Shown: positions 1 to 64,000 of the stretch, piece by piece
Position numbering within the stretch: the first letter of the stretch is position 1
How the letters are laid out: each line of letters begins with the position of its first letter
Source: Basidiobolus meristosporus CBS 931.73
Lineage: Eukaryota; Fungi; Basidiobolomycota
Assembly: GCA_002104905.1 (NCBI GenBank)
Contig: MCFE01000487.1
Location: forward strand, 3,644-67,643
Length of the DNA: 64,000 nucleotides
Direction of reading: 5' to 3'
Made by a program: the position numbers and the translations under genes
The notes under the pieces: generated by a model
The model's database searches: none
Told to the model about the DNA's origin: nothing
What the model saw: the letters and a program-made list of their open reading frames with translations, nothing else

Positions 1-3000
1 ACCATCCTGAATAGCCTGACAGACAAGCTTCAGGGCCTTGTATCAGCCCTAGAGTCCAGAACTGAAGATTTGACCTTAAATTACGTATATGGAAGGCTCC
101 TGGATGAAGAATTAAGAAAATCAAGCGCCAATAAGAAGGAAGAAGAAAATGCTTTAATAAGCAATGATAACCAACAAAGGAGGTACCCAAGACTCTACAA
201 AGGCAACAGCAACCTATTTTGCAACTACTGCAAAAGGAAAGGACACACATCAGACCGGTGTTTCAAAAAGAGAGATTATCAGCAAAAGAAGCCTGAATAT
301 GGAAATGCTGCAACAACTGAAGATAGGCTATTCATATCTGCACTAAATATGACCACAAACAAGGATTCTCAGACGTGGTATATTGACTCTGGAGCCTCTC
401 AACACTTTACACACCAAAAAGAACTTTTTACCCAATATCAAGAAATTCCAATTAAGAAGGTTTTCATGGGTGACGATAGAACACTTGATGCAGTGAGAGA
501 AGGAACTATCCAAGTAAGCCTAAGAAACAGTGAAGGAAGCCATACACTGACCTTTAAAGAAGTACTCTATGTACCAGAAATAGCCAAGAACCTACTCTCT
601 GTAAGCAAGGCCACAGCAGAAGGACTCAGTTTCAGTTTTGACAATTCTGGATGCAGGATCACTGATCAAAATGGTGCTCATATTGCTTCAGGCATCAGAG
701 ATCAGAATCTATACAAGTTGACTTATATTCCATCATATCTGGGAGCCAATAAAAGTAACTTAAATGAAGAAACACCAATGCTTTGGCACAGGAGATTTGG
801 ACACATCAATTTTGATCATTTGCGTAAAATGATCAAAGATCAGCTAATTTCTGGAGTGAAAATTGATCCCCCAGCTAATTTGGAGCACTGTGAAGCCTGC
901 ATATATGGGAAACAAGCCAGACAACTGTTCACGAGCTCTGGGTTAATCAAAACTAAGAAAAAATTAGATCTAATTCACTCAGATCTGTGTGGACCTATGC
1001 AAAATTTATCCTTAGGCGGGATGAAGTATTTAATCACTATTATTGATTATTATGCAAGATACACATGGGTCTACTTCATGGAGAGAAAGAAAGAAGCTCT
1101 GTCTAAGCTCAGGGAGTTTAAAGCCATGGTGGAGAGAGAAACTGGTGAAAAAATCAAGAAAATACGCTCTGACAATGGTGGAGAATAAACCTCAAAACTC
1201 TTCATCCACTTCTGCAAAATTCATGGGATAAAGCAAGAGACTACTGTACCATACTCCCCACAGCAAAATGGAGTAGCAGAACAAGCTAACAGATCAATAA
1301 TTGATATGGCAAGATCTATGATCCATGATCAAAAATTATCCTATGATTTTTGGGCGGAATCAGTTGCCACTGCTGTATATCTTAAAAATAGGAGTTATAA
1401 CAGAATACTTTGTGATTCTACTCCATTTGAAGCCTGGTATGGATACAGACCAAGTGCAGAACATCTAAGAATATTTGGGTGTATAGCATATGCCAAAAAA
1501 CTGGCCGGAAATCAGTCAAAATTTGAGCCAAAAAGTGTAAAATGCATATTTTTGGGCTACTGCAATGAGAGTAAGGCATACAGACTCTACAATACCGAAG
1601 CAAAGAAGCTGATCAAGTCCAGGGATGTGTTGTTTGATGAAAATTCAAAATTTTTACAAAAAATGACATCAGATGATGACAAAAATTTGATCTCAAGTCC
1701 ACCAATTGTCAGGATTGAATCAGAGCAAAACAATGAAAATTTTTTCACTCCAGAGGACTCTACAACCGTGGTTCAGCCAGAATCAGTGCCCAGGAATATC
1801 CCAGAAGTGATCATTCCAGTATCAAATGCCTGGAGATCCAATCGGACAAGAAATAGCCCAAATTACTATATCAATGAGGGTACAAACTTAGCCTATGCCT
1901 ATTCAGTCCATATTGATGAACCCCAGACTGTAAAAGAGGCCCTAAATAGCCCTCAGACAAAGTTTTGGAGATCTACAATGACTGAGGAATATCAGGCCCT
2001 GATGGAAAATCAAACTTGGGACTTAGTCAAATTACCAATCAACCAAAAATCAATTGGATGCAGACGGGTCTTCAAGACAAAATACTAGGCTGATGGCACA
2101 ATTGAAAGATACAAAGCAAGACTTGTAGCCAAAGGATACTCTCAAACAAAAGGACTTGACTATACTGAGACCTTTGCACCGGTAGCCAAGTTTAATTCCA
2201 TCAGATTAATATTGGCCATTGCAGCCAAATATAAGTTTTTTATTCATCAAATGGATGTAAAAACTGCATTTTTGAATGGAGAACTTGATGAGGACGTGTA
2301 TATGAACCAGCCTGATGGGTTTGTTGACCAAGACAACCCCCATTTGGTCTGCAAGCTTAAAAAGTCACTATATGGTCTCAAACAATCACCAAGAGCCTGG
2401 AATTGCAAGATAGATTCTTATTTGGAATCCTTGAGTTTCAAAAGGAGTAATGCTGACTATAGTATATATTATAAGCCAAATAGAGCAAATCCAGTTCTAT
2501 TAGCTCTATATGCGGATGATCTTATTATAGCCACTAATAACCTAGAAACATTGGAAGAGACTAAATCCAGCCTATCTAAGGAGTTCAAGATGTCCAATCT
2601 AGGAGAACTTAGTTACTACTTAGGGATTAAGTTCTCCATAGACAGAAGTACCCAGACTATTACCCTAAGCCAATCCAAGTATATTCAAGATATACTAAAG
2701 AAGTACAAAATGGAAGACTGTAAACTGGCAGCTACCCCAATGGAGACAAACCTTAACTTGGTCAAAACTCAACCAAATCAAGAGAGCTTGGTGCCATCTG
2801 AAAGCCCTGACTTTCCTTATCAGTCTATGGTCGGCAGTCTGATGTATATCATGCTTGGAACACGTCCAGATATCTCATATTCAGTGGGAGTTGTCAGCCA
2901 ACATAATCAGAACTATGGATCTGATCATATTGCAGCAGTTAAGCAAATTTTTAGATACCTAAAAGGAACTGCTGATATCTGCTTAAGATACACTTATAAG

Positions 3001-3849
3001 GATTCAGAACAGGATCTTGTGGGATACTCTGATGCTGATTGGGGACAAAATTTGGAAGACAGAAGATCCACCACAGGATATACCTTTCTTTACTGTAAAG
3101 GAGCAATTTCATGGAATTCAAGAAAGCAGCCAATTGTTGCACTTTCTACTACAGAGGCAGAGTATATGGCAGCCTGTGAAGCTACAAAAGAAGCAATGTG
3201 GTTAAGAAAACTCTTTACAGATTTAGGCCTATGTCAAAAAACGCCTATTACTTTATTTCAAGATAATCAAGGATGTATGCAATTAGGTAGAAATCCACCT
3301 TTTCATGCTAGAACCAAGCACATAGATATTAGACATCATTTCATATGTGAAGCTATAGAGAATAAGTTAGTTAGCTTAGTTTACTGTCCTACAGATGAAA
3401 TGATTGCAGACATATTTACCAAACCATTAGCTAGAGACAAGTTTGAATATCTTAGGTCAAAATTAGGACTAGTCAGTATGAACATTTAGCTGAGTGGGAG
3501 TGTTATAAAAATTCGTAATTCCACCTAAATATTCACCTAACTTAGTCACTTAGATCATCACCTTCAAATCCTAGAGAATACTGACCAAATTCCGTGTCGG
3601 GATTTACTTAGAATATTTTCACCAAAATACCAGGTACCCAGAACATGAAAATTCTCAAAGTTGTCCAAACAGCCCCAAACTTTGCACACATGTTCTTGGG
3701 ACCTTCCTTAATCTATTCTATGTGTTTGTAATGCCAAGACCATGTAAAAACATAAATACTACTTTTACATTCATTAAATCATTAAGTGAAAACCACATAA
3801 TCTACTTGTTCTCCAAATCACTTCCAATATCTCCAAGACTCTTACAACA
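1..3849 (+). mobile_element. Ty1/copia LTR retrotransposon (family A), near-intact; 5' end lies outside the window
   Basis: One reading frame from base 1 to 3489 broken by two stops (1186-1188, 2086-2088). Order: gag zinc knuckle CNYCKRKGHTSDRC, protease WYIDSGASQH, GAG-pre-integrase LWHRRFGH, integrase IHSDLCGP..RSDNGGE, RT HQMDVKTAFLNG/LYADD, RNaseH GYSDADWG. Followed by purine tract TGAGTGGGAG and a TG..CA LTR. PR-IN-RT-RH order is diagnostic of copia. Confidence 0.97.
3501..3849 (+). repeat. Family A LTR (349 bp), 3' LTR of the first element
   Basis: TGTTATAAAA...CTTACAACA directly after the PPT (3491-3500); the same sequence recurs many times in the window. Confidence 0.95.
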
Positions 3850-3891
3850 TAAATTAGGACTAGTTAGTATGAACATTTAGCTGAGTGGGAG

Positions 3892-4237
3892 TGTTGTAAA
3901 AATTATAAATCCACCTCAATATTCACCCAACTTAGTCACTTATACTATTACCTTCAAATCATAGGGAATACTGACTAAAATCCTTGTTGGGATTTACTTA
4001 AAATATTGTCACCAAAATACCAGGTACCTAGAACATAAAAATTCTTGAAGTTGTCCAAACAGCCCCAAACTATGCACATATTTTCTTGGGAGCTTCTGTC
4101 GCCTATTTTATGTGTTTGTAACCTCAGGACAACATAAAAGTCTTAATACTAGTTTACATTCAATAATTCATTAGGTGAAAGCCACTTAATCTACTTGTCC
4201 TCCCAATAACTTCCTATATCTCCAAGACTCTTACAAC
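3892..4237 (+). repeat. Family A LTR of an older copy, preceded by pol 3' end and PPT
   Basis: 3850-3891 repeats the pol end plus TGAGTGGGAG, followed by a diverged LTR. Confidence 0.9.
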
Positions 4238-6037
4238 TGATAGAGCACTTGATGCAGTGGGAGAAGGAACTATCCCAGTAAACCTTAGAAGCAGTGAAGG
4301 AAGCCATACACTGACCTTTAAAGAAGTACACTATGTACCTGAAATAGCCAAGAACCTACTATCTGTAAGTAAGGCCACAGCAGAAGGACTCAGCTTCAGC
4401 TTTGACAATTCTGGATGCAGGATCACTGATCAATATGGTGCTCATATTGCTTTGGGTATGAGAGAGCAGAATCTGTGTAAGTGACTTATATTCCATCATA
4501 TCTGGGGGCCAATATAAGTAACTTGAATGAAGAAACTGTTGTAAAAATTCGTATTTTCCACCTAAATATTCACCTAACTTAGTCACTTAGATCATTACCT
4601 TCAAATCCTAGAGAATACTGACCAAATTCCTTGTCGGGATTTACTTAGAATATTTTCACCAAAATACCAGGTACCCAGAACATGAAAATTCTCAAAGTTG
4701 TCCAAACAGCCCCAAACTTTGCACACATGTTCTTGGGACCTTCCTTAGCCTATTCTACGTGTTTGTAATGCCAAGACCATGTAAAAGTATAAATACTACT
4801 TTTACATTCAATAAATCATTAAGTGAAAACCACATAATCTACTTGTTCTCCAAATCACTTCCAATATCTCCAAGACTCTTACAACAGAAACACCATTGCT
4901 TTGACACAGGAGATTTGGACACATCAATTTTGATTATTTGCACAAAATGATCAAAGATTAGCTAATTTCTGGAGTAAAAATTGATCCCCCAGCTAGTTTG
5001 GAGCACTGTGAGCCTGCAAAGATGGGAAAGGAGCCAGACAGCTGTATATGTGGATGATCTTATTATAGCCGCTAATAACCTAGAAACATTGGAACAGACT
5101 AAATCCAGCCAATCTGAAGAGTTCAAGATGTCCAATCTAGGAGAACTAAGTTACTACTTGGGGATAAAGTTCTCCATAGACAGAAGTGCCCAGACTATCA
5201 CCCTAAGCCAATACAAGTATATTCAAGACATACTAAGGAAGTAACAATTGGAAGACTGTGAACAGGCAGCTACCCCAATGGCAATAAGCCTCAACTTGGT
5301 CAAACACCTCCAAATCAAGAGCACTTGGTGCCATCTGAAAGCCCTGACTTTCCTTATCAATATATAATCAGCAGTCTGGTGTCTATCATGCTTAGAATAT
5401 GTTCAGATATCTCATATTCAGTGGGAGCTGTCAGCCAGCATGATCAGAACTATGGATCTGATCACATTGGAGCAGTTGAGCAGATTTTTAGATATCCAAA
5501 GGAAACTGCTGATATCTGCTTAAGATACACCTATAAGGATTCAAAACAACATCTTGTGGGATACTCAGATGTCAATTGGCAATAAAATTGAGAGGACAGA
5601 AGATTAACCACAGAATACACCTTTCTTTACTGTTAAGGAGTAATTTCATGGAACTCAAGAAAGCAACCCACTGTAGCACTTTCCACCACAGAGGCAGAGT
5701 ATATGGCAGCCTGTGAAGCTACAAAAGAAACAATGTAGCTAAGAAAGCTTTTTACTGATCTAGGCCTATGTCAAAAAATGCAGATTACTTTATTTCAAGA
5801 TAGTCAGGGATGTATAAAACTAAGTAGAAATCCAACCTCTCATACTGAAACTAAGCACATAGTTGTTAAACATTATTTCATGTGTGAAGCTATAGAGAAC
5901 AGCTTAGTTAGCTTAGCTTACTGTCCTTCTGATGAAATGATTGCAGACCCAGTTATCAAACAATTAGCTAAAGAAAAGTTTGAATATCTTAGGTCAAAAT
6001 TACAACTAGTAAATATGAGCATTTAGTTGAGCGGGAG
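4238..6037 (+). pseudogene. Degenerate, internally deleted copia pol (protease/GAG-pre-integrase fragment, then RT-RNaseH)
   Basis: Sequence similar to 470-920 and 2505-3500 of the first element, with stops and frameshifts (YVDD, GYSD motifs); interrupted by a solo LTR. Confidence 0.92.
4537..4886 (+). mobile_element. Family A solo LTR with 5-bp TSD, inserted into its own family's pol
   Basis: GAAAC at 4532-4536 and at 4887-4891; removing the LTR restores the pol sequence ...GAAGAAACACCA... Confidence 0.95.
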
Positions 6038-6385
6038 TGTTGTAAAATTTGAAATTCCACCTCAATATTCACCTGACTTATTCACTTGGATCATTGCCTT
6101 CAGATCCTAGGGAACACTGAATAAACTTGTTGTTGAGATTTACTTAGAATATTTTCACCAATACAGCAGGTACCCTGACCATGAAAATTCTCCAAGTTGT
6201 CCAAGCAGCCCCAAACTTTGCACACATGTTCTTGGGACCTTCTTTAGCCTATTCTACATGTTTTTAATGCCAGGATTATGTAAAAGTAATGTTACTACTT
6301 TTACACTAAAAAGTCACTAAGTGAGAACCACATAATCTACTTGTCCTCCCAAGTCACTTCCAATATCTCCAAAACTCTTAAAATA
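6038..6385 (+). repeat. Family A LTR (diverged 3' LTR)
   Basis: Follows PPT TGAGCGGGAG; matches the other family A LTRs. Confidence 0.9.
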
Positions 6386-6651
6386 ATTATAGCATCTATG
6401 GTCAGATGCACAGAATATACCACAGTCTTCAGCATGATATCCAGCTTTTCCAGGCACAATGGTTAGTATTGCTGTCAAATGTGTTAAATCCTGGAGATTT
6501 ACTCCATAACTCACACATATTGTTATTATCCAAGCACCAGCACCAAGAACATCCTCTTTCCATGATGAGAATGGAAAGTGCTTGACACATAATTGCAGCA
6601 GAGCTGGCAAGCTATAAGACATTGGCCAAAATACAGAATTAATCAAAAACA

Positions 6652-6761
6652 AGCAATGCTTAAGAAAGAGGGAATCTGTTGGAGCAAAAGCTTTCCACTA
6701 GGAGCAATGCTTAAGAAAGAGGGAATCTGTTGGAGCAAAAGCTTTCCACTAGGAGCAATGC
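6652..6761. repeat. 51-bp perfect tandem duplication
   Basis: AGCAATGCTTAAGAAAGAGGGAATCTGTTGGAGCAAAAGCTTTCCACTAGG twice, plus a partial third start. Confidence 0.95.
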
Positions 6762-7020
6762 ACCTGCTCTTCAACAAAATCCCTATACTAATGGCCAAGT
6801 TGCTCATGGGGCATTTCTAGCTAAATGAGCCCTGTGAGATACCAGAGAAGCTTGAAAGAATTGGCAAGATATTTCAGAGTATCTGCTACCCAAAGTACTT
6901 CTCATAAGCTCCATTCAATATTCATATCCATATGTGACAATACAAATGTAAGGACTGGATGAACTGGATATGTATTTATTCAAGTAGCCTTCTGAAGCAA
7001 TTATGCTTTATAAAAAAAGC
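6758..7020 (+). mobile_element. Decayed CACTA/En-Spm-like transposase fragment
   Basis: Single-frame translation MHLLFNKIPILMAKLLMGHF*..ERIGKIFQSICYPKYFS*APFNIH..QYKCKDWMNWICIYSSSLLK resembles the MH-L / P..F.R.PR.I / K..EW..W...YS.PLL blocks of CACTA-type transposases; several stops. Confidence 0.6.
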
Positions 7021-9044
7021 AATTTCTGATGTTAGTATTGCTCAATATAAAGATGCTACCAAGGGACTAACTTTGTAGGTTGTGCACTGCAGGTTGGGCT
7101 TTGAATCAAGTTTGCATATCTAATAGAGTTCAGGGATCCAGAAGGAATCTTCACACAAAATGCAAGAGGAAAGTTGCTCACCTATGTATAAGATTTGGAA
7201 TGAAATACTGGAGATCGCAGGCAATCAATACTTCAAGCTCATCATCAGGCTCAACCAATAGGTTAGACAACACTTACTCTGCCTCCAGATATACAGATTC
7301 CCTTGGATATTACCATCGGCCCATTGGCCATGCTCAGACCAATGGGTGGTGAGAGTAGTGGGGTCATGGCCAACCAGGATCGATGTAACATCCATATAGG
7401 AATTGGCTCAGGTCGGAGGTCGCAAAAAACAGATTGCTTGATCCGTTGTGGGATTTGGTCGGATTAGTAACGAGTTTGAGTCAGCCAGTTGGCCTGCCCC
7501 AATTCTCCAAGCCCAAACATGCCTTACCATATATGCATCGACACAAGGAAAGCACCGTGTCTTCAATCCTGGTAAGGCTCTGCACACAAACGCACTTGAT
7601 CTACATCTGACATATAGCACCTCACTACTGCAAGGTACCAACCGAATACGATCGCAATAAGTTGATCTATAGTATGTACTATTCACATCGTTGAGCATCT
7701 ACGGAAATTACTAAACGAGATCATGCAGAGTCTCTGGGCGAACGCAGAACCATCCCGACCCCTGGCTAGCTTCGAATCCCCTCACGCTGCCCACACCACA
7801 ATGAGTAGGATTTTTATAGGAATCTGCGCCTGTATCCCGGCCAAGGTTCAAGGTTGGGTGGATTTAGCTATATATGGGGATGCTTTGGAGGCACGGCAGG
7901 TTTGCAGCCCCGCCAGCAACACATTTGTTGAAAGCCCTAGTGAGAATGGAACCAGCACTATTGCTATCTTCATCCATTTCTCAGCCGGAGTATGCTGCAG
8001 TACACGGTGGTGTTTGCGTATCTAGGTGGCGGCTACACATCCATGTAATCCTCAGCTGTATCCAGCTGCAACCATAATATCCACCCATCCATCCTATTGG
8101 AGCAGATGGTTTTGTGCGTTTACGTGCTCCCCTTCATCCTCCAGCGGCTGAAACAGCACCAACACCATTTCATGGGTGACACGGCCAAGAGCAGAATGAC
8201 CATGTGGAACCTGAGACGGAATTCCCCATCACAATGACGCCTGGGTGACGAGCCTTCGATGGGCGATTGACGGAGACATGCATGATCATAATTTGGAAGT
8301 CCAACCCTAAAGCCTAGTTCCACCGGCCGCATCATGGCCTATGATTGGCGGCACTAAGTTGGATGAGACGCATTAGCACGGGTGTATATTGCTGGACCTC
8401 CTCTGCCATCTGACTGAGGAGAGTGGGGTGGGGTGGGGCGGAGCTGCTACTGTGCAATTCGGGAAACGCCTCAAACCAGGTAGCTGTGTAGGTGTGAATG
8501 GGTATGCGAGCAGTGATGAGGGGCCAGATAATCTGGTAGATCAGGGCGATCCCTGGAAGCAGCTCGATCCAAGTCTGTTCATGTTAACTGAGTTGTACCA
8601 CCATGCGGTTGGAGTGGCAGCCGTATTCCTTGGTAATGCTGGCTGATGGCAAGCTCGAAGGCTATAGCGCAGTCATGAGCACTGCACAGGACTTCATATC
8701 ACTCGATGGATGGATAAACCTTGTGAATATTCCTCATGGTACACGATCTCGGCCAATGAGGTGCCTCCGTTCTGGGACCTATCCCATTAACAAGATGCGG
8801 ATGGAGTGGATGGCCTAGGAAACATCAGAGCCCATGAGATCCTGACCAGCTCCCCAGCATTTCCTCATTATCTGACGCAAGCTCCTCCCTTGAGAAATTG
8901 AATATAACAGCTGGATGAAATAAGAAATCCGCTTACCACATCGATCATAAAGGCATCTGGTGTTCCTGATTCGAATCCTACCTTCTCTTCGCCGACTCAC
9001 TTGCGTCAAGAACTTACCCCGCTTTATCCGAAGTTAAGTTAGCA

Positions 9045-9191
9045 ATGACCAAAGCAGTGATAGCCAAGCCGGCTCAAAAGCTGGTGCGCTTCAGTCGCTT
9101 CGAGAAGGTTTACATTACTCACTCCCCCAGTGAATACGATCGCACTTCGTTCAGGCCGTCAGAGAATCGATCGTTGTGTTATCTAAGTTAG
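9045..9191 (+). CDS. Putative 48-aa microprotein with a PP1-docking (RVxF plus THSxxEYDR) motif
   Basis: MTKAVIAKPAQKLVRFSRFEKVYITHSPSEYDRTSFRPSENRSLCYLS*; below the ORF-track cutoff. KLVRF fits RVxF; VYITHSPSEYDR resembles the neurabin/spinophilin and Bni4 segment. Confidence 0.6.
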   Translation: MTKAVIAKPAQKLVRFSRFEKVYITHSPSEYDRTSFRPSENRSLCYLS

Positions 9192-10179
9192 GTAACGAAT
9201 CATGTTCTCAAAGGTAATAAACGCTCCCTTTTCCTAGTCTGACAATGCTTAAGCAATACACCACCCACTAAACTTCAGGACGCTTGCTCTCCTTTCCGCG
9301 TTGCGCTATCCGTACGTCTGCCCATCAGAGGGCATTTAGTGGCCTGCTCCTAGGCGACGCGAGACCATCGTAAAGGGTCTTGATCTCCACTGAAAGCAAT
9401 CATATGGAGCCTAGCCCCAATAAAGGCGCAATCCTGCACACCACATACATCCTACTACCTCCACCACCATCCTCATCCAGCCTGCCTGGCTTCCAACCTC
9501 TCCATTACATATGGCTTGTCGAATAAATGCGGGTTATCGGTTTCTTGGGCGTCCACTGCTTCCACACACTTCTGGGAAGGGATTATTCCTCCGAAACAAT
9601 CTGCGCTGGGGTTCATGCGGAATCGGCCCGATGTGTCTGTCCCGGAAACTTATATTGCGTAGAGCATAGACTTGAATCGGCAGTTGGTTGCATTGTTGAT
9701 CATCTACGTATCAACCTGATGCGGCGGTGTGCTTAGATACTATGACGGCATTGGAACCCCACCAAGAAATACGCCTGGCTTTCTGGGGTCATATTGAGCA
9801 ACCTGGCTCGCTCGGGTGGGAAGCCATCACATCGCAATTGCTGGCATTTGCAGGCACGCAACCTGTATAGGCCCGGCGTCTTCGGGCCACAAGGGAGTCG
9901 GATTCTTTGGTATTTATTTTAAATCAGGGGGTGTTTCAAAGGGGTGGGTATGAGGCTATCCAATAGTAGCATAATTTCCTATCAGCAGGTTGCTGGATAT
10001 AGCCAATAAGCAGCTGTGAGTCATATTTAAAGACTCGAAACCTGGCTCGCCGAGCGAGGATTGATATGGCTATAAACGTATATGCCCTTCTATATGGGTC
10101 AAGGATGGCTGCTTCAGAGCCCGGATACAATAATCCCTATAAACATGTCGGGCGCTTCCGCAAATGGATCGCACTCCGG

Positions 10180-11175
10180 TCAGCGGCGCGACCGTTTCTC
10201 GTGTGTTTTCAGGTGCTGCCGCAAATTATCCCGTCTTGAAAAGGTCTTCCCACACCCCTGATATGGACACTCAAACGGTTTCTCCAGGGTGTGTGTGCGC
10301 AAATGCCGCTTGAGATGCTCCAGTCGCTTGAATCTCATTTGGCAGTTTGGAAACTGACAATAATGGTATTTCACCGGCGTTGGCGATCTGATTGACCATC
10401 GATGCTGGACATATGGCTTCGCTTGCCTAGAACGTCTTCGAGAACATCTTTGGCACTCAGAGGGTCCAGAATCCTGCCGTGGTGTGCGAGGCGCCTTCAT
10501 ACCACCATTTGATTCATTTGGAAATAAACCTTCCACATTAAAAGTGGCAATTGTGGGGGACGAGTGCGGACTGGCACAATTTTCGCAGCTGGCGCTTGAG
10601 GAGTGTGACATGTGTGGGTGAGTGTTTGCTCCCTCGTCTTCCTCTTCATCCTCCTCTTCGTTATCAAAGAACTGAAATGGGCAGCAATGGTGATTGATGC
10701 AGCTTTCGTCACAATCCTCGTTAAGGAGATGATAAATGTTTGAGGTTTTTCTTTCCTCGCAACATTCATCGTCACATATAGGATAGTTGGTTGGTGTGGG
10801 CATATGGTAGGAGTTTGCATTGTGAGTAGAATTATCGGTCTGGCTATCACCGTAGGTATCCTCGCAAAGGAAACAACTTTGGTGGCTGTTGTGCGTTTCA
10901 GGTTGGAATTGAAACTTGCGTTTGAGAGAGTTGTCGTAGCTATCGGAATTGATATTGTACGATCGGCGTGAATGTATCCCTCCCAAGGAGTTTGAGTGAA
11001 GTGGACCATAGTTTGTAGGCTCGGATAAAGAACACTCGGCCAACAATGTCAACGAGCTACTGGAAGTAGGATGTCGATAACAGTGGTGATGATGATGGTG
11101 ATGATAATGAACATGAGTGGGGGGATTTGTGGGAGGGTGACCTGTAGGGTACTCCTCTATGTTGCTTATATACAT
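10180..11175 (-). CDS. C2H2 zinc-finger transcription factor (two C-terminal fingers)
   Basis: [53 protein letters not shown]; poly-His and acidic low-complexity N-terminal region. Confidence 0.92.
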
Positions 11176-12922
11176 TTTGAATTGGGAGAGGGGCGTTGGA
11201 ATATATCTATAATGAATTGAGCAGTGAAGGATACCAAGAAATTAGAATGAGAAGAGGGTAGTCGACCCAGAGTTGATTTTCGGCTTCTTATATTCTATAC
11301 GAACACTTGAAAAATCTAGAAATTGGTTGGATGTTGATGAGCAATATGATCCCTCGAATTGGAACCCAAAACCCCTATTCAGCGATCATCCATACGTATA
11401 TATTTATTGTAACGATGGATATAATCCCTGAAAGAAGATTGTATTGATCCCATACCATACCATACATTGGATTTCTACTTGTTATGAAGGAGATTGTGAC
11501 CATAGATTGGCGAATGGAATGACAAGAATGGCATCGAAGCCGGTATTGTCATTGGACACAGTGCAACCCCAGTAGAGAGGACCTTACAGTTGATTCCTCT
11601 CAACCACATGACGTATGAGCTAACGACGACCTTACAGTTGGCGGTTGAGGAAGATACATGTGCAGCTGATAAGCATTTCTAGACCAATGGTAGGTCAAAA
11701 CACTAGGACCAGACTTGATAGGTCACCTTCGCGGTGTCGAAAGAGGTGCTTCCTAAAAGCGCAATTCGACGCACTTGCCCTTTTTACTGTAATTTTGGCC
11801 TTGGGTACTAAAACCCTCCCACTCAATAAATCTACGAACGGGTGGGTATTGCTTTTTTTTCATTCAGCTCTGAGGGGTTTGTTGTCATCCATGCTGTTTC
11901 ACATCTTAATCGGTGCAATCAGATTTATTCACATTGACCTTGGCTTAGGAATAGTACCCTAATGGTTATCCTTCTGTAAAAATATATTGCAAGCCTCTGA
12001 TAAGAAGCTCCACTGATTTGTCACATCACCTGCCAAATATGTCCCACTTAGGGACACGACTGGAATTGGGTATTTTCCATCTGCCTTATCAAAATTGAAT
12101 CTGCATTGTTTGGTTGACAGAATTTTCAAATTGCATCTTTTGAGTCAGTTTCCTGAATGTCTAAAAATACGCTGTCCCGTGTCAATCTGACACTTGTATG
12201 AATCAGACATGATACAACTTGTAGACCTATGTAGAACAGTACGTTGAGGGTTAATAAGCCATATTCAAAGTCAGCCTTTCCCAGGCAAATCGGAAGTATA
12301 TATCGTATAAGTTGCTACGAGCAGTATCCCCCCAAAAGCCTCGAGTGTCTCCAAGCTGAACGTAATCCTAGGCTTCTATTGAAGCCTGGTTTGTTGCTCC
12401 AGGAAAAGGTATGAATTAGGAGTTACCTTCGAGCGATGCCCCTGTAAGAATATTGGTGGTCGATGAGATTTCACAACGTTTATGATGTGATTAATTCCAT
12501 CCAACCTACTTAAGCCAATTAATTTAATGTTACTCAGTGAGTGCACTGTAGATAATCATGATATTCCTGTCCAAGTGTTAAACTGAATATCCCAGATTGT
12601 AGATCAATTGTATTATATACTCTTTTAGGAGATGTTGCATTGATTAAATGCTTTTATTTACCTAATGCATATACTCAATATTTTAATTGAATACAAAGCA
12701 ACGTGACTCTTTGCGTTTTACCAATTTCGGATTCAAAATCGGCTTTTCACTTGTCCATGTTGTTCATATATTACTTCGATATGGAAATACAACTTGTAAT
12801 CTTCAAATAATAACTATCATACCTATCATTATTAAGTCTAAGAGTATCCTAGTAAACCTATACTACAGAATAGTATTTCTCACGTTTTTACGTGTATTCC
12901 TCCTCTTTATTTCCTTACTTTG

Positions 12923-14977
12923 ATGGAGCGTTATGAAATAATTTGTGAACTGGATAAAGGAACTTATGGAACTGTTTTGCAAGCAAAGGATAAGCAAACC
13001 GGAGAGATTGTAAGTGATAAGATTCACTTGTTGAAGCCCGGAACAGGGTAATAATCTCTACGACTTTCTATTCCCATCTAGGTTGCTATTAAAAAGATCA
13101 AAAACAACTTCGCCAACTGGAAGGAATGTTTAACTTTACGTGAATTGAAGGTTTGTTATATTTTTGGATTGTGCTCTTGTGCCGTATTTTAACCTCGTGC
13201 ATAGGTCCTGAAAAAGCTATCTCACCCGAATATTGTTCGCCTTGATAATGCTTTTGTGAGACGTAATACACTTTTCCTCGTTTTTGAGTTTATGGACAAG
13301 AACCTCTATACCTTCATTCAAGAGCAAGATGGGATTCTCATCGAGGAAAGTCGTATACAGTCCATCATGTGAGGCAATCTATACTCTTCACTCATATAAC
13401 TGCAAGATACTAAACATGTGAATCTTGAAGGTTCCAGATATTGAATGGATTGGAGTATATACACAGAAAAGGATACTTTCACAGGGATATAAAACCTGAA
13501 AATATTCTCGTTAGAGATAATATCGTCAAAACGGCAGATTTTGGACTAGTGCGAGAGATCAAAAGTAGTCCACCATATACTGACTACGTGAGTACTCGGT
13601 GGTAATATCGTCTTTCGCAGTAATGAATTGCCATTCAGTATTTTAATTGCCAGTTGATAATAGGTATCGTGCTCCAGAAGTTCTATTAGGCGCATCATTT
13701 TACTCCACACCGATTGATATTTGGGCTGCAGGCGCTATTATGGCTGAACTTTATACCCTACGACCACTCTTTCCTGGCCAGAGTGAAATAGATCAAATCC
13801 TTAAAATATGTCATATACTTGGGACACCGGATACCATTGATCCAAAATCTTCGTGGGCGGAAGGTGTGAAATTGGCATCTAGGTTGGGCTTTCAGTTTCC
13901 GAACGTAAGAATGCGTTGAATTTCTATATGTTAATGCGTTATCATGATATACTTAGAAGTATACTATAGATGAACCCCGTTAGCCTTAGCCATATTATCC
14001 CGAATGCTTCAAGTGAAGCCATTCACTTAATGTCTAGCATGCTGAAGTTCGACCCCAAAGCTCGGATCAGTGCTCGCCAAGCCCTTCGCCACCCATACTT
14101 TTGCAAGACCAGAAAAGCAATATTGCCTCGGATTTCTTTGTTCGACCGCTATTCGCAAGCATCATATCAAAAGCTCTTAACTAGTAATCCATTCAAACGA
14201 TTTTCAAAAGAGGCTGAGGATATCATCCCTGCTCTTGGAAATCTAGAACAAAACGTCCCCTTACTAAACCATACACAAAGTAATAGCCAAGAGAGGCTCT
14301 TCCAAGATGTGGACATGAAATATACACCGGAACTAACCCTGACTGATATACCTATCCTACCGCAACTAGAGGACTATAGCATTGATCCGATGATGGATGG
14401 TCTGTCGTTTGACGTGAGTAAATTCTTGAATTGCTGGAAACGGGATGTAGGCTATCCTGATTCCACTAGCAATTCGACTGATATGGAAATATGCAAAGCA
14501 AAGCAAATCTACACTGGAAAAAGCTCTAGACATTCAGCGTCAAGCAATCCCTTGGATGTAGCAAACAGCATTTCTGAAGATACTGATGGAGTAAACTCTA
14601 CTAGCAACCGCCTCGATATGTATCAGTCTATGATGAATACTCAAGTGGCTGAACCGTCCTCAGATACATTTCTTCTGACCCATTTTGAGCAGAACAAAGC
14701 TAAGCAAGATTCAAATCTTTGTTACGATATGCTAAACCCGCCATTTAATGTCGGGCAACCTCACCGTGAAGTTACTCGCGAAGAAAGCCAGCATTACGCA
14801 GCTGAACTCAGTATTGAAACGTTACTTCACGAAGTTAATGACATGACGCAGGAAGTCAATGCACAGCCATCAACATCAGCTTCGCAGAACTACTCTCAAC
14901 ACAATACTGACGTGTTAGTCACCAGACCAAGAAAGGCGTCTGTATCATTCACTCGATTTTTTAATTGGAATCGATAA
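12923..14977 (+). CDS. MAK/ICK/Ime2-related CMGC Ser/Thr kinase, 6 exons (12923-13009, 13082-13150, 13205-13368, 13431-13601, 13664-13904, 13970-14977)
   Basis: GT..AG introns join in frame [34 protein letters not shown], activation loop [15 protein letters not shown] (TDY) and a long C-terminal tail. Confidence 0.92.
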
Positions 14978-15706
14978 TTCCATCCCAAAATGTGGTTAAA
15001 GCTGCTACGAACTGTAAGTATTTCATAGTTATATTCCCCACCAGAATCAAGCCTTAATTATCGTAGAATTTTTACTTGTATTTGTTTCGAATGTATATAT
15101 TGCTTGAAAGTTGCATAATCTAAAGGAATAGAGCATAGTATTGAACGTGTTTATGCCAGAAAGTTGTCCGGAAACAACACTTACAATAATAACAGTGTAA
15201 GGGTTATTCTGACTAGTTACACTGTAACGGTCATAATTGGATCAATGGGGTGGAATCTCCCTGTTTTTAGTGCAAGACATGCTGGTGGTGGCTTAAAATG
15301 TACATATGATATAGTATCAGGAGGTTAGCTCGTAGCAACATCGCAAGAAGCACGTCAGGTGCTGTAGTTTCTGGCATTATCTTTCGCCAAAGCAGTGATC
15401 GGCTGGAAAATGAAAAGTACTCGAGGAGTAACCTCCACTGTTGAAACGGTATCCAGGGCTTCAACAATGTGAATAGTGCATTCAGATCATTGTAGAGTTG
15501 CACATTCATAACTTCCTTTCGGCCATCGCTGTCATTGCGGTGCCAATGGGTATTGCAAGCGGCAAATTGGCGGATCACATTGCATCACATAGCCTAGTCC
15601 ACACGAGAGCATATGCGAAGCTTCCTAATTAAGATGCCGATGAATGACTGGCTGTATATACAAATCAGCACCCGCAAGCACCAGCTACGCGCTAAGGGAC
15701 CTTGGG

Positions 15707-15745
15707 GATATAGATACAGATATAGATATAGATATAGATGTAGAT
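15707..15745. repeat. (GATATA)n microsatellite
   Basis: About 6.5 imperfect hexamer units. Confidence 0.85.
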
Positions 15746-16159
15746 TCAACATGACTTCAGCAGATCATTCAGTTTTGTGTAAGTGGTTAGCAGCTGGAGT
15801 TGAGGGATGCACATTGGTGTTCGTTTATATCAGCTATAGTACGCTTCCACAAATCTCATTCAGGTGATGGTGTGTTCATCAATTCCTGCTGGCAACGGTG
15901 ATTGGGTGAAATCAGGTCTATAGGAGATGTGAGCAACACGCCGTACTTATAGGATTCAATACAAATATATTCAGCAATATGCCTACAGGATCCATGCACG
16001 CATAGCTACATCTAATCCAATAGGTAGAGCACCATGCCAAGCTTAGTCATACCTGCCAGGATCAGTCATATGTGATATCTACCTCGGGCTGGCACTCTAA
16101 CTAGCTTCACAACGTTGTTTCTTTGAAGCGCCCCTACACTTTATCAACACACCTTCGTA

Positions 16160-17419
16160 ATGGATAGCCGACCTCTGCCTCCTGGATGGTATTTACCTTG
16201 TTGCTCCCAGTCGTAGTTGTATCGCAGCAGTAGTGCTTATTCGGCTGGGTTTTTGTAGGATTTCCCAAATAGATTCTGGAAACCAGCGTACATACTACAC
16301 AAGTCGGCATCATTCTGTAACCTGTTTATTTGGACTTTCGTTAACATAGATGTTGCTTTCCTAGATACTAATACTGGTCAGTCTACCTGGGATGATCCTC
16401 GACCGGAGTATTATGCAAGAGAAGGAGGTGGCCAGCACCATGGATCTTCTATGCCCTCTCCATACTCTGGTGACAGCTATTCAGGCAATCAGTCCCAGGG
16501 CAATCCACCCCACTCCGGCTCCGCTCCGCTTGGTTTTGCTTTCCCCGATAATTCTGCATCTAACCAAAGCCACCAGACTATGGCCATGCCTGGTTCCACC
16601 GACAACTATTCCTCTGGCGGGTCTGGCTCAAACATGCCTGGTATGCCCAGTACTAACCAAGGATCGTATCAGCAGCATGGTGGACAAAACGAATATTCCG
16701 GCACCCAGAATGCGAACTATTCACAGTCGCAAACTGGGTCGCACAAGTCGGAATCCGCTGGAACTGCATCCACTTACGTCTCTGGAAGTGGGAACCAACC
16801 TGGTGAAAGCTTCCCCACATCCAGTAGCAGCAACTCAGGGTCCAACCAACCACTTGATCCCAACGCTGGGGATCAGGAGCGTTTTTTGGGCATCAATAAG
16901 CAATCTGTGATTGGCGCCGTGGTAGGTGGGATCGCTGGGAAGATCATCTCTTCACAGTTCCCATCCAACTCTTCGTCGAAACCACCCTCGTCCGGTTCGC
17001 ATCAAAACCAAGGGTACGGTGGACAAAACTATGGTGGGCAGCACCAGCAAGGGCAGCAATACGGAGGTAATCAACCCCAGCAGGGGCAAAGCTATGGCGG
17101 GCAATCGCAAGGGCATCAGTATGGTGGTCAGCAATACGGTCAGCCCCAAGGACAGCAATACGGCCAGCCACAAGGACAGCAATACGGCCAGCCCCAAGGA
17201 CAGCAATACGGTCAACCACAAGGGCAATATTATGGCGGCCAGTCTCAAGGATACCAGGGTGGTGGGTCGTCACAAAATCAGTACAACAATCAGCCAGCAC
17301 ATGGCAAGCCAACCAGTGAATCGAGCCATGGAGGCATGAGCTCACTGCTTTCGGGCGGCCTTGGTAGCATGGCACTAAACATGGTCCAAGACAAGATACT
17401 GGGAGGTAAGAAGCACTGA
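16160..17419 (+). CDS. WW-domain protein with Gly/Gln/Ser/Tyr-rich low-complexity tail (Wwm1-like architecture); exons 16160-16188, 16259-16302, 16365-17419
   Basis: Splicing gives MDSRPLPPGWISQIDSGNQRTYYTNTNTGQSTWDDPR (WW signature), in frame with the 16451 ORF; GQQYGQPQ tandem repeats. Confidence 0.88.
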
Positions 17420-17767
17420 TTGTGTGGAAGATTCACTCGAGCCAGTTCTGAGGGGAGGGGTTTCATTCTATTACCTTACTTCACTATACGTACAATGATT
17501 TTAATCGACCACTGGATTTCGAATGTGTTTAATTGCTCATATGAATATATAAAATTTACCGTTAACCATTGGTATCTCTGGCCAACTAAGGTTAGCGCCA
17601 CCAGCATACCAAAGAAATGGAGTTCATGGTGCCATATGGCGGGGTTATCTAAGTGCACGGGTGGTTCTACCCGCCTATGAATGGTTCATAACACTGGCGC
17701 GTTGAGAAGCAATCCAGGATGAGTACAGCTAAAGACAAACCCACCGAGGCCAGAGCAGTATGGGCCT

Positions 17768-18529
17768 TCAAATGTACATCGTTAGGGATGAGGGGAAATA
17801 TTCCCATGAGAATGGGCATTCGATGCGATGGCGGGGAATCGGAGGAACTTTACACCAGGTCAGGCCGCCAAACCCGGGATTTCCCAGCAGGAGGAGGGCG
17901 CGGGATGCGGGAGAATGGTCGGAATTGAGCACCACTTTCATGGGTCGAAGATACCCCAGGGGCAACCATCTCGATTCAATCGATGGGATCTCCAGCAGCA
18001 CCAGGACTTTCTGGAGATGGAACTTCCCACCTCCTTCGTGAACCTGGACCTTCAGTAGATTCTCCTTGGTGAGGATGGATCGACTCCTAGGGGGCAATTT
18101 GAAGCGAGTATCCAGATCGGTCTGGTCAACTTCGGAACCAGAGAACATGGTAATCAATTGGTGATCGGGATTCAAATCCATCATGATGGCCTTGGGCGTG
18201 ACTGCCATTCATCAGCAACAGTCCTCCCGCTTCAAGGTAGTCTTATCAGTGCATGCAGTGTATTGGGTGATGAGCAGATCGTGCTGGCCGTCCCCAAGAT
18301 CACTACAGCAATCCACCGTGTAGAACTCCAACATGGGCGCTTCATCATCCAACTCATTCTCCCCCACGAATGCCTCCTCCAGGGTTGGCTCTTCGGAGAA
18401 AAGGGTTGCAAGAGGGGGGCTTTCCACATAGTTGTTCATAGGGTAGACGAAGGAAGGGGTGATATGGACGCAGCTATCTGAATATACAGCAGAGGGAACC
18501 TGGGACTTCCTTCTCGGCTCCTGGGACAA
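17768..18529 (-). pseudogene. Hypothetical protein in two same-frame ORFs separated by TGA-TGA (disrupted or unresolved spliced gene)
   Basis: ORFs 18212..18529 and 17768..18208 share a frame; GC-balanced, coding-like composition; no family recognised. Confidence 0.3.
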
Positions 18530-20346
18530 TGGGATGTTGATACAATCTCCGTGTCGATGTGTGTATTATATGAGAGTCGGCGAAACATCAACCGGCAAGC
18601 ATATCGTACGAATTGGCCAGTCAATAGGAAGACCTCATTCTCAACCAAACCAGGATGGTAGTCCGTGACGAATATGATTCAGTATTTTCTACACTCGAAG
18701 GAAGATCACCCCCACAAACCGCATGATGAATGTCAATCATGACTTTGGGTAGATATTATGAGATGTCGGGAATGGCGAGTCCATAACCGTGACTCCGCGA
18801 TCCCATCCACCATACTTTATCGTGTTTATGTTACGCCAGCCAGATTTACTGTTCGTGCGAACAGATAAGTCTATCTTGGATGGTGCAGTAGTGTTGCTGG
18901 CCACAAGCAGTTAAGGTTGGGTATATGAAGCTGCCAGCTTTGGTTATTGGATCCCATCGTGCACTGGTAGAAAATCACGCACCTTGGAGCCGTGGTACAG
19001 TTCTGCTCAGTATCAATGGATTCGAAGCAACGGTAACACAGGTAATCGCAAATGTCGAATTCTTCCCGGGAAATTCAGCTCCGTAGCCCATCCCAACATC
19101 ATCGGAGTTCAGGAGGTTTTTAGAACGGCATATTGACCCTGGTGTCCCATAGTATAGGCTTCCACATGGGACATGCTTAGTTAGTATCTGCCACTTCGAC
19201 CAGCGCTAAGCACGAAACATCTCTGGGGCACATCCGTATACGAAGATCTGATAGAGAGAAGAATAATGTGTACCCATGCTAACTCCTGACATGGAAGGTA
19301 CAGCGACCCACAGTGCGGGTTCAATCTGATTCCAATTTGGCACCCGGTAGCTTCCTGTCATATCATGGATGGTGAAGGGTGCTTAGTGCTAGTGGTTGGG
19401 GTAAAGATACGTGGATTCCTTCATTCCAAGTCGGTGAACACGAAGGAGTTGTACCCGCAGAGCAGAGATTCCCTGTTGCGGCATTCCTTACAAAACACTC
19501 CAAGAAAGCCGTGGAGAATGAACAAACAGAATAGCCCTTCCCCGTTATCTCCAGAGGTCCCAGAATCGGCACCCATCTAACGGCTCTTGTGTGGTTTGGG
19601 TGTTCCTTGCCATGCTCAGCCAACAGCGAGCTGCGAGGGTTTGCTTGGGAGCAATTTGGTGTCTAGCCAGCTATCAGCAGAGCAACATGCGTAGAGACTA
19701 GCAATGTCTCCGTTACATCGTCTGCAGGCGAATCGTTGGATGGTGGCCCATCGCACTATTCATAGTACAGAAGCAGGATGTATGCTGGCAGCTATCAAAT
19801 CATCCCCATGAAGATCCGGACCTTGTAGGTCTGTTTCATTCGACGCTGGGTGATCCTGCTGGATGATAGGTGATGTGGCCTCGGATGGCACCACCAGTTC
19901 CATAACAAGGTCACCCGTAACCTCATGATGGGTTTAGCCAACGTGGGAATGCCCGTGGTGGCTGGTATACTTCGCCAAGGCTCAACTGTACCGCTGCTTC
20001 GGTCGCAAATCTCGAACCGTTTGACGCAGAGGTTGTTGGGGAATTTCGCACCAACCGGATCCCACAGCATACGTGCATGGAGTACTAATCAGGTTGGCCA
20101 GTCCATGGATTTAAGCCCCGTTGCCAATCAATGTCACCAGGTGATGGTGATGTGGGGCATATGTAGCCAACGCCAACTACACATGCATCCAAGCCGGCGT
20201 CCGCATCGGGTATGCCTGTCGATGGAGACAAGTCCGAACCAGGTGCATGCGCCTCGGAGGATATCCAATCTGAGCCTCGGTGGTGTCCATCGTACAAATA
20301 GCCCACCGGACAAGTCAAGACACTCAATCCCACCATTCCTAGCCCG

Positions 20347-20799
20347 ATGTTTCACCCATTCTCCATATTACTTATCATTCTACCGTGGGTGGCTGGTGCA
20401 CCACTGGGGATGAGTGACCAGTGTGCGGCATTAACCGTATTCCCACTTGAGCCTTCGAAGAACCCAGGCCGCAGAGCAGAGTTTGCGCCCGGCCAGGAAG
20501 TCACGCTGAAATGGAGCTCTCGAGGACTGGATCTGAAGCACATCCGAGAGATAGGCCTGTTCGACGCAAGGAGCAACGAGTTCTTGCATAGCCAGTTCAG
20601 AAGCCATCCAGGGAAAGCCATTCAAGAGGGGAAGATGACGTTCTCGCTGGAGATCCCCCTGTGCCTCCAGCGGTACGACACCTACTACCTCCGTATCTAC
20701 GCGAGCACCGGGGGCCACCATATATGCAGCCTGAAATCAGCCACCTTTCGGATCGCCACACCCAATCAAAACTACTCCAAGTGCAAAGCTAATGTTTAG
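20347..20799 (+). CDS. Small secreted protein, possibly Kre9/Knh1-like N-terminal Ig-like fold
   Basis: Signal-peptide-like MFHPFSILLIILPWVAGA; GQEVTLKWS motif; C-terminal SATFRI; 4 Cys. Confidence 0.7.
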   Translation: MFHPFSILLIILPWVAGAPLGMSDQCAALTVFPLEPSKNPGRRAEFAPGQEVTLKWSSRGLDLKHIREIGLFDARSNEFLHSQFRSHPGKAIQEGKMTFSLEIPLCLQRYDTYYLRIYASTGGHHICSLKSATFRIATPNQNYSKCKANV

Positions 20800-22131
20800 A
20801 CGTGCGAAATGTATATTCACTCGGGTTGATCAGGGTTTCGGGGATTTGTATAGATGCGGATGAATAAAAGATAACTGCCTCCTCGGGCCCATTAGAGTAA
20901 AAGATGGCGCATGTGACACATACCTAGAATTCCATCCCCGTTGGCCAGAGCAGAGTCCACTGTCGGCCACCGGTTGCCCTCGACGATCAGGTGATCGTAC
21001 TGAAAAGAAGCAAACGTCGAGACTGGGTGTCGTTGAGATCACCAGCTAGGAGGTGGCAGCAAGCATTTGCTAGCGTCACGAGCAGAATATTGCCAGGGTC
21101 GACTGGACACCGCCTCCCAACCTGTAGATGCCGAAAATCCCACCGGCGAACCCCCTTCACCGCACCAGTCGACCATTCTGGTAGGCCGGATAGGTCCATC
21201 CCATCCTGTGTGGGAACTGAGTACGGATGGTCACTCAACGGCCGCAAACCCATGTGTCGCTTCCATGCAGTTAAGATGTCAGCAAGGAACTGAATCTACT
21301 TCGGCAAGGCCCCGATGGAAATAGATCCGGCCACGGTGGAGCCTGCTTAACCACACAAATGGATCCATCTGATCAGTGAATTCGCATCCAATGAATGGCT
21401 CGTCCGCGGCAGCGCCTCCTCCTCCTCAGCCAATACCAGGATCCGGATGTGGTTGCCAGCAGCAGCATCTGTACACAAGGTGCACTCGGGGTTGGCTTCG
21501 TTCTCCGCCCAGCTAATGGATGGCGACACCTGTCTGTGGGAAAACACAGGCGTCCCCCCGTCTATGGGGAAAATGAGGAGTTTCAGGCAGGGCCGGATCG
21601 TAGTTGGGGCGCAAGAAATGCATCCATCCTGAAGGCAAGCTTCTCGAGTGGCAATGCGTAGGAATGCCAGAGGCGTGCCGGGAATGGATGCCGGGTATTC
21701 AGTGGGACACCTGGACCACCTTGAGCCGCTCCGAAGATCCACTCTCGATTCGGGCGAAATTCCCACCCCTTGATTTGCACGAGTCCATGGCGGAAATATT
21801 GGGATTCCAAGGGCTACGGATCTGGAACCAGCCATCTACGCCATCCACTCCATCATGCAAAGCTTGGCCATTGAATTCGATTTATTACTGGGGGCAGTTG
21901 GCAAGGTGGATTATGTACATGAATGAGGCACTCGTTGCCGGGTATTCGGGGCGTTCCTATGAATAAGCATGTGCGGAATCTATGATGTTCTGCCGAGCGT
22001 CGGGGAAATCAATGAATGGGGGAGAAGGGGGACCGAAGGTAGACGTGGACGAGGGAACTGTCGCCTCGTGCCCCATGCGCCCTCGAATGGGCCGTGCATC
22101 TTTGGATCCAGCGAGATGCGAGAAGCTTCTC

Positions 22132-22800
22132 TCACTCACCAGTCAGGCCGACTTTGAATTTGCCATCCTTTCTATCATGAGTCTTCATGTGTTGCCCTAG
22201 GTTGTCTCTTCTCGAGAACGATTTGCCACACCCTTCCACTTCACAGGAGTATGGCCGCTCAAGGGTGTGTACGCGAAAGTGCCGCTTCAGGTGTTCGAAC
22301 CGCTTGAATCGCATCTGACACCCAGGGAACTGGCATGGATGGCACTTGTCGACCGTATTGTCCGGAGCTTCGTCCAATTGCTTGCGCGTGCGATACTGCA
22401 TGGGCTGGTACGGGTAAAGCCGATGCACTGCCTTCATGTCGGCGAGTGATCTTGTATGCCACGTTTCAACGGCCACTGGGTAGGGTCGAGCGGCAGTTGG
22501 AGAGAGGGTCCCGGGCTTGGTCTGCGGGATTGTTGTGTGGGTTGTGTTGGGTTTCAGCGCTAGGCTGGTGGGCGGGAAAGGACAGACGCTGAACGGGCCC
22601 TCGTCTGGATCGAAATTGAGCAATTTGTAGATGTTGCTTACTCGGGGCGGGTTGCTTGGATACCCCATAGGTGGGTGAGTGGCAAGGCTAGGGTCGCTTA
22701 GAACACCGCGCATGGAGGTTGAGTAAGAATAGTCGGTAGGAAGGTCGAGTTGTGGCAGGACGTCCTGCCTTTCAACGTCAAAGTAGTTTTGTGTCAACAT
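22132..22800 (-). CDS. C2H2 zinc-finger transcription factor, paralog of 10180..11175
   Basis: [53 protein letters not shown]. Confidence 0.92.
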
Positions 22801-24781
22801 GATCGTCGAATAGTCGAAAAGTAGCCGCTGTCGAGAAACGAAGAGTTCGTAGGCCCAAAGAAAACCCCAGGGACTTGGCGTCTGGTGAGGGCAATGCTGT
22901 CCTTCCGAGTGGTGGACACCGGGCTTATATACGAATAGGCGTGTGACTCTCGTGATTCATGACGGAGAGCTGAAAAATCCATGGAAATAGGGGACTCAGT
23001 CAGGGAAATTTGGGGATTTCCCAGCCATTCTGGACCATTTCATCACCAGAGACTGGCATCCCGTGATGTTGTTGACAGGTAGCAAATGCCCGATTTTGGG
23101 GGCGGGATCAACGATTGGCTCGATACAAGGGAAACTGAGCACACTCGCAACGTGCTGGTCAATATGAACATTACGGTGGTCACCCACCACAACCGCCAAT
23201 TTATCCATTCCGGGTTTCTCTCTGATTTGGATTCTGGTAACCCCCATCGTCGAGCATAGGTATCCCGGCCCCAGCAATCGTACGGTCGGACTTGGTCCCT
23301 TTTGGCAGCAAGATGTAACAATCTCGCTCTCTCGTTGAGGTCACAGAAGCAAATCCGTAATAAAGCCTACTTGTCCAACAGCTTGAAGTACTACTAGGGA
23401 TTGGATGCAAAAAGGGGAATCCCGGAAAGCGGGGTTGCTGGCTCGTTGATTTATCGAGTGAATCGACATATGCGGTGGGTGGATATGCGAGGTGGTTGCG
23501 GGTGGCCTAAGCATCCTCTCGGCATTCAATGGTCGCTGCTGACCTCTAATCCCATTGTGAACGCCAATCGCCCACACGCCGGAAGCTTTCCATATCTGTT
23601 GGTTGACCATAATGATTCTCCATGAATTCGAGGTGCTGAACAGCTTAATTTGAGTAACCATGCTTGTCCAGTAAATCGTTGCGCGTCTGGTAAGCCTGAA
23701 GATGGTTCTCCGTGAATCACTGGTGCTCATCAGTCATCGTAACTCACCCAAATGAGGTGCACCCATGGAAGTAAATGTGACATGGAAAATCGATATCGAA
23801 ATATTGAGATTACTGGTTGATCTACTGGTTAAGAATTGAGGGTGAATTCCTGTGACAGTTTTGTGCAATCCTCAATGGGAATCTATGTTAGTGGGGCGTC
23901 GAGTCTTTCGCACACTCGGCGGGCCCATGGGTGACTTCCAGATCTTCTCTCCTCTGCTACAGTGAGGAATGTTCACTCGAGGCTGCGATTCAATACCCAG
24001 AGTAATCGCTAGCCGCTTATTGTATATGAATTCATTGGACATGGGTAATTAGGCGCGGTATTAATAATCTGCAGCAAATTCATGAAGTTGAGATTTGTAG
24101 CACATCCAAGCACTTCAATCACTGCGTCCATAAGTGGGACCTGAAGTAGTGCATTCGGGTAGCCTCCATTGATTTGAAATACTTAAAATATACTCAACCG
24201 AGCCCATTTTGTACCTCTGATAGATCTTTTATGCTATCAATGGTTTCCTAATTCTAACCCACTCTTAGAAACCTCATGGATATATGTCTCACGTGGGGAG
24301 CGTTTGCCACCATTTGTGGTCTTGGTCATGTACTATTTCATAAACAGAGTCTCAACTCTGTTGGGAATGAATTTTGCAGGTGTATCTTGTTGTTTACTCA
24401 GAAACATGAATATCTTGTAAAAATGTGACACCTTATAAGAACTACAAACACTGTACCTGACATTGCATGGCCTCTGACAGTATGTTCTAATGGTATGCAA
24501 TGTTTGGCCTGGTTTGCAAAAGCAACACATGAATCAATAGGTGCTGGACTAGCAAAAGTATGGGATACAAGTCAGGGTGCATAATTGTTGTGCACTATGA
24601 ATGCACATCTGATTGCAAAAAATTCTCACCTGTGGATATGAAAAGCTGCCTATAAGCATTTGATGAACACTACGTAATTTTAACTTTCTTGTTACAAATT
24701 TCTGGTTTCTAAGTCACTGTGCATTGAGCTAGTAAATTCTTCTAGGTGATGTAGTAATGGATGTTACTAAAGCTGAGGCAC

Positions 24782-25652
24782 TGTTGTAAGAGTTTTGGAG
24801 ATACTGGAAGTGAATGGGTGTTATGAATAGACACAAGGCAGGAGGAAAAGCTAGGCATGGCAGGAAAGGACTTAGGTGTGGACCATCAAGGCAAGGCAGG
24901 ATTCAAGGCAAGGCTGTTTATTCAAGACCTGTGTTTATCAGACTGAGGAATACTTAAGGGGGGATAGGACTATATATACTTTTTGGCTATACTGATGCCA
25001 AGAGATATTAGCTAATACTAATGGGGTTGTGGGGTGAGGCACAGCAATGGTGCTGGGGATAATGACATAGATGACACGGCACTGAGACAGGATGGGGAAA
25101 TGGATTGGGTCACCTGATCATGTGACTAAGTCATGTGACCTGGTATTTCCATATATGGTACTGGACTATGAAAAAAACGATGGAAAGCTTCCATGGAATG
25201 TTCCATTGTGTAACAATGGTTTGGAATGGTCAGGAACTTTCTGGAAGGTGGTAGAAGGTTCCAGAAGGAATCTCTTAGAAATTGAGCTAGGAAGCTGAAA
25301 CTTGGGATGGGTGTTCATGGTTGTCATGTGATCATGACAATGGGAGCACAAGTAGATTATGTGGTATTCACTTTATGATTTATTCAATGTGAAAGTAGTA
25401 CTTATACTTTTACATAGTCTTGGCAAGATAAACATGTAGAATATGTTTAGAAGGCTTCCAAAAACATGTGTGCAAAGTTTGGGGCTGCTTGGACAACTTT
25501 GCAAAATCTCATGTTCTGGGTGCCCCATATTTAGTGAAAACATCAAGTAAATCCCAAAAAGATATTTGGTTAGAATTTTCTAAGACTTGTAGGTAATGAT
25601 CTAAGTGACCAAGTTAGGTGAATGCTTAGGTGTAATTATAAAATTTACAACA
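24782..25652 (-). mobile_element. Family A solo LTR (inverted), split by a family B LTR
   Basis: TGTTGTAAGAG...TTTACAACA; flanks GGCAC/GACAC (TSD with one mismatch). Confidence 0.88.
24819..25339 (-). mobile_element. Family B (gypsy/chromovirus) solo LTR, 521 bp, TSD ATGGG
   Basis: TGTTATG...CATGACA flanked by ATGGG on both sides; reverse complement of 58319-58847 and 61278-61806. Confidence 0.92.
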
Positions 25653-26452
25653 GACACTTGAACTCATGATATAACAAAAGGATGCTTAGAAGTCATTTTC
25701 ACTAAAGAGTCCTGCCAGAATTCACATATGTTGAGTAACTATTTAGCAGCACAATGAGAGCAAACTAAACTCAGCAGTGCACACTTTACAACTCTCTACT
25801 TGCAAGTTGGCATTTATTGGTTTTCTCTGGTAAGTCTTTGCTTCATCAGTCAACAGAATCACCAACACCAATACTCAGTATTTTAATTGTCAGAATCAAA
25901 TTCTGGCTGTTTCAAGCAAAGCTTGAAGTAAATGCAATGCAATAAAGGTTCCAATTATGAGTAAGACTGGTTGCCTTATGAAAGATACCCTGAGAAAAAA
26001 ACTAAGAAATGGCCAGTAGTATAACATCATCATATCAGCTGAATTCCAAGTTCCTCTGTGCTTACTACTTTCATTATCTCAGGTACTAGCTGTTTGGCAG
26101 ACAAGCAGATATATCTTCCAGGAGGAGACCAAGCCAACTAGCATTTATACCTAATTTGGTAATCAGCTGCTCACTACTATCACCAAAGATTACAACTAAA
26201 AATTTGAAGGAAAAACCAGCTGAATACCAGGAAATTACCATAGGATTATTAGATGAATTCCAATTTTGAGATTTTTTATAGGCATATATCAATCTTGATT
26301 TCATATGGTGTTTATTGGTATTCTCCAGGTGCTCTACTGGTACTGCTCAGGCAATTCTCAAGTGCAAATGTATCAGAAGTCAACAGTCTGACTATTATCA
26401 TACTTGGTATGAAACAGCATAGGCATTACATTTTTGAGGGCATAGCTCAATC

Positions 26453-26794
26453 TGTTGTAAAATTTGTAATTACACCTAAATATTTACCTGACCTAGTCAC
26501 TTAAGTCATTACCTACAAATCTTAGAGAATTCAGACCAATACCCTTGTCAGGATTTACTTGGAACATTCTCACCAAAACATCAGGTGCCCAGAACATGAA
26601 ATTTTGTTAAGTTGTCCAAACAGCCCCAAAATCTGCACACATGTTCTTTGGACCCTCTATATTCACATGTCTTTTTTGCCAAGACCATGTAAGAGTATAA
26701 ATACTACTTTAATATTCAGTCAATCATTAAGTGAAAATCACATTATCGACTTGTTCTCCCAATCACTTCCAATGTCTCCAACACTTTTGCAACA
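26453..26794 (+). repeat. Family A LTR (diverged, solo)
   Basis: Matches 3501-3849; no clear TSD. Confidence 0.85.
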
Positions 26795-29710
26795 CAGAAT
26801 ACCAGTAGATTATCAGATGAATTCCGACAGTATTTTAAGTTCGAGATTTTCCATGGGGATATATAACTCTCACAATCTGGAAATCCGATTTTATGGCAAA
26901 ACTTGAGGTAAATATCAACAAATAGCTAAGCTCATACGCTGAGGCCCAACTGACATAGCCAGCACTGAATACTAGTGTAAGTACATGCTTCACAACAAAT
27001 CAAACCCAGATAAGTTGTTTTTGCCTTTGGGTGAGCATTGTCTATGCCTGCAATTAAGAGTACTACCGACGATTTACAAACTTTGATGCACTAACTACTG
27101 AGCACAGCCCAACTATATCAGACTGAATGTGCTCTGGATGCTTTCAAGTGGAGATACAAGCAAAATACCAAGGAAAAGTCCAAGTTTAGAACTCCTGCCA
27201 GGGTTCATAATCTCTGTTTTGCCACCTGTATTGCCAAGCCCAGATTACAGCAGGGGGCGCTTGATTGTGTCCACCGTTTTGGCACATCTACAGGTTAACC
27301 TGCAGATTTATTAAACCAAAGTTGAAGTTTATACAAATGCCTAAAGTAGCAATCACGATCTGGGGCCACGTTTTCAGCGATGGTGGTGCTGAGTCAACTG
27401 ATGGAGAGCAACTGTGTACATTCCTTTGAGCAGAGCCTATCACGTATACGAATTCCAGAAATACACAAAAGATAATTGCGTTCAAAATTGCTCGAGAGCC
27501 CTCCTACTTTGCATAACTCATTCCAAAGTCTGCAGTCGCAACGCTGGTGCTTCCTGGCCGCTTTAGGAGAAAGGATGCAGTTTTCACTCGGGCTGCCAGA
27601 ATCATGCATGGTTTCCCATTCCACTTACTGTGCGTATGCTCAGTCACAAATGTAAACACTTGATTACGCCCTCACCGCCTGGTCATCTGGAAGGTTTTGA
27701 CAGCTTGGTAGGTCAGAGTGCACTGGAACTGGTATAAAAGGCCATAAGGAAATAGTATGTGTTGTCGAAGCTGAGGCGTTTACGAGTAGAGGGGTAGGAA
27801 CGTACCGAGGTCGGTTGGCGCCTCATCATCATCCTCTGATGTGATTTTCAATGAATTCGATAAGGTGGACCGATCTGACACAAGTGCTGGGACCTGAACT
27901 GAACCTGCTGCGGGGTGCGAGGGGGGGGGGGGAGAAATTAATTGTTCGTCATAGCCGGATTCATACGGTGTAAATGACTAATGCATATTCCCAGGAGTAG
28001 TATCACGTGACTATGACTTACAGCCAATGACAACCAACTGCTGAGTAGCTGAAACCAAATTAATCATCAAAGAATAGATTTGGCCAATATTGACATCAGC
28101 ATAACCAGCAATATCCGGTCTGCTACAATCATACGACCACCTGGTTCTTCACAGTTGGTAAGTCATAAGCATGGTGTCTACACAACCATATCGGAAGATG
28201 ATCCACTAGATTGGGCATTGGTCAGTAAGGGAGGAATCGCAACGGTCAACACTAGCAATGGGAGAGGGAGACGGCAGTGGCTCGTGAGCAGGTTTTAAAA
28301 GCTTTGGAGATTTATTGAATCAAGCTGAGATCTCATCAATATTTTAAGTATTTACCCATCATCACAGTCACTGAGAATTGATGGAACGAGCAGGATTTTC
28401 TGTAATGGTTACCAACTCCGGCAAAGAGTCCTTCGGAGCACACCGCAGAGCAACCGCGCCGCCAAATTTAGAAAGTTGGGAGGTTGAGGGCATCTCTATC
28501 ATGCTGCATATCTTCACCTATTTAGTATGCACTTACAAGGCAATTAGGCCTGAGCATTCCGCCAAACAAGATGGCCAATACGTATTGATCAGAGATATGA
28601 GGCAATTTCAGAAATTAGGAATCGCCGGTCGTGTGCTGATTTTGCTGATTTTGTAAATACAGGGTGAACTGCTATGCGATCTTTTTGGAAAGATGTCCAT
28701 ATGTGTGGATGAGGCCGAACCCAATCCAAGATCGTTGCGATGTCAAATAAGCTTAGTCAACCACACGTCACATTCAGCGCCATACTGAGTGTTGGTAGCA
28801 GCTGACGGCTAGAACCCTTGCGACATTAAGATTACTTTAAAGTTTGTTGCAACCTAACCAACCCAAGATTAGCCTGAGGCCGATTACTAATGCGCATACC
28901 CCTACAAACCTGCTTCCCATTTACCCCTTTTGTCCAACCCTCTAGCACATTGTAAGCGGTCTACATATGTGTGCCACGACAATCCTTCTCAAGGTGTCAC
29001 TAGATATGATGCTCAAATGGGTTAATGCCCGGCAATTATCCCCAATACATCGGCGATTTGGTGGCCGCGCTGAAACTGAGGAATTCACGTTGTTGTGAAG
29101 ATTATGCACCCACTCATTGCAATCTAGTGAGTTCAGATCTGTTAGACTCGGACAAGGAAGCTGGATCCCTTGAGCGGATGCCACTCGGCTTTACGCCTCT
29201 GGCCTACTTGGGTCAACTCCCACAAGCGTAAGACTTCGCGCCTCCGGCGCTTTTTGCTCCTTGCATTGGCCTGGTCACCTGTGTTTGTCTGTGTGACTGT
29301 GGACGATTAATAATAGCTGGCTTCGTATGGAGGAAATACCAGATTCTCAGCCATCACGGCGCAAATAGATACTTGATTTAAATGGGTCTTTATCCGACTC
29401 GCTACCACTCTATTGGTCAACACGCGCCATTTTGGGTTGCACCCCGAATGCGGAAAAATCGGTCAGCATTTAGACTCCCGTTATTGGTGGATTGCATCAT
29501 CAACTAGGTTTGTGGTTGTGGTGTGGATTACATTCATCCACAAGAAGATCCAACCGGTTTTGGGGTATGTCTTAAGGTTTAGAATTGGTGGCACCGAGCC
29601 TCGGTCAACAAGTTCACAACCTCCGAGGTTCGGACCGAACTGCTAGGTAGGGGTTTTCGGTTCCCTTGGGTGCCATTAGAATTATGCCAGCCAAAGTGAT
29701 GTCTGGAGCG

Positions 29711-29717
29711 TATATAA
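29711..29717 (+). promoter_or_regulatory. Candidate TATA box of the MFS gene
   Basis: TATATAA about 70 bp upstream of the ATG at 29780. Confidence 0.45.
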
Positions 29718-29779
29718 GCGGCCAGCCCTGTGTGCTCCTACAACGTTTAATCCGCTGGTCAACTATAAGCAGCGAAAGC

Positions 29780-31653
29780 ATGCAAAACGCCACTGAGAAG
29801 CTGGATAATTCGTCTTCCTACGAAGACACCCTCTCTAACACCAATGATCTTGAGAAATACGCTTCCAAGCAAGTTGACAACGAGCAAAGCTCCCCGCCAA
29901 CCCCCAACACCCAGTTCACTGAGCTGCCTCTGACCAGGCTGCTATTGATCTTCCTAGGTCTTTCACTAGCCATTCTTCTAGCGGGGCTCGATCAAACTAT
30001 CGTCGCTACCGCCCTGCCCAAGATCGCCTCCGATTTCGGCGCCTTGAACCAACTCTCCTGGGTTGGAACCTCCTATATGCTGACCGCCACCGCTTGTCAG
30101 CCCCTTTATGGAAAGGTAGCCCTTCGAGTCTCTCTCACTTTGTAATCGTACTAACCGTCGCCTCACCTAGTTCTCGGACATTTTTGGTAGAAAGATTGCG
30201 TTTTTGTTCGCCATCATCATCTTCGAGATCGGCAGTATCCTGTGCGGAGCCGCCCAAAACATGGTGATGCTCATTGTCGCGCGTGCGATCGCCGGGGTGG
30301 GTGGTGGAGGAAGTAAGTGGCGTCATAGGCCCTTGTGGTTTCGGTTTGTCCTAATTGAACTTTTCCTTCAGTTCAAGGGATGGTCTTCATCATCATTGCC
30401 GAGATCGTTCCAATCAGGGAGCGCGGCAAGTATCAGGGTTTCATCGGGGCTACGGTAAGTGGGAATGGTGGTTTGTACCGGTTCGTGGCATTCGGCCTGA
30501 CTGCTTCCTCTCTACTCTCCATTAGTACGGTATCGCGTCGGTTGTTGGTCCTTTGCTTGGTGGTGCTCTAACCGATCATGCCAGCTGGAGGTCAGTAACG
30601 TGTTGGTATCCGTGTCTGTTGCTCAATCTGATTACTGACTCCTCGCACAACAGATGGGCTTTTTACATCAACCTTCCGATAGGCGCCATCACAATCATCA
30701 TTGTCTGCATATTTCTCCATCTTCCAACCGCCGAGTGCTCTTTGGTCGAGAAGATCAAGCGGATCGACTTTCTCGGTACCTTCCTGTTGTTGGGTAGCAT
30801 CATCACACTTCTTCTTCCCACCCAATGGGGTGGAAACGATTATCCCTGGAACTCGGGGGTTGTCATTGGCCTGTACTGTGTTTCGGCCGTTCTCATCATT
30901 GCCTTTGTGGTTGTCGAGTATCGGTTTGCCACTGAGCCCATAGTCCCTTGTCGACTGTTTGGCATGCGCACTCCGTTGTTTTCCTTTATCACCATGCTGT
31001 TCTTCGGAATGACGTTCTTCGGACTGATTTACTACATTCCTTTGTACTTCCAAATCGTCCGCGGGGACTCGGCAACTACCTCCGGGCTAGAAATGCTCCC
31101 CATGATGCTGGCGACTTCCATCCTCAGTATCATCTCGGGGATCGTCGTCTCCAAAACCGGGATCGTCGTGGTTTGGTGTTGGATTGGCTCGGCCTTGATG
31201 ACCGTAGGCACCGGGCTCCTGATCCTCTGGGACGCTACGACTGGCCGTGGGGAACAGATCGGCTTCTTGATCCTGGTGGGAGTTGGGGCGGGTTGCTGCA
31301 TACAGACATTGCTCTTCTCCGGGCAGTCTGCCGTCACTCCTCGGGATATGGGGGTGGTCACCGCGTTGTCCACCTTCTTCCGATCAACTGGAGGCGTCCT
31401 GGGCATTGCTATTTTTGGTGCGCTGTTCAATAACAAAGTGACTGCTGGGCTGGAGAAGTTGGATCTGCATATATCGATTGAGGAGGCAAAGAACGACTTC
31501 CGCTTTATAAGAACCTTACCACCAGCCATGCAGCAAACTGTTACCGGAGTGTATGTGCATGCGCTCCAGACCATCTTCACCGTAGCAGTTGCCACAGCCG
31601 CAGTGACCTTCCTCTTCTCCTGGGGCATCAAGTATATCAAGATGAGAAGATAA
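29780..31653 (+). CDS. MFS drug:H+ antiporter (DHA2/14-TMS type); exons 29780-30115, 30171-30312, 30372-30454, 30526-30590, 30654-31653
   Basis: LDQTIVATALPKI, LYGKFSDIFGRK (motif A), GPLLGG, WRWAFYINLPIG; GT-AG introns join in frame. Confidence 0.93.
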
Positions 31654-31991
31654 TAGAACGCGATTCACATAATATATCTATAATAATCTGTATGCTTAAC
31701 CTCGCAGCGCTATACCCCCATTCCATTGCCAATCCCTTCACCATCTCCAACTCATACATCAATAAATTGCACATAATCATGATTCATATCTTCCATTCGA
31801 TTGTTGCACTGATAAACAGAGATTCAGTTGCTGCAGTCTTAGATTAATCGAGATTGATCTCTACCTTCAAAATGCGATCAGTGAGGAATCGGCTGAATAT
31901 GGCCATCAAATGTCTAGAAATGCCATGTGCATTCGGAAAAATCAGTGTTTCTCGCGGTCCTTCATGTACAATTTTTTCATTCTTGCTCTCC

Positions 31992-34226
31992 ATGTCAGAC
32001 ACAGCTACAGCCACGCAAGAGCCGGCGCCCAGGAAAAAACTTCAACCAGCTTGTAACGACTGCCATAGAAGGAAGGTCAAGTGCACTTTTGAGCGACCGC
32101 AATGTTCCAATTGTAAGCGACGCGGTAACAAGTGTTGGTATCCGGAGAAAAAGCAGAAGAAGCAAGCCACTAAAGCCGACTCCGATTCCTTGGTGGAAGA
32201 AAGGCTTAAGAGATTGGAGAGCTTATTACTAAACGCAAACATACAGCCCGGTGCCAATAGTAGCGAGCCTACTAGCCCTGCTGACCTCACCGCCCCGAAT
32301 GACACTGATTTGAAACACAAAAACGCATCTTTCTTCACGCTTCCTGAAAAGTCCACGAGGGGCCTCGAAACCAATGTGATCCACCACTTGGATCGTCGTC
32401 GGTTTGTCATCAAAGACGGCCAGATGCCTCAACAAGAGATCCGCGAGCGCCTGATTGATCTCTATTTCAAAAAACTTCACCATCTGCAGCCGCTAATTCA
32501 CCCCAAGACCTTTATGGAACGCGAGAAGCAAGGAAAAAATTCCGACCTTTTGATATTGGCTATTTGCGCCACCAGTTCGATTTTCCTGGAGGAGGTGGAG
32601 GGAGTATCGGACACGTCCTGTTGCTCAGGAGAGCCCTTCGCCTCGAGAGCGCAGCACATTATCCAAGAAAACCTGATGAAGCCGTCTCTAGAGACCATCC
32701 AGGCACTAGGCACGCTTTTCGTGTACGAATTCACCGCCGGAAACTTTGGCATCAGCCAGATGTACCTAGAATTGGCGTTCCATTACTTGAAGCTGTTCAG
32801 GATCTATCGTCTGGACGAGGACTACCAGGACGATACGCTGCTTACCCCAAGCGACTGGGTAGAGAAAGAAACCAAAAGGCGAATTTTCTGGTTGACCGTG
32901 ATTAAGGATCGCATATTTAGTTGTGAGATGGGTATACCACAGCTGGTCGACCTATTTGATTGCGAAGTGCAGCTGCCGTGCGAAGAATATTACTGGGAAA
33001 ACAGCTTGCCAATCTTCAACGCCGAGAAGATGGACTCGGATGAGGAAGAAATGGCCCTTGGCATGTCGCTGAAGCCCACAAACGCCACCTCTTCGCAGTC
33101 CAACCAATTCAGTATCAAGCTGAAGATTATTCTGATACTCGGCCAGATCAGTCGCTATGCAAATCGACCGAAGACCAAACGAATTCTCTCCAAACGCTCG
33201 CTAACTGCTCGCTTCACCTTACTCGAGTATGCACTTTCCGCGTGGTGGCAGCATTTGCCGGCCGATGTGAAGTCCGAGAGCGGTCTGAATGCTGACACCG
33301 CTGCATTCGAGTTGATCCAACACTACAAAGTTCTTTATTACGGGGCGACAATCTTATTGCATCGGACGTATCTCGCACATATGGCCCATCTATTCAACAG
33401 CGCCTCCCCTCCCCTCCCCTCCTCCTCCTCACAAGACACTAATGTATCTGTTCCGGAATCATGCCTAACTTCAATGAACAAATGCACATCCACTGCATTT
33501 GCTATTACACAGATCATCACCCACTTCAATTCGTTCAACCATTCGTATTTCAACTTATTCTCGTCACACGCTGTATTCCTTTCATCCACCATTCATCTAA
33601 ACAACATGTTCTCCTCCACCGGCGAGCTTGCACAACGATCCAAGGAGGCGTTCGACCTCAATTTCAAGTTTCTCCAAGATATCCGGGGATTCCGACCACT
33701 AACAGAGTTTCAGCTGGAGGTGCTCAACAAACTAAAGTTGGTCTGCTCGAATATCAATCGCCGTACGGACTTGAGGCAACATCCAGGCACTATATCGATG
33801 CAGTGGATTGCTCCGACATCAACCGGGGCCATCACATGGCAAGATACTTTGGAGGAGGCATTCAAGCGGTATTGTAGCACCTCCTTCCGGGATTTCGCTG
33901 CAACCTCCTCTGACCCGGTAGATAGCTTCCCCTCCTCTCCCGACAATCCGTTTAGAGTTGGGTTTTCGCAAGACGTTATTCCTCTTCCCGAACCCAACCC
34001 TGACTTGAATGGGCATCAACAATGCTTTACCTACAACCCCGGTGATTACAACTCCAGCCAAGCCACTGCATTTTCTTTGGACAACAATTGGAACACGAAT
34101 CCTGATCCACTCAATTATGACCAACTACTGATTGAGAAAATCTACCAGGAATCTGGCCTTTCATCGGACTCGTTCGACTTTTTCCCACTGTTCAATAATA
34201 TGAACTCAACAAACACCCAACTCTAG
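31992..34226 (+). CDS. Zn(II)2Cys6 fungal transcription factor with middle homology region
   Basis: ACNDCHRRKVKCTFERPQCSNCKRRGNKCWY; ETIQALGTL; EKETKRRIFW. First ATG in good position is 31992. Confidence 0.93.
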   Translation: MSDTATATQEPAPRKKLQPACNDCHRRKVKCTFERPQCSNCKRRGNKCWYPEKKQKKQATKADSDSLVEERLKRLESLLLNANIQPGANSSEPTSPADLTAPNDTDLKHKNASFFTLPEKSTRGLETNVIHHLDRRRFVIKDGQMPQQEIRERLIDLYFKKLHHLQPLIHPKTFMEREKQGKNSDLLILAICATSSIFLEEVEGVSDTSCCSGEPFASRAQHIIQENLMKPSLETIQALGTLFVYEFTAGNFGISQMYLELAFHYLKLFRIYRLDEDYQDDTLLTPSDWVEKETKRRIFWLTVIKDRIFSCEMGIPQLVDLFDCEVQLPCEEYYWENSLPIFNAEKMDSDEEEMALGMSLKPTNATSSQSNQFSIKLKIILILGQISRYANRPKTKRILSKRSLTARFTLLEYALSAWWQHLPADVKSESGLNADTAAFELIQHYKVLYYGATILLHRTYLAHMAHLFNSASPPLPSSSSQDTNVSVPESCLTSMNKCTSTAFAITQIITHFNSFNHSYFNLFSSHAVFLSSTIHLNNMFSSTGELAQRSKEAFDLNFKFLQDIRGFRPLTEFQLEVLNKLKLVCSNINRRTDLRQHPGTISMQWIAPTSTGAITWQDTLEEAFKRYCSTSFRDFAATSSDPVDSFPSSPDNPFRVGFSQDVIPLPEPNPDLNGHQQCFTYNPGDYNSSQATAFSLDNNWNTNPDPLNYDQLLIEKIYQESGLSSDSFDFFPLFNNMNSTNTQL

Positions 34227-36184
34227 ATAATTGCAATAAAGATCTTTGCGGTCAAGGAATGTCAGCTTGTATACAGTTGGGTGAGCGTACGGCATGCCAA
34301 GTCCTGGAGGCAGTTGCATCCGTTTGTAGACCCTGAAAACCAAAAAATATGGACTTTGCGTAAGACATGCTTTGATATGTCTCAGAATTCCTATGAAGCT
34401 CTTGTTTCTGAAGTCACTTGCTTTTCACAGAGCATACACATATCTTTCCAAGCGCTTCTATGAAGCAGCCACAAATTTATCCTTGGTGAAATTTAATAGG
34501 TGAACTGGGGGAAGGGGTGGGTGTTTTAGCCATTGGTTTCCACATACAGTAACTCGGCAGAAAAATACAGAAGCCTAGAAATAACCTGGAGTATGTAGGG
34601 AGGAAATACCAAGCATTCTCCAACGAAGAAGCGCATACATTCCTATCTCCACTTAATCCAGTGTATGCAGGGCCTATAATATATTGTCTCGTTGAACGAC
34701 AAGACTAGAATAATAATAACTAGCTATAAAGTATAAAGTAGCTCGGACTGGCTCTCCGAAGAGCATACCTCCTGATCTACCGGAACAGGTTCAACTGCAT
34801 TTTCCGGCAGGCCAGCTGGTTCAACAACACACTTTCTTCGAATCTCCTTCGCTCAGTTTTGGCGCTAATGGCGCTTGTCCGGTCGCCCTCGGTCAAATGG
34901 AAATGCTCTAACCTTCTCCTCATAAGTCGAAGTCAACCCCACCTACAAGGGAACCCCTGACTACAACATGGTTTCTCATCGGGCCCAAGTCGCTGCCCTT
35001 ATCCTTGCCGTGGGTACGGAAGAGGAGGAACAGTGCAAACTGTCAAGGCCGGTGGAAGCCTCTCAGTTGAAATCGGTAGAAGGACTACTCACAATCATTA
35101 ATCGTGATAAAGGTTAAAATGACACATTTTATGGGATTTCAAGCCAGGTTTATCTGTGCACACAAGAATGGCACGGTTCTTGTTTAAACCAGGATTTCAT
35201 AGTAGCTAGTTCCTCAGCTGCTCAGTTCATATAATAGCCGCCTTATACCCTCGTAAATTTATGGGATTTACATGAAGTGTTTACTCACATGCATGCACAG
35301 GCTATTAGTGGAGGTTTAGCTGAGTCATGATATATTACACCAACCATCTGCACTATGACTCAGAGCCAGGTATGCCTGACTTCAATATAACTGACGTACG
35401 TCAAGGCGTTAGATACACGGCCTATTTGTTTTCATTTTAATACATACATCATCCTTGATTCACAACTACTAATATACTTCAGTCGTTTTGAATCAAAGGA
35501 TTGGAATCATTCCGGATGGGGGATATCCCAAGAATCAAGATTCCTGTGCCATATCACAATTGGGTGATCAATGGTGACACGAGAGCTAGGATTGAACCTG
35601 ACAGAATCCTTGAGCAGTAACCACGATCAACATTCGAAGCATATTATGTAGCCTACCATATTATATATTTCCTTGTGTATGCAGCCGTGGCTTAAGATGC
35701 GCTTTATTACTGCTACCAAGGCCTTTTCATCTGTTCATACCCCTTTACTGCTTCAATCGCTTGTTCTCCACAAGTATCTGTGAATATAGAAGAATCCGTT
35801 ATCGCAGCTCGTCATGCTCATATTAAGTGAACAACCGCTGCCACGATATCCAGGTTCAACCCACTGCTGAAACGTTATCCAAGTCTCATTGTTTTGACTG
35901 GTGTTCATTATTATTGCCCTCCAAAGGTTGAGGCGGACAAACGATATGCAGCAGGATCGGTTGAAACCGAATCTAGGTTAGGATAAGGTGACGTATCTTA
36001 CTTTTGCTATTCATACATCTAGCATCAACCTAACAATCCGATGATAATTTAAGGGTGATAAATATGTTATTAAATGCTGCCACACTCGACTTGCTAGCAA
36101 AAATCGATCCGGTATGGATGTTTTACAGTGATTCAAGTACTGAATCACCAAGATTATTTTGGACACAATATTAAATAATGATAG

Positions 36185-36484
36185 ATGGTGCTTACGTTGC
36201 TGAACCTGTCTGGTGACTCCTGCTATGGAATTACGGTGGCTGTTGATCAGTATATAAATGGAGGGGTAAAGAAAGATGCTGCAGAAAACGAGTGCAGTAA
36301 TTCCTCATTAAAAATGACTACTGAAGGCGGCGGCATCTTGACAGGAACTGGCTGGGCCGATACTGAGACTATCTGGTATTGCATATCATGTGATACGGCG
36401 AACTCGTACGACGACCCTGCATGCTTAGGGTGCAAAAAGCATACAAGACCACCAAGGCCTAGCCAACGAAAAGCTAAGAAATAA
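36185..36484 (+). CDS. Small protein or last exon with a RanBP2-type zinc finger
   Basis: WYCISCDTANSYDDPACLGC matches W-x-C-x2-C-x3-N-x6-C-x2-C exactly; basic C-terminal tail. Confidence 0.6.
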   Translation: MVLTLLNLSGDSCYGITVAVDQYINGGVKKDAAENECSNSSLKMTTEGGGILTGTGWADTETIWYCISCDTANSYDDPACLGCKKHTRPPRPSQRKAKK

Positions 36485-36889
36485 AATGACCACCAATTGT
36501 ATATCAAGAGTGGGATATAACTGCAACGTCTTGTCAAGAATCGTGTGCATGAATAGGTTATTCACCTTGATTGTTGACACGCTTCCTCATCTATGAAGTA
36601 TCCGTGCCTAATGCAATAGCAAGCAGAGTAACAATAAAAGATTTGAAGTTTAGTCAAATGCCCTAAATGAACCAAACAGATGGTAACCAGCATATGGGTT
36701 TAATTATTTTGTCACAAGCAGATCCACTCCATCTAGGTTATAGATTCCTACGATAGCTGTTAACTACTTGAATTAGTCACACTGATCGGGGGTGTAGCAA
36801 ATGTCACAAATCTTTGGATCAAATAAGCAACTGGCAAGATTATCAAGTTCCCATGCCACAAGCGTATTTAAATTAAGAACCATATAAAG

Positions 36890-37004
36890 TGTTGTGAGAG
36901 TTTTGGAGATATTGGGAGTGATTAGGAGAACAAGTAGATTATGTGGTTTTCACTCAATGATCTATTGAATATTAAAGTGGTATTTACGCTTTTACATGCT
37001 CTTG
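36890..37004 (-). repeat. Truncated family A LTR fragment
   Basis: TGTTGTGAGAGTTTTGGAGATATTGG... matches the inverted LTR end. Confidence 0.8.
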
Positions 37005-37056
37005 GGACCTTTCTGAACATATTCCATACGTTTGTTTGTATAATAATAAGATGATC

Positions 37057-37337
37057 ATTTGAAGGAGAGGCCGACCGGATGTATTTATAGGATAATGAGA
37101 GTAGACGCATGTAGTAGCACACTTTATCAGTGTTGCCGATTTGTATTGGTGAATTAAGCTGCACAGCACTAACATCCATGTATGATCCCATTTTATGGAG
37201 TTGATTTATGCCAGCATTTGCGTTCAACATGTGCTCGGATTCGATTGATATGTTACCTATGGTTACCGCTATTTCCATATTTAATGGCTCAATCACGTAG
37301 AATCATTCAAAGGGGATAGTGTTCTGCCCTGAGCTGG
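37057..37337 (-). repeat. Orphan duplicate of the upstream region (38152-38430) of the first Gly-Asp-Tyr gene
   Basis: High similarity to 38152-38430, including the TATAAAT-containing segment on the minus strand; no CDS follows it. Confidence 0.88.
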
Positions 37338-37352
37338 TCTTTGCAGAGTGAA

Positions 37353-37425
37353 GGGGCGTTGGCCTAATGGATAAGGCATCAGACTTCGGATCTGGGGATT
37401 GTGGGTTCGAGTCCCATGCGCCTCG
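37353..37425 (+). tRNA. tRNA-Arg(TCG)
   Basis: Full cloverleaf: acceptor GGGGCGT/GCGCCTC, D-arm GCCT/AGGC, anticodon loop CT-TCG-GA, T-loop TTCGAGT. Confidence 0.96.
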
Positions 37426-37758
37426 TATTTTGTGCTTCATCGTTAGATGTCTCGAACTAGAGCCATAATAGCATTTAGCTCTGCAAATGCAGTTGTATTA
37501 TATATGAAACTAGCAGTAATCATCATCAGTGTCCTTGAAATGCTCGTATCTCATGTCCTTTCATTTACTTCGTATTAGCGTGACTATTAAAAACAAGTGA
37601 ATTACCTAGTGAACAAGAAAAAATATAGCAGAGCACCTGCATTTGTAGGAAATATAATATATTCTCTGTTTAGGAAGTAATAATTCTTTGTGAAAGTACT
37701 GTTTATTAAGTTGTATAACGAGGTTAAGTCTTTGGTATCTAGAGGGTATCTTAAGTCT

Positions 37759-38139
37759 CTAATAGTCGTCGTAGTCATCACCATGGCCACGGCCACCACT
37801 ATACTTCCTTCTTCCATGGCCATTGCCATCGCCATCATAGTCATCATCGTAATCATTGCCATACTTCTTTCTTTTTCCGTGACCGTGGCCATCGTAGTCA
37901 TCTCCATCATATCTCCTTCTTCCACGGCCATTACCATCGTAATCATCGTCGTAGTTGCCACCTCCACCGCCGCCATATCTCCTTCCGTGACCATTGCCGT
38001 CATAATCATCGTCATAGTCACCGCCACCACCATGACCTACCCCCTTGTAGTCAGGATCGTAAGAGCGCTCAAGGATTGAAGCATTGATAGCCAACGCAGC
38101 GGAGATGACAAGGAGAAGCTTTGCAATGGAGTATTTCAT
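37759..38139 (-). CDS. Secreted Gly/Asp/Tyr-rich repeat protein, copy 1 (126 aa)
   Basis: Signal-peptide-like MKYSIAKLLLVISAALAINA, then LERSY and YDDDYDGNG(H/R)G-RR/KR repeats. Confidence 0.85.
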   Translation of the reverse strand: MKYSIAKLLLVISAALAINASILERSYDPDYKGVGHGGGGDYDDDYDGNGHGRRYGGGGGGNYDDDYDGNGRGRRRYDGDDYDGHGHGKRKKYGNDYDDDYDGDGNGHGRRKYSGGRGHGDDYDDY

Positions 38140-38676
38140 CTTGAGATGGTGATTTGAAGGAGTGAACGACTGGATGTATTTATAGGATAATGAGAGTAGA
38201 CGCATGCAGTAGCACACTTTATGAGTGTTGTTGATTTGTATCGGTGGACTGCATAGCGCTAACAGTGATGTGTGATCTCATCTTATGAAGGAGTTGATTT
38301 ATGCCAAAACTTGCGCTCAACATGTGCTCGGATTTGATTGATATGTCAACTATGGTTACCGCTATTTCCATGTTTAATGGCTCAATCACGTAGAATCATT
38401 CAAAGGAGATAGTGTTCTGCCCTGAGCTGGACTTTGGAGTGTTATGAAATCCAGGCCAGTTCCTGTCCTTCTGTTTGGTGTAACAAGGTCTGTCCTTTAT
38501 TTTAGCGTAGGATCTACTTTTTTATACATTTCTCGATCATTTGCATACAACTTGTCTTACTTTAGCCCATCAGTCTTTGATCATCTTTGATGATTTTTGG
38601 TGTTGACGCATCTCTATATGCGACAACTTGCTGCCTGTTCTGGTCGGGATTCAGACTTTCATAACAGGAGAGTGAA

Positions 38677-38749
38677 GGGGCGTTGGCCTAATGGATAAGG
38701 CATCAGACTTCGGATCTGGGGATTGTGGGTTCGAGTCCCATGCGCCTCG
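38677..38749 (+). tRNA. tRNA-Arg(TCG), identical second copy
   Basis: Same 73-nt sequence as 37353-37425. Confidence 0.96.
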
Positions 38750-38754
38750 TTTTT
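38750..38754 (+). terminator. Pol III terminator
   Basis: TTTTT immediately after the tRNA. Confidence 0.7.
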
Positions 38755-38983
38755 GTAATTTCAACACCATAATCGAAATAGAGTCAATAACACTGTTTGA
38801 ATTATTCGCCAAGGTCACCATTTCGAAGTAAATCAAATTATTTGGATATTTCAATTTCCAACTTGAAAGTTTTAGCGTTACATTTTGATACCCTTATAAA
38901 TAGCCACAATTCTGAACATGTCATGTGTAAATGTTGGTTTATTGTGTATTTGGTATTTTGTACCAAGAAGGTATCTCAAGTCT

Positions 38984-39352
38984 CTAATAATCGTCGTAAT
39001 CATCACCTCGGCCGCCACCACCATACTTCTTTCTTCCATGGCCATTACCATCATAATCGTCGTCGTAATCATTGTCATACTTTTTTCTTCTTCCGTGACC
39101 ATGACCATCGTAGTCATCCCCGTCATATCTCCTTCTTCTTCCACGGCCATTACCATCATAATCATCATCGTAGTCGTTACCATACTTCTTTCTTCCTCCA
39201 TGGCCATTACCGTCATAATCATCGTCATAGTCACCGCCACCACCGTGACCTACCCCCTTATAGTCAGGATCGTAAGAGCGCTCAAGGACTGAAGCATTGA
39301 TAGCTAGCGCAGCGGAGATGACAAGGAAAAGCTTTGCAACGGAGTATTTCAT
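38984..39352 (-). CDS. Secreted Gly/Asp/Tyr-rich repeat protein, copy 2 (122 aa)
   Basis: MKYSVAKLFLVISAALAINASVLERSYDPDYKG..; paralog of copy 1 with indels in the repeats. Confidence 0.85.
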   Translation of the reverse strand: MKYSVAKLFLVISAALAINASVLERSYDPDYKGVGHGGGGDYDDDYDGNGHGGRKKYGNDYDDDYDGNGRGRRRRYDGDDYDGHGHGRRKKYDNDYDDDYDGNGHGRKKYGGGGRGDDYDDY

Positions 39353-40339
39353 GTTGATATAATGGTTGGAAATAATCAGAAGATCAAGGCATTTATACAT
39401 TTTACAATGCAAGAATATGCAGAAGCACGCCCATCAGTGTTTGCTGATCACACGTACAGTGTTGAGGAGAGATGTCCGTAGCATTCATGGCTTTAATCTA
39501 GTGCGCATTTAGCAGTTTTATAATGCGATATGTGTTGTTAGTTAAGCACACTCAGTACCAAACTACCTGTGCTGACAACTCAGCCTGTAAGCTGTACATC
39601 AATTAGATGCTTCCCAACTTGTGCTATACTTGCAGTCATGGCTCTTTCTGCAGGTGACTTGAGTTTGATATGTCCAGATGCATCTTATGTTTTGAAATCA
39701 GATTTTCTTGAGTGCCAATGGCATGCCTGTGGTAATGTAGGTTTTCTGGCCAACGAGAAGCAGTAGTCAATCATATAGTATTGTGGCATATTTCTAAATG
39801 GAATTCTGAGTCAGTTTACTTCAGGCCATTACACTGTGCAATATTCCTAGTAATGGCCAGACATTTCTTTGTAGCATATTAACCAGCAATAGTAGTAGCA
39901 GTAGTAATTAAAATCATCGTTGGTGAAGCGTTTCAGCAGATTGAAATAATAGGAAGCAAAGTATAACGTGCTTTATGTTTGCTTGCATAGACTCACGGTG
40001 AAATGCCACTCTCAATTTGCGAGATAAATATATTCAAGAACCTGAATACGGGGTAACCCAAGGAGGAGGATTTTAGTGGCGAAATTTGTCAGGTATTTAG
40101 TTCGGATATATTCGGATATATTGTATTAGGTAACCACTCCAAATAGATAATCCACAATTTCCTTTTATGACCCACTGTTCTTCGCGGAGGTTACTAATGG
40201 GGGAATGTTTTATTGATATGACGAACGTTCTCTAGTTGGAATGACAAGAAATATTTTATATGTTCTAGATGTATGGCAAGCATTTCTATTTAAATAGGCC
40301 TGTTAGCATTTTCTATCACTGGAAACGAATCTAAGCAAA

Positions 40340-42271
40340 ATGAGACATGTAATTATTGGAGGTGTAGCCGGAGGAGCAACAGCAGCCGCCCGATTGAGAA
40401 GAGTGGATGAGACGGCTGAGATCATTTTATTGGAGAAGGGTCCCTATATCTCTTACGCCAACTGTGGTTTGCCGTACTATATCGGCGGAGTCATTGCCAA
40501 ACGCGAAAAACTGCTGCTGCAGACGCCAAAGTCGTTTGGTACGCGTTTCCGTATTGACGTCAGAATAGAGAGCGAAGTAATTGCCATTCATCCAGAGGAT
40601 AAAAGCCTGACCATTCGTAGGGCAAATGGAGAAGAATACAAAGAAACTTACGACAAGCTGCTACTATCACCAGGTGCCAATCCCGTGAAGCCGCCATTGG
40701 AGGGTATCAATTCGGAAGGCATCTTCACCCTGCGCAACGTAGAAGATACCGACCATATCAAAGCGTACATTGCTGAGAAACAGGTAAAGCGTGCCGTAGT
40801 AGTAGGTGCCGGCTTTATCGGGCTGGAGATGGCGGAGAACCTGCACCATGCCGGGGTGGCTGTTTCCGTAGTCGAAATGGGCAACCAGGTTATGGCTCCT
40901 ATCGACTTCTCTATGGCAGCGTATATCCATCAACACTTGACACAAAAGGGCACATCTTTATATCTTGAAGAAGGTGTTACCCACTTCCAGCGTACAGACA
41001 GCGGCATCACTGTTTTCCTGAAAAGTGGCAGGACCATTCCTGCCGATATGGTGTTACTCTCTATCGGCGTGCGTCCAGCAACAGCATTGGCGCAACAGGC
41101 CGGCTTGAAGTTGGGAGAGACGGGTGGCATCTGGGTAGATAAACACTTGGAAACCTCCCAAAAGGATATCTATGCAGTGGGTGATGCTATTGAATATCCT
41201 CATCCGTTGACCGGGAAACCGTGGCTCAACTATCTTGCCAATCCGGCTAATCGCCAAGGTCGTATCGTAGCCGATAACATGGTATTTGGCAACACGGTTT
41301 CTTATGAAGGGGCTATCGGCACTTCTATCGCCAAAGTATTCGATATGACTGTGGCTTCTACAGGACTGGCAGCCAAGCGTTTGAAGCAGTTGGGAATGGA
41401 GTATCAGAGTTCAGTTACCCACTCCTCTTCCCATGCAGGCTATTATCCGGACGCTTTGCCCTTGACGCTGAAGCTAACCTTTCACCCTAAGACTGGTAAG
41501 CTTTACGGTGCGCAATGTGTGGGCTACGAAGGAGTGGACAAGCGTATCGACCAAATAGCTGGAGTCATCAAGCATGGCGGGACGGTATATGACCTGACGG
41601 AAACTGAGCACACCTATGCACCCCCTTTCTCATCTGCCAAAGATCCTATAGCCATTGGTGGATATGTTGCCTCCAATATAATCAGCGGGGCTATGCCGGC
41701 TATTTCCTGGCGCGAACTCGTTGATGAGAAAGACCAAGTGATGATGTTTGATACCCGTACTGCCGAAGAACATTCATTTGGCTCCATTCCGGGGGCTGTC
41801 AATGTCCCCTTGAATGAATTGCGTGAGCACATTGCTGAAATCCCGATGGATAAACCAGTTGTTCTATTCTGTGCCATAGGACTGCGCGGCTATCTAGCTC
41901 AGCGCATCTTGATGGGACGCGGTTATCGCAATGTTCGCAACCTAATCGGCGGCTATAAAACTTATTCCACCAGCGTAGCTCCTATTGCAAAGCCTTCTAC
42001 CGATGTTCCTTCACCACAAGAGGCTGGTGAGGCGACAAAGATAAACGTATGCGGGTTACAGTGTCCCGGGCCTATCATGCAGGTAACAAAAGCGATGAAC
42101 AGCATTGCGGTTGGCAAACGTGTTACAGTCACGGCAACTGATGCAGGTTTGGTTCGTGACGCCTCTGCCTGGTGCGACACTACAGGCAACAAATTGATAT
42201 CAAAGCATGAAGAAAAAGGTCGCTACACAGTTGTTCTAGAAAAAGGTGAACCCGCCACTAAACAGAATTGA
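40340..42271 (+). CDS. Bacterial-type CoA-disulfide/persulfide reductase - rhodanese - TusA/SirA fusion (643 aa, intronless)
   Basis: FAD loop IIGGVAGGATAAARLRR; redox Cys SYANCGLPY; NAD(P)H loop GAGFIGLEMAE; dimerisation YAPPFSSAKDP; rhodanese VLFCAIGLRGY; TusA CGLQCPGP. Confidence 0.93.
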   Translation: MRHVIIGGVAGGATAAARLRRVDETAEIILLEKGPYISYANCGLPYYIGGVIAKREKLLLQTPKSFGTRFRIDVRIESEVIAIHPEDKSLTIRRANGEEYKETYDKLLLSPGANPVKPPLEGINSEGIFTLRNVEDTDHIKAYIAEKQVKRAVVVGAGFIGLEMAENLHHAGVAVSVVEMGNQVMAPIDFSMAAYIHQHLTQKGTSLYLEEGVTHFQRTDSGITVFLKSGRTIPADMVLLSIGVRPATALAQQAGLKLGETGGIWVDKHLETSQKDIYAVGDAIEYPHPLTGKPWLNYLANPANRQGRIVADNMVFGNTVSYEGAIGTSIAKVFDMTVASTGLAAKRLKQLGMEYQSSVTHSSSHAGYYPDALPLTLKLTFHPKTGKLYGAQCVGYEGVDKRIDQIAGVIKHGGTVYDLTETEHTYAPPFSSAKDPIAIGGYVASNIISGAMPAISWRELVDEKDQVMMFDTRTAEEHSFGSIPGAVNVPLNELREHIAEIPMDKPVVLFCAIGLRGYLAQRILMGRGYRNVRNLIGGYKTYSTSVAPIAKPSTDVPSPQEAGEATKINVCGLQCPGPIMQVTKAMNSIAVGKRVTVTATDAGLVRDASAWCDTTGNKLISKHEEKGRYTVVLEKGEPATKQN

Positions 42272-42917
42272 AGCATTTTGCGTGGCTACAAAAATGCTCC
42301 ACCTTCCTATAACGTTAGTTTAGTTAGTTTCCCAATTTGGGATTATATAAAGTCATTTGCAATCATGCCATTCCATTCCATAAATGTATGAGGCTCTTGT
42401 GCTCACTAAATCCAGATCAATTATGCTCCCGATATTCTCAAAATAGTACATAATTGACCAATTCGTCCCTTGCTTCAAGATCTTGATATGGATTGAAAAT
42501 GAAAATGAATGCTAGCCAAAGAAGGCAATTGAAGGCTATACTTCACCTAATGTAATTCTCAAATGTTACAAATACTTTCCTCGTACACAAATAGAACAGC
42601 TAATAGTACTAATTGGTTGGATATTTGTCAGCCACTAGAAAATATCATATGATAAACTGGCTCTTTTTGTTATGAAAGTCTTGCAGATTGTAAGGTACGT
42701 GAAGTAAATGTAGGTTTTTTGATTTTCACATCATTAATATTGCATGTAAAGGGGGTCTGGAAACTTTAGTAAGCTCTGGCAAGACAACATGTAAAAATGT
42801 TTATGAAGATCCCACAAATACATGTTGTAAGAGTTTTTGCATTATTGGAAGTGATGGGAAGTACATCTATATCATGTGGTTCTTGCTAAATGACTGATTG
42901 AATGTAAAAGTTGTATC

Positions 42918-43302
42918 TGTTGTAAGAGTCTTGGAGATATTGGAAGTGATTGGGAAGAAAAGTAGATTATGTGGTTTTCACTTAATGATATATTGAATGC
43001 ATAAGTAGTATATATACTTTACATGGTCTTGGGATAGCAAACACATAGAATAGATTTTACATGGTCTTGGCATTACAAACACGTAGAATAGGTTAAGAAA
43101 GGTCCCAAGAACATGTGTGCAAAGTTAGGGGCTGTTTGGACAACTTATTCAATTTTCATATTCTGGAACCTGATATGTGGGTGAAAATAATCCAAGTAGA
43201 TCCCAACCAGAAATTTGGTCATTATTCTCTGAGATTTGTAGGTAATGATCAAAGTGACTAAGTTAGGTGGATATTTAGTTGGAATTCCAAATTTCTACAA
43301 CA
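42918..43302 (-). repeat. Family A 3' LTR (inverted, with an internal duplication); older LTR scraps at about 42760-42917
   Basis: TGTTGTAAGAG...TACAACA followed by the reverse-complement PPT CTCCCTCTC. Confidence 0.88.
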
Positions 43303-46140
43303 CTCCCTCTCTACTAAATGCTCATATTGACTAGTCCTAATTTTGACCTAAGATATTCAAGTTTGTCTCTAGCTTATGGTTTGGTAAATAGGTTGGCAAT
43401 CATTTCATCTGTAGGACAGTAAACCAAGTTAGCTAAGTTAATCTCTATAGCTTCACATATGAAATGATGTCTAATATCTGTGTGCTTAGCTCTAGCATGA
43501 AAAGTTGGATTTCTAGCTAATTGTATACTTCCTTGATTATCTTGAAATAAAGTAATAGGCATTTTTTGACATAAGCCTAAATCTTTAAAAAGCTTTCTTA
43601 ACCACATTGCTTCTTTTGTAGCTTCACATGCTGCCATGTACTCTGCCACTGTGGTAGCAAGTGCTATGGTTATTTGCTTTCTTGAATTCCTTGAAATTGC
43701 ACCTTTACTATAAAGAAAGGTGTATACTCAGGTGGATCTTGTGACTTCTAAATTTTGTCCCCAATCAGCATCAGAGTATCCCACTCAATGTTATGCCAAA
43801 TCCTTATAGGTGTACCTTAAGCAGATATCAGCAGTTCCTTTTAGGTATATAAAAATCTGCTTAACTGCTGCAATATGATCAGATCTGTAGTTCTGATTAT
43901 GCTGGCTGACAACTCCCACTGAATATAAAATATCTGGACATGTTCCAAGCATGATATACATTAGACTGCTGACCATAGATTGATAGGGAAAGTCAGGGCT
44001 TTCAGATGGCACCAGGTGCTCTTGATTTGGCTGAATTTTGATCAAGTTAAGGTTTGTCTCCATTAGGGTAGCTGCTGGTTTACAGTCTTCCATTTGGTAC
44101 TGCTTTAGTATATATGGAATATGCTTGGATTGGCTTGGGGTAATAGTCTGTAAGCTTCTGTCTATGGAGAACTTGATCCCTAATCAGTAAAGGAGTTCTC
44201 CCAGATTGGACATCTTGAACTCCTCAGATAGGCTGGATTTAGTCTCTTCTAATGTTTCTAGGTTATTGGTGGCAATAGTAAAGTCATCCATGTATAGAGC
44301 TAGTAGAGCCAGATTTGCTCTATCTGGCTTATAGAAGAGAGCATAGTCAGCAGTACTCCTTTGCAAACTCAAAGATTCCAAATAAGAATATATCTTGCAA
44401 ATCCCAGCTCTTGATAATTGTTTGAGACCATGTAGTAACTTTTTAAGCCCAAAGAACAAATGGGGGTAATCCTGGCCAGCAAAGCCATCAGGCTGGTCTA
44501 TACACATGTTATTATCATATTTTCCATTCAAAAATGCAGTTTCTTCATCCATTTGAAGTATAAAAACAAATATTTGGCAGTAATAGTTAATACACATCTG
44601 ATGGAATTAAACTTGGCTACTGGTGCAGAGGTCTCATTATAGTCATACCCATTTGTTTGAGAGTATCCTTTGGCCACAAGTCCTGCATTTTATCTTTCAA
44701 TCTTACTATTAGACTTGTATTTTGTCCTGAAGACCCAACTGCATACAATCAAATTTTGATTGATTGGTAATTTGACAAAGTCTCAAGTTTGATGTTCCAT
44801 CAGTGCCGGATAATCCTTGGTCATTGCAGATCTCCAAAACCTTGTCTAAGGGCTATTTAAGGCCTCATTTACAGTCTGGGGTGCATCAATATGGACTGAA
44901 TAGGCATAGGCTGAGTGTGTACCCTCATTGATATAGTAATTTGGGCCATTTCTGGTCCAGTTGAATCTCCTAGTTTGCAATACTGGAATGATCACACCAA
45001 GGATACTCATAGGTGCTGATACAGGCTGAACCACAGTTGCAGAGTCCTCTGGAGAAAAAAAATCTTCATTCTCTTGCTCTGATTCAATCCTGACTGTTGG
45101 TGTACTTGAAATCAGATTTTTGTCATCATTTGATGTCAATTTTTGGGAATATCTTGATTTTTCATCAAAGAACACATCTCTGGCATTGATCAGCTTCTTT
45201 GCTTTGGCAGTGTAGGGTCTGTATGCTTTACTCTCATTGCAGTAGCCTAAAAATATGCCTTTTACACACTTTGGCTCAAATTTTGACTGATTACCAGGCA
45301 GTTCCTTGGCAAATACTTAGCACCTAAACATTATTAGATGTTCTGCACTTTATCAGTAAGCGTACCATGCCTCAAGTGGAGTAGAATCATGTAGTATTCT
45401 GTTATTACTCCAACTTTCAAGAAATACAGCTGTGGCAACTAATCTAACTTAATACTAAAAGATAATTTTGATGATGGACCATATATCTTGCCATATCCAT
45501 TTTCTTGCTGATTTGCACCTTCTGCTATCCCATTTTGCTATGGGGAGTATAGTACAGTAGTCTCTTGCTTTATCCCATGAATCTTGCAGAAGTGAATGAA
45601 GAGCTTTGAGGAATGTTTTCCACCATTGTCAGAACATATTTTCTTGATTTTTTCACCAGTTTCTCTCTCCACCAAGGCTGTAAGCTCCTTGAGCTTAGAG
45701 AGAGCTTCTTTCTTTCTCTCCATGAAGTAGACCCATGTGTAACTTTTATAATCATCAATAAAAGTGGTTTAACAACACATTCTGCCTAAAGACAAGTTTT
45801 GCATTGGTCTGCACCAATCTGAGTGAATTAGATCTAATTTCTTTGTAGTTTTGATTCACCCAGAGCTCCTGAACAGTTGTATGGCTTTTTCCTCATTTAT
45901 GCAGGCATCAGAGTGCTTCAAATCAGCTCACAGAGCAATTTTTACCCTGGGAACTAGCTGATCTCTGATCAATTTGTGCAAATATTCAAAATTGATTTGT
46001 CCAAATTGCCCGTGCCAAAACATTGATGCTTCCTCATTTAAGTAACTTATAATTGATTCCTGAAAGGATAGAATATAGTCAACTTTTATAGATTCTGATC
46101 TTTGATACTCAAAACAATATGGGCATTAATTTGATCTGTT
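43303..46140 (-). mobile_element. Degenerate copia family A internal region (GAG-pre-integrase, IN, RT, RH)
   Basis: Broken ORFs matching the first element (AEYMAACEATKEAMWLR, LYMDD, SDNGG). Confidence 0.92.
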
Positions 46141-47960
46141 AGTGTTGGGGGGGGGGAGGAAAGTCACCAAGTGGTGGAGTCTTTATTTATTTATGACAAG
46201 TATCAAAGAAGCCAAGTTAATCTGAGGTAAGTTGTACTGGTTTGTGGTTTCTGAACTGTAGCCAGAATGGCCAGTTGAGTGGGGGAACTGAGGGGAACTT
46301 CTAAGCAATCACCAGTCAAATTTACTAGGCAAATCTGTCCAATTAGGGTAAGGGGGGAAACAGTCTCCAACAGGTAAAATCTTTATTTCAGCTGAAACAA
46401 AGAAGACAGCACTACTGTTATAGCTATAATGCAAGAGTGTCTTGCTGAGTGGAACTTGTAGGTAAGTTAACAAGGAGAGATGATAGTTCTCAGTGCTCAA
46501 GACACTGTTTAGTGGGAAGGGGGGTAGCAAGAGGGGCAAGAATGATTTGTGAACAATATTGATAAGGGTTAAGGGGGATGATAATCACTAAATAGTGAAA
46601 TCTTAGGGTTAGGGGCCCTATGAAAAATAATTTGGGTTAGGGGAGACAGTCAACAACAGGTGAAATCTTTATTTCAGTCAAAACAAAGAAGCCAGCACTA
46701 CTGTTGTAGCTTTGATACAAGAGTGTGTAGCTGAGGGGAATTTGTAGGTAAGTTTACAAGAAGTGATGATAGTTGTTCAGTGCTCAAGACACTGTTTAGT
46801 GGGAAGGGGGGTAGCAAGAGGGGTAAGAGTGATTTGTGAACAATATTAATGAGGGGAATATGATAAGGATTGATATTCATTATAAAGGGAGTATGCTGCT
46901 TCCAATAATGCTGTCAAAGGTCTGTCAAGTACTTTAGGTAGGCCAGTTTGGGTTTTTCTCACTGTAGAATATAATGAGCAAGCCTCTTGTCATCAGGATC
47001 TCCAAGTATTGTTTTCCAGCAGGAGCCAGGTGTAGTGTGGTGTATCCTCTTCCAGGCCTTCATGAGTGGGCTGTTCCAGTGGTGAATTCTGAGATATAAT
47101 CAGGCACTAAGGTAGAGAAGTCTGATCTTATAGGGCATAAAACCTGAAACACCAAGAATAGCATGTCTGTAGGGGCATTCAGGCAGATGAGGCACCAAGG
47201 AGGTAATACACCAGACTGCAAACTTGTCAAGTTTAGTGCAGTTGCTAGAAGTAAGAGAGAGAAGTGGTAGGCCAAATTTCAGAACAGGAAAGACAAACTG
47301 CTTGAGAAGGAGGCAATGGGAGCTGAATTGTAGGAGGAGTAACAGCCAGTAGATTGTGGAGTGTCTGTCATGCCAGGATAATTCTCTTCTTCAGGTGTGC
47401 TCCAGAGTCTAGTTCAGTAGAGAGGAATGGAAAGCCAAGATATGTAGCAGAAACCTGAGCAGGTAGAGTGCAGTTCTCTAAGTTGATAGGACAACCCAAA
47501 GGTACTGTCTTTGCAATGGAAAGCTGGAGATTATTCTTCTGCAGATACTGGTGGATGGTCTGGGAATCTTGTTGCATATTGGAGGAGGATATTCTAATGT
47601 CATCAGCAAAGAAAGTAACCAGGCAGTCAGCTGAGAGTCTTGGGAAATCATTCAGGAAGATGGCAAACAGTATAGGACTAGGCACTGAGCCTTGAACCAC
47701 TCCATTAGGAACTGTGAACACAGCTGATTGCTCACTTAGGTGCAGAATTCTTGCTTGTGGATCCAGAAACAGAGACCTGACAAGGAGGGTGAGAGAGGTA
47801 CTGGAGAAGCATTGTATCTTGGACCAAAGCAGGTTTCTGTCAGCTGAATTAAAGGCCTTAGTAATATCAAACAGAACAGAGGGATACTTGCACTGGAGAG
47901 AGTGATCTTGGCTAAGTACAACTGCATATTCCAAGGAGAGGCTAGGAACAAAGCCAAACT
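46141..47960 (-). mobile_element. Non-LTR (LINE-like) retrotransposon remnant
   Basis: RT motifs LFDITKAFNS..RNLLWSK, GVVQGSVPSPILF, FFADD in ORF 47368..47934; boundaries approximate. Confidence 0.8.
46345..46870. repeat. Imperfect tandem repeat, period about 287 bp
   Basis: GACACTGTTTAGTGGGAAGGGGGG at 46501 and 46788, with flanking similarity. Confidence 0.85.
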
Positions 47961-48100
47961 GTGCGGGGTGAAACTTACATCACTCAATAGTCATGTCTGC
48001 AGTCAAAAGAACTCACAAAAATTCCCTTGGTGGTGACCAGGCTACTTGTGGCAACGTCTCCGGTAACCCAACAAAAGTAGCAGCCTCCAACAACATCAAG

Positions 48101-48400
48101 ATGAGCCATGTGGACCGGGCGCACCTTCATACAGATCCGGTGTATTGCTACAACTATGTGGCTAAGTTTGTGGATTTCTCCAACAAAGATGTCCAGGCCA
48201 TCAAATCGGTGTCGGAGAGACTGGCCCCTCTTGGTGGTGTCATAGTGGACACCGTGTATGACAAGCTCAGAGCATTCGACATCACTTGGGAATCCATGGC
48301 CAAACGCCACGGGGGGTACGCTGGCGAGGTGGTTGAGAAAGTGCAGGATCTCAAGGTCGACAGCTCCCAGATCAAGTACAGAAAAGATATGCTGACCCAA
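48101..48400 (+). pseudogene. Fungal protoglobin-like globin, N-terminal half only
   Basis: MSHVDRAHLHTDPVYCYNYVAKFVDFSNKDVQAIK..VDTVYDKLRAFDITW..QIKYRKDML fits fungal protoglobin-domain proteins; no convincing C-terminal exon found downstream. Confidence 0.7.
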
Positions 48401-49637
48401 GTGGGAAGACATCGCATATTCATTTTTGAACGTAAATTGGCGTTGGAAATTGAAAATGGGTAGATTTTATGGTTCTCTGGTTTCCACGAATTTAGGGTAG
48501 TGTCTAGTAAGGAAGAAAAGACCAATACCCGAGGTATGGTAAGAGGTATGGCCAACATATTGAAGAAAAAAACTAGAATGCACGCAACAAGCGAAACAAT
48601 CCGAATAGGTCATGCTCTTTGGATTACATTTAAGAGGTGTCGCTGCAAAGTTGACAATGAGGATTTATAAATACGCTAGTGAGTGTCACGCGGGCGTGGC
48701 ACACTCACACAAGTGCAGGTATTCTTACAAGCGCAAATCATCTTGACCTTCTGGCACTCACATTACTTCGGCAGTAACCACCACAACAGCAGATTTTGGC
48801 AGCTTTTGTGATTTCAAGATACCTGTCAATAATAAAGTATGCAGATAGCAAGAGCGATTGCCCTATTTGAAACCTTGTTTCAAAGTGCCATGACGCCAAA
48901 GCCTAGTCATGTTAACTTTGAATTTTGTACTGATTATGCGAAGTTGTAAATTTGAATATTGTTCTCAGATCAGCAATTGACTCAATCCGGGTTGCAATCC
49001 GGATGAGCCTGGGTGGTTATAATCACGATTAAGTAATGAACCCCATTTACATCACAAAGAAAACTATATGTTATTTAAAAATAACAGGTAAAAGTTTCCT
49101 ACTGAGAATTGATGTTTCCCCAGCTAGGCTGAGCCTAATTAAATCCACCGACTCTATCGTCAGTATTGTGGGATGTTATGATGGGGTGAATTGTGAATTC
49201 TTCTACGAATCAGCTTACTGGCCATGTGAATGAGAGTTGGTCCACTCATCAGAATATTTATGGTATGGTTGGATCATCTATTTGTTTTGGTCTGAAGTTT
49301 TTTTGTTTCGCCAGTATGTTACGATTTAAATCCTACCTAGTCACTACCGATCACTTGAACACTACTGATCGAACACCTTTAATTACACACTGACGATCAA
49401 TCACACTCAGTGATACACACATTATTCAATACATCTTGGACCCTTCTTTTGGAAGCTTGCTCTACGTTATCGGAAGCTCTCCTCCCGAGACTATCTCTAT
49501 ACAAACCCCTCTAAACACTATCAATAAAGCATCAACCTTTCACCAGCTCATCAATCATTCAGATAACCCTCTCCGATTCTTATTGACTATCCCCCGATCC
49601 TTCTGCACTTACCCTTGATTCATAACCAATAAAATTG

Positions 49638-49709
49638 GCCTGCGTAGCGCAGTGGTTGCGCGTCAGTCTCGTAAACTGAAGGTCGCCAGTTCAATCCTGG
49701 CAGTAGGCA
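49638..49709 (+). tRNA. tRNA-Thr(CGT)
   Basis: Cloverleaf GCCTGCG/AGTAGGC (one G:A mismatch), D-arm GCGC/GCGC, anticodon loop CT-CGT-AA, T-loop TTCAATC. Confidence 0.88.
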
Positions 49710-50958
49710 TATCCTTTTATTCCACTCCATCTAGGTTGAATGATACGGCATTATTTCGCTTATAAGGGAGTAACAGTGATGGATACTGGAGTCATTTACC
49801 TGAAACAATTGGTCAGTGATGGACTTTCCAAAATAGATAATCCAAGAATGAGCACTCTGTTCTGGAATTTCACCCCTTTGATAGCTTGATCACTTGATGA
49901 GCTATCACGTATAATGGTGGATTTTGGGTGAAATACTGCTGCTGGGAAATATTTGTTTCCGCAGATCCAGTGACAGCCTTCATAATTTGACTAGCTTGAT
50001 CATGTTGTTGGTCAGGTATGTACAGTAAATGCCGTTCTAATCTACTGCTGCCGCATAAAGCTTTCTGGAGTCATTGATTGGACAGCAACAAAGTCTTATT
50101 TGTATTTTTAAGGCATTGCTGTTCCACTGGTAAATGGAAGTCCCGACTAAACAACACTCTCTTGGAGATCCGATAAGAGTTGACCCATATCATGAGGGAG
50201 AAGACACTTTATTCGTGTGCGAGTCTATCCCGCTAGTGCTAGTTCTGAAGTCATGAATAATGTACGCTCGAGCAAGTGTTGGTGATAAATTAGCCATAGA
50301 TTGGTTTCTGAGTAATGGTCAAATATCTCGACAATTGTTTATGATGTTGTTTGATTCTCTTCTCCTAAACCCTTCATCCTGTAGCCCTATTTAAATCGGA
50401 ATATTTGTTAGAGATAAACACGGATCAAAGCCGAGAAGTGAAACATGCACGGATCATATGAAGACTGATCTGAAACAACACTACATGAGCATCTAGGTAA
50501 GGGTCCAGTACCACACAAATATAGCACTACCACAGCTCGAGGAGCATAGCAGAGTCGCAACACTTTAGGATAATATGATATGTCTATCCAACATGTCAAA
50601 AGTATACATGAATGAAGAAGTGACCTGGAAGAAACAAGCCCCTTTGGATATTTGACGGATCAGAATACGCCATATTTCGGTTATGTACTTGAAGAATCAT
50701 AGAATATTTCCCAAGCTGCTAATCCGTTTGCTCCTTGATCCACTGCGCAAGCTAATTCTGTCGGCGTTCTAGTATTGGAGGGGCATGTGAGAGCTGTTTG
50801 CTACGGGAGCTGAAGTCAATTTACTATGTTAGGGGGATGTTGACACTACAAAGATCCGTATTGTTATCAGCACAGTCAATCCAACAGGTTGCCTTTTCTT
50901 GTGTACGTTTCACTGATGAATACTCCTAAAGTGATGGCTTTGGAATAGGATGTAGTGG

Positions 50959-51216
50959 GCCCATGATAATAGCAACAGCTAGTGGTAACCGGTCTTTAAT
51001 GCCGATAAATCATGCGGGCGCTTGCTTTTTGAATCCTGGTAGATTTGTTAGACACAGGAACCCAAAGTCATAACCACCTATCCAGCCTTGCCTAGTGCAA
51101 AGGTTACACATATACCATTTGAAGTTGCTCTTCTGGTCATCAGGATACGTTGTGGGCTCCGTGGAGATATGGTCTTTATCGTCAGCTTCATATCCAACTG
51201 CTCCTTCTTTTCTCAT
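50959..51216 (-). pseudogene. Uric acid/xanthine permease (UapA/NCS2-like) 5' remnant
   Basis: TRQGWIGGYDFGFLCLTNLPGFKKQAPA*FIGIKDRLPLAVAIIMG aligns by eye with the UapA N-terminus (TRDGLIGDYDYGFLF..PPFFGLNEKIPVLLAFILG); in-frame TGA, similarity lost afterwards. Confidence 0.72.
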
Positions 51217-52710
51217 ATTGGATTTAATACCGTCAAGCAATGAAACGAATGAGTAATGGACAAGGGTATGGCTGGCCTACTTGATCACTTTTATATGGAA
51301 CTGTTTAGTGCGCACACCCACAGAAGGTAATCACTTTCAAACCGGCTCATTCCAGTCCAAAAGGTCATTCTATTGTAGGTTTCAAACGATAGAGTGTACT
51401 AGTTTCTCCACATTGCAAGTCGATCACATATAACATGAAGCCAACAAAATTCATATGCAGAATAATCATGATATTAAATACGGAGCACCACCTTGCCACA
51501 ACACCTCTTCCAACAACCGCTTCTCACACACTAGTACAAATCGGGGTTAAGGCTATTCAGTAGTAGCTACAACTAAGGGTTTATGGAGTGCTTGCTGTGC
51601 TAGACATATCCAATTCATTGACATTACTAGTAATGAGTAAAGAATTGAATAAATCTTCAAACATACTCTTGTAAAGTGATCACTTTGCAACATGGTTCTG
51701 TCACCCTATATGGGTGTATACACTAGGTTGGGTCATGATTGTGCTATAAGAGTGCCCAAGTCACTAAGTCTGAATAGAGTGTTGACCTGAGTTGTATCGT
51801 AACACATGCACAAACATCATTGGAACTGACTTTGTTCTGTTGTGGCTCAGTATAGTAGCTGCCTCGGGCTGAACTGTTTACTTCATTCAAGATGCTATTG
51901 TACGGCGCATCCATAACAAAGCATTAGAAGCTACACAGGAAGATGACGAGTCTAACTTATAAGCATTTTGTACTGACGGTAAACAAGCACTTGTTAGATT
52001 TCCCATGTGTCACCACGAGTTTTCTTCCTAGTTCAATTCACTCCTACTCTTTGCCAGCTACTAATAGTGATGGGACTTTTCAGAGCATGACGTGGGATGT
52101 TGGGCGGTACAAAGTGAGAATGAAACTAGCTCAATACATAATACAGCGCCCGCCAATGCGTAGGCGTTTGTAGGTGGATAAGGTACTCACTAAAGCAAGA
52201 GATTTCTTTCCCAGAATTTCAACTTGCAGGAGTAACGTCTGTTAATGGGTATACAAGATGAGCTGTTGCTTGTTGTAGAGTGTGGTACGTTGATAAAAAA
52301 AGATGCTGTCATTGGAATGCCTGCTTTCCTTGAATCAAGCTTTTCTAGGTAGCAGCAATCAATTTCATTGATTTTGCCGAAGTTGCAAATGAGCTAATGA
52401 ACATAGATGTCGATGATGTTTTGCTGAGTAGCGCATTTCAAATCAGTTCATTGAGGTATACTACAGTATATATACATACATATATATAATAGGCATAGCA
52501 GACTTATTCTACATGACACAATCGTTATTTGATTGAAGCTGGTTGAAAGTAATAACAAGTCTGTACTATGGATTCCACGTTCAGCTTCCATACTGGTATT
52601 GACATTCGGTCAAATAGAGTTATTGCATAAGATTAGCAAGGTTGGGATTTATTTCCAGTTGTCTATAGATATCTAAAAAACTGCTTGGATATAAGTTTTG
52701 ATGGCTGAGC

Positions 52711-54105
52711 TTAATACTTGTAGAAGTCGCCACTCCCATGCCCTTCATATTCTCCACCACCTCCACCGTTGCCGCCATATCCACCGCCGCTGCCGCCACC
52801 GTTTCCACCATATCCTCCGCTGCCACCACCGCCATTTCCACCATATCCTCCACCACTACCGCTGCCGCCACCGTTTCCACCGTATCCTCCGCTGCCACCA
52901 CCGCCATTTCCACCATGTCCTCCGCTGCCACCACCGCCATTTCCATCATATCCTCCACCGCTGCCGCCACCGTTTCCATCGTATCCTCCGCTACCACCAC
53001 CACCGTTGCCACCATATCCTCCGCTACCGCCACCGCCACTCCCACCATATCCTCCGCCGCTGCCGCCACCGTTTCCACCGTTTCCTCCGCTGCTACCACC
53101 GCCATTTCCACCATGTCCTCCGCTACCACCACCACCGTTGCCACCATATCCTCCACCGCCGCCGCCACCGTTTCCACCATATCCTCCACTACCGCCACCG
53201 CCGCTCCCACCATATCCTCCGCTGCTGCCGCCACCGTTTCCACCGTATCCTCCGCTGCTACCACCGCCATTTCCACCGTGTCCTCCGCTACCGCTACCGC
53301 CACCGCTACCGCCACCGCTACCGCCACCGCCGCTCCCACCATATCCTCCGCCGCTGCCGCCACCGCTTCCACCGTATCCTCCGCTGCTACCACCGCCATT
53401 TCCACCATGTCCTCCGCTACCACCACCACCGTTGCCACCATATCCTCCACTGCCGCCGCCACCGTTTCCACCATATTCTCCGCCGCTGCCGCCACCGTTT
53501 CCACCATATCCTCCGCTATCACCACCACCGTTTCCACCATATCCTCCGCTGCCACCACCGCCATTTCCACCATATCCTCCACCGCTGCCGCCACCGTTTC
53601 CACCGTATCCTCCGCTACCGCCACCACCGTTGCCACCATATCCTCCGCCGCTGCCGCCACCGTTTCCACCGTATCCTCCGCTGCCACCACCGCCATTTCC
53701 ACCATATCCTGCACCGCTGCCGCCACCGTTTCCACCGTATTCTCCGCTACCACCACCACCGTTTCCACCATAACCTCCGCTACTGCCACCGCCGTTTCCA
53801 CCATGTCCTCCGCCGCTGCCGCCACCGTTTCCACCGTATTCTCCGCTACCACCACCACCGTTTCCACCATAACCTCCGCTACTGCCACCGCCGTTTCCAC
53901 CATGTCCTCCGCCGCTGCCGCCACCGTTTCCACCATATCCTCCACCGCTACCGCCACCACCGTTTCCTTCATAGCTATCACCGTGAGCTACACCACCACC
54001 TTCACCAGCGTAATCTTTGGTGTTGTATCCGCGCTCGAGAACAGCAGCACTCGCCATGGACAAGACTGAAGCTGCAAGAAGGAGTTTGATCGAAGAGATT
54101 TTCAT
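52711..54105 (-). CDS. Large secreted glycine-rich (GGNGGGSGGGY repeat) structural protein, 464 aa
   Basis: Signal-peptide-like MKISSIKLLLAASVLSMASA, then LERGY and dozens of GG(Y/H)GG(N/S)GGG repeats; TATAAA on the minus strand at about 54145-54150. Confidence 0.88.
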   Translation of the reverse strand: MKISSIKLLLAASVLSMASAAVLERGYNTKDYAGEGGGVAHGDSYEGNGGGGSGGGYGGNGGGSGGGHGGNGGGSSGGYGGNGGGGSGEYGGNGGGSGGGHGGNGGGSSGGYGGNGGGGSGEYGGNGGGSGAGYGGNGGGGSGGYGGNGGGSGGGYGGNGGGGSGGYGGNGGGSGGGYGGNGGGGSGGYGGNGGGDSGGYGGNGGGSGGEYGGNGGGGSGGYGGNGGGGSGGHGGNGGGSSGGYGGSGGGSGGGYGGSGGGGSGGGSGGGSGSGGHGGNGGGSSGGYGGNGGGSSGGYGGSGGGGSGGYGGNGGGGGGGYGGNGGGGSGGHGGNGGGSSGGNGGNGGGSGGGYGGSGGGGSGGYGGNGGGGSGGYDGNGGGSGGGYDGNGGGGSGGHGGNGGGGSGGYGGNGGGSGSGGGYGGNGGGGSGGYGGNGGGSGGGYGGNGGGGGEYEGHGSGDFYKY

Positions 54106-55164
54106 ATTGAGTGATTGATTTGTTGGATGGAATTAAGCTCCCCATTTATAGCCGTCCAATGTCTTACATGAGTATGGTGTCTGTTGATCTCAGCAGCAGT
54201 ATCAGGGATTGTGGCACTACATTGATTGTTTCATTTGCATCTGGTGGATAAGCTGCTCCTGAAAATGCATCATGAATTGCTGAACACGCAAATGTTCCAC
54301 GTCCGACAAAGTTGATTGGCTTACAAATGCATTTGGAGTTTGCGATGGTAGATCATGAATGTGATAAACAAATGAAGGCTTCCAGTATGCTGTCCTGTTA
54401 GCATCCATTTATAATAGATAGTGAGCAATTGCTCCAAGTCTTTTTTTGATCTCGCTAATCATCTGAATAAAGGGGATTATGACTTGCAAAAAACCCTCAA
54501 TTAACGTGCTTGTGTGAATCCATTTTGGACTAGCGCGTGTTTCATATGCTCTCCTGTTTGTTTTACCATTTTGGTATAAAGTTGTATTTTGAAGTGCTGT
54601 TTATTAACAAGTCGAGAGTTGGCCGGACCATTTGGTCCAATTGAATACTATTGTTATTTCTGGTTTATGTCATATCATATTCCAGTAAACAAGAATCTGA
54701 ATATTTTTTTTGGAGTTGTTTTGATAGTTCATCAAATTTGTTGTATCTTTTCTTAAGACTTAAACCATGCCTCCTGCCAGTCAACATCTTGATGTTAATG
54801 TGTATGTATCAATATCCAAGCAATTTTCACTTGTTTAACTGGGGAAGTTTATATTGATTCCTGCACAAGTGGGTCAGCTGATGGTTTTACCTCCTTGAAA
54901 GCTTGGTCAAATTTGAAAAATGCCAAAAATACCTTACCACTGATTTACTTCTTGTTCTTCCTTCCTTTAGATCACTTTTGCAATATCATTCAGAGGACAA
55001 ATGCTTATGCAACTAGCTTTGGCCCCTGGACTGAAATTACATTTGCAAAGTACATGATGTGGATTGTATTAATCAATCATTCCAACAAGAAAGCTCACTG
55101 GAAGCAAGGCTATTCTCACTTAATGAACATTGACTTTATGGAATGTATATTGTAAAGAAGATTT

Positions 55165-55691
55165 TGTTGTAACAATTTGTAACTCCACCTGAATATTCAC
55201 CTCACTTAGTCACTTAGATTATTACCTTCAAATCTCAGAGAATACTGACCAAAATTCTTGTTGGGATTTACTTAGAATGTTTTCACCAAAATACTGTTGT
55301 AAGAGTCTTGGAGATATTGGAAGTGATTGGGAGAACAAGTAGATTATGTGGTTTTCACTTAATGATTTAATGAATGTAAAAGTAGTATTTATACTTTTAC
55401 CTGGTCTTGGCATTACAAACACGTAGAATAGGTTAAGGAAGGTCCCAAGAACATGTGTGCAAAGTTTGGGGCTGTTTGGACAACTTTGAGAATTTTCATG
55501 TTCTGGGTACCAGGCATTTTGGTGAAAATATTCTAAGTAAATCCCGACAAGGAATTTGGTCAGTATTCTCTAGGATTTAAGGGTAATGATCTAAGTGACT
55601 AAGTTAGGTGAATATTTAGGTGGAATTACAAATTTTTACAACAAATACCAGGTACCCAGAACATGGGAATTCTCAAAGTTGTCCAAACAGC
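55165..55691 (+). repeat. Family A 5' LTR, partial, interrupted by an inverted LTR and joined directly to the gag region
   Basis: LTR match resumes after the insert and stops at CCAAACAGC, then gag-upstream sequence follows. Confidence 0.85.
55295..55643 (-). mobile_element. Family A solo LTR (349 bp), inverted inside a family A LTR, TSD AATAC
   Basis: AATAC at 55290-55294 and at 55644-55648. Confidence 0.95.
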
Positions 55692-57794
55692 TGTCATTCT
55701 CTGCAATGTCTACTATTGCTATTACTGAAATTTATCTCTCTGCTGAAAAGTTGGATGGATCTAACTACCAAGTGTGTAAGGTGAAGATGAAGATGCTACT
55801 ACAAGAAAGAGGCCTTTGAGATATTGTCATGGGAGAATAATTCCCTCCTATAAATGTGGGAGAGGAGCCCTTTATGTACCAGAAGAAAGAACAAAGTGCC
55901 TTTAACTGCATTTGCCTTAATGTAAAAGACAAATTGCTAATTCAATGCTCAAGTGCAAAAATGGCAAAGAATGCCTGGAAGGCATTAGAAGATACCTACC
56001 AGTCATGTTCAAAATTCTTTATCACAAAGATGCTGCCAGGAGAAGAAATAAAAAATATAATCAACAGAATTACCCTGCTGGTGGATAAGATGAAATCTGT
56101 GGGCATACCAACTACTGATGAAAATGTGATAGTAGCTATCCTGAATAGCCTGACAGACAGGTTTCAGGGCTTTGTATCAGCCCTAGAGTCCAGAGCTAAT
56201 GATTTAAAATTAAATCATATATATGAAAGGCTCCTGGATGAAGAATTAATAAATCAAGCTCCAGTCAGAAGGAAGAAGAAAGTGCCTCAATAAGCATTAA
56301 TAACCAGCAAAGGAGATACCAAAGACCTTTCAAAGGTAATAGCAACCTGCTTAGTGACTACTGCAAAACAAAAGGACACACACCAGTCAGGTGCTTCAAA
56401 AAGAGAGACAGTTAGCAGAAACAGCCTGAATATGGAAATGCTGCAACAACTGAAGAAAGACTATTCATATCTGCACCAAATATGACCACAAACAAGAGCT
56501 TTGAGACGTGGTATATTGACTCTGGAGCATCTCAACCCTTTACACGCTAAAAAGAGCTTTTCCTAATATCAAGAAATTCTAGTTAACAAGGTCTTTGTGG
56601 GTGACAATAGAACACTTGATGTAGTGTGGAAAGGAAATACCTAAGTAGGCCCTAAAGGTAATGAAGAAAGCCATATACTGACCTTTAAAGAAGTACTCTA
56701 TGCATTATAAATGGCCAAGAGCCTACTATCTGTAAGCAAGGCCTCAGCAGGAGGACTCAGTTCCAGCTTTGACAATTGCAGATGCAGGATCACTGATCAA
56801 AACAGTGCTCATACTGCTATAGGTATCAGAGATCAGAATCTGTATAAGTTTACTTATATTCCATCATATCTGGAATCCAATATAAGCAACTTGAACAGCA
56901 AGGCACCAATACTTTGGGACAGAAGATTTGGACACATCAATTTTGATTATTTGTACAAAGTGATTAAAGATCAGCTATTTTCTAGAGTAAGGATTGATCC
57001 TCAGCTAATTTAGAGCACTGTGAAGCCTGCATATATGGGAAACAAGCCAGACAGCCATTCAAGAGCTCAAGGCTAATCAAAACTAAGAAAAATTTAGATC
57101 CAATTCACTCAGATCTGTGTGGACCTATTCAAATTTATCCTTAGGTGTCATAATGTAATTAATCACTTTCATTGATGATCATACAAGATATATGTTGGTC
57201 TACACTATGGAGAGAAAGGAAGATGCTCTGTCTAAGCTTAGGGAGTTTAAAGCCATGGTGGGGAGAGAAACTGGTGAAAAAATCAAGAAAGTATGCTCAG
57301 ACAATGGTGGAGAATATACCTCAAAACTCCTCATACACTTCTGCAAAACTCACAGAATAAAGCAAGAGACTACTTTACCATACTCCCCACAGCATGATCA
57401 AGTAGCAGATTGTGCAAACAAGTTACTATTTGATATGGCAAGATCTACAATCCATTATCAAAAATTATCCTATGATTTTTTGGCAAAATCAGTTGCCACT
57501 GCTGTATACCTTAAAAGCAGGAGTTACAACAGAATTTGTTGTGATTCAACTCCATTTGAAGCATGGCATGGATACAGCCCAAGTGCAGAACATCTAAGAG
57601 TATTTGGGTGAATAGCATATGCCAAGAATCACACTGGAAATCAGTCAAAATTTGAGCCAAAAAAGTGCAAAATGTATACTTGTGGGCTACTGCAATAAGA
57701 GTAAAGCATACAGACTCTACAATACCAAAGCAAAGAAGCCAATCAAGTTCATGGATGTGCTGTTTGATGAAAATTCAAAAATTTCACAATAAAT
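55692..57794 (+). mobile_element. Degenerate copia family A gag-PR-IN region
   Basis: EKLDGSNY gag N-terminus, WYIDSG, LWDRRFGH, SDNGGEY; many stops. Confidence 0.92.
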
Positions 57795-58143
57795 TGTTGT
57801 AAAAACTTGAAATTTCCACCTAAATATTCACCTTACTTAGTCACTTTGATCATTACCTTCAAATCCTAAAGAATACTGACCAAATTCCTTGTTGGGATTT
57901 ACTTGGAATGTTTTCACCAAAATATCAGGTACCCAGAATAGGAAGATTCTTAAAGTTACCCAAACAGCCCCAAATTCTGCACACATGTTCTTGAGACCCT
58001 CCTTAATCCATTCTACATGTTTGTAATGCCAAGACCATATAAAAGTATAAATACTACTTTTACATTTAATAAATCATTAAGTGAAAACCACAAAATCTAC
58101 TTGTTCTCCCAATCACTTCCAATATCTCCAAGACTCTTACAAA
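57795..58143 (+). repeat. Family A LTR
   Basis: Matches 3501-3849; 3' end slightly degenerate. Confidence 0.88.
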
Positions 58144-58150
58144 ATGGTCA

Positions 58151-58318
58151 AAGCTGTACTACTTAGTAGACTGGATTGGTTATGGTCCAAGTGACCAAAC
58201 ATGGGAACCAGCTACCCATCTCACTAATTGTGAAGAACTAGTTGCCCAGTTCCACCAGCAATATCCTGCAAAACCTGCCCCAAAGGGAAACAGAGCTTTG
58301 CCTGGAAGCAGAGAATAG
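58151..58318 (+). mobile_element. Chromodomain C-terminus of a Ty3/gypsy (chromovirus) integrase
   Basis: KLYYLVDWIGYGPSDQTWEPATHLTNCEELVAQFHQQYPAKP, with its stop immediately before the family B LTR. Confidence 0.88.
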
Positions 58319-58847
58319 TGTCATGATCACATGACAACCATGAGCACCCATGTCAAGTTTCAGCTTCCTAGCTCAATTTCTAAGAGATTCCTTCTGGAAC
58401 CTTCTACCACCTTCCAGAAAGTTCCTGTCCATTCCAAACCATTGTTACACAATGGAACATTCCATGGAAGCTTCCCATTGTATTTTTCATAGTTCAATAC
58501 CATATATGGAGATACCAGGTCACATGACTTAGTCATATGATCAGGTGACCCAACCCATTTCCCCATCTGGTTTCAGTGCTGTGTCATCTATGTCATTATT
58601 CCCAGCACCATTACTGTGCCTCACCCCACAATCCCATTTGTATTAGCTAATATCTCTTGGCATCAGTATAGCCAAAAAGTATATAAAGTCCTATCCCCCC
58701 TTAAGTATTCCTCAGTCTGATCAACACAGGTCTTGAATAAACAGCCTTGCCTTGGAAATCCACCTTGCCTTGTTGATCCACACCTAAGTCCTTTCCTGGT
58801 CCTGCATTACCTAGCCCTACTCTCCTGCCTTGTGTCTATTCATAACA
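58319..58847 (+). repeat. Family B 3' LTR
   Basis: TGTCATG...CATAACA; same family as 24819-25339 and 61278-61806. Confidence 0.92.
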
Positions 58848-59030
58848 GTGCAACTTTAAGGAATCAGAGTACAACACCTGAGAAATCAGAAGCTCAAGTA
58901 CCTTTCTGCAGGTGGGCAGCAGAGATATTGACCTGTAGGAGCTAGGATCCAGGTGCTCTCCTTTACCCTTGCACAGTGGCAGAACATTGGTAAAGGACCA
59001 TTCTTCAGGAGTTAAAAGCTGGGCTGAGCA

Positions 59031-59312
59031 TCACTGAAACAGTGGAAGAATAAGAGTGGACATGGCCTTGGTACTAGTCTTCTGAAGCTCATAGGAGGTA
59101 GTGTCCACACCTGGGGCAGAAGAGGTAGGAAGCCTCTTGAGCTCATTATAGATTCTCTCTTGATCAAGTACAAGTGGGATTGGCAGAGTCCTGAAGTCAG
59201 GATGAATGCCAGGAGTTGAGTACTGCTTTGCAGAGAAGAAGATGTTAGCCAGCTGTTCTGTTGAAGGTAACTTCCTGAAAGAGGGCCTCATTGCCCTGTA
59301 GAGTCCTGACAC
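59031..59312 (-). mobile_element. LINE-like fragment (region just upstream of the RT core)
   Basis: ELKRLPTSSAPGVDTTSYELQK..LILPLF resembles the KAPGxDG..YE.LK..L..LF segment of non-LTR ORF2. Confidence 0.65.
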
Positions 59313-59938
59313 TGTTCATGTTATATAGTTGGATGATTACCAAGGCAAAGTGCTCATAATATGGTTAGGGTGTGTAGGTCCTATAGTAAGGGCTAGGAAA
59401 AGGCTAGAAGAGCAGGGGGTTTGGGGGATGCAATACCCCATACTGCTCCCTTACTCTTTGAATTCCCTATGGATCACTTTTCTCTCATTCTTGGTTTTGG
59501 TTCCTTGGGTTACAATTCCTCCACCTAACTCTTATCACCCTAACCATAAATATTTTTACCCTACAATTGGCACATTGTCTGGTCATATAGTGGGCATGTC
59601 TGGGCCAATATTGGTCTTGCTACACTTTCTGTAAGCTCTGTATAAGTCTTGGTGTATATATGATTAATAAACTCTTTCTTTTAATGCTATATCTAATAAT
59701 TAATAGGAGTCATCCCAATCTGGTCACAATCCCATATTTCAATAAGCTTCTGGCACCATAAATTGCACAGCCCTAATATAATAAGAAAACTCATGATTGA
59801 TGCAAATTTTCTGTAACCCAATTGCTTTAACCACATATAAAGTGCATCCCAAAGTTCAAAATATATTATAGCTATAATAGGAACTTGATTTGACACCATT
59901 GAAACAACAACTTGGGTTCCATGTGCACATGTATCCTG

Positions 59939-60204
59939 CAGGAGTCATCAATCATTAACCGTGTGGTAATAAAGTGCTTTTATTTTTCATCATGCTAATT
60001 TTACATGAGCCCTGACGCACTTTTATAGTGCATGGTGACCATACCCTAACAGGTTTTAAGGATACCTACTTGCTACATTTGCTTGGGTCTAGCAGGAGTC
60101 ATCAATCTTCAGCCACATGGTAATAGAGTGCTTTTATTTATCATCATGCTAGTTTTGCATGAATCCCTAATGCACTTTTATAGTGCACAGTAGCCATAAC
60201 CTGT
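59939..60204. repeat. Imperfect direct repeat, period about 154 bp
   Basis: CAGGAGTCATCAATC...CATCATGCTA...GCACTTTTATAGTGCA at 59939 and 60093. Confidence 0.8.
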
Positions 60205-61277
60205 TGTATCCAAGAGAAAAGTGTAATAAACCCATGAATGAGTTACCTGAATCTAAGTGACAACTAAGTGCAGAATCTTAGGATTGTCAAGGGTGACAGA
60301 AATATTAGCAGAGAAGTTCTGGTCTAATATTGGTTTTGTATATAGCTGAGTTGGGCTATAAAGGCAACAGAGTTGGTTTGCTATACAGGCTAGGCTTGGT
60401 GTTCTTCAGAATGCTAGATATGATAGGCTTGGGTGAACCCTAGGACAGAATTGTTGAATTCTTAATTTTGCTGAGACACACACTAATCCAAAAGGTTCAG
60501 TAAACTTCATTTATATTTTTCTGCTCAATTTGAATTAGTAAGCACCAAGAGACTAGACTAGTTGAAATCTGTAGGGGTGTTCATAGGTGCATAAGATAAA
60601 TGAGAAATTGCATCATTAATCAGCTGATGTCTTGGCAACTACCAGGTGGTTGGATAGATCTCAGATAACTAATCACTTAGAAAGGCTTAGCAGATCTGTT
60701 GAGGATGTAATGACCACATGAAAACTGATCAGGTGTGACAGCTAAAAATAGATTCTGAGAAGTGATAAAATAAGCCATGACTGAGATTAGCTATGTTTGG
60801 GTTGGGGAAAATCAGTTAGGATGCTAGATTTTCTCACAGAGTAAAATAGGCTAAGTTTTAAATGTTGATTCACAACACTTCAAAAGTACAACCAATTTGA
60901 CATTACTTTTTCCTATCAGAGCTGTCTAATGTATATCAGGCTTTGACAGTGGGTTTGGAAAATCAACATTTGTTATGATAAATTTTGAATTTTCAAGCAG
61001 ATAGCATAGTAAGGACTAGTTCTTTTTGAGCCAACAATGGCACCTGTAGCAGTTCCTTTCCTCACTAAAACAATTCTTCAAAGGTTTCTTTCTTGTATCT
61101 ACATTTTTAACTGTATAGTCCAAAACAGTTTTCAAATCCATCAAGCTTCTCAATAGAAGGGAATATCATAGTAAAAAGGCTGGTAGCACATGGCATAGTC
61201 TTAGCATGGAGGCTTATAGCCTGTTGTAAGGTAAAATAAATGTATTGGAGGTGTGGGTAGAGAAATAGGATAGAATC

Positions 61278-61806
61278 TGTCATGATCACATGACATCCCT
61301 GGTCTCCAATGTTCAAGCTAAATCAAGTTGGTGAAGACATCCCAGTTCTGTCTAGAAAGTTCAACTACATTCTGGCAATTACTGGAAAGCTCCATGTCAA
61401 CTTTACACAAGGTAACATTCCAAGGAAGCTCCCCTTTAGAATTTTTTTAGCTCAATACCATACATGGTAGTTGCATGTCACATGACCTTGTCACATGATC
61501 AGCGGACCGCTGACATATTCCCATGTGATATTCTAGTCTGTTCTTTAGTATGTTTCTATCTTGGCACACTTACTGTGCCTCACCCCAGAATCCCATCAAT
61601 ATTAGCCAATATCTCTTGCCACTCATATTGCCAAAATGTATATATAGTCCTATCCCCCCTTATGTATTCCTCAGTCTGATCAACACAGGTCTTGTATAAA
61701 CAGCCTTGCCTTTGAAATCCACCTTGCCTTGTTGATGCACACCTGAGTCCTTTCCTGGTCCTGCCTTGCCTAGCTCTACTCTCCTGCCTTGTCTCTATTC
61801 ATAACA
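61278..61806 (+). mobile_element. Family B solo LTR, TSD GAATC
   Basis: GAATC on both sides of TGTCATG...ATAACA. Confidence 0.93.
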
Positions 61807-62421
61807 GAATCAAGTTCACTTGTGATTTATTCAACAATCAGTTTATACAGTTAGTTTTCCAAGTGTAGTACAACAGTAGGATGAAGTGGTTCCTGGATGT
61901 ATAGGCACGTACTGGTATGATACAGGAAAGTTCAAGGTGATATGAGCAATTTTGAAAATTTGGACTTTTCACACTAATCTGAGATAATATGGTACCTAAG
62001 GTGTAGAATGTAGCTGTTACACAAAATGCTAAGTCAATATAGACCATTTAAATTGATACAAGTGATTAGATACATAGTAAAGACTTATTCCAACAGTATT
62101 GAGGGTTTGCTTATTGTAATATCAAGCGCATTGATATGGGGTGCAGATATGTGGATGGCTAGGCATGCTAGATATATCTATCTAAATATTCAATGCCAAA
62201 GTTGTTACTAAAACAGGAATAGCAATCTGTAGAGCTTTCATGATCAGAGTAAACAAGGCTATGGCCCCCTATGATAGTATTCTAAGTTGGTATATACACT
62301 CCCAAATTCACCTACCAATACAATGACTATATACGTTATGTTTGCTTATATTATCTGCATAGAAGGTTGTCACTCTCTTGGCAATGAAGAAGGATTACAT
62401 ATTATACATATGAGCTGCCTC

Positions 62422-62760
62422 TTAGAGACCCGAGAATGCTTTGATAGCATACACCGCAGTAGATTTGGCACTTGCAGGGTTAGCTCCAGTGACCACCGGC
62501 CACCAGTCCGAGTAAAGTCAGCAAATGGAGTAGGGGTGCCACATACTCTGCCCCGACCGCCACTGCTCCTTTCTCAATTGCAGCCACATTGGCCGATTTG
62601 ATCAGCTCAAGCAGATTTAGCATTTCCCCGCTCTTGGTGCTGAACCCAGTAACATTTTTGCCAGCAATGATGGACTTACCAGTGCGACTATCCATGATAC
62701 CTGGGGGAATGGCGGGTCCATGACATACAGCCAAAACCACACCCCCGCGCTTGGGATCAA
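62422..62760 (-). pseudogene. Hsp31/DJ-1/PfpI (glyoxalase III-like) pseudogene fragment
   Basis: RGGVVLAVCHGP nucleophile motif, IIAGKNVTGFST and, after frameshifts, PFADFTRTGGR..VTGANPASAKSTA..AIKAFSGL*; 5' part not recognisable. Confidence 0.78.
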
Positions 62761-63393
62761 CTCTGTAATGTTTTCCCTTCCGTAAGATACAACTCTTTGG
62801 CAAGCTTAATTCCTTCTTCACTATAGTAGCACGTAACAGCTTCAGTTCCCATAATCCTCAGGAGAAATCATACGGGGAGTAGTTTGTCAAGAGATCAGTC
62901 CTTCAATACGTTTCTACTTCGAGGATTTAAAAACATCGGCTTGTTATCGATTTGTTTGTGTGCATGAAGTCTGTTGCACCTGTAGATCAGATATTGCAAG
63001 CAGATGGCATCGGGTTCAATCATTTCGGGTAACTAATGAAGTTGAAATCAAGAAAAGAGCAACTCACCGACTTGTTTGTTGTACTTGCACGCATCATCAT
63101 CACGGCGTAAAAAGCAAAATATTTGTATCAATCGTTGAATAAGCTCTACTTTCATTCTGGGTGAATATTAATACCTATGCATGTTCATGAGACTTATCAA
63201 TTTAGTATTATGAGCCAATTATATAACTTCTGCTTAGTGATATTTCTAGGGACGGGACACCCCAAGGATTTGCATGCTAATGAAAAGAATTTGGCCCACT
63301 TTACAGAATATAATTAATCCTGAATGTTTATTATACAACCAAAAATTCCAAATTTACTCTTCACTATTTAACACCGGATTGGCTTGCCAAAAC

Positions 63394-63813
63394 TTAGTTG
63401 ACATCCTCCAACATTTGCTTGCTCACAAGCATATGGTAGAACCCACGCTTAGCTAGAAGTTCTGTGTGGGTTCCCAGCTCAATCACCGTTCCGTTCTTGA
63501 CAACCACAATGAGATCGGCATTCTGAACGGTTGAGAGTCTATGCGCTATAGTGATGGTAGTGCAACCTTTGGATGCGCTATCCAGGGCAGCTTGAACTAC
63601 CTTCTCACTTTCAGAGTCCAAAGCTGAAGTGGCTTTGTCCAAAAGAAGTAAGGTTGGGTTACGGATGATCGCCCAAGCAATGGCTACGCGCTGCTTCTGT
63701 CCACCAGAGAGCTGGGTTCCCTTTTGGCCAACGTTGGTGTTGTATCCATTAGGAAGATTGATGATGAATTCATGGATGTTGGCTGCCTTAGCTGCCTCTT
63801 CAATGCGGCACTG
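63394..63813 (-). pseudogene. ABCB/MDR transporter C-terminal NBD fragment, cut by the telomere
   Basis: [38 protein letters not shown] (Walker B E to K), [15 protein letters not shown]; the upstream gene is replaced by telomeric repeats. Confidence 0.93.
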
Positions 63814-64000
63814 TAGGGTTAGGGTTAGGGTTAGGGTTAGGGTTAGGGCTAGGGTTAGGGTTAGGGTTAGGGTTAGGGTTAGGGTTAGGGTTAGGGTTAG
63901 GGTTAGGGTTAGGGTTAGGGTTAGGGTTAGGGTTAGGGTTAGGGTTAGGGTTAGGGTTAGGGTTAGGGTTAGGGTTAGGGTTAGGGTTAGGGTTAGGGTT
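63814..64000 (+). repeat. Telomeric (TTAGGG)n array (chromosome right end)
   Basis: About 31 units running to the window end, with one CTAGGG variant near 63849. Confidence 0.98.

Follow-up and report, generated by a model that had tools for sequence, protein, structure and literature searches.

Within the 64-kb stretch of Basidiobolus meristosporus CBS 931.73 DNA that was analysed here (64,000 nucleotides, referred to below as the window), the ORF listing places an intronless ORF with an ATG start at positions 40340-42271 of the forward strand. It comprises 643 codons and a stop, as a sequence-only reading of this DNA had claimed; the encoded protein (P0241) has an exact match in NCBI/eukprot, and the gene has already been annotated (ORY02540.1 and relatives). 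The same reading described a subtelomeric gene with fungal flanks and without bacterial neighbours, and all three points are borne out. To the left lie two tRNA-Arg genes (37353-37425 and 38677-38749; tRNA annotation) and two small ORFs with signal-peptide-like N-termini (ORF listing), one at 37759-38217 and the other, the upstream fungal neighbour at 38984-39412 on the minus strand, a repeat-rich member of a local tandem family with repeated matches to a gene array in a related locus (L001, see below). A Zn2Cys6/Fungal_trans factor lies at 31854-34226, and the other fungal content of the window includes an MFS transporter, C2H2 genes and a copia RT/integrase. To the right, unique AT-rich DNA gives way to high-copy LTR/retroelement sequence (42918-43800, no strand assigned) at the edge of the unique 3' flank, where word depth climbs some 1000-fold, starting at 42808, and several other window positions are matched. 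The window ends in a telomeric (TTAGGG)n run on the forward strand (63813-64000; 29 matches vs. 0 expected), 21.5 kb from the gene. No bacterial-type neighbour gene was found, the ORF being the only sequence between 39500 and 43000 that matches bacterial loci at the DNA level, and tblastn with three Bacteroides orthologs detected no other part of the donor protein in the whole window.

Three domains were recognized in the protein, and the three catalytic cysteine motifs that had been reported as intact could be located in them. The FAD/NAD(P)H disulfide-reductase core (aa 1-445; 40340-41674, forward strand) matches Pfam Pyr_redox_2 (aa 2-285, E 1.5e-61), Pyr_redox (E 7e-16) and Pyr_redox_dim (aa 331-432, E 1.4e-14), carries the motifs GGVAGG (aa 7) and GAGFIG (aa 156), and contains the redox Cys42 (codon 40463-40465) in an ANCGLP motif at aa 40, with which the same motif of 3ICR and 3NTA is aligned. 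The rhodanese domain (aa 460-543; 41717-41968, forward strand; PF00581, E 1.1e-15), which aligns to the rhodanese domains of those two structures, bears the active-site Cys511 (codon 41870-41872) in a six-residue C-A-I-G-L-R loop (FCAIGLR motif at aa 510). It is followed by a TusA-like sulfur-carrier domain (aa 567-635; 42038-42244, forward strand) which matches PF01206 over its full length (2-70 of 70, E 9.5e-17) and has cysteines at Cys571 and Cys575 (CPGP motif; QCPGP at aa 574). Cys42, Cys511, Cys571 and Cys575 are invariant in an alignment of 75 Bacteroidales orthologs. The protein combines the sequence features of rhodanese-fused CoA-dependent persulfide reductases, namely Rossmann/dimerisation domains, a SxANCGLPY-type cysteine and a CxxxxR rhodanese loop, and a PDB search returned 3ICR (E 1.4e-174), 3NTA (E 4e-158) and 8A56, a "CoA-persulfide reductase" (E 7.5e-153). 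The CoA-disulfide reductase (CoADR) equivalog TIGR03385 is not reached (483.7 bits vs. a cut-off of 578.8), and the other CoADR equivalogs are also below their cut-offs (NF010037, 365 vs. 394; NF007123, 357 vs. 458).

The gene had also been called intact, a description which is true of the reading frame and fails for the donor architecture, because the fourth domain of the donor is missing. The donor orthologs are all about 810-830 aa long and have a fourth, DsrE-like domain. When 75 Bacteroidales orthologs were translated, 73 stayed open until a stop at 805-832 aa, the other two being one cut by a contig end and one that reads as disrupted; a DsrE/DsrF/DrsH-like domain is also among the Pfam domains precomputed for the database matches. 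By Pfam, the fungal protein lacks this C-terminal DsrE/DrsE_2 domain, which measures about 170 aa in the donors. Bacterial homology stops at 42256, within the TusA-DsrE linker; the acquired segment has its 3' breakpoint here, and beyond it lies a new C-terminal tail of four codons, T-K-Q-N, and the stop (42257-42271, forward strand), as delimited by tblastn/blastn end points and by a C-terminal alignment with Basidiobolus ranarum and Bacteroides. In the alignment, the B. ranarum protein also stops within this linker, 8 codons later, and the fungal Rhd-TusA linker is shorter than that of Bacteroides. No DsrE remnant was detected by tblastn at E<=1 in any fungal locus, and a database search for DsrE as a separate fungal gene gave only bacterial/metagenomic fragments, in a database where organism names are sparse. 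Database matches of 659-667 aa without DsrE were considered as fungal orthologs or as natural three-domain bacterial proteins and were rejected, as they are B. stercoris-like sequences that are frameshifted or cut in the linker. A MarR gene follows about 60 nt downstream in two donor loci (L002 and L006), an arrangement that matches B. fragilis BF638R_0572/bmoR (PMC6158253); it was seen in donors only, both fungal species lacking it, and the window contains no MarR gene.

The sequence-only reading proposed horizontal gene transfer (HGT) from gut anaerobes, for which it expected nesting within Bacteroidota, and it named near-100% identity to an extant bacterium, broad vertical fungal orthologs or an absence of reads joining the gene to its fungal flanks as signs to the contrary. 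The closest non-fungal matches are Bacteroides proteins of 811-821 aa with 83-85% identity over aa 1-639, and identity to the nearest Bacteroides is 85% for protein and 78% for DNA. Fungal homologs were found by database search only in B. meristosporus and B. ranarum, the next matches being Bacteroides. In the ML tree, the two Basidiobolus species form one clade (100/99, starred) inside a 19-row Bacteroides clade (95/93, starred), itself within further starred Bacteroidaceae clades, and a quick tree was nested as well; the expected nesting is thus found down to the level of the genus. On these comparisons the gene is almost certainly a Bacteroides-derived acquisition, and since B. ranarum carries the same gene, the transfer predates the split of the two species. 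GC, GC3 and composition are uninformative as a signal of HGT here (the ORF has 49.6% GC, Bacteroides orthologs 44-52% and fungal ORFs 37-55%). A plasmid vehicle was considered and rejected, as Bacteroidales plasmids hold only distant members of the family, at most 61% identical.

The CBS 931.73 assembly holds at least three distinct copies of the gene, one of them at a syntenic paralogous locus (L001). The possibility that L001 represents another strain was rejected, the window's own protein being found in the same CBS 931.73 assembly; for this reason L001, L083 and L084 represent paralogs or haplotypes, and because they are contigs of the same assembly, runs X1 and X2 are probably not independent of it. 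Some of the "copies" may be haplotigs or redundant contigs. One of these contigs, L083, is a mosaic that combines the version in the window with that in L001, and another, L084, shows apparent frameshifts. Codons 79, 478, 583-584 and 605 are among the positions with copy-specific variants. Between copies, the ORF has diverged less than its flanks, a likeness part of which could come from gene conversion. In the second species' assembly, that of B. ranarum, the gene also lies in fungal DNA, of 33-35% GC and adjoining a copia fragment. Short-read contigs bridge both junctions of the window copy, with a word depth of about 425-630 over the ORF vs. about 450-490 in the unique flanks, so that the gene is joined to its fungal flanks at even depth.

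Upstream of the ORF, the start context AAAATG and TATTTAAATA at 40287-40296 are both present, as had been noted. The latter is the TATA box of a core-promoter block (40280-40326, forward strand) that is conserved with B. ranarum: a 48-column local alignment of the 300-nt upstream regions of the two species has a score of 25, which none of 500 shuffles attained (mean 13.6, maximum 22). The same approach revealed no comparable conservation in the 3' flanks. Among the runs containing the stretch, none is recorded as RNA; contigs of run X3, which follow the majority variant and not the window allele, cover the coding sequence only, and this coverage is suggestive of RNA in a library whose kind is unrecorded.

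The comparison of dN/dS with relatives, which the earlier reading had proposed as a check, demonstrated strong purifying selection. Between the two species dS is 0.67, dN 0.063 and omega 0.094, with 203 synonymous and 89 nonsynonymous differences (binomial p 4e-61), and the reading frames are intact in both; between copies omega is 0.14 (p 4.8e-5), and dS (0.029) comes near the divergence of 0.026 in the upstream intergenic DNA. Constraint is tightest on the reductase core (between-species omega 0.046), followed by the rhodanese domain (0.12), and weakest on TusA (0.15). Only 1-2 of the 242 bacterial-invariant columns of the reductase core are altered, and 5 of 31 invariant columns have changed in TusA vs. 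3 of 276 elsewhere (Fisher p 3.5e-4). Constraint on TusA is relaxed, and purifying selection on it persists, its omega still being below neutrality (p 3e-7). The gene very probably encodes a functional protein under selection.

The explanation that we regard as likely to account best for the whole begins with a single transfer, in which a four-domain Bacteroides gene (CoA-disulfide-reductase core, rhodanese, TusA and DsrE-like domains) entered an ancestor shared by B. meristosporus and B. ranarum. Capture began at about the start codon and stopped in the linker that follows TusA; because it stopped there, neither the DsrE-like domain nor the MarR repressor gene downstream was taken along. A fungal TATA-box promoter now stands upstream of the acquired gene. 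In its clipped three-domain form the gene has been kept by purifying selection and has since been copied, strain CBS 931.73 having it at three or more distinct loci or haplotypes, and the window copy is subtelomeric. Its origin, nesting, truncation, copy number, selection and intact catalytic residues are shown by the comparisons above, and its product would, by homology, be a reductase of the persulfide type.

What the enzyme does is suggested by its homology to Enterococcus faecalis CoAPR, Bacillus anthracis CoADR-RHD and Shewanella Npsr, from which a cytosolic FAD enzyme is predicted. NAD(P)H-dependent reduction of CoA persulfide is known for EfCoAPR, whose mechanism uses and needs both C42 and C508 (PMC9405070). 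By analogy, the fungal enzyme would rely on NAD(P)H and on Cys42 together with Cys511, bound CoA serving as the swinging arm, to convert CoA persulfide (and perhaps polysulfide or CoA disulfide) to CoASH and H2S; TusA, having lost its original partner DsrE, would be an accessory sulfur-carrier domain. Such persulfide/sulfane-sulfur reductase chemistry is what we would, with modest confidence, assign to the protein; the enzyme probably strips excess sulfur from coenzyme A. This activity could provide an oxygen-independent protection of the CoA pool that would be useful in a sulfide-rich, low-oxygen animal gut, and a role in sulfide/persulfide handling in the gut is plausible.

Other explanations have to be weighed against this one. 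First, the protein could be mainly a general reductase for defence against CoA-disulfide formation and thiol oxidation, keeping CoA reduced, with persulfide clearance secondary. The best NCBIfam models are indeed CoADR equivalogs, constraint on the protein is strongest in the CoADR core, and in Bacteroides the deletion of BF638R_0572, a gene under the redox-linked repressor BmoR, raises sensitivity to diamide, the only phenotype reported for a Bacteroides ortholog and one of general thiol-oxidation defence, not of persulfide clearance (PMC6158253). However, the score lies under every CoADR equivalog cut-off, the nearest solved relatives are rhodanese-fused persulfide/polysulfide reductases, and Cys511 and both TusA cysteines have been kept under purifying selection, which indicates sulfane-sulfur handling. 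Fungi also already use glutathione-based disulfide control, and a primary role of this kind is rather unlikely, though it merits serious consideration. Second, the ORF could be a neutral, unexpressed passenger that looks conserved only through homogenisation among subtelomeric copies, a notion to which the repeat-rich subtelomeric setting, the mosaic structure of L083 and the lack of a run recorded as RNA lend some colour; it is nevertheless very improbable, considering that gene conversion can explain neither an omega of 0.09 at a dS of 0.67 between species nor the excess of synonymous over nonsynonymous differences, and that the frames are intact and the TATA block is conserved across species. 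Finally, bacterial contamination or a chimeric contig, with the ORF lying outside the fungal chromosome, might be suspected of an intronless gene 85% identical to that of a common gut bacterium, but is effectively refuted by the 22% DNA divergence from any sampled Bacteroides, by the clipping of the gene and its lack of bacterial neighbours, by the occurrence of the same junctions in four contigs of one assembly and, together with the shared promoter block, in the assembly of a second species, and by the short-read contigs that cross both junctions at flank depth.

That Basidiobolus has acquired genes from gut bacteria on a large scale is already known from published work, mostly as counts and for secondary-metabolite genes, and the locus is one well-documented case of this pattern of transfer to a gut-associated fungus. 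As a single case it is clean and fully traceable, with a genus-level donor, a 3' breakpoint that falls within a multidomain gene, the gain of a eukaryotic TATA promoter and its conservation between species, purifying selection measured over substantial divergence, and later duplication; with donor, breakpoint, promoter, selection and duplication all traced, it therefore offers a stepwise view of a bacterial ORF becoming a eukaryotic gene. It also raises the testable hypothesis that a gut-passaging fungus copes in this way with sulfide/persulfide stress without oxygen, and the unequal constraint on the domains constitutes a natural experiment on the role of TusA after removal of its DsrE partner. 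Speculatively, Basidiobolus may be the first eukaryote known to possess an oxygen-independent CoA-persulfide reductase of bacterial type, cut down from four domains to three when it was captured. Protection of the CoA pool in the sulfide-rich gut of herptiles would be the reason for its fixation and amplification at chromosome ends, and TusA would now be re-adapting to a new fungal partner after the loss of DsrE; we advance this only tentatively.

Several known systems invite comparison. In the set of Basidiobolus HGT genes of Tabima et al. (2020; PMC7466969), the donor groups described include CFB/Bacteroidetes, and the features used there as criteria are all shown by the present gene: bacterial best matches without a closer homolog in fungi other than Basidiobolus, fungal neighbours on the scaffold, coverage even with that of the flanks, absence of introns and a composition like the host's. 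The main text of that paper neither names nor analyses the gene, with 0 occurrences of rhodanese or sulfur, and no paper linking Basidiobolus with rhodanese, persulfide or CoA-disulfide was found. The E. faecalis CoAPR (PDB 8A56; PMC9405070) is likewise a fusion of a CoADR core and rhodanese, with equivalent cysteines (C42/C508 there, C42/C511 here); it differs in being without TusA, more distant in sequence and CstR-regulated in a cst-like operon, and the activity of the fungal protein is a predicted one. The best solved structures, B. anthracis CoADR-RHD (3ICR/3ICS/3ICT) and Shewanella loihica Npsr (3NTA), were aligned over aa 3-545 and have in common with the fungal protein a two-cysteine design dependent on FAD, NAD(P)H and CoA; unlike it, they are two-domain bacterial enzymes without TusA, and Npsr, an NADH-dependent persulfide reductase, is tied to sulfur respiration, which is not expected in a fungus. 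Staphylococcus aureus CstA is a multidomain sulfurtransferase with a rhodanese-TusA-DsrE layout and without a reductase core; its layout is that of the C-terminal half of the Bacteroides donor, of which the fungal protein keeps rhodanese and TusA and not DsrE. Closest of all is the donor lineage itself, B. fragilis BF638R_0572 and its Bacteroides orthologs (PMC6158253), which have the CoADR-rhodanese-TusA order and the catalytic cysteines in common with the fungal protein. Compared with that type, the fungal protein is without DsrE/DrsE_2 and its gene without the adjacent MarR repressor gene (bmoR); its distinguishing features are a eukaryotic TATA promoter, a shorter Rhd-TusA linker and four C-terminal residues that are new.

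The reading frame that the sequence-only reading had placed at 40340..42271 on the forward strand exactly matches the ORF listing, with an ATG start and 643 codons for amino acids, and Pfam recognizes in its product Pyr_redox_2 (aa 2-285, E 1.5e-61), Pyr_redox_dim (aa 331-432), Rhodanese (aa 460-543) and full-length TusA (aa 567-635) domains. The cysteines of the three motifs that had been called intact, Cys42, Cys511 and Cys575, are all present and, in our alignment, are unchanged across 75 Bacteroidales orthologs. Upstream, both the AAAATG start context and the TATA-like TATTTAAATA at 40287-40296 were read from the sequence. Directly 3' of the stop codon lies an 8-bp inverted repeat capable of forming a hairpin (42272-42298; arms 42272-42279 and 42291-42298).

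The proposed acquisition from a gut anaerobe, with nesting in Bacteroidota, was upheld by phylogeny. In a protein database search the top matches beyond Basidiobolus were Bacteroides proteins of 811-821 aa with 83-85% identity, and the closest bacterium, Bacteroides sp. GD17, was 78% identical in DNA, well short of the near-100% identity that would have told against the transfer. In a careful 49-row maximum-likelihood tree with Alistipes, Tannerella and Odoribacter as outgroup, B. ranarum and two B. meristosporus copies formed one clade (100/99, starred) inside a 19-row Bacteroides clade (95/93, starred) with B. fluxus, B. clarus, B. muris, B. heparinolyticus and GD17, itself within further starred Bacteroidaceae clades; a quick 77-row tree agreed. 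This topology argues strongly for one single transfer from the genus Bacteroides, older than the split between B. meristosporus and B. ranarum, which represent the two major clades of Basidiobolus (bioRxiv 10.1101/2025.03.31.646025).

Contamination is excluded, because no sampled bacterium is a close match at the DNA level, the same junctions recur across several contigs and in another species, and short-read contigs from two sequencing runs, X1 and X2, bridge both junctions (39910-40475, 41158-42474, 41459-42840) with a depth equal to that of the flanks. The bridging contigs likewise argue against a chimera, though these runs possibly derive from the assembled strain itself. The B. ranarum gene lies in DNA of 33-35% GC, adjoining a copia fragment.

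The surroundings are fungal and subtelomeric, as had been claimed. Two tRNA-Arg genes and adjoining small ORFs with signal-peptide-like N-termini lie 5' of the gene, a Zn2Cys6/Fungal_trans regulator, an MFS transporter, C2H2 factors and copia-type elements occur within the window, and LTR sequence of high copy number begins at ~42918. Since (TTAGGG)n closes the window at 63813-64000, the gene stands 21.5 kb from a telomere. The left flank (37353-39412; 1-9011 in L001, another CBS 931.73 contig with a copy) consists of a tandemly repeated family of small, repeat-rich genes whose N-termini resemble signal peptides; Gly, Asp, Tyr and His are abundant, and tRNA-Arg genes are interspersed. The window has 2 units of this family vs 7-8 in paralogous loci. 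Downstream, 5.7 kb from the acquired gene, a forward-strand ORF at 47993-48463 matches part of the Protoglobin domain (PF11563, E 3e-9, positions 6-68 of the 158 in the profile) and shows 95% conservation with L001 16924-17900, a region with a predicted Protoglobin gene; the ORF probably forms exon 1 of a globin gene of the sensor type. Further along, the sequence at 52620-54105 is GC-rich (GC 0.64, GC skew -0.6), and several reading frames of both strands stay open over long distances; because it aligns to L001 19097-21072 at many different offsets, it is a tandem-repeat array.

The description of the gene as intact stands for the reading frame and fails for the donor architecture. The database matches carry a C-terminal DsrE/DrsE_2 domain, the same four-domain architecture is described for B. 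fragilis BF638R_0572 (PMC6158253), and 73 of 75 translated Bacteroidales orthologs stop at 805-832 aa, one of the others ending at a contig edge and one reading as disrupted. Homology to Bacteroides begins no more than a few bases from the ATG and ends at 42256, in the TusA-DsrE linker, after which the fungal frame has four new codons and a stop; in B. ranarum the stop falls 8 codons further on in that linker, still ahead of DsrE. Because both species end in the same linker and no DsrE remnant was found in any fungal locus, this clipping is ancestral and shared. A database search surfaced no separate fungal DsrE gene. Both GD17 and B. fluxus have a MarR gene of 118 aa ~60 nt downstream of the ortholog, in agreement with the published bmoR arrangement of B. 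fragilis (PMC6158253).

The exact 643-aa protein is present in NCBI/eukprot, encoded on a contig of 67,643 nt, and its 90% cluster includes three further gene models of CBS 931.73 (ORY02540.1, ORX75525.1 and, at 537 aa, ORX64446.1) along with KAK9700965.1, a 667-aa protein of B. ranarum. L001 and the window are syntenic, with ~4% divergence across 4.9 kb. The copy on L083 (MCFE01001009.1; 96.3% identical to L001, 97.5% to the window) is a mosaic (contig 9700-12200), its ORF included: upstream and over the first ~80 codons it resembles the window, and most variant sites after that follow L001, a pattern pointing to exchange between copies by recombination or gene conversion, or else to a chimeric haplotig. 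L084 (MCFE01001205.1) matches L001 at 99.5% over 10.9 kb, with additional single-base indels that fall mostly in homopolymers; four of these lie in its ORF (10001-11985), the locus of the "intron-containing" model ORX64446.1, and the contig may be unpolished and redundant rather than carry a decaying gene. From these comparisons, at least three intact versions that differ from one another are present in the assembly, as paralogs or haplotypes. A 231-nt contig of run X2 (record 12) aligns at ~90% identity with 40340-40475, the opening 136 nt of the ORF, and has 95 remaining letters without match to the window's upstream region; it may represent a further, more diverged copy with another 5' flank.

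Between the two species the gene is under purifying selection (dS 0.67, dN 0.063, omega 0.094; 203 synonymous vs 89 nonsynonymous differences, binomial p 4e-61), with omega of 0.046 for the CoA-disulfide-reductase (CoADR) core, 0.12 for rhodanese and 0.15 for TusA, vs 0.02-0.05 in every domain of Bacteroides pairs. Columns invariant in bacteria were changed in B. meristosporus at 1/242 (CoADR), 1/34 (rhodanese) and 5/31 (TusA), and in B. ranarum at 1, 0 and 4, positions 570 and 604 of TusA being altered in both (excess in TusA, Fisher p 3.5e-4). Together these values indicate that the reductase-rhodanese unit is constrained almost as tightly as in bacteria and that TusA is relaxed or shifting after loss of its cis partner, yet far from neutral (p 3e-7). 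Window and L001 ORFs differ at 19 sites, 13 of them synonymous (omega 0.14, p 4.8e-5), with dS (0.029) near upstream intergenic divergence (0.026) and conservation of the whole ORF exceeding that of its flanks 3-6-fold. Around the TATA box, a stretch of 48 alignment columns (40280-40326) matches B. ranarum better than any of 500 shuffled controls; no such conservation was seen in the 3' flank. Among sequencing runs containing the stretch, none is recorded as RNA; one run, X3, looks transcriptome-like in that its coverage is confined to 40344-42086 and to coding sequence of the small gene next to it, but its library kind is unrecorded and its contigs carry the majority variant of the copies.

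The gene is annotated in GenBank, and a previous screen reported 806 transfer candidates in CBS 931.73 (5% of its genes), mostly intronless and host-like in composition, with Bacteroidetes among the donors (Tabima et al., 2020; PMC7466969). The main text of that study does not mention the gene, and our literature search found no paper tying Basidiobolus to this enzyme class. It is a well-resolved further example of known bacterial-gene acquisition in Basidiobolus, to which we add the domain clipping, the transfer age, the conserved acquired promoter, the unequal domain constraint and the multiple copies.

Among solved structures, the nearest matches are B. anthracis CoADR-RHD (3ICR, E 1.4e-174), Shewanella Npsr (3NTA) and the CoA-persulfide reductase of E. 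faecalis (CoAPR, 8A56). Because the N-terminus opens directly on the FAD-binding fold, we infer a cytosolic enzyme. By analogy, NAD(P)H would be used to reduce CoA persulfide or sulfane sulfur, yielding CoASH and H2S; if true, such oxygen-independent protection of the CoA pool would be of use to a fungus in a sulfidic gut. The main alternative is a general role in defence against CoA-disulfide and thiol oxidation, in keeping with the diamide phenotype of a B. fragilis mutant (PMC6158253) and with the fact that the top NCBIfam models are CoADR equivalogs, though the protein falls short of every one of their cut-offs. Compared with the BF638R_0572 type, the fungal gene is without the C-terminal DsrE domain; its C42 and C511 correspond to C42 and rhodanese C508 of CoAPR, both of which are needed there, with bound CoA linking the two sites (PMC9405070).
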